Positions 1-64,000 of a stretch of 64,000 bases of DNA are shown here, piece by piece; positions within the stretch are counted from its first letter, which is position 1; each line of letters opens with the position of its first letter. A program made the position numbers and the translations under genes. The notes under the pieces were generated by a model. It was given only the letters and a program-made list of their open reading frames with translations, made no database searches and was not told where the DNA came from. Source of the DNA: the human T2T-CHM13v2.0 reference genome, Homo sapiens; assembly GCF_009914755.1 (NCBI RefSeq), contig NC_060926.1, one strand, 5' to 3'.

Positions 1-255
1 GCCAAGGCTGACAACTGCCGGGTCAGCAGCACTGTGGGCAGCCTAGGAATTCTGCATTTAACAAGCTCCTGGCAAATACTTGGGCATGTGAGTGTTTGAG
101 AATCACAGACCTAGTACCCTCAGCATCTGTGGGCACCCTGGTTCATGGTCTTTTCTGGAAAACTCCATTCTAGGTAATTTCCCAAAAGCCTCTAACTACA
201 GTGGCCATGGATGACCTCATTTGAGGGGAAATCTACTCTTGTTTACACTCTGTCA

Positions 256-637
<382 letters not shown>

Positions 638-702
638 TCATACTCTGGTTGTTGTAACATGGACAATTACAGAATCATCATTTCCATTTTTCATCTTGCT
701 GA

Positions 703-1039
<337 letters not shown>

Positions 1040-1388
1040 AAGAATCAAGAATTCTTTAAGAAGAGACAGTCTTTGAATGGGAAGCTGGCCTCCAGCCACA
1101 AATGCTACTTACTACAAAAACCCACGAGGTTACTTATTTGAAAGCCTCAGACAATGCCTGTGGAAAGAGGAAGAAAAGCCACATTCACAAGGATAAATAG
1201 GGCAGAGTAGAAGCCCTATCCACTGGTTCTCAATGTTGAAGGCTCATTAGATTCATCCACGCTAAAAAAAAAAAACAAAAAACCAACCCACCAGCACTCC
1301 ACCCACAAAGATTCTGATTAAACTGGTTTGGGTTTGTGCCTGAATACTGGGATTTTCTTTTCTTTTTAAATTTTTATAAAGGGGAAAG

Positions 1389-2231
<843 letters not shown>

Positions 2232-4547
2232 CTAGTTAGTGCTATTTGCATGAAGCATTTCCAGGTGACTTTCAACTTCCCTATATTCAAACGTCCTGCC
2301 ATCCGCTCTTTTGCATAATAAAAGTACATATGCCACACTGAATATTGTTCTGTGTAAAGCTGATGGTGCTGTTCACATCAGAAATTGCAGCACTGAAGAA
2401 CAGAGTTCATGCAGACTTTTACAACATGCATCAGCTACAGTGAGTATTCTTGCATGCTTTTGGCCAATGCAAGCTCTCATGGCACGCTGTACTGTAAGCT
2501 CCGGGTCGGTGTGCACTTCTGTTTTGTTCCTGCATTTCAAGCCATGCGAATTGACATGTTTTCTTCCCCAAGGCATTTGTTTGTTGATGGTACCAGCTGT
2601 CAAAAACCAAGCAAGTGGCAGTGCTAGAGGTGCCACAAAAGTGCGAAGGAAGTGTCAGGCTGGATGTCAAAATGAACACCTTGGAGAACTGGATGATGGA
2701 ACAGACGGTAAAAATCAGCTAAACATCAGAGAAAATGGAGGAAGAGGTCAAAACTGTGAACAGGAACTAGAAGAAAGTGTAGCAGAAAAAGACTTGTCAC
2801 AAACTTCGAGAGATTTGGAGAAAATGATGTCAAAACACATCTTCCTCAAGCCCATGCTGAGTATCTCTGATTTGGTTAATTTCTTGGTAAGTGTTCCAAG
2901 TACAGACAACAAAGCAGAAAAGCACTGATTACAGGGAAGAATTAAAGAATGTACAGAATTTCTGGGACGGATAGGGAAACAGGTGGGTGGCTAATAGCCA
3001 GGAACAATGTAGTTAAGAGTGCTGAGTTTCCGCAGCAGGTGCTTGCCCACACCTGTGACATTAGGAACCGGGCAGTGGAGCCTCCCTCAGAGCTACCCCA
3101 ATCAGATCTCCCAGCAAGCTCTACCCCATACGGCCCATGCCCACCTTCCCAGCTGCAGCTTCTGAGTTTCACACAGGTGCTCTGCTTGGCAGACCTGCAA
3201 GGAAGTCTGAAAAAGCAGTTTGTGGTTTTCCGTCTGTGCAGCTCAGGAAGGTACACCTGATGGGAGTTAGCTGGGCTTTGGCTAGCCAACCTGCAGGGTC
3301 TGGAACTGCTTCTGTTTGCAGGACGCATCCCCCTATTCCAGACAAGCTCTGGATTCCCCTAAGTGCCTATTACATGACAAAGGCAGGCTTTGTGAATGAG
3401 CGAATACATCAAACCCTCTCATAGTGCTGCTGCCTACCAGCCAGTGGGTCTGTTTCTGTGCTGCCACCAACTTTGTTGAGCAATATTTGTCTTACAGCTA
3501 TTTTGAGTATTTTATTGCACTGCCTTTGTTCTTTTATTCCACCCCTCTTCCTCTCTCTCTAAGTGAAAGAAGTGAAGTAACGATATTTGTGATAAGAAGT
3601 GTAGTCTCATACATTTTATGAAACTGAAACAATTAAAATTACCAGTAGTATCCGAAGCAGCCTATCTATATCCTCAATGAGACCTCAGTGGGAAAAAAGA
3701 TCTACTGCCTCTTCACCTGTAAATAACACGTGAAACTGCTAAGACCGTGTTATTGAAGAATGTGGCTAGTGGGCAGAGTGCCATTTGGAATTTTATAGTC
3801 GTCATTATCTTTCTGGGAGTGGAACCTCCCTTATAACGTGGAAGGCTATTTTCAACTTTTGCACTTTTTTACTTGGATGCCTTTTCCAGACTCTGTTAAC
3901 GTTTGGAATTGGGTTTCACTCTACAGAGAAAGAGAAGCAGGAGGACAGGTGTAGAGGGGAGGAGAGGGAGGACCGTGGGTCGCAGATTGGGCCTATTCCC
4001 CTGCACTCACCACTTTGTCTGTCACTGCCAGCCCGCTCCCCCCTTTTCAGATACCAACACCAGGCCAGGGGTGACAGCCCAGGAAGGTGGCATCCACAGC
4101 CCTCAGCCCTCTGTCCTTGTCATTCACTCCTACCAGTCCTCAGCCCTCTTATCTGTCTGGGAGTGAGATGAAGGGCAGCTGGAAGCGGGAGGAAAGGTCC
4201 TCTCCTCTCCACTACAGTGACAAGAGGTTTGGAGGAGCTTCTGGGTGAGGCTTAGGGGGTGACCCTCCTGTGCAGAGCGGCATGGGCTACAAAAGAGTGG
4301 ATGTTTGTCCTGTGTGTGGGTCCCTCCTGGGGGCTAAAATGAAATCTCCTTTCATTTTCTGATATCATGTGATCTCTGACTTACAAACCTACTTTCCTGT
4401 GCCATTTCTGTCTAAGACAACAGTCGCTTCTAACAGAGCCAGAGTCCTACATTACTGAGGAAACCACCACCATATCCCATGCATGAAAGGGCCGGCCTGT
4501 TGTGAATAACAAACTAGTGGCCTTAGAGCTACATTTAAAGACAGAAA

Positions 4548-4608
4548 GGTTGGGGGGATGGGGGGTGGGGGTGGGGGTGGGGGGAGTGGGGAGAGAGAGA
4601 GAGAGAGA
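4548..4608 (+). repeat. G-rich (GGGGGT)n run followed by (GA)n
   Basis: Six G4-G6 tracts with 1-3 nt loops. Confidence 0.85.
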
Positions 4609-8500
<3,892 letters not shown>

Positions 8501-9159
8501 TTGAAAACCATTTTTAAAAGCTGTCTAATACGTGGGGGGAGAAAACTGTATAGATTAACAATATAAATGATAACTTGGAATAAATGAGAAATCAAAGCAG
8601 GCATATCACGAAACTCATTTTGGGGTTGTAAATTCTTTGGGCACAAAACCATACTCCATCTTTGTCCATTTGTTGCTGTTCTTTCTTTTATGTGTATGGT
8701 GTTTTATAGCAGAATCTCTTTCTGCCTGCCATCTACTGCGGCTGGTCCCTACCCTGGGGTGGGTGGAACAGGTTCTAGAGAAAGGGAAATGACTGGGGGG
8801 CTGGGATGGCACCCCAGAAGGCATCTGCCCCAGGCCTTAAAATTCTCTGGATTCTAGTTATTCACATGCTTCTTTTCTCCATTCTTGTAGGCTGCTAGCA
8901 AGTTTAGGCAGGCCCTACCTAGCATACCCATCCCTGTGTGCTCCCCCAACCTCAACCTAGCTAATGAACCAGGTAAGCGTCTGACTCAAAGGAAGCCAAT
9001 TAAACTTCTGTTGGAATTTGCCTTTTAGACCCAGAGATGCTGGGTGGCCTCTGGCCGCTGACCTCCTGATTGCCATCCCTCCCCCATCACCACAACTCAA
9101 TAATCAAACCAGCAACTGAGGAGTTACTCTACACTCTTCTTTACCTCCCAACCACCCCG

Positions 9160-15795
<6,636 letters not shown>

Positions 15796-15840
15796 AGGCA
15801 GGAGGGTAAGGTCCCAGCCAAGTTCTTTCCTCTACACTGC

Positions 15841-16402
15841 TGTTAGAAATGCTTGTTCCCCAGTGCCACGAAGAAACAGCACTCAAACATAAATTTAATT
15901 TTCTCAGCAAGGCAATTTTTACTTCTATAGAAGAGTGTAACTCGCGAATGGAGTAATGGCAACAGCACACCTGGACAGGGAAGGGCAAGGAGTTCTTATT
16001 CCTGAGGCAGGTAGCCCCTACTGCTGTGTTGTTTCCCTATTGGCTAGGGTTGGACCGCACAGTCTAAGCTAATTCCAACTGGCTATTTTAAAGAGAGCAA
16101 AGGTATGAGCCAGAGTGGCAGGGTGAGTAGTGTGGCAGGAAGGACGGTTAGGAACAGGTAACTAAAGGTGACTTAGGTCACAGCAGGTGACCAGGATGAG
16201 TCAGGATGGAGCAGGTGACCAGGGGAACAGATGTGAACTACTGATTAGGACTCGCGAGAAAGTTGTTTACTGAAACTAGAAGCAAAGGGGTGAAGAGAAC
16301 CAGGAAGTTAAACTTTAAAATGGAGAATCAAAGAATAAGAGAACTGAACATACTGACATACTGATTCTTTGAAGAGAAACTTGGGGTCTACTATATTTAA
16401 CA
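15841..16402 (-). mobile_element. 3' LTR of class I ERV, LTR10 family (LTR10F/A-like)
   Basis: On - strand it starts TGTTAAATATAG and ends TTTCTAACA. It is preceded by a polypurine tract (AAGAAGGGGGAT, about 16403-16414) directly after the env stop. Contains CCAAT, ATTAAA and an AP-1 repeat. Family assigned from recalled consensus. Confidence 0.8.
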
Positions 16403-16420
16403 ATCCCCCTTCTTGAATTT

Positions 16421-18360
16421 TTATAGTTCTTTCTCTTCAAACTTCCTTAACATGTCTTGGCTTAGCTGTTCTGTTTGATTCTCTAAAAGAAAAAGCTTCT
16501 CTGAATAAGGTGGAGGAGAATTAAGGGAGGTTTTAGTAAGTGCTGCCTGTATGAGTTTGTACACCAGCCCACAGATGCATGGTATGACACAACACCCAAC
16601 AAGAATGAGTACACCTACTACGGCTGCGAGAGAAGTAAGAATCGAGGCTATGATTCCTTTCCATTTACCAAACCATTTTTCTAGCCACCTTGTAAAGGGA
16701 TCATTTACCCCTGGGTTTTTGGCTAACTCACTAGACAGAGCGGTTAGACCTTGCAATGCCTTTGTTATACGTCCATCAGGGGCGGTGGTGTTTGGGATGA
16801 AGGTACAACCTTGAGTTTTAATCATGACGCAAACTCCTCTTTCTGCTAATACCATGTCTAAGGCTCTTCTATTTTCCCAAGCCATCTGGCTAGTAGCCCC
16901 TAATCGCTCACCTATTCCTTTAACAGCATCTCTAATGTAGTTAATAAACCGCTGTTGGTTGTAATAAATGTAATTTACCTAATCTATGTTCTTATTAATT
17001 GTCACCCATCAAAATATTGACTTAAATTCTGCAGCTATTTGATCTCGGGCTTTAAATTCATCTGGTACTCCTCGTGGAGGTCTAATAGCATTTATATAAA
17101 CATGGGAGTCAAAGGACCCATGTGAGGCACTTCTTTTTTTTACGCTTTTCTCTTTTTTTTTTTCTTCGTGTTGACGGAATGCTAGGGTAAAAGGGATGGC
17201 CAGTTGGACTAGGGCACAAGTGCTGCTCTAATTACTTGGCAGAGCAGAGTACCCAGCAATAGTTCCTTGCAATACCACCACACATCTGCTTGGAGATGAA
17301 CAAGGGCAGACTGATTGGTAAGCTCTTGAAAAGGCTTGGTTTCACTGCACCCTGTTAAGTCTTCAAGGAATGCTAACTCCCCCCCCACCCCCCGCAGAGA
17401 AAGGCACGAGGTGAAGTTAACATCAGGGGCTGGTGGCAGCATGGCCCTCGGGGGCTGACCCACAGGGCTCTTAACCTCAGTGAACCGCAGAGAAAGAGTC
17501 TTGCATGACTCATCGCCCCAGGCTGTGGGGTTGTGGAAGAGAGCTACCATACAGCTCATGCCCAGTCCATGAGAGGACCACCCAACTGGAAAGCGGACAA
17601 GCTGGGTCTCTGGCCTGCCTGTCGCATAAGAGTTAACAGTCGCTTTTGTTAAGCGTGCGAACAGAATATTTAATCCATTCCAGCCAAGCATTTGCGTCCT
17701 GATACTCTGTTTCAGTTGCTACAGTTTGTTTTAAATCTTTAACCTCTACAACTACTTTGGTTTCATCATTGGGTAGATAACAAGAGGTTTGGTTAGCAGA
17801 GAAGTTAGGAGAGGGAGAAGGGGGTGCAGGAGGTGACAAGGCAATGAAGTGCATTTCAAAGGATCCTGAGACTTCTGCTCCTATGCCATAGAAGAACTCT
17901 GGGGAGCAGGGATGGTCATCTGTCCTCAGTTACATTGGTCTAGCTGACAATGGGGAGGGGTAACTCCTTTAGTAAAATGAATATATGGTTTTAAGAAACT
18001 GCAAGTACTAGTTGGGGCAGCCGATCCTTGCTCTTTAATATTTTATAGAGCATTGGACCAACTTTGGCAGAGAAGCTCTGCTCTAGGAGGACAAGATTTC
18101 CAGTTTATACTGGAATCTTCGTCAAACTCTTCTCAAACTAATTTATCCCAGTTAACAGATTTTTAGTCTGCAGAGCGCTAGGAAGGATAAAGATACTTTC
18201 CTGAAGTGGAGAGTTGCCTCTGACTTGGCAAGTCTCCATAGGGTATAACAAGGCAAGCATCAAATGTAATAGTTTGAGGCAAAATTGACTTGGTTACATT
18301 AATAACTAGGTGGTCAGCAATAGAGCGAGGAAAGAAGTCATAATCAAATGGATGAAAGAG
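16421..18360 (-). pseudogene. Disrupted ERV env (HERV-I/HERVIP10-like)
   Basis: ORF pieces give GVPDEFKARDQIAA, YIYYNQQRFINY, ISD-like WENRRALDMVLAERG, a degenerate CX6CC and a TM anchor. In-frame stops at 16979-16981 and 17009-17011, plus frameshifts. Confidence 0.9.
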
Positions 18361-18362
18361 AG

Positions 18363-18557
18363 TTAAATTTTTCTTAGCTTTAGTTTGGTAGGGTTTTCCC
18401 CTGGGACCGTGGCCCATGACTCTGGAGGGGGTGGCACTTTCCTGACTCGGGTGTGATGGGTCAATCCTTTTTCTGCTGTCCAGACTGCAGTTTCAGTAGT
18501 TAGGATCACTAGGTAAGGTCCTTCCCAGGCCGGTTCGAGCTTTTACTTCTCTCCAAC
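18363..18557 (-). pseudogene. ERV pol 3' end (integrase C-terminal GPY/F region)
   Basis: Minus-strand translation KLEPAWEGPYLVILTTETAVWTAEKGLTHHTRVRKVPPPPESWATVPGENPTKLKLRKI*. Confidence 0.85.
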
Positions 18558-18558
18558 T

Positions 18559-18603
18559 CGAGAGCTACTTCTTTGCAGCACCAGGGAACAAGCGTTTCTA
18601 ACA
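18559..18603 (+). mobile_element. 45-bp inverted copy of the LTR10 U5 terminus
   Basis: Reverse complement aligns without gaps to 15841-15885 at 35/45 positions. Ends TTTCTAACA and is followed by CTGC. Confidence 0.85.
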
Positions 18604-19469
18604 CTGCCCCCTTATAAAAGCCTCAAAATGCCTGTACAAGTCCATGACTTAGGGGTCTTAGGGGCTCCTTTGTGGAAGTTTCTCTGTTTGTTACCACCCC
18701 GCAGGCAAATAAACAGATTGGACGGAGCTTGGCCCCAAGGGCATCCAAGCTATTGGCCAATCCAGACCTTCTGACGTAGCCTAGAGTGAAAATCCAGACC
18801 AACAAGAACACCCTCTATTAAACAGTGACCAGCCAAACCATCAGATCATCTCTCTTGGGGCTTTAAAGAGACACAGACAGAGGGGGTTGTTATTGGCAGG
18901 AGGGTAAAAACGGAGACAGGAAGAGTCAGTAGTTGAGCTACCCTAATGAGTCTCCAGGCAAGTAAACTAGGTCATCAGGAACTCTGCTGATCTGATTCTC
19001 TCCTAAGCAGGGGAGCTTTCTGGGCAGTTGGGAGTAGAGGAGTAGAACAAAGTATAGCAGATGTTTCTCTTCTTTTCACTTTCTCCCCCCTCTTTTCCTT
19101 TTTCTTTTCTTACCAACCGCCCCCCCCCACCTTTTTTTTTCTTTTCTTTTTTTTTTTTCATCTACTCAGTGTCTGAATACCTCCCTATTTGAGAGACAGG
19201 GCCACAATTCCCACTGTGGAAGCTGAGAGGGTCAGGTACTTTCTGGCCTCACACCTTGGAAGCTGGAGCTTGGGCACATGATCCTGCTAGTGAACCAGAG
19301 ACTCAGAATCAATTGAGAAATAACTTACTGCTGCAGCATCAAATGTTAGCATGACAGCACGTAGTATGCAGTGGCCATGGTGCCAACAGCAGTGTGTTCA
19401 CCTGTCAGCACATAAAACTGCAAATCTACAGAAAAGTTGAAAGATTACAATGGATATAACCTTTACCTA

Positions 19470-20013
19470 GTGAATTAGTTATCTATTGCTGCAAAACAAA
19501 TTACTCTAAAACATAGCTTCATGGGAAAAAACATTTATCATGCCAGTTGCCATGGGTCAGGAGTGCAGGCACTGCTTACCTGACTCTTCTGGCTTGGGGT
19601 CTGTCACAAGCTACAAATCAAAGTGTCAAGTGGGCTGCAGTCTCACATGAAGGCTTCACTGGGGAAGGATCTGCTTCCAAGCTCATTCATATGGTTGTCA
19701 GCAGGATTCAGTTCCTCATAGGCTATTGGACTGAGGGTCTCAGTTCTTCACTGGCTGTTTTCTGGAGGCCTCCCTCAGTTCCTCACATGTGAGCCTCTTC
19801 CCCATGGGGCAGCTCACAACATGGCAGCCCATCTCCATCTGAGCAATTGAAGGAGAGAGAATTCAATTATGGAAGGAACCTCCCACATGCTGTTTGCTAG
19901 AAGCCAGTCTCTAAACCCAGCCCTTACTCAAGGGAAAAGGATTACACAAGGTGTGAATTCCAGGAGGGAAGGTCAGAATTCACTGAGTGCCAACTTAGAG
20001 TCTGCCAACTACA
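19470..20013. mobile_element. MLT1-type MaLR LTR
   Basis: Typical ends (tgaattagttatctattgctgc...gtctgccaactaca) and internal gggtcagga/ggctgcagtc motifs. Confidence 0.65.
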
Positions 20014-20127
20014 GATTCATCAATTACTAACATTTTATCACATTTGCACGTGCTCCCCCTTAGATAGATAGCTACAAATACAGATATACAGTTTTGTTTG
20101 TTAAACAACCAAAATTAAGTTAAAGAT

Positions 20128-20470
20128 TGATATGGTTTGGCTGTGTCCCCACCGAAATCTCATCTTGAATTCCCACAAGTTGTGGGAAGAACCTGTGGGA
20201 GGTAATTGAATCATGGGGGCAGGTTTTTCCCATGCTGTTCTTGTGGTAGTGAATACGTCTCACAAGATCTGACGGTTTTAAAGAGGGGAGTTTCCCTGCA
20301 CAAGTTCTCTCCTCTTGTCTGCTGCCATGTGAGACGTGCCTTTCACCTTCCACCATGATTGTGAGGCCTCCCCAGCCACGTGGAACTGTAAGTCCATTAA
20401 ACTTCTTTCTTTTGTAAATTACCCAGTCTCAGGTATGTCTTTATCAGCAGTGTGAAAACAGACTAATACA
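20128..20470 (+). mobile_element. THE1 (MaLR) solo LTR
   Basis: TGATATGGTTTGGCTGTGTCCCCAC...GACTAATACA with a perfect 5-bp TSD AAGAT (20123-20127 and 20471-20475). Confidence 0.92.
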
Positions 20471-20475
20471 AAGAT

Positions 20476-21790
20476 ATTATAACATTTCACCTCTAATTAC
20501 TGCAGCATGTATCTCCTAAGAATAAAAATATTTTTCCACACAACCACAATGCCATCACCGCCCCTCAAATTTAACAATTGTGCTATAATATCATCTAATA
20601 TCAGCCCAAATTCAACTCTCTCCAGTTATCCCCCAAATACCTTTTATAGCTCTTTTTTTTCCTGCTCCACTATCCACTCAAGTTTCCTGTATTGTTTTTG
20701 GTTATTATCTATTTAGTCTCTTTTAATCTAGAACCATTCCTTCCAATACCATTTATTACTGGGTATTTTTTTCCATACTGTTGACATTTTTGAAGAGTTC
20801 AGGCCAATTGTTTTGTACAACTGTTGCCCACACAACAGGTGGGCTAGGTCACTTGGTAAGTAACAACCAATGGCCACAACCAAGGAGGATTTAACAAGAG
20901 GATTTTATTACTTACAACTAGTAAAAAGAACACTGGGTATAGACAGCTCCCAAAGCAATGCCTCCCTGAGCTCCAGGCTGTGTCAGGTTTTATAAGCATA
21001 GGGTAATGAGGCATGATCTGACTGGATCTTGCAATGAGGTAATGCCAAGAGGCATGATCTCACTGGATCCTGCTAATGAGTGATGCCAGAGCTCAATCTG
21101 ATTGCATCGTAGATCCAGCCATGCAGTGTCAACTTCCTAATTCAGTCCCTGCTCCTCTGAGCACTTAGGTTCCCCCCTGTGGCTACACACTTGGTTCACC
21201 TGGGCCTGCTCAGGTTACATGACCTGAGGCTCCATTAGCAACTGAAAAACAACTCATAACTTTTGTTACATAAAAGTTGAACCAAACTGGTCTGGTGCAG
21301 CTACATAATATCCCATATTCTGGAGATGATTACTTCCTAATGGTGTTCATCTTATACCAGTATCTACTGTATTTCCTGTAAGCAGGAAGTTAGGTTAAAT
21401 ATTTTTGGAAAGAATTCTACTTAGGAGGCACATGTCTGGTAGTCCCATTATTGGTGATGTTTGATCACTTGGTTATGGTGGTAATTGTTTGATCTTTCCA
21501 TTATAAATGCATAATTTCCCTTTTGTAATTAGTAAATAATCAGTGGGGCAATACTTGGGAGTCTGTGTGAATACCTTGTTCCCAGAAACTTTTTTCCCAA
21601 TAGTTTTAGCATTCATTAGTAATCCTTATCTTGGTTAATTGGTTAATTATTACATTTGAGTTTCCAAAAGGGTAATTGTCTCATCTAACATTCCTCTTAC
21701 AGTTATCACTCTGTAAAGATGAGCTTTTCTTTTTCTCTCTTTGTTTTCTTATGTTTTGTTTGAGATTGACTATGGACCATGATTTTCAAA
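20476..21790 (-). mobile_element. Old L1 (L1MC/ME-type) 3' fragments interrupted by LTRs
   Basis: Degenerate L1M 3'UTR-like sequence resumes on both sides of the THE1 and solo-LTR insertions. Confidence 0.5.
20822..21305 (-). mobile_element. Solo LTR (LTR47/MER72-like; family uncertain)
   Basis: TG...CA ends; TATAAAA and AATAAA in LTR order on - strand; internal GGATCCAGT..GATCATGCCTC repeats. Confidence 0.6.
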
Positions 21791-22095
21791 AAATTATTAT
21801 ATTATAATCAATTATAATTATAGATTACAAATATTTATTTTACATTAACATTTAATACATTATATATTTATATATTATGTTAAACATATTTATTATATAG
21901 TACTATATATTAATATACTTGTTAATATATTTAATATATAAACATATTTTAAATATAATCATATATTAAGCATATATACTTAACTATATACCTAATTATG
22001 TTGAAGTTAATTATACATTTAAGTATATAATTATCTCAAATATACTTAAATACAATTATACTTAAAATGTAATTAAATCGTAATTAACATTATTT
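21790..22095. repeat. AT-rich low-complexity tract
   Basis: About 300 bp of degenerate TA/TAT/TAA sequence. Confidence 0.85.
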
Positions 22096-22479
22096 TTTAT
22101 TTGCAGATTGTCCCAAATTTGGCCAATGAAAAAGTCCTTCAAGGCCAGGTGTGGTAGCTCATGCCTATAATCCCAGCATTTTGGGAGGCTGAGGCAGATG
22201 GATCACCAGAGGTCAAGAGTTTGAGACCAGCCTGGCCAACATGGTGAAACCCTGTCTCTACTGGAAAAAAAAAAAAAAAATTAGCCGGGTGTGGTGGCAA
22301 GTACCTATAACTCAGCAGGCTGAGGCAGGAGAATCACTTGAACCTGGGAGGCAGAGGTTGCAGTCAGCTGAGATCATGCCACTGCACTCCAGCCTGGGAG
22401 AAAGAGCAAGACTCTGTTTCAAAAAAAAAAAAAGAAAAGAAAAAAAAAGTCCTTCAAGTTGACTTCTATATCTTTTTTT

Positions 22480-23430
22480 TAAAAAAAACAGCTTTATTGA
22501 GATCTAATTTTCCTACCATACAGTTCACCCATTTACAGTACACAGTTCTATGGTTTTAGTTTATTCAGAGTTGTGCAAGCATCATCACAGTCAATTTTAG
22601 AACAATCAAATTTAGTTCATTACCCCTAAAAGAAACTGTTACCCATTAGTGGTCACTTCCTATTCCCCTCAACTCTTGCAGCCCTAGGTAACTGCTAATC
22701 CACCGTCTCCATAGATTTGCCTATTCTGGATGTGTCATACGAATGGAATCATCTATGTGGTCTTCTGTGACTGGCTTCTTTCACTTGGCATGTTTTCATG
22801 GTTCACCCACATTGTATAAAAATGTCCGTCTACATTCTGTAGCATTGATTTTACTGCCATTTTAACATTCCATATTATGGATATACTGTATTTTACTTAC
22901 CCATTCATCAGTTGATGGGTATTTGGGTTGTTTCCACTTTTTGGCTCTTGTGAATAATGCTGCAATAACCAATCATGTACAAGTTTTTGTATGAACATAC
23001 GTTTTAATTTACCTTGCATACATATATAGGAGTGGAACTGCTGGGTCATATGGTAACTTTATGCTTAATCTTTTGAGAAACTTCCAGACTGCTTTCCAAA
23101 GGGGCTGTATTATTTGACATACTTTTTCTTTTTCCTTTCTTTTGAGACAAGGTCTCACCCTGTTGCTCAAGCTGGAGTGCAGTGGCACGATCACAGCTCA
23201 CTGCAACCTTGACCTGCTGGGCCCTAGCGATCCTACCATGTTAGCCTCCCAAAGAGTTGGAATTACAGGTGTGAGCCACTGTGCCCAGCCTCCATTTGAC
23301 ATTCTTACCAGCCATGTATGAGAGTTCCAGTTTCTCCACATCTTCATCAACACGTTACCTTTTTTATTATAGCCATCCTAGTGGCTATAATTGTGGTTTT
23401 GATTTGCATTTCACTGAGGCTAATGATACT
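22480..23430 (-). mobile_element. L1MB-type 3' end with inserted Alu monomer (about 23125-23291)
   Basis: cagctttattgagat...gatttgcctattctgga...ccattcatcagttgatgg...gatttgcatttc, characteristic of the antisense L1M 3' end. Confidence 0.8.
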
Positions 23431-24148
23431 GACTCAGTGTTTCTCAAGGTACCTTTGGTCCCAAAAATTCATGTTTTATTTTATATCCAGAAAACTATCT
23501 TCAGTTATAGCTTTCTTTCATTGTTATGTTTCTTTTCTTTGGAGACTTCAATGATGCATATGTTAACTTCTGTCTATCTTCTATATCTCTCACTTTTTTT
23601 CTAATATTTTTCCTTCTTTTCCAAATTTGTTTTGGGTTCTCTTGGCTGTTTTAAATTTATTTTCAATGTTCCTTCTTGACTTTTAAGGCTAACCTATTTT
23701 CCCGTGGACATAATGTAATTTAGTTTCCATATCTCAAGATTATTTTGGCTTTTTCTTCTACTTCTTTCCTGAATTTCATCAGTTCTCATTTTATAGTTTT
23801 CTGCTTTGGGTCCATTTCTATTTTGAGTTTTTTAATGTCTGATTTTTGGTATTCTTTATAGCTACAGCTGCTTACTAAATGATATTTAATTCATATGAAG
23901 AGTACTGTTAGTTTTCCTCTGCTTTTTGGCTGTTGGATGGAATTGTGGTTGGTGGAAAGAATTTTCATTAGTTAAAATGGTTTTTAATTTTTTCTTGTAG
24001 TTACTTTATATGGATGTTGGTTGCTGTTCTGTTTAGTTCAAAATACCTCGGATCTGACCAGGTGTGGTGGCTCACACCTGTAATCCCAGCAATTTGGGAG
24101 ACCAAGGCAGGTGGATCAACTGAGGTCAGGAGTTCAAGAACAGCCTTA

Positions 24149-24418
<270 letters not shown>

Positions 24419-24799
24419 TCAGTGAGAATGACACTAAGTTTCAGACTTCAGGGCAATAGGAATGATGTCAGACTTCAATTACATTCCCCATGAAGAACCA
24501 GACAGCTAGAGTGTCGCTATGTACTTTTAAAAGATGACTGAGGATGGAGACAAGTGAGTTGGCAGACAGTGGCAACCTCTGGAAGACAGAATCTTCTCTG
24601 CTGGTTCCCAGGCTGCTGCTCCGAAAGTCCCAAAACACGCACCTGGCCTCTCCTGCATTCCCACTGGCTGCGCCTTGCTCCTGCCCAGAATGAAATCTGG
24701 CTCCTGACCACCAAGCAAGAAGCCACCAGCTGACCAAAATTTTTAATTAAAAAAAAAAAATTAGTTCAAGTGCCCACTGGGAGACAAAACTCTGAACCA

Positions 24800-26100
24800 A
24801 TGACCAATAGTTTCTTCCACAGCAGAATATCATTGCTGGTAACAATGGGTGTGGTATTTCTCAAATCATACCTAATGATTCTTCTCAAAATTTATACTTT
24901 GCTTTTCCTCAAACCAGCTGGTTTAGATATTTTAGTACAATGCTTTCACCAGAACCTACAACAATGGTTCCTATTAACTGAGAACTGAAATTGATGTGGT
25001 CTCCTCATGCCACAGGTCACATGTTGTTTGGTGACTGATTTTGACTCTCAGGAGGAAGTGGGGTTGCTGTTACACCACGGAGGCAAGAGGAGCAGTAATA
25101 GAACACAGGAGATCTCCTGAGGCACCTCATCACTCTCATGCCAGGGCACAAGTTGATGGCAATGTACTGTACCACCTACAGACAAACTACAGACAACCTA
25201 CCTACAGGCAACCTCCTCAAGAACAAAAGCTTGCTTAACCCAACCAGGCAAAGAATCCTGGCCAGCTGAGGGGTTGCGTGAAGGAAAGAGGGACCTGGAA
25301 TGGTTAGCGGAGAAGGAAAATTGTAAATGACAATAAAGCTTCATTACCAGTTACAAAAATGAAGATCGTAACCTCTAACACTATTTCCCTTCTTGCTGTA
25401 TTATATATAAATGGAGTTTTTAGCTATTGTCCTTTTCTTTCATTTCCTTTCTTTTCACAATTGTATCTAAAGTCTATCAGTGATGCTTAACTTTACAATT
25501 TAGTCTACACATTACAACGATGGGATGGGATGATGATGAAACTGAAAGGAAGAATGGAACATCACCTACAGAAGTTAGACTTGGGCCAAATACAGTAAAT
25601 GAGGAGATTTTGAGATGCCCTGCTTTGGGGAAGGGATAAGTAAATTTTGTTATAGGAGAGATGCTCGCATTTTGTTGGATGGCAGCATTTTCATTTACCT
25701 TTGAAAGCACTTCTGTGAATGTTGGGCAGCCTAAGAGACGGACTATAGTGAAGCAACTTTTGGCAACCCAGCGTCTCATTCTTCTTATTTGAGGGGAGGC
25801 CCCCACACACTGAGTCTTGGTATGAGGCTAGGCCTCCCAGACTAGAAGCCACAGTAGAAACCAGAACTCTCTTTGCCTATTGGCAATTAGAACACAGGCA
25901 CATAACCTAGACTAGGCCAAGTAAATGGTCCTTCCCAAAACTTGAATCTTAAGTGAGAAGAGTTGAAAAATAATTCATGTCACCACCAAAGGAGCTGGTA
26001 CGCACCCTAATCAGAGTACCAAAGCAGGATGGCTTAGCTGGTTCCTAACATTTCCAGGCCTGGTTCTCCAGCATTGCTGCTGCAAGGAGTATAACTACAG
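24800..26100 (+). mobile_element. Ancient ERVL-class internal 3' remnant plus LTR
   Basis: ggaagtggggttgctg...ccagctgagg...ggaatgg...accagttacaaaaatgaag resembles the ERVL-int 3' end; LTR-like sequence follows near 25745. Confidence 0.55.
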
Positions 26101-27479
26101 ACAGCTCTAGGCCTACTTTTCCCGCGCTCAGAAACACCAAAAGAAAGAGCCTCTTTCTCCCAGCCTCATTCTCTAAAATCCCCGACAAGGGCTCAGATCA
26201 TCTCAGGTTTGGTCATGTGCGCATCCCTGGGGAAATCTGAAAACAAGAGGAGGGAGACTACAGCTGGTCAGGCCTGGGTTCCACACCTCCCCTTCTCCAC
26301 ACCCATCCTGCCTTGGGAGACCGGAGAAGTGCGGTGCTAAAGAACCATCTGACCCAGCGGACTGCAGACAATTCCCCAAAGGAAAGTTTTCCCGTCAGGC
26401 AAAAACAAAAGCTGCTCACAACACAAAATTACAGAACATCAGAACCAAAAGGAACCTTGGGACTCCTTCATCCTATCCCCTCTCTTTATAGATGAGGAAA
26501 CCATACAGGATATGTACGCCTGTTTGGACTTTGTACAGTTCTCTGTCCAGCAGGGGTGACTTGGCTGTGGGATTAGGTGACTCCACTGGAGGTCTTCTGT
26601 GTATAGAAAAGATCAAGGGTCACAAACACAAATGCCTTCAGGTAGGCAGCAAATGTGTGAAGGCTGGCTGTTACTTAATGGACCAGTGGTGGTGGTGGGA
26701 TTCAAATTCTTATTAAAAAACAAAAGCAAACAAACAAAGAAAAGCTATGCGATGCCCAAATAAAACCATCTGTGGGCTAGCTGCTGCTGTTGTCCAAAGT
26801 TTGTGGCCCCTGGGTTAGACAAAACCTCTGAGCTGTCCTGACAGGTCTGGGAAAACCAAACAAGTCCTTGTCTCCTAAACTACCTGGGACTCAAGAGCTC
26901 TGTAGGAAAAAATTTGTACCCTGCACCCAGCTGGGGTTGACATTTACAGACGCCTGTTTTATGAACTGGGGAGATATTCAGTTGAAGCCAGATTGCTGAA
27001 AGTGCTGCTGAGAGAAAATCATCAGAAGGGAGGGCCTCTTCCCCACGCCACCCTGGTGGTAGTTCCTCTATGCCTCCGGATTCTGCTAAGCAGTAAAAGC
27101 TAAAGGGCAGTGTCATTAAGCTCCTAGGGGATGGGATGCAGTGGCTCACACCTGTAATTCCAGCACTTTGGGAGGCCGAGGCGGGAGGATCGTCTCAGTC
27201 CAGGAGTTCAAGCCCAGCCTGGGCAACACAGCAAGACCCCATCTTTGCAAAATAGATAGATAGATAGAGATGTATGAAAGTTACTAGGTCCCATGCTGGC
27301 AGGGGAGAGAGTGAGCACCCTGGCCTCCCACAAGCTGCCTCCCACTTCCCTCCGACTCCATCACCGATTTCCCATCAGAGCAGGCTGCTCAGAGTGGCTA
27401 AGTAGCTACCAGTTCATTTTCCACACCCTTCCCATTCTCCACGAGCCAGAGCTCCACCTCCCCCCAGAAGCTGTCTTCA

Positions 27480-28660
27480 ACCACCCGGCCTGGGGAGCTC
27501 CCCTCAGCACTGGCTCCCCGCCCCGCCTCGCAGCACCTGTTCGGGCCTCGGTCGCGCCGCCGGGTCTTGCAGACGCGAATGTAAACAGAAACACAGTGAA
27601 AGGCGTTCGGAGAGCCTCGTGACTGCGGCACGGCGGCGAGCCGGGAACATCAGTGCGTCCAAAGCAAAATGAACGAATGTACGCATGACTCCTGGAGCGA
27701 CCTTCACGAGGGAAAGCGCGCCCCCCGGCACCCACCCCTAAGCGCCCCAAAATGACCAGCCTTTACACAACCCAGCTCGCAGGCGAAGCTGAGGTCGGAG
27801 CTCCAAAAGCGAGGGAGGACAGCCGCTGAAGAAGTCCCGGCTTCCCATAGGCCAGGACGAAGTAGGGGGCGGGCTCATCTTGCAGGAGCGTCCACGTATT
27901 GGTGGAGCCGCGGACTTAGAGCTGCGATTCGCTGCGCGAAATTGCCGAAAGCCCTCCCGCGGAGGGAGAAGGGGCGGGAAGAAGGGCGTGGTCAGCGCGG
28001 CCGAAGGGCGTGGTTGGCGCTCGGTCCTGCCCTGCGCGTTTTGGGCTGCGGTTGGAGGGCCGCAGTTGCAGTCAGGGTCCGCCAGCTCGGGGCCAGCGCA
28101 TGGGGCTGCTGAGACCGCTCCGGACGTGCGAAGCGTTCGCGGTGCGGTAGGTAGGCAGTGTCCCGCGTGCGGGTGCTGGTGTCGGGGGTGCCCGCGGCGC
28201 TGGGGGCGGTGGCCCGGGCTAGATCCGCGCGCGCGGCCCGGCCCCCTCCCCCGCGTCTCTTCGGTGCCTGCGGGGCCCTTGCGGTGCGGGCCGTCTGGCC
28301 TCGCGTCCCCGCCGGCAAGGGCACAAAGGCTCCCTGGGGGGCGGGGGCGCCTCGTGCCTTCGCCTCCATCTTGCGAGCGGAACGGCGTGTGCTGTGGCGG
28401 CCGAGGGGTCGGGGCCGAGGCGGGCGGCTGGGCTTGGGAATGCCCGGGCGCGGCGAGGGAGCGCGCGAGTCCGCGCATCTGGCGGCCGAGCAGCTGCGCC
28501 GCTGGTCGGCCTGGGCCCCGGGGGAGGTCACTTTCCCTCAGGCCTCTCCCGGGCGTGGGCTGTTTACCCAGCTCCCCAGTCGGGGCTAATGCAGCTCGGG
28601 CCTTTCCCCCTGGAAAGATGGAGACCAGTGATGTCTTCTTATCGCCGTGGATGCAGCAGC
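27480..28660. promoter_or_regulatory. CEP68: CpG island / CEP68 promoter
   Basis: Very GC- and CpG-rich stretch. Contains a GC box near 27865, inverted CCAAT 27898-27902, E2F-type GCGCGAAA 27934-27941 and GGGGCGGGAA 27971-27980. It is the only CpG island upstream of the CEP68 coding exons. Confidence 0.9.
28050..28150 (+). other. CEP68: CEP68 non-coding exon 1 (start approximate; tandem donors after 28146 or 28150)
   Basis: Sequence GCG|GTAG|GTAGGC inside the CpG island. Exon 2 begins with an acceptor upstream of its ATG, so an upstream 5'UTR exon is required. The TSS is not directly visible. Confidence 0.7.
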
Positions 28661-29379
28661 GCCCAGATGCGGAGAGAAAAAATCAAGATGTCTCATTTTT
28701 TTTGCCTCGGAGGGCTACCCTTTCTAACTGTCTTCACTAGAACAGTTCTCAGCAGCCTGGGGACGAATGTCCAAAACCTGTTCCAGGCCCTTGATGATTA
28801 GTAGGTTGGGTTTAGTGTATTGTTTGTAACAAAAATGAGCGGAAGCCTGCCAGGGCAGATTGGACCTCACTGGGAATTCATCAGGACCACGAAGGGAGGT
28901 AGCGTTTGTAAATAATCTAACAGTTCTCAGATCTAGGGTATGAAGAGTGTTGTGTTAAAGTGTGTAACAAAGGTTGTTGGGTCAGTTTGCCTTGGGTTTA
29001 GTTGAAAGATCTAGAAGTCACCACTTTTTACTTTGTTCCCTCCATTCCCCTTTCCCACCCTCTGTTGAGTCAATTCTGGCCCACTTAGAAAACAACAACA
29101 ACAAAAAACCCAAGGAATTCAGTTCAACCTCTTTTGCGCAAAGCTTTTTAAAGCACTTCCCCACCCTGCGACTGATAACTCCTCCCTTTTTTGGGCTACC
29201 TTCTGCAGCCTCTGTTTTTACTCATCACACTGTATTGTGGTTTCCCCAGCCCCTAGCACAATGCTTGGAACATAAAAGGCACTCAATGATGGAAGGAAGC
29301 CAAAAGGAAACAAAATCAGCGTGGTAGTCTAAAGGTGACACAACAGAAACATTTATTTAACTTCTTGAGCGAGTTATTC

Positions 29380-29730
29380 TTACAGGTTAGGAAGGCAGCT
29401 AAGCTCAGGCTCTCTAAGTCAAACAGGCTTTAGCTCTGCCATGTTACTAACTCTGATTAATTTTTTTTTTAATGGTGATGGGGGTCTTGCCATGTTGTCC
29501 AGGCTGGTCTTGAACTCCTGGGCTCAAGCAATCCTCCTGCCTCTGCCTCCCAGAGTGCTGGGATTACAGGCGTGTCATTAAGTTATTTAACTTCTCCGTG
29601 CCTTGGTTTCCTCATCCTTAAAAATGGGAATAATAGTAGTACCTGTGTGGTGAGTTATTAGGATTAAATAAGATATTGATGTATAGTGCCTAATATAGTT
29701 CCTGGCACAAAGAAAATGATCAGTAGCTGT
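29380..29730. mobile_element. MIR with inserted Alu monomer
   Basis: aagttatttaacttctccgtgccttggtttcctcatc..aaaatgggaataatagta core. Confidence 0.7.
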
Positions 29731-30105
29731 TAGCTGTTAGCAGTCGTTAGGAGAAAAATAAATGGATACTTGAATACACTCACCAATATGAAATATCTGT
29801 ATAGTACTTGACCCTTCAGGATCTCTCTGTTTTTTGGTCCTTATCCGATCCCTTTTTTTGAGACAGGGTCTCACTCCATCACCCAGGCTGGAGTACAGTG
29901 GCATGATCTCAACTCACTGTGGCCTCAACCTCCTGGGGTCGAGTCCCTCTCACCTCAGCCTCCCAAGTAGCTGGGATCACAGGTGCACATCACCAGGCCC
30001 AGCTAATTTTCTATTTTGTTGTAGAGATGACGTCTCTCTATATTGCCCAGGCTTGTCTTGAACTCCTGGGCTCAAGCGATTACTGGCATGAGCCACGGTG
30101 CCTGA

Positions 30106-30445
<340 letters not shown>

Positions 30446-31349
30446 TGATTTTTAAACATCCCTTTAGCCTTTCCTGATTCTCTTTCCACAGTGAAAGTAT
30501 TCCGTAGAAGATTATCTGTTTATGTGTCTGGAGTCTCACCACCAACTAAAGATTGATTTGGTGCCAAATAGCAATTTGGCCAAGAGTTACAGTAGTACTT
30601 GATACATTCTTAACGGGGTCTGTTATCTGAAATGGTCATGTAAAATCAGAGGAGCTAAATAGATGGGGGCCTCATGTGGCTGACAAAAAATCTTTACCTG
30701 GTTGATCCATCCAGAAAGAAGCAGAGCTTATGGAGGTGGACTCTCCTTATAACTTAAATCTGTTCTCATGAAGAAACTGTCTCCTATCTTTAATGTTGTT
30801 CACCAACATCATGAAAAGCCCAAGAAATGTTCCTGTTGGCTTTAGACCTGTCTGCCAGCTAGAAGTGTCAGATACAACTCCTGGGGGACACTGCGTCACT
30901 TCCAGGTTTTCCTGCACCACTTTCTGGTTACAGGAAACAGGTTAAGTTGCACATTTCCTTGTAGCTGTAAGCTCCCTTGGCATATTGGTTTCTCTTAAAT
31001 TATTTCCAGTTTCCAAAACAAATACCTTTCCCCTCCTCACTTGTAACTGGCACAGGAGAAATTCAGGTCTGTGATTCTGTTTTTAACATAGCCATCATGA
31101 ATCTCAAATTCTTTCTAGGGAATACTATTATTTCTGGGGACTCCCTTTCAGCTGTGGTATTCTATAATTAGCCATTAAAAACCTGCCACAAGGTGTAAGC
31201 CTTTTCTAATGTCCTGTTGCAAAGGCCTTGAAGACAAGGGCCATAAATTTTCTTCTTGTGTGTGGCTGGCATATAGGCACCCAAGGAATGGTTGTAAAGC
31301 TATTTTAGTTGTTCCTTCTCAGGGTGCTGAAACAGCCTTACTTACCAAC

Positions 31350-31520
31350 CCAGTGCTTCTGAAACATTTTTCTTACCAAGTCATCTGGAGATATTGCTAA
31401 AATGCAGGTTCTCATTCCAAGGTTCTGGGGCAGGACCTGAGAATCTGCATTCCCAACGAGCTCTGAGGTGATGCAGATGCTGCTGGTGCTGGATCACACT
31501 TTGATAGTGAAGTGCTAACC
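31350..31520. mobile_element. MER5A-type hAT element (similar pieces at about 50-110, 1220-1350 and 5210-5335)
   Basis: aaatgcaggttc...gacctgagaatctgcattcccaacgagctc..aggtgatgc.gatgctgctgg. Confidence 0.65.
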
Positions 31521-32080
31521 CTAGTATCTACATTTGCTTTTTAGAAGTATTGGGTAAATGGGTTTTATTTTCTTATGGTATTGGAATAAAATCTTGGGTT
31601 TAGGAGCTTTTTTCTATTTTTTGTTTTAACAATTTCTCTATCTTGTTAAAAAAAAACTATTTGAGGAATTGTTCCAACATACTTTGATGTAATAAGATTT
31701 TTAATAACAGCAATTGAGGCACATGGAGTGAAAAAAAAATAGGAGAAAGTCAAGGAAGAAATTAGCACAAAAAGGCAAGTACCTCTCTGTCCTATGCCTT
31801 TTACTCAGGTGAGATTGTGTATTTGGCCCTGAGCTTTGTAGCAGCCAAAGCAAAGAGGGAAATTTTTTTTTTATCAGTTTTGCCAGTACTTATAAAGTGA
31901 AAATGTCTGCTGAATGGAGACAGCTGTTTCTGTTATTGAGGCCAGAGAATTCTCCCATGGCTTCTCCAAAGAGAATGCTATGGTACAGTGAGTGGCAATC
32001 TTAATAGTATCTCTTGAGAGCGGTAAGATTCTTCTCAGTCTTCATACGTGCAGCCTGATGACCTCACAAAAAAGTGTCAG

Positions 32081-40480
<8,400 letters not shown>

Positions 40481-41072
40481 AGAGAGGGTCCTGCCTCCTC
40501 TGCCAGGCAGAGCCAAGCATCTTGGAGGGCATTCTTCCAGTGCCCAGCTGAGGCCTGGGCATGCCCTGACTTGCTGTTCTCTAGGATAGAACAGTCAGAG
40601 CCAGGCCTGAGTTGCTTGCTGAGGGGACCGTTACGACAACAGAACCACTATGGGCCTGTGCACAGGAAGGGTCCCACCAGGCCTCTTACCCAGTGGGGTT
40701 GGGCTAAAAGGGCAAAAAGGTGACTTAGGCAGGACCCCAGCCTTGATTGGACTTTGGACCTGTGTTGACCCTCCTGGGTTTCTGCTGGTGGGGATGGCAC
40801 CATCCACCATGAAAGCAGAGGGGAAATGGTGTGCTTCTGTGTCCCCTTTGGAAAGGTCTGGGGCCAGGGAAAAGCCGGAACTCGGTGCTCCTCTGAGGAA
40901 GTAGTCACCATTTGTTTCCTTTTTTCTTTGACCAAAAATATGTTTGCCTTAATTGTTAAAGAGCAAGACTTCCTGAACACAGATGTAGAAGATTTATATT
41001 TTTCTCTCCCTTCCCCTGTTTTGTAGGAAGCTGAAGTCTTCAGCAGAACCCTGACCTAGGTAGGGAGTCTCA

Positions 41073-41429
41073 ATGGCCCTGGGTGAAGAAAAGGCAGAAG
41101 CGGAAGCATCTGAAGACACAAAGGCCCAGTCCTATGGGAGAGGGAGCTGCAGGGAGCGGGAGCTGGACATCCCAGGGCCCATGAGTGGGGAGCAGCCCCC
41201 ACGCCTGGAAGCTGAGGGAGGGCTCATCTCCCCTGTATGGGGGGCAGAAGGGATACCTGCCCCTACTTGCTGGATTGGGACTGACCCTGGCAGCCCCTCT
41301 AGAGCCCACCAGCCACAGGCCAGTGATGCCAACAGAGAGCCCGTAGCTGAGAGGTCTGAGCCTGCACTCAGTGGCCTGCCTCCTGCCACCATGGGGTCTG
41401 GAGACCTTCTGCTCTCCGGGGAAAGCCAG
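41073..41429 (+). CDS. CEP68: CEP68 exon 2, coding part (aa 1-119; exon starts 41027)
   Basis: Acceptor ttcccctgttttgtag|G at 41026/41027, ATG 41073 (MALGEEKAEAEASEDTKAQ...), donor CAG|GTAGGT at 41429/41430, phase 0. Confidence 0.95.
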
Positions 41430-43081
41430 GTAGGTACTAAGGCAAGACTGTAGATGGACCCATTGCTGTCCTTTGGGAGTTTGTTCAGGATTTCCTCACC
41501 ATCTTGCATCCTTTCCTTGCTACTGTGCAGGGTGAGGAATTGGAGGGGCCTGAGTATGATGATTTCTGTTTTGCGGGTTCAGCTAGAGAGCTGGGCCTCA
41601 GGACCGGCCGGGGGGACTGTCCACGGTTATCTCCTGTTCCTCAAGAGTGACTGGTGACTTTTTAAGGACCAGGGATTATAGGCCAAGAGGCTGCTGCCCA
41701 GAGGTCCAGGCCAGGGGAATTCTGGCAAGGAGAGCCCTGCCGTGTTTCTGACTTGGTGATTAAAGGCTTTAGGGGTACCCTGAAGAGACTTGGGAAAGGA
41801 GTGTCCAGGGCTTTGGGCTCCTGGGGGCTCTGAACCTAAATCCTCTTCAGACGCAAGGGACATGTCAGAACCTTGGAGCCCTGTAGTAGGCAGCACTGTC
41901 CCTGGTTAAGGAGAATTCCTTGGGCTTCTCTGACTGCCAGGCAGCTTCTCCTAGTGGGAGTCACATGGGGCAGGGAATCCTACCAGGTTCTGTGACTGCA
42001 GGCAAATCACCAGATCTTTCAGGCCCTCAGTATCATTGGGAGGTGACCGGAATGATCTGTTCTGCCCAGCTCTTACATTCTTTTCTGTTCTGCTTGCCAA
42101 GGCCTTTCCTGGGAATGGCTTTGATCTTCTCGGTGTCATTGTAGCCTTGGCTGCTGCAGGGTCCCCTTGTGGGGCTGCATCCTGTGAGGAGGCTCTGAGC
42201 GGGACTGGGAGAGAACAGAGGCTGGGCCCCACCTGCCTGGGAGCAAGGGGCAGTGGGAGGCTCTGGCACCTGTGAGTCAGAGATTCGGTGAGGCAGGAAG
42301 CGAATCATAAACAGACACAGAAATGGCCTTTCACGGGGATGAGTCCGGTGCTTATTATTAGAATTCCTGTTGTTCGTTAAGCTCTTACCATGTGCTTTGC
42401 ACACATGGGTGTATTTAATCCTTACCTTCTGAGGAGCTGGTGCTATGAGGGGAGGAAAGTGAGGCTCGAAGTCATACATCTGGAAGGTGGCAAAGTTAGG
42501 GGCTGGCCTCAGGTTTGTCTGGCTCCAAAACCCATGTCCTTCAACACTGTGCTGTCCTGCTTCCCTCGGGGGTGAGTTCTTCATCAAGCAGATAAAAAAT
42601 TCAGTGAAGAAGCTGAGATGAACCAGTCATTCTGCTAGTGTTCAGTTACCACTGGCGTGTGAACTGAGCAGGATGGGGTCTGGGGCGACCTCCTGGGTTT
42701 GGACGTGTCCTGTTAGCGACAGAGTGATTGAGGGTTTCATCTGCCAGGAGACGCTTCTCAGAGGTAAGGGACTGTATTCCAGCTTCAGCATGACAGAGCT
42801 GTCTGAGTTCTGCTTGCTCACACCCTGGATACCTGTGGAGGAAGGAAGAACCTTGGAGAGGACTGGAGATGGGAGTCATCTTGCTTCCCAGACAGGCAGG
42901 GTCTCAGTGCTGCTGCTGGCAGTGCATATTGCCTGGTTCTTGCCTCAGGCAGCAGACTTTGCATTTTAAGGTCTTTCCTAAATACTGTCTAGACCCACAA
43001 GGAAACTCCTGGGTTGTCATCTAAGAAAGAAATTGGGTTTGATTTTTACCCAAGTGCTTTTTGTCCCTTTGATCATTGCAG

Positions 43082-44608
43082 GTGGAGAAGACCAAGCTTT
43101 CTTCCTCCGAGGAGTTCCCTCAGACTCTGAGCCTTCCCAGAACAACAACTATTTGCTCAGGACATGATGCTGATACCGAAGATGATCCATCCCTAGCAGA
43201 TTTGCCCCAGGCACTGGACCTCAGCCAGCAGCCTCACAGCTCAGGTCTCTCTTGCCTGTCACAGTGGAAGTCCGTGCTGAGCCCAGGTTCCGCAGCTCAG
43301 CCTTCCAGCTGCAGCATCTCTGCTTCCTCCACGGGCAGCAGTCTCCAGGGTCACCAGGAGAGGGCGGAGCCTCGTGGTGGTTCTCTGGCCAAGGTCTCCT
43401 CCTCCCTGGAGCCGGTCGTCCCCCAGGAACCTTCCTCTGTGGTGGGGCTAGGACCTCGGCCCCAGTGGTCACCACAGCCTGTGTTCTCTGGGGGTGATGC
43501 TTCTGGGCTAGGCAGGAGACGCCTCTCCTTCCAGGCTGAGTACTGGGCCTGTGTGCTGCCAGATTCCCTGCCTCCATCACCCGACCGCCACTCCCCTCTC
43601 TGGAACCCAAATAAAGAGTATGAAGATCTGCTTGACTATACTTACCCACTGAGGCCCGGGCCTCAGCTCCCAAAGCACCTTGATAGCCGTGTGCCAGCTG
43701 ACCCTGTCCTGCAGGACTCCGGGGTAGACCTGGATAGCTTCTCTGTCTCTCCAGCAAGCACCCTCAAATCACCTACTAATGTCTCCCCCAACTGCCCACC
43801 AGCAGAGGCCACTGCCCTGCCATTTTCTGGGCCCAGAGAGCCAAGCCTTAAGCAGTGGCCCTCCAGAGTACCCCAGAAACAGGGTGGCATGGGCTTGGCA
43901 TCTTGGAGCCAACTTGCATCTACCCCCAGAGCCCCAGGCAGTAGGGATGCTCGTTGGGAGCGCAGAGAGCCAGCCCTGAGGGGTGCGAAGGACCGGCTGA
44001 CTATAGGCAAGCACCTTGATATGGGCTCTCCCCAGCTAAGGACACGGGACAGAGGGTGGCCCTCGCCCAGGCCAGAGAGGGAGAAGAGGACCAGCCAGAG
44101 TGCCCGGCGCCCTACCTGCACAGAGTCTAGGTGGAAATCAGAAGAGGAAGTGGAAAGTGATGACGAGTATCTTGCCCTCCCCGCTCGGCTGACACAGGTT
44201 TCTAGCCTGGTTTCGTATCTAGGATCCATTTCTACCTTGGTTACCCTGCCCACTGGGGATATCAAAGGGCAGAGCCCCTTGGAAGTGTCAGACAGTGATG
44301 GGCCAGCTTCCTTCCCTTCAAGCTCCAGCCAAAGCCAGCTTCCCCCTGGAGCTGCCCTCCAAGGATCTGGGGATCCTGAGGGCCAGAATCCCTGTTTCCT
44401 GCGCTCCTTCGTCCGTGCCCACGACTCCGCAGGGGAAGGCAGTCTGGGGAGCAGCCAGGCCCTCGGGGTCTCCTCTGGACTGCTGAAAACACGCCCCTCC
44501 TTGCCAGCTAGGTTGGACCGGTGGCCATTCTCAGACCCAGATGTTGAAGGGCAGCTTCCCAGGAAAGGAGGAGAACAGGGAAAAGAATCACTGGTGCAAT
44601 GTGTGAAG
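43082..44608 (+). CDS. CEP68: CEP68 exon 3 (aa 120-628)
   Basis: 1527-nt open exon within the 565-aa ORF. Acceptor ttgcag|GTG, donor AAG|GTAATG. Ser/Pro-rich, includes SFQAEYWACVLPDSLPPSPDRHSPLWNPNKEYEDLLDYTYPL. Confidence 0.95.
43715..43738 (+). other. CEP68: DSGVDLDS phosphodegron (D331-S338) of CEP68
   Basis: Translation places Ser332 at 43718-43720. This matches the known PLK1-phosphorylated, SCF-betaTrCP-recognised degron of CEP68. Confidence 0.85.
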
Positions 44609-44679
44609 GTAATGACACTCAACGTTAGGAAGCTTTGTGTACAGGTGTCTTGTCTCTTCCCCCAATCCACTAACATCAT

Positions 44680-44920
44680 AATAAAACATGTTCATGTTGA
44701 CCAGGCACTTTTTATGTGCCAGGCATTGTGCTGTACCTTATCTTATTCAGTCCTCACAACTTTTACCAGGTAAGCACTGTTCTCATTTTACTTTTTGGAG
44801 GAAAGAGCAGAGAGAGGTTAGGTAACGTGCCCACTTATAATTAGCAAGGGCTTGAGCCAAGAATGAGACCCAGGTAGACTATTTGCAGAGGCTGAGCTCT
44901 TAGCCACTACCCTTGGCTGC
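44680..44920. mobile_element. MIR
   Basis: atgtgccaggcattgtgct...cctcacaac...agagaggttaggtaac core. Confidence 0.65.
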
Positions 44921-45909
44921 TTCCTAACTCAGAGGTATTCTGAACAAAAAAGGTTTTGTGCACAGATGCCTTTAGGAAACACTGGGCTAAACAAAGGTAA
45001 GTGGCTTTCTTGACTGCAGGACTTCTAGAGCTTCATTTGCCACAGTGGTTTAAGTGCAAAGTTAGGGGCATTGGATGTACTGTTGCCTAGACTTTGTGGC
45101 CACCGGACCATCTTGTGAACCAAATGACTTAATATCTGGAGGTATAAAGAACACTGCGTGGAATAGGGTTATCGGTGTCAGGCATCTGAATTTGAAACAT
45201 GGCACTGCTGTCTTTGGAATGTTGGCTCAGCCTCTTGAGTTTGCTTATTTGTAAAATGTGGAGCCCTGCCTTCTTAGGATGTTGTGTGCATTAAATAATT
45301 CATGTTGAGGGCTTCGGTGCATTCCCAGACATGTTGAAGGTTCAGGAATGTGCCTGTCCAGGAACGTGTCCTAGCGCTTGCGGGGGGCTTTCACCTTCCC
45401 AGGAGGTGACGTGGTTATTTTGTCTTGTGAGGTAGGTAGGACACGTTATCATGGACCCCTCTTTACTGATAAAAGATTGAGATGCCATGAGGTAAAGTTG
45501 TTCTTCGCTATAGCTTCAGGTTAGTCATGATTTTAGTCATTTATTTTACGTTCACTTTTCCAGAGAAACATGGACGTATCTGGCTCCAAGATGCTGATTC
45601 TAGTTAGTAATGGTGCTGATCCAAGAATTGGTTTCCATGGCAGGCACGCCTCTTCTGGGCTGCTCCATTCCTACCTGCAAGGCTGGGTTTTCTCAGCCTG
45701 TCATTTTTGATGTCACACCAGGCTGTGGTTTTCATTGCTTTGGCAGAGGGAGGTACAGAGTCGTGGAGTCGGGACAGGTGAGCAAGGAGGAGAGAGGAAA
45801 CTGAAGGTGCACAGTCTGTCTCCAAGTCCTCCTGATATTTTTAGCCTTTTGATAACATAAATAGCTGTTCGATCAGTAACACCATGTGTCCTTTTATTTG
45901 TCTCTGCAG

Positions 45910-46032
45910 ACATTTTGCTGTCAGCTGGAAGAGCTGATCTGCTGGCTGTATAATGTTGCAGATGTTACTGACCACGGGACTGCAGCCAGGTCCAATCTTA
46001 CAAGTCTCAAGTCTTCTCTGCAGCTTTACCGG
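45910..46032 (+). CDS. CEP68: CEP68 exon 4 (aa 629-669; start of C-terminal spectrin-repeat-like region)
   Basis: Acceptor tctctgcag|ACA, peptide TFCCQLEELICWLYNVAD...LQLYR, donor CGG|GTAATA; 123 nt, phase 0. Confidence 0.95.
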
Positions 46033-46725
46033 GTAATATGCGGTCCTGGCTCTGGCTTGTTCCCTCACAAGAGTGTGGCTAAATTACTCGATTACAAAGT
46101 AAAATCTCAAATAACCAATGTCTGGTATGTTATAGCTCAGTTGACTATTATACCTGAAATCTAATTAGAGCTTCACATTCTTAAAGCGGAACGCTTTGTA
46201 AAATGCATGAATTATTTCCCAGGCCAAATGGAGCTTGAAGATACAATATATTTATCTCAAATCAAAAATACTTTAGGTTTTGGGCTGGCAGGTGCAGTGG
46301 GACAAGTCTTTTATCCCAGCTACTCTGGAAGCTGAGACAGGAAGATTGCTTGAGCCCAGGAGTTCGAGTACAGCCTGAGCAACATAGCAAGACCCCCCCC
46401 CCTCAAAAAAAAGTTTTTTCTTAATTAAAAACAAAAATACTTTAGGGTGATTTGCAATATAATTTTCCAAATGTCTCAGGGATTATAAATACAGACTTGC
46501 ACTATTATGATGCCTCTAGTTATGTATGGCTATTGAAGTAAAATTAAAGACTCAGATTTTTTTATTTGCACTAGCCACATTCTGCATGTTCAACCATCAC
46601 ATTTGTCTAGTGGCTACCACGTAGAACAGTGCAGATGTAGAACACTTCCATCACCACATAAAGTCCTATTGGACTGCACCACTATTTAAAGATCTGAGCT
46701 GAAATTGTACTGACTCCAGAATCTA

Positions 46726-47026
<301 letters not shown>

Positions 47027-47630
47027 TCAAAAAACAAACAAAAACTCTGACGTCAGTTTGTGTGCGTGTGTATGTATTTGGGTTTGGTTTTAGTTTTCTT
47101 GTTTCTTTTTCATTAAGATTTTGTTATTTTGAAAATACTAATGTGGATTTTTGTTAACTTGGTCCTAGATTTAGGATGACTGCGTCCCAGTTTGTGCCTG
47201 TTGTTCTGGCATAATAATAGGTCCCCTTTCAGTCTCAGAAGTGTCCTGAATTGGAGGATAAATTATATAGTTGTCATCCCTAAGTCTAACGTTAACCTTG
47301 GCTGAACTCCTGCCTTCTAGCATATCTGGTTGGCTGCACCTTTCTAATCTCTTCATGAAGAAGCAGAGGGATATCCATGGTCTGAGCCTGAGGCTAGTCT
47401 GGAAGGAGTTTTCTAAAACAATTCTTTGAATTCCTACAACCTTATAACCTGACCATATCTTCAGCAGCAGAGGACACAATTTACATGTGCTTGGGCCAGG
47501 GCTGAGCTGACTGAGGGCCTTCCTGGGACCGTACTCCAGCTAGAGGAAGGGAGGGGCTTTGTTTTCCAACTTGGGGCCAACTAAAGTGTAGGGAGGAGCC
47601 TTGCTTGACCTGGGCAGGCTGGGCCAGCTG

Positions 47631-47757
47631 CTCCACCCTACTGGGAATGCTGTTTCCTGCAGTGTGGAGAGAGGTTGCTTTGAGTTCCTCACTTTGAGGA
47701 ACTCCACAATGAGTTCCTCTCCACACTGCAGGAAACAGCATTCCCACTAGGGTGGAG
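47631..47757. repeat. Inverted repeat, 41-bp arms (40/41 complementary), 45-bp spacer
   Basis: 47631-47671 versus reverse complement of 47717-47757, read directly. Confidence 0.95.
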
Positions 47758-48397
47758 TGAGCTTGAGGAAGGAGAGAAAGGCTGACTCCAAGGGTCCTGT
47801 ATGCAGACTCCACGTGCATGCACGCAGCTGTGCAGGGCCCAGGACCAGTACCACTACAGAGAGAGGAAGCTGCCCTGGTAGACCTAGCTTAGTGGCCTTT
47901 CCTGGCTTGTCAGAGCAGGTGCAAACAGAATAATTCCATCCCTCCGTCTTATCCCTCCTGCCAGCCTTCTGTACCTCAGCTTCTAGGCTAGACGGAAACA
48001 ACCAGCTTGCTTTGTAGGTAGAGCTGAGATTTGAGCTGGGAGTCACTCGTGCAGGTCAGTGAGGCATAGGCCTCTTGTGTCACCCATACAGCTGTCACAA
48101 AGTGGGACTGTACTGCTAGCCCCTTGCCCGCACAGAATTGTGCATGGCTCATGCGTATGTGTGTGCTATCTTGACTCCTGCTTGGATTAAGACCTAGTAT
48201 AAGCGAGCGTGTCTGTGTTCACATATTTTAACTGTGACTCATTTTCTTATATACTTGTATTTTGTCTTAACACGGGGTTGCAGCAGCACATAAACCACAC
48301 TACAGTACTAGAGAATAAAATAATAAGTATAGGTATCAGGGTAAAGGAAAACTGAAGACAGGAAAATAGTAAATCCAAGGGTAAAACTATCACTTCA

Positions 48398-48559
<162 letters not shown>

Positions 48560-48616
48560 TTATAAAAATCAGTCACCAAGTTCTACACCTTGCACTAAAG
48601 GTGGTCATGGATTTGA

Positions 48617-48976
<360 letters not shown>

Positions 48977-49497
48977 TAGCCAAGAGGGGAAAGCAAATGA
49001 GTTGCTTGGGAAACTCACAGCTTCTCAGATGTTGAGGTAGTTACCCCTGTGGTCTGCACAGAGCAAAGACATGGAGGGAGGAGCAGAGGTAGAGACAGTG
49101 GCTCCCTGCGGTCAGTTTAATGGCAGATCTCCTGTGGTCCATTAGAATGGAATAAATTCTGAGACTCCCATAGCCCTGAATTAAAAGAGAACCCCATGAG
49201 GTGAGGGCGCTAGAAGGAGACCCTAACTCCAAGCTGTTTGTGAGCCAGCCTCTGTCAGGGAAGATGCTTCTGATGTCAAACTAAACAGGAAAAACTACTG
49301 ACTCTATTTACCTTGGGTTCAAAGAAGCTGAAGTTAAACTGTTGCACTGTTTACTTGGGGAATTCTGCAGACCTGATGGGGTGAATCTTACACATTAGAG
49401 GGGAATAAGGCTTCCCTACATGCTGTGCTTTTCAAATAACGTTTACAAAACAATAGTAACGAAGCTTCTGCCTTTTCTTTTTCTGATACGCCTTAAG

Positions 49498-49594
49498 CAA
49501 TTTAAGAAAGATATAGATGAACATCAGTCTCTGACGGAGAGTGTCTTACAGAAGGGGGAGATTCTTCTTCAGTGCCTGTTGGAGAACACCCCAG
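49498..49594 (+). CDS. CEP68: CEP68 exon 5 (aa 670-701 plus 1 nt)
   Basis: Acceptor ccttaag|CAA, peptide QFKKDIDEHQSLTESVLQKGEILLQCLLENTP, donor CAG|GTGAGA; 97 nt. Confidence 0.92.
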
Positions 49595-50869
49595 GTGAGA
49601 TGCTTAAGGTTTTGGATTTAGCCAGAGCTTAATCCCTGTCAGCAGCAGGCCCAGGGACCGCACTATCCCTGGTAAGGAGCTGGTACCACAAGAGCCCCTG
49701 CCCACACCCACTGCCCGAGATGCCCCATGCCCCATCTGCCAGCTCCACGCGTCGCTGCCCATCACTGCCCCTACACACCTGCTTAGAGGCAGTCATGGTT
49801 ATAAAACCAAGCCCATTACAAATTAGGCATTGAGCCTGCAAGAATGACGCTGTCTTTTGCTTCTGCTTTTGTATTTTTCTGGTGGTAGTCTGGGTAGGAA
49901 TCCTAGTATTAATCCACCATCCTTAGTTTGTGGCTAGGGTATTTAGTGGGTATCCCTTTGGTTCCCCACCTTACCTAGCCCAGGTTGAATTCCTCTCTGA
50001 TTATCTGCCTTGTGTCCTGCTTTGGGGAAATAGTTGTTTCAGAAAAGGATTGTATTGCTCAAAAGTATCTGAGGACAGTCAGTCTGTCCTCAGGGAACAG
50101 ATTGAATGAAGAACTGATGAGAGGGGACAGGGTGGCAGTAGTGTGCAAACCAAGCTCAAGCCCCTTTTTGTTTTGTTTTGCTTTTGAGATGGAGTTTCGC
50201 TCTTGTTGCCAAGGCTGGAGTGCAGTGGTGCCATCTTGGCTCACCGCAAGTTCACCTGCCTCCCAGGTTCAAGTGATTCTTCTGCCTCAGCCTCCTGAGT
50301 AGCTGGGATTACAGGCATGCGCCACCATGCCCGGCTATTTTTTTTGTGTTTTTAGTACAGATGAGGTTTCTCCATGTTGGTCAGGCCTGTCTTGAACTCC
50401 CTATCTCAGGTGATTCGCCTGCCTCAGCCTCCCAGAGTGCTGGGATTACAGGCGTGAGCCACTGCACCCAGCCACTTGAGCCCATTTTGTAGGATGGGTT
50501 CCCCATTTAGGAAAGTGAAAATCACAGACCTCAGGCATGTATCTAAGCATGCTGGGTGCCAAGGATTTACAGTTTTCATTGTCTTTACAGGACGAGGGCA
50601 TGGGGGATGAGGATATGATAGGGAGGATGAGCTAAGAGAATGGTAGGGTAAAGCCTTGAACTGATGGCAGCCCCTAATTTCCTGCAAGACTGTAAATCAA
50701 GTGCTGACAGCCTGCCTATATTATGCCTCATTTTACATTTTTGAGTGAGATGGGATTTATACTGGAATACAACCGCCGAAGCAAAGCTGGGCAGGTCCCA
50801 CGGGCTTGAGAGGCAATGAGGAGGCACTTTCCTGACCAGCATGGTGGGCAGGTGCATACCGTGAAGGGT

Positions 50870-51070
50870 GTACAGCAGGATTTCTCAGCCTTGGCGCTTT
50901 TGCCATATTGGCCGCATGATTTTGTGGGGAATTGTCCTATGCATTGCAGGATGTTTAGCAGCACCCCTGGCCCCAGTAAATCCCTGCTTCCCCCACAGTT
51001 GTGACAACCCAAAATGTTTCTACACATTGCTAAGTGTACCCTGGGAAGAAAAATCTCTAGGGTTGAGAGG
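50870..51070. mobile_element. MER20-type hAT element
   Basis: gtcctatgcattgcaggatgtttagcagcacccctggcc...gttgtgacaacccaaaatgtttc. Confidence 0.75.
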
Positions 51071-51602
51071 CATCAGTGGACAGGGACCACTGAATAGTTT
51101 TCAGCAGGTAAGTGATTCTCTAGTGTGAATTATATGAGCTCTTTGCAATCCCCTGCCCTTTTAAGGCCTTTGTTTTGGCTCTTCTGGCATTTTCACTAGG
51201 GTTCTTAGATTTTTTATTGGGGCAGAAATTCCATGTGCCAAGCTCCTTTGCTGCATGTAATTTACACCAGCATTTTACTGAAGCAGTTGGCACATCAGTG
51301 TTCTCCATTTAATCACAGCCCTGTGAGATGGATAGTTGTGGATTTGCCACAGGCCACAGGAGAAGTGGCAGCCTGGCAGAGCCCCTGGGCACTGGCTTTC
51401 CGCAGCTTCCCAGTGTCTGGAGGTGCAGAGGCCTGAGCGGCTCCTCTCTTCACAGAGGCCATGTGTAAAAGTAGGCCTCTAGTCCGGACACGGTGGTTCA
51501 CGCCTGTAATCCCAGCACTTTGGGAGGCCAAGGTGGGCAGATCACCTGAGATCGGGAGTTTGAGACCAGCCTGACCAACATGGAGAAACCCCGTCTCTAC
51601 TA

Positions 51603-51761
<159 letters not shown>

Positions 51762-52246
51762 TCAAAAAAAAAAAAGGCCTCTTAAAAGCTTCAGGTTTTT
51801 TGACCTTCATTTTAAAATCAATTTAATAATACTTTTCTGTGCTTAGTCCCACTTTGCTCTCTCAAGAGGTTTTTCACTGGCTTTGGGGTTTTCTTTGGTT
51901 TTCAGATATGTATCCAGGCTCTTTCAGATTGACACACAGCCCTTCCCCATCCATCTGCTTGAAATAATCAGGAATGTGGCTGTTTCCCCCTTGAGACGTC
52001 AGTGTCTGTCTCCAGCGGGTGCAAAACTTAACTTTTCTTCCGCCAGGAGCATGCTGTCAAAAGTCCATAGAGCCAGCCTACAAACATGTTTTGTTCCAGT
52101 CCTTCCCAACTTCTTTTATTTGGCCCCAACCAAACATTCTGACAGTCTAAATAAAAGTTCAAAAGCGTCCGTGCGCAGTGGCTCACGCCTGTAATCTCAA
52201 CACTTTGGGAGGCCAAGCGGGCAGATCACCTGAGGGCAGGAGTTCA

Positions 52247-52471
<225 letters not shown>

Positions 52472-53344
52472 TCAAAAACATAAAGTTGTCCCTGAACCAA
52501 TGTTTCTGTGACATCGCACAAGAAGACTGGGCAAAGGTCTAATGAAACCAGAGGGGTTAGCCAGCTGCGGTGGCTCATGCCTGTAATCCCAGCACTTTGG
52601 GAGGCCAAGGCGGGTGGATCACCTGAGGTCAGGAGTTCGAGACCAGCCTGGCCAGCATGACGAAACCCTGTCTCTACTAAAAATACAAATATTAGCCGGG
52701 CGTGGTGGTGGGCGCCAGTAATTCCAACTACTGGGGAGGATGAGGCAGGAGAATCGCTTGAACCTGGGAGGCGGAGGTTTTAGTGAGCCGAGATTTGTGC
52801 CGCTGCACTCCAGCCTGGGTGACAGAGTGAGACTCCATCTCAAAAAAAAAAAAAGAAACTGGAGGGTAGAACCCAGCCCAGCCACCCTTACAGCCAAGCT
52901 TTACCGTGCGCCTGACTGCAATCCTCTGCCACACTCTGCCAACTCTCTTTGTGGACAGCACTTTGCCCTGATGACACCGCACTGATGTGGCTTCCCTAGG
53001 AGATCTCAATACAGCCAGCCTGTGTTCCTTCTCCTTCTACTCATCCAGTCAGCATTGTCTGCAGATAAGCTTCCCCTTTCCCTTCCTCTACTGACAGATG
53101 TTACAGCTGTGGCAGGAAACTAGGGAGAGTATAAGCACAGCTGATAAAGGTGCAGGAAACTAAGACAGCCTTTGTGCTTAACAAAAATAAATTTTTGAAA
53201 AAAGAAAGAAAAAAGCCTGCTGTGTGAGATGCACTCTGACCCTAGCCCATCCCTTCCTCACATGAACAACAATTCTGACACTGCGGGAGTGAATCTTCCC
53301 TTAGACTGCTTTCGGGTCATTTTTTTGTTTTGTTTTGTTTTTGA

Positions 53345-53503
<159 letters not shown>

Positions 53504-54163
53504 TAGTAGAGACGGGGTTTCTCCATGTTGGTCAGGCTGGTCTCCAACTCCTGACCTCAGGCAATCCATCCGCCTTGGCCTCCCAAAGTGTTGTTGGGAT
53601 TACAGGCGTGAGCCACTGCGCCTGGCCAGGTCATTTTCTTTTTCAGTCTGTTCACTGAGGCCCACAAAACAAAGGGTCTCAAGCACTCCCAAATCTATTA
53701 CAGACCACCCATGTGACATAACATTCTTCCCAGCCAATAGAAACTGATAGACCTGGTAGCAGGGGTAAGCATCTGAACCTTGGCATGTCGTTTTATTTAA
53801 GCCTTATGCCCAAGAGGATCTGGATGTGCCCTTACAGAGATACCTGTCTTACCTCTAAAGTCAGGTAATACCAGCCATCAGAAAACCATAATATCTCTGT
53901 GCCCTTCTGTGAATTACGTAATTTCAAAGTGGGGTCAGTGAGTTCTTTTCTTAGCTTTAATCAGAAGTTAACAACATAGGTTCTCCAGTGCAACAGAAGT
54001 CCCTGGAGAATCACTGTTAAAAAAGGGCAGACATTCAGAAACTACTGCCAGGTCCTACTTTGTGTAAAATACTATACCCTTGTATGTTCTTTTGAAAATG
54101 CTTACTGGACAACACTTGCATGGGTTTTATTTCTGGTTTAATTTCTTTGAACCTCATTGTTAG

Positions 54164-54333
54164 TTTTAGAGGATGTCCTTGGGAGGATCGCAAAGCAGTC
54201 TGGTGAGCTGGAGAGCCACGCAGATCGCCTGTATGACTCTATCTTGGCCTCTCTGGACATGCTGGCTGGCTGCACCCTTATCCCTGACAAAAAGCCCATG
54301 GCGGCAATGGAGCACCCATGTGAAGGGGTTTAA
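54164..54333 (+). CDS. CEP68: CEP68 exon 6 coding part (aa 702-757, stop TAA 54331-54333; exon ends 54337)
   Basis: Acceptor ttgttag|TT, peptide VLEDVLGRIAKQSGELESHADRLYDSILASLDMLAGCTLIPDKKPMAAMEHPCEGV*. The summed CDS is 757 aa, the known CEP68 length. Donor CTG|GTAAGT lies 4 nt after the stop. Confidence 0.93.
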
Positions 54334-57154
54334 CCTGGTAAGTGGAGGAACTCAAAAAGAAAATTTGCCCACCAACCCTGCTGTAACAGTTGGCCACTAC
54401 TTAGAAGCTTGTTGAGCCAAGAACTATTATTTAAACAAATGAGATACTGGAAGAAGACAGCCAATGGTACTAAAAAAGGAGTTGCTGGTCTTCCTATGAT
54501 GATGAAGGCTCACTGCGGTGCTTTCCATTACTGTTCACCCCTGCTGCCTGCTGAGGATGAGGGTGCCTCTGTGCTGCCATTTCTATGGCACTTTCTTCAC
54601 CACCAACCCTGCCATCCCAAGACAAGAGCAGCACAACTTATCTGTACACCTACTTTATTTCTGCACAGGTACACTTTTCCAGTATGGGGCCATGACCTGG
54701 CCACCCCTGTTCTGCAGGATCTTCTCCCCAGCTCATTTGGTACTCCATCTCCAAGCATCTCTGACAGCACCAAGTGCTTAGAGAAACCCAGAGTTACTGA
54801 TAACTTTGCACCACCACCCCTGCCCTGCACAAAGGGTCTCCACATATCTCCCACACCACTCCCTTCCAAAAAGGCTAGGGGGATGGAGGGGTTAAAGACA
54901 CCTTGGAGACTTAACTGGTAGTACAACTTTCTTTTGCTCCCTTGAGAAAGTCAAACAGAATGACAGAAAAGGAGCTAGGAGAGCAAAGGTGGGTGTGTCC
55001 ACCACAGAGTTGCTACTGCCAATGCTTTTCATAATTCTGCAATTGGACTGTCGTACGTCGCTCCTACAACAAAATGTTTGTAGTGCTTAACTCATAGATT
55101 TTCTAGGTGAGCACTATAGGTATGCTAAGAGCAGGGAGTCCCTGTGTTTTTATCAGAGCAACTGTGAGACGTCATCTTGGTTCTAAAATGAATGCAGGGG
55201 ACTGCTGTTGTCGTTTCTTCCTCTACAACATTATGCCTGTAACAAATGCTGCCTTTTCTCTTTCAGGCATCTTCTCAGGCAGAGGTGCAACCTGTCGGCC
55301 AAACACTGGCTAGTGAGAAAAAAAACCTTCAAGAAGTCCTTGCAAGAGCCATTCAACACTGAAGTCAAGGGGGAAACCTTCAATATACTAGCTTTAAAAT
55401 GCCTTTCTCCTCCCTGAATGGAGGGCTGAGTTACTATTTTTATTTACAATGAATCCTTCCAAACTAAGGTTTTCCTTTTGGTGCTTCTCCACAAAGAGCG
55501 TGTAGCTTTGCAATTTTTGATAAAGTAAGACGTGTTGCCTTCCCCTCTATCCCATTAAAAAAGAGCAGATAAAGCTCAAACTATTCCACCTGGTAGGGTC
55601 ATTTACCAAGGGCTGGTAGGAGATTCCGAATACTCAATATTCTCAGGCATGCAAGAGGACCTAAGAGACTGAAAAAAGTGAATTGTTGGCCAGAAACCTT
55701 GGGTCTTTTCATAAAAGGAAATTTGGGCTTGTCAATCCCTCTTTAAAGATATAGGTAGAAAGAAGAGATTTTTAACCCTTTGTCTGCAAAAGAAAAAGGG
55801 TTAAATGAAGCATCTATACAGATGACTTTGGGAGATTATGACACCTTTTGCCATCTTCAGGGCTTACGTCTTTACTTTCTTGGCTAACCAGTTTCTTAGA
55901 AGAAAATGTGTCAGGGACTTGGGGATCTACAATCATGCTTTAGCATGGCTATGGAGCTAATTATCAAGCTTAAAGGGTAACTTTGGGAGGACTCCTCCCT
56001 TCACTCCTAGTCTCCCTTGGAAGAGCAGTCCAGGCTCAGGGAAGGGAACGGATAGGATGACACAGTAAGTACAGAAACTGAAGCTGTCAATAGTGAAGGA
56101 AAAAGGGGAATTCTTCGTTGCTTTGGCATTGACACATAAGTACTTTGATTAAAAAAAAAAAAAACTATGGATCAACCATTCAAAGCATCAATTCTATAGC
56201 TTTTTGCAGCAAGATGATCAGTTATTGCTGGTAACTGCAGATTCTACAGAAAAGCACTTTTAAAGTTCTGTTGGGCCATGAATGAACCTGGAAGGAGGAA
56301 AGCACAGTAACAATGGAAACTAAAGTCCTATTATTAATGTGACTTTTCTGCTTCAGAATTTCTGAGACTTTATAGTCACTGGAAAATAGCCATTAAATTC
56401 TTTAAAGATTAGCTCTTCAACAGTAGCTACACATAAAATGCAGTATTTCAAGTGCCTGATGCTGCTGTGGTATGCTTTATCATAATGCTTAAGGGCATGA
56501 TCAAAATTAAAATGGCTTATGAGTTTGCCATATTAATCATCTTAGTTCCATACACACTGAGACTTTAAAAGGGAAAAACCACTCTAGCAAATAATTGTCA
56601 ATTATAAACCTGTATGTAAAACATTCTTGAAAACCTAGAGTTGGTTAAAAAGGTAGAGATGTCTGACGGCCTCTTCTTAAATTGATATATTTTACCTTCT
56701 CTTAGATGTACATTTATAAGTAGGAACATGTCCTTCCACTGAGTATGTTACTGAATAGCCCTTAGGAAATTAAACCCATTTATTTACTAATATTTGACAG
56801 GCATAGAAGTGTATTAATTAGCATAAAAGTTGGAGATGAAAACCCTATAGAAACAAATTGGCCAATATTATACTAATTGAATGCAGAATGTGGCATTCTA
56901 TTCCCATTCAACTAATAATCAGCTTCAACTGACAGGAATTTGCACAGAATGTTACACAATACCCTGTTTCCCAAGAAAGTACTACCTTACCTAGAGATGA
57001 TCTAAGATATTTTTGTTCATCCTCTGAATAAGGTGAGACTAAAGGGTGCTAACTCCCTGGACCTGGCTGTGAATGCTACTGAAGAGTATCAACACAACTG
57101 TTAATTATACCGCCGTGCTTTAAGTTTAAGACTTACCTTAAAACTCAAGCTGAA

Positions 57155-57498
<344 letters not shown>

Positions 57499-58500
57499 CT
57501 ATGAGCAAACATGGCCAAATTAGAGTCAAGTAGCTGAGCTTGCTAACTGCACTGTGATGCCACACTGGAATAACTTAGTAGTCCCTTAAAATTAATGGAA
57601 GTTAAATCCACAGGGAAGTGATGATACTCAAAGCTGGATCAGCAGTTTCAAGATCTGGGTTCTTGGAGATCCATAGGTAAGCTCAGCAAATGGAAGACGA
57701 CGTCAACACGGCTATTTTGAAGCTTAGGTGGGAATGGAACACAAAGAAGGTTTGAGGTAAGATATGCTGGAAAGGCAAGATGTAGGCTAAGGGAAATTCA
57801 ATCCAAGGTCGAAGAATAGGAAATTACTGCTCAGACCACAATGACTATCATTCTGAAAGGATTTCACAGAGTGTGCAGCTGCTTAGATTTAAGAACACTC
57901 TTCTTCACTATGTAAACTAATTTATGGCAGCACCTTATATTTAGAACAAGTGGTAATTCCCTTTACTAAGTGAACAGATTATTAAAACCTGTAGTAGCTT
58001 TGAACCGTTTGTACTTGAAAATGGGGGTATAAAGGGGTATATATTTTTTCCAGAACCACATTTATTGGCGTATACATAGAAGCAAATCTTAAGGCATGCT
58101 GAAATTTGTTGTAAATCCCAATCTTTACTGCCATGGGGAAAAGAACGCTGGAATTTTCCAAACTTAAGTCTGTAAATATGCTCATCTTAAGTTCATGTAA
58201 TGTTTCCGCTAACTCACCAAGAATAAGCTGACAATTTAAACAACTTTTACTCTGTAAAAATGAAGTGCACGGCATGGCATCACAGTATCTTGACATTTGT
58301 TTTGTGTCATTTAGCTACTTTAGAAAATAGTTTCTGAACTCTTTCCCCCTTTATACTGTATTAAGGCAAAAACAAAACTTCTGAAGCATTAAAGATCTTC
58401 ACCAAAATAACTATTGGTAACTTCAGGAATTTGTCAGTTGCCTTATGTGAGGATGAATAGATCCACCAAGCACGCCTATAATACAAAGTAAACTATGATT

Positions 58501-58506
58501 TTTATT
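58501..58506 (-). terminator. RAB1A: RAB1A distal polyadenylation signal
   Basis: TTTATT on + equals AATAAA on -. Upstream TGTA (taca 58554-58557) and downstream GU-rich sequence on the - strand. Confidence 0.7.
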
Positions 58507-58611
58507 GTGAAATTTTCATAGATGGAAAATTGAATATTCTGTCCATTTCATTTTACAATTATCTTACCACTTATTTTTGTACCATGTATTTCAATTGCCT
58601 GTTTAGTGAAA

Positions 58612-58652
58612 AATAAAAATTAAAAAAACCTATTCATTTTTGGCTTGTGTTT
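58612..58652 (+). terminator. CEP68: CEP68 polyadenylation signal
   Basis: AATAAA 58612-58617 and ATTAAA 58619-58624, upstream TGTA motifs (about 58578 and 58586), downstream TTTTTGGCTTGTGTTT. Confidence 0.75.
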
Positions 58653-59526
58653 AGCTTAAATTTTATCATTAAATTAAGGAGCCCACAACAAAATGTGTTG
58701 CCAGCAGCCATATCCCAAGCCCCTGCGTGAAGAATGTTTTGGCTGCTATTTCAACCTAAGGAAACAACGTTTGACCTCAGTCACCTTAAAATGCCAGTGT
58801 GGGCAGAAGATTTTTTATTCCTCACAATTAAAAACCAAACAAAACCCCCTAGGATCTTGAAGGTCCTATTTCAGAAAATCTTCATATATGCAAAATGTCA
58901 CCAAAATAAATACATTTGCCTCAATTATCATTACCACCCAGTATTCATGTTTTAATTTTTAGGGATATAATTTCTAAATTTAGAGCAATCAAATTTCCTG
59001 CTTCCTATCTTAATGCTTAAACCCTCCTCCAACACCAAGTTAAGCAACTGTGGAGGATAAAATAGTTGAATCTGACTGAAAGCATGGAAGAAAAACATTA
59101 GCACACATTAGTCTGATCATTTGCCAATTAGGAAAGGTGCTGCTTTCTACCTCTACCACAGATGCATTTATGAAATGTTGATCAATGAAGCTATTTCAAA
59201 TGGTTTTAGAGAAGGATCAGAGATAACGGGCTAGATAGCATACATTCTAAACTTGTTTTACATATAGTTTGAGCTCCCTGAACCACTGAAGTTGGTTAAA
59301 TCCCTACACAGCACAGAAGCCCCTCTAGGTCATGTTATTGGGCATATTATCTAGAAAGCAAATACTGGATGCTGCTCTAAGATAGGTCTAGAATACCTTA
59401 GTTTGCATTGTGCACACACAAATGGCTGTGTTGAATATAATGCAAGGCTCTATTTCCCTTTAACCATAAGAATCAAAACAATACTTATCACCATACAGTT
59501 TGATATTACTTCCAATAAGTACAATA

Positions 59527-59532
59527 TTTATT
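59527..59532 (-). terminator. RAB1A: RAB1A proximal polyadenylation signal
   Basis: AATAAA on - strand about 590 nt after the stop, preceded by two TGTA motifs (about 59555 and 59577). Confidence 0.65.
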
Positions 59533-60120
59533 AAACATATCTTCAGTTGTTTTGTTACATAGTGTGCAACAAATTACAATATTCTGCAGCCACAAATTAT
59601 ATGCAGAGTATGAAGAAACTATTAATCAGATAGTGTAATCTTTCCATTTATAACTCTACAAGGAAGAACTAGCAAATCAGATCTTACATATAACATCTCA
59701 CTAAACTTTATGCATGGAAAGTGACAGACACTGCTTGTGCTGTTTGATACAAAATGGCTGAACTTCATCTTCAGAAGACTAAACCTGACATCTAAACATG
59801 CCAATATAAACATCAAAACAAAATATATTCTAACCAACCACGGGAAACAGTCTGGTATCAGGAAAGCAACAAGGATTACACACATTATTTTATAAACCAG
59901 CACACAAAGGTTTAAAACAGTTCTGAAAATGAAGTTAGCTGTCTTGAGTCAAGGGAATAAAAAAAAAGTCAGTATTGACCATTTACAATCTCTGACCTTT
60001 GTGGAGACGGTAAGAATCTGTTGTAGTGCAGCTACATACAGTACAATTCAGGCAATTTTGTTTTTTCACTTGGGTTCAGATTGCAAATTCATTGCTGTGA
60101 GAAAAGGATGGAGGCAAATT

Positions 60121-60318
60121 TTAGCAGCAACCTCCACCTGACTGCTTGACTGGAGTGCTCTGAATTTTAACATTGGACTTCTCAGCACCACCAGCTGTTG
60201 CTCCGGGACCCATTCGCTTTTTAATCTCAGCTGCCATCGTCATGAAAGACTGTTCTACATTCGTTGCATTCTTAGCACTGGTTTCCAAAAACGGAATTCC
60301 AAGGGAATCAGCAAATTC
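60121..60318 (-). CDS. RAB1A: RAB1A last coding exon (aa 141-205)
   Basis: Acceptor ttctcttag|GAA. Peptide [65 protein letters not shown], with the G5 motif ETSAK and the C-terminal CC prenylation motif. Confidence 0.97.
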
Positions 60319-60566
60319 CTAAGAGAATAATGAGGCACAATTAACACTGAAAAATCTTTTTCACTAATTCTTAGTGCATTTCTACCATCCATAATGGAGC
60401 GTGAGGAACTAAGTTCATTGGATCCAAACAGATGCTACACAAATTGTCACTGTCACAGTATTCTAGTGCACATATTTTTAAAAGGCTGTGGCCTTACTGT
60501 TACTGCAGAACCCATACATAATTCAACACCTTCAAATTCAGTATGAAAATTAAACTTTAAACATAC

Positions 60567-60698
60567 CTTCGCTGTTGTGTAGTCTACTACTTTCTTTGTG
60601 GTCAGATCACATTTGTTCCCTACCAACAATTTGTTGACATTTTCACTGGCATAACGATCTATTTCCTGCAGCCACTGTTTAACATTATTGAAGGACTC
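60567..60698 (-). CDS. RAB1A: RAB1A penultimate exon (aa 97-140)
   Basis: Acceptor tttttag|GAG, peptide [44 protein letters not shown] (G4 motif NKCD), donor AAG|GTATGT. Confidence 0.97.
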
Positions 60699-60835
60699 CT
60701 AAAAAGACATTTGAAAGACTGATAATATAGTTCGATAATATAGTTCTGGAATAAACAGAAACATCGTTCCTGACCTAACAGACAAATAACAAAGAGCTAG
60801 TGAGACAACTCTAGCTACAAAATAACCACTGCTAA

Positions 60836-63927
<3,092 letters not shown>

Positions 63928-64000
63928 TCAGTGTATCCTTGGAGGAAGCATGAACTCGAGGATCAAGCTACCCTGACTTCAAAACATCAAATCCAGGTTC

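What the first reader, a model, noticed from the sequence alone, without database searches (positions are those of the whole stretch)
15837..18607. Provirus with two U5 ends in inverted orientation inside a single 4-bp TSD
Seen: the 2.76-kb ERV remnant has a normal 3' LTR (15841-16402, -), env and the pol tail, then breaks off in integrase at about 18557. There it is fused to a 45-bp inverted copy of the same LTR's U5 terminus (18559-18603). The copies match 35/45 without gaps, and 7 of the 10 differences are explained by decay of ancestral CpGs. Both outer ends are therefore ...TTTCTAACA, and both are flanked by CTGC (15837-15840 and 18604-18607). Known: gammaretrovirus-like integrases make 4-bp TSDs and normally join one U3 end and one U5 end; in vitro, concerted integration can use ends from two separate donor DNAs. 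Inference: this looks like a germline fossil of a U5/U5 integration. Either two cDNAs each donated a U5 end and the internal ends were later joined with deletion, or a rearranged (fold-back or autointegrated) cDNA was integrated. The result resembles an element with terminal inverted repeats. A 4-bp match alone could be chance, but it sits exactly at both CA termini.
Basis: partly seen in the sequence, partly recalled or inferred. Interest (0 to 1): 0.8.

Follow-up and report, generated by a model that had tools for sequence, protein, structure and literature searches.

The report
Retrovirus fossil with two U5 ends
A 2.8-kb remnant of an ancient retrovirus in a human chromosome 2 intron ends on both sides with the same viral end sequence pointing outwards inside one 4-base duplication, which is best read as a fossil of the viral integrase inserting a misassembled DNA copy through two identical ends.

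Summary
The minus-strand element has a 562-bp 3' LTR (15841-16402), env, and the integrase C-terminus. Integrase homology stops at 18558. Then comes a 44-nt inverted copy of the LTR's own U5 terminus (18560-18603, 35/44; next best in the window 24/44). Both ends read ...TTTCTAACA and abut CTGC.

Supporting evidence:
- The family makes 4-bp duplications: 10 of 28 LTR loci against 2 of 140 control 4-mers.
- The two arms differ as much as the paired LTRs of sister proviruses, so the copy is about as old as the insertion.
- The junction is unique in the genome.
- A second locus on chromosome 4 is a 148-bp fold-back made only of two such U5 ends. It has a 5-bp duplication, and seven paralogous empty sites confirm it.

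Best reading (about 0.65): integrase inserted aberrant reverse-transcription DNA through two U5 ends.

Not excluded:
- a later complex deletion with a templated inverted patch;
- two insertions plus a deletion with a chance CTGC match.

The decisive test, an empty site in an outgroup primate, could not be run. Autointegration is not supported. Clear CpG decay accounts for 4, perhaps 5, of the 9 arm differences, not 7 of 10. This is a new variant of known defective-provirus formation, of moderate interest.

The parts
15837..15840 (.). Left copy of the 4-bp direct repeat CTGC (putative target-site duplication)
   Evidence: Read directly. It abuts the U5 terminus of the 3' LTR.
15841..16402 (-). 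Complete 3' LTR (562 bp), TGTT...AACA, LTR10/HERV-I type
   Evidence: 39 other scored genomic copies match at 78-88%, most over nearly the full length. The ends are shown.
15841..15884 (-). Left arm: the last 44 nt of the 3' LTR (U5 terminus, ends CA at 15841)
   Evidence: Arm of inverted repeat I1.
16169..16223 (-). Two 27-28-nt tandem units inside the LTR. The second holds TGAGTCA (AP-1-like).
   Evidence: Direct repeat family D2, spacing 28. LTR10A/F are described as carrying a 28-30-bp AP-1 repeat (PMC466953, passages).
16403..16414 (-). Purine-rich tract directly 5' of U3 (polypurine tract)
   Evidence: The minus strand reads aagaagggggat|TGTTAAAT (row L013).
16421..16978 (-). env transmembrane-subunit remnant (185-aa open stretch)
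   Evidence: ORF. Pfam TLV_coat E 8e-4, profile 439-559 of 560, below the curated cut-off.
16979..18362 (-). Decayed env surface-subunit and pol-env region with many stops
   Evidence: ORF fragments. Collinear with the contig 8 provirus, with one divergent stretch left unaligned.
18363..18558 (-). Integrase C-terminal remnant. Homology to other copies ends at 18556-18558.
   Evidence: Pfam MLVIN_C E 1.8e-5, profile 18-53 of 56. Alignments to L002-L010.
18559..18559 (.). Junction base between integrase and the inverted U5. It matches neither partner as they read now. One or two A residues of microhomology are possible.
   Evidence: U5 continues ...CTC AAA and integrase copies read ...TCAAA|AGTTGG, where the window has CTC G AGTTGG.
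18560..18603 (+). Right arm: 44-nt copy of the U5 terminus in the opposite orientation, ending CA at 18603
   Evidence: 35/44 to the left arm. 39/44 to the U5 end of copy L026 by my own count of the rows printed. 21/44 to the U3-start complement.
18604..18607 (.). Right copy of CTGC
   Evidence: Read directly.

Best explanation
This is a germline fossil of an aberrant integration by a HERV-I-type (LTR10) gammaretrovirus-like virus. The DNA that was inserted carried a U5 attachment end on both sides. One side was the normal U5 end of the 3' LTR. The other was a short inverted copy of the same U5 terminus, fused inside the integrase gene. The integrase joined both CA ends to host DNA four bases apart, which gave the single CTGC duplication.

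Shown: the anatomy, the family's 4-bp rule, the age of the copy and the uniqueness of the junction.

Inferred: that the fusion arose before integration. I cannot separate two routes.
(a) The growing minus-strand DNA had copied U3, env and part of integrase. It then switched template onto the 5' end of a minus-strand DNA, its own or the co-packaged genome's, and ran off at the U5 terminus. Second-strand synthesis then gave a duplex with two U5 ends.
(b) Two DNA molecules in one preintegration complex each gave a U5 end, and host end joining closed the inner ends.

About 6 kb is absent: the rest of pol, gag and the 5' LTR, measured on the contig 8 provirus.
For: - Inverted U5 arm of 35/44 placed exactly at the terminus, with CTGC on both sides.
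- A real breakpoint in integrase, seen against 9 other copies.
- Family duplication length is 4 bp. 10 of 28 LTR loci have an identical 4-mer on both sides, against 2 of 140 control 4-mers. The contig 8 provirus has CCAT on both sides.
- CTGC fits the CTVB consensus of XMRV, and 13 of 15 XMRV proviruses had 4-bp repeats (PMC2857682, passages).
- The arms differ at 9/44. LTR pairs of four proviruses differ by 11.0, 10.5, 14.9 and 8.0%, and by 7/44 and 7/50 in the terminal stretch. Nine differences are about 5 times likelier if the copy dates from integration than if it arose at a uniformly random later time.
- Both arms share one of at least four U5 end types seen in the family.
- An integrase complex needs only about 15 bp of an end (PMC12657518, passage).
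- Second locus L043 1501-1648 (contig 4): a 148-bp fold-back of two U5 ends, TGTTAG...CTAACA, flanked by TAAGG on both sides. Seven paralogous copies of the flanking repeat read straight through with one such 5-mer at that place (TAAGG once, TAAGA five times, AAAGA once). A 5-bp repeat was seen in 1 of 15 XMRV proviruses.
Against: - No empty site could be examined. Both flanks are single-copy here and no outgroup genome is held, so contiguity of the flanks rests on four bases (chance 1/256, somewhat more given target preference).
- LTR10-type insertions cluster. L025 holds three LTRs within 2.2 kb and L029 a nested pair, among 29 loci fetched. This raises the prior of a two-insertion origin.
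- The U5 end and the complement of the U3 start share their last 5 bases, TAACA. A later template-switch event could therefore land exactly on the old terminus.
- Only one further example was found, and its target shows an odd 6-nt identity with the element's end.
- The scan for more cases was incomplete.
- The Pfam matches are below their curated cut-offs.
Confidence: 0.65

Rival explanations
1. A normal provirus with CTGC duplications was rearranged later in the host genome by one replication-based event (template switching of the MMBIR/FoSTeS kind). The nascent strand left integrase at 18558 and copied 44 nt of the 3' LTR's U5 in reverse. It then switched back onto the outer end of the 5' LTR through the shared TAACA. 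This deleted about 6 kb and kept the flank.
For: - The U5 end and the complement of the U3 start share the terminal 5 bases, and 21/44 overall. A second switch there would reproduce the present sequence exactly.
- The inner junction has at most 1-2 nt of microhomology, as is usual for such events.
- This rival predicts the same final sequence as the best explanation.
Against: - The copied stretch must end exactly at the LTR boundary, and the return must hit one particular TAACA.
- Arm divergence of 9/44 favours an origin at or near integration by about 5 to 1.
- The contig 4 fold-back would need the same coincidences a second time.
Confidence: 0.12
2. There were two independent LTR10 insertions in opposite orientation a few kb apart. 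A later deletion ran from integrase of the minus-strand provirus to 44 nt before the end of a plus-strand LTR. The two CTGC copies belong to different duplications and match by chance.
For: - LTR10-type elements do cluster. L025 has three LTRs in 2.2 kb, including an outward-facing pair 1.4 kb apart that are two complete LTRs with 3/4 matching flanks.
- L029 is a nested pair.
Against: - It needs a 4/4 flank match (1/256).
- It needs the same U5 end type in both elements. Only 3 of the 28 other LTR loci carry that type, or 4 of 29 counting the window's own LTR.
- It needs a deletion that spares just a short terminal piece.
- For the contig 4 fold-back this model is excluded, because the paralogs show a duplication, not a deletion, of host sequence.
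Confidence: 0.08
3. An aberrant cDNA that already carried the inverted U5 piece was joined by integrase at one end only. Host repair attached the other end, helped by likeness between the viral CA end and the target, so the 4-bp repeat is partly a repair product.
For: - In the window the host bases just before the left CTGC read TCTACA, like the viral end TCTAACA.
- At the contig 4 locus the host bases just after the duplication read TGTTAG, identical to the element's first six bases. This is native sequence of the flanking repeat.
- One-ended integration completed by the host is reported for Rous sarcoma virus (cited in PMC12657518, passage).
Against: - The repeat lengths, 4 and 5 bp, are those of concerted gammaretroviral integration. 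Uncoordinated joining usually gives deletions or long duplications (same paper).
- The window likeness is weak: only ACA matches without a gap.
- No such likeness is seen beside the 10 LTR loci with matching 4-mer flanks.
Confidence: 0.07

Closest known systems
HTLV-1 type 2 defective proviruses (5' LTR lost before integration)
   Same: They lack the 5' LTR yet keep the integrase-length host repeat on both sides, so the defect arose before integration (PMC6950816, passage citing Miyazaki 2007; the primary paper is not held).
   Different: There the host repeat is said to abut internal pol or env sequence directly. Here a 44-nt inverted U5 attachment end lies between them, giving integrase a proper second end. 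Those are somatic deltaretrovirus cases; this is a germline gammaretrovirus-like fossil.
HIV-1 proviruses with asymmetric LTRs or aberrant strand transfer
   Same: They are integrated products of template-switch errors in reverse transcription that keep the terminal attachment sequences. 26 of 88 proviruses had asymmetric LTRs (PMC9278108, passages). Deletion junctions are ascribed to misplaced strand transfers (PMC12657518, passages).
   Different: Those keep one U3 and one U5 end in normal orientation. None of the passages I read describes an inverted U5 replacing the U3 end.
Concerted integration in vitro with two like ends or two donor molecules
   Same: [quoted passage not shown] That purified intasomes are routinely built from two U5 oligonucleotides is recalled, not checked.
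   Different: That is a test-tube reaction with short substrates. This would be its natural counterpart, fixed in a germ line.
Self-primed (fold-back) minus-strand strong-stop DNA
   Same: The contig 4 element has the form expected of such a product: about 81 nt of U5-side minus-strand sequence folded back at an AT-rich self-complementary site and copied to its own 5' end. The in vitro reaction itself is recalled from the HIV literature, not read here.
   Different: It is known as a dead-end product in vitro. An integrated copy with a host duplication did not turn up in my searches.
LINE-1 5' inversions by twin priming (recalled)
   Same: One insertion event, one target-site duplication, and the 5' part in inverted orientation.
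   Different: The enzyme and mechanism differ (target-primed reverse transcription). No attachment ends are involved.

Membership tests
LTR10 / HERV-I (HERVIP10) class I endogenous retrovirus | LTR bounded by TG...CA and repeated in the genome | tested here: met
   TGTT...AACA. 1249 first-look candidates, 40 scored, with the 39 other copies at 78-88% identity.
LTR10 / HERV-I (HERVIP10) class I endogenous retrovirus | 4-bp target-site duplication | tested here: met
   10 of 28 LTR loci against 2 of 140 control 4-mers. Contig 8 provirus has CCAT/CCAT.
LTR10 / HERV-I (HERVIP10) class I endogenous retrovirus | 28-30-bp AP-1-bearing tandem repeat in the LTR (LTR10A/F) | tested here: met
   Two units at 16169-16223 with TGAGTCA. 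Feature as described in PMC466953.
LTR10 / HERV-I (HERVIP10) class I endogenous retrovirus | Primer-binding site for tRNA-Ile | tested here: inconclusive
   The site is deleted at this locus. Sister proviruses read ...CTAACA ATT TGGTGGCCC after U5. That this is the tRNA-Ile site is recalled, not tested.
LTR10 / HERV-I (HERVIP10) class I endogenous retrovirus | Gammaretrovirus-type integrase and env | tested here: inconclusive
   MLVIN_C scores 24.7 bits (cut-off 29.2) and TLV_coat 18.7 bits (cut-off 22.5). These are decayed fragments.
LTR10 / HERV-I (HERVIP10) class I endogenous retrovirus | Dfam/RepeatMasker assignment to a named subfamily | not testable with these tools
No repeat library is on hand.
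Canonical provirus (U3 end plus U5 end) | 5' LTR, or at least a U3 terminus, at the 5' boundary | tested here: not met
   The 5' boundary matches U5 at 35/44 and the U3-start complement at only 21/44.
U5/U5 concerted integration product | Both termini are U5 ends ending in CA, facing outwards | tested here: met
U5/U5 concerted integration product | Host repeat of the family's length directly at both CA ends | tested here: met
   CTGC/CTGC. The family length is 4 bp.
U5/U5 concerted integration product | Flanks contiguous across one copy of the repeat in an empty site | not testable with these tools
   The flanks are single-copy and no outgroup genome is held. The feature is met at the analogous contig 4 locus.
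Autointegration product | Viral CA terminus joined to internal viral DNA | tested here: not met
   The internal junction is 44-45 nt inside U5, and both CA termini are joined to host DNA.
Mobilised non-autonomous element with terminal inverted repeats | Several genomic copies share the integrase-U5 junction | tested here: not met
   The junction 30-mer has 1 match in the genome at up to 3 mismatches. None of the 39 other scored matches passes the junction.
HTLV-1 type 2-like defective provirus | Host repeat abuts internal viral sequence directly | tested here: not met
   A 44-nt U5 end lies between integrase and the host repeat.

The most novel reading that the evidence does not exclude
The integrase of the HERV-I lineage repeatedly inserted fold-back or misjoined reverse-transcription products with two U5 ends into the primate germ line. 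This left a so far unannotated class of 'U5-U5' insertions. They range from a 148-bp strong-stop palindrome (contig 4) to this 2.8-kb truncated provirus. Such loci would be a fossil record of self-priming and end choice in an extinct virus. They would be one route to 5'-truncated proviruses that still carry a proper duplication.
Probability: 0.5. Interest if true: 0.7.

Novelty: new variant of a known kind. Interest (0 to 1): 0.55.

Why it matters
Retroviral integrases are taken to join one U3 end and one U5 end of one DNA. Use of two like ends is known from test-tube reactions.

A germline fossil, with a second independent one, would show three things:
- that this also happened in vivo;
- that 44 nt of one end was enough;
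- that errors of minus-strand synthesis can yield integrated, heritable DNA.

It also explains how a provirus can lack its 5' half and still have an intact duplication. Annotators would otherwise ascribe that to later deletion. It also gives a simple signature to search for in any genome: outward-facing U5 ends inside one duplication.

The element itself has no sign of function. It lies in an intron of LINC02576 and is decayed.

Tried and rejected
- Paralogous empty site for the window locus. Both flanks (15698-15840, 18604-18900) match only themselves in the genome. They have no significant partner in the window.
- Other copies of the junction: none.
- A gapped pattern to find outward-facing U5 pairs genome-wide was not accepted.
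- Instead I read the coordinates of U5-end pattern matches:
  - 100 listed of 406 for the window's end type;
  - 39 of 39 and 25 of 25 for two other types;
  - 100 of 147 for a fourth type.
- Outward-facing pairs within 10 kb were these:
  - the window locus;
  - contig 4 at 101.873 Mb (the fold-back);
  - contig 11 at 3.34 Mb, which proved to be two complete independent LTRs and was rejected as an example;
  - a cross-type pair on contig 4 at 101.51 Mb, not examined.
- Searching with the 148-bp fold-back found no second such palindrome among 40 scored of 450 candidates.
- An abutting inverted LTR pair on contig 9 (L029) is an ordinary nested insertion.
The frequency of such loci stays unknown.
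- Literature searches for a described provirus with inverted U5 ends found none. The library lacks most subscription journals, including the older retrovirology literature, and Miyazaki 2007 is not held.
- Rejected on the evidence:
  - Autointegration: the junction is not at a CA terminus.
  - Inverted duplication that includes the flank: the right flank is CTGC, not GCAG.
  - A U3 identity for the right arm.
Full report
**What is there**

On the minus strand, window 15837-18607 holds the 3' part of a class I endogenous retrovirus. Its parts are:
- a complete 562-bp LTR (15841-16402, TGTT...AACA);
- a purine-rich tract directly 5' of it;
- a 185-aa env transmembrane remnant (16421-16978; Pfam TLV_coat, E 8e-4);
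- decayed env and pol-env sequence;
- the C-terminal part of integrase (18363-18558; Pfam MLVIN_C, E 1.8e-5).

Both Pfam scores are below their curated cut-offs, as expected for fragments.

The LTR has 1249 first-look candidates in the genome. Forty were scored, and the 39 other copies match at 78-88%, most over nearly the full length. It carries two 27-28-nt tandem units with TGAGTCA. This fits the 28-30-bp AP-1 repeat described for LTR10A/F, the LTRs of HERV-I, which entered anthropoid genomes about 30 million years ago (PMC466953, passages). The subfamily name could not be checked against a repeat library.

**The observation**

The longest inverted repeat in 15500-19000 has arms 15841-15884 and 18560-18603, 35 of 44 complementary. 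The next best match of that 44-mer on either strand of the 64-kb window is 24/44. The binomial chance of 35/44 is about 5e-14. Read 5' to 3' on its own strand, each arm ends ...TTTCTAACA, and each abuts CTGC (15837-15840, 18604-18607).

The break in integrase is real. Eight of nine other genomic copies (L002-L010) align only up to window 18556-18558, and L009 only to 18542. Beyond that point all nine continue with ordinary integrase coding sequence, where the window has the inverted U5. The rest of the element is collinear with a full 8.7-kb provirus on contig 8. On that copy's scale about 6.0 kb is missing here: the rest of pol, gag and the 5' LTR.

The right arm is U5 and not the outer end of a 5' LTR. 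It matches U5 at 35/44 with a terminal identical run of 9. It matches the complement of the U3 start at 21/44 with a run of 5.

Of the nine arm differences:
- Four lie at two sites where 19 other LTR copies vary C/T and G/A. These are two ancestral CpGs that decayed to TG in one arm and CA in the other.
- One more may be CpG-related (3 of 19 copies keep C).
- Three are private to the right arm (0 of 19 copies).
- One is a minority state of the left arm (4 of 19).

So clear CpG decay covers four, perhaps five, of the differences, not seven.

**Does the family make 4-bp duplications?**

Yes. In 10 of 28 LTR loci the 4-mer before TGTT recurs directly after a terminal CA. Control 4-mers taken 10-30 nt further out do so in 2 of 140 trials. 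Several of the other 18 are LTRs of proviruses or differ at one base. The contig 8 provirus has CCAT on both sides.

For a modern gammaretrovirus, 13 of 15 proviruses had 4-bp repeats, one had 5 bp, and the target consensus was CTVB (PMC2857682, passages). CTGC fits that consensus.

**When did the inverted copy arise?**

The paired LTRs of four proviruses of the family differ by 11.0, 10.5, 14.9 and 8.0%. In the same terminal stretch they differ by 7/44 and 7/50. The two arms here differ by 9/44. With 15% as the full-age expectation, nine differences are about five times likelier if the arms date from integration than if the copy arose at a uniformly random later time. The copy is therefore old, about as old as the insertion.

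**Is it a family?**

No. The 30-mer across the integrase-U5 junction occurs once in the genome at up to three mismatches. None of the 39 other scored matches to 18480-18680 passes the junction.

**A second, independent case**

Among the listed U5-end pattern matches (100 of 406), one other outward-facing pair stood out, at contig 4 101,873,100-101,873,247 (L043 1501-1648).
- It is a 148-bp element made only of two inverted U5-side arms, TGTTAG...CTAACA. The left arm is about 81 nt. The right arm is the last 60 nt of the LTR plus a 9-nt insertion.
- It is flanked by TAAGG on both sides.
- The flanks belong to a dispersed repeat, which I take from memory to be a LINE-1 3' end.
- Seven paralogous copies read straight through with a single 5-mer at that place: TAAGG once, TAAGA five times and AAAGA once. 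This gives a clean empty site and a 5-bp duplication.

This has the form expected of a minus-strand strong-stop DNA that folded back on an AT-rich self-complementary stretch and copied itself to its 5' end. For this locus the two-insertions-plus-deletion model is excluded, because host sequence is duplicated, not lost. No second such palindrome appeared among 40 scored of 450 candidates.

**Explanation**

The simplest account of both loci is that integrase joined two U5 ends to host DNA in one concerted event. An integrase complex needs only about 15 bp of an end (PMC12657518, passage), and coordinated joining of two donor ends is known in vitro (PMC2857682).

How the two-U5 DNA arose is inference.
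- In the window, the plus strand reads like a minus-strand DNA that started normally at U5 and copied R, U3, env and part of integrase. It then continues as a copy of the first 44 nt of a minus-strand DNA, running off exactly at its 5' end. At most one or two A residues of microhomology lie at the switch.
- A template switch onto its own 5' end, or onto that of the co-packaged genome's strong-stop DNA, would give this.
- Two donor molecules with host end joining of the inner ends would also give it.

I cannot tell these apart. Autointegration does not fit, because it joins the CA terminus to internal DNA.

**Rivals**

(1) A later replication-based rearrangement of a normal provirus. The U5 end and the complement of the U3 start share TAACA. 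A strand that copied U5 backwards could therefore return to the old 5' LTR terminus and keep the flank. The final sequence would be identical to what is seen. Against it stand the exactness required, the age of the copy, and the need for the same accident at the contig 4 locus.

(2) Two insertions plus a deletion, with a chance CTGC match. Clustering of LTR10-type elements is real. L025 holds three LTRs in 2.2 kb, including an outward-facing pair that I first took for a third example. It proved to be two complete LTRs. L029 is a nested pair. This rival still needs a 1/256 flank match, the same U5 end type (3 of the 28 other LTR loci carry it), and a deletion that spares 44 nt.

(3) One-ended integration finished by host repair. 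This is prompted by an oddity. At contig 4 the host bases after the duplication read TGTTAG, the element's own first six bases, and this is native sequence of the flanking repeat. In the window the host bases before CTGC read TCTACA, like TCTAACA. The likeness in the window is weak. I leave this unexplained.

**Comparison with what is known**

The nearest described cases are:
- HTLV-1 type 2 defective proviruses, which lost the 5' LTR before integration yet keep the 6-bp repeat (PMC6950816, passage);
- HIV-1 proviruses with asymmetric LTRs or misplaced strand transfers (PMC9278108 and PMC12657518, passages).

Neither, in what I read, has an inverted U5 in place of the U3 end. Seven full-text searches found no description of such a provirus. 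The library lacks most subscription journals, so older work may exist.

**Limits**

- The decisive test, an outgroup empty site, could not be run.
- The survey for further cases was partial. 306 of 406 matches of the window's U5 type and 47 of 147 of another type were not listed.

**Verdict**

It is a new variant of known defective-provirus formation, of moderate interest, and the second locus raises that interest somewhat.

Noticed in passing
L043 1501-1648 (G000 contig 4: 101,873,100-101,873,247): A 148-bp fold-back made only of two inverted LTR10-type U5 ends, flanked by TAAGG on both sides. Seven paralogous copies of the surrounding repeat show an uninterrupted site with a single 5-mer there (TAAGG, TAAGA or AAAGA). 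The right arm carries a 9-nt insertion.
   Followed up: yes
L043 1649-1664, and window 15831-15840: The host sequence next to the duplication resembles the viral end. TGTTAG follows TAAGG at the contig 4 locus and is native to the flanking repeat. TCTACA precedes CTGC in the window, against the viral TCTAACA. This may be chance, target preference, or microhomology-aided joining.
   Followed up: partly
L025 648-2808 (G000 contig 11: about 3.3415-3.3437 Mb): Three LTR10-like LTRs lie within 2.2 kb: one complete on the minus strand (648-1212) and two on the plus strand (1501-2072, 2269-2808). This shows local clustering of insertions of this family.
   Followed up: partly
L029 1423-2510 (G000 contig 9: about 38.195 Mb): One LTR is nested in inverted orientation inside another at about base 56 of the host LTR. 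This is an ordinary nested insertion, not a U5/U5 element.
   Followed up: yes
G000 contig 4: 101,508,530 (minus) and 101,517,794 (plus): Outward-facing U5 ends of two different end types lie 9.3 kb apart. The sequence was not fetched, so it is unknown whether these are one element or two.
   Followed up: no
window 18604-18900: The single-copy right flank carries promoter-like motifs when read on the minus strand: a CRE-like site, two CCAAT boxes, and TATAAG ending a few bases from the insertion point. The retrovirus may have landed just downstream of an old promoter-like stretch. No annotation covers it.
   Followed up: no
window 19080-19200: A long pyrimidine-rich low-complexity run (C/T tracts ending in poly-T) lies about 500 bp to the right of the element.
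   Followed up: no
window 17780-18180 (element positions 428-832): The env surface-subunit region did not align to the contig 8 provirus at word size 11, while both sides did (79-82%). This is a divergent env segment between copies of the family.
   Followed up: no
listing (genome-wide): A common one-mismatch variant of the U5 end, ending ...TTTCAAACA, occurs at many sites. It is probably another subfamily or another repeat and was not examined.
   Followed up: no
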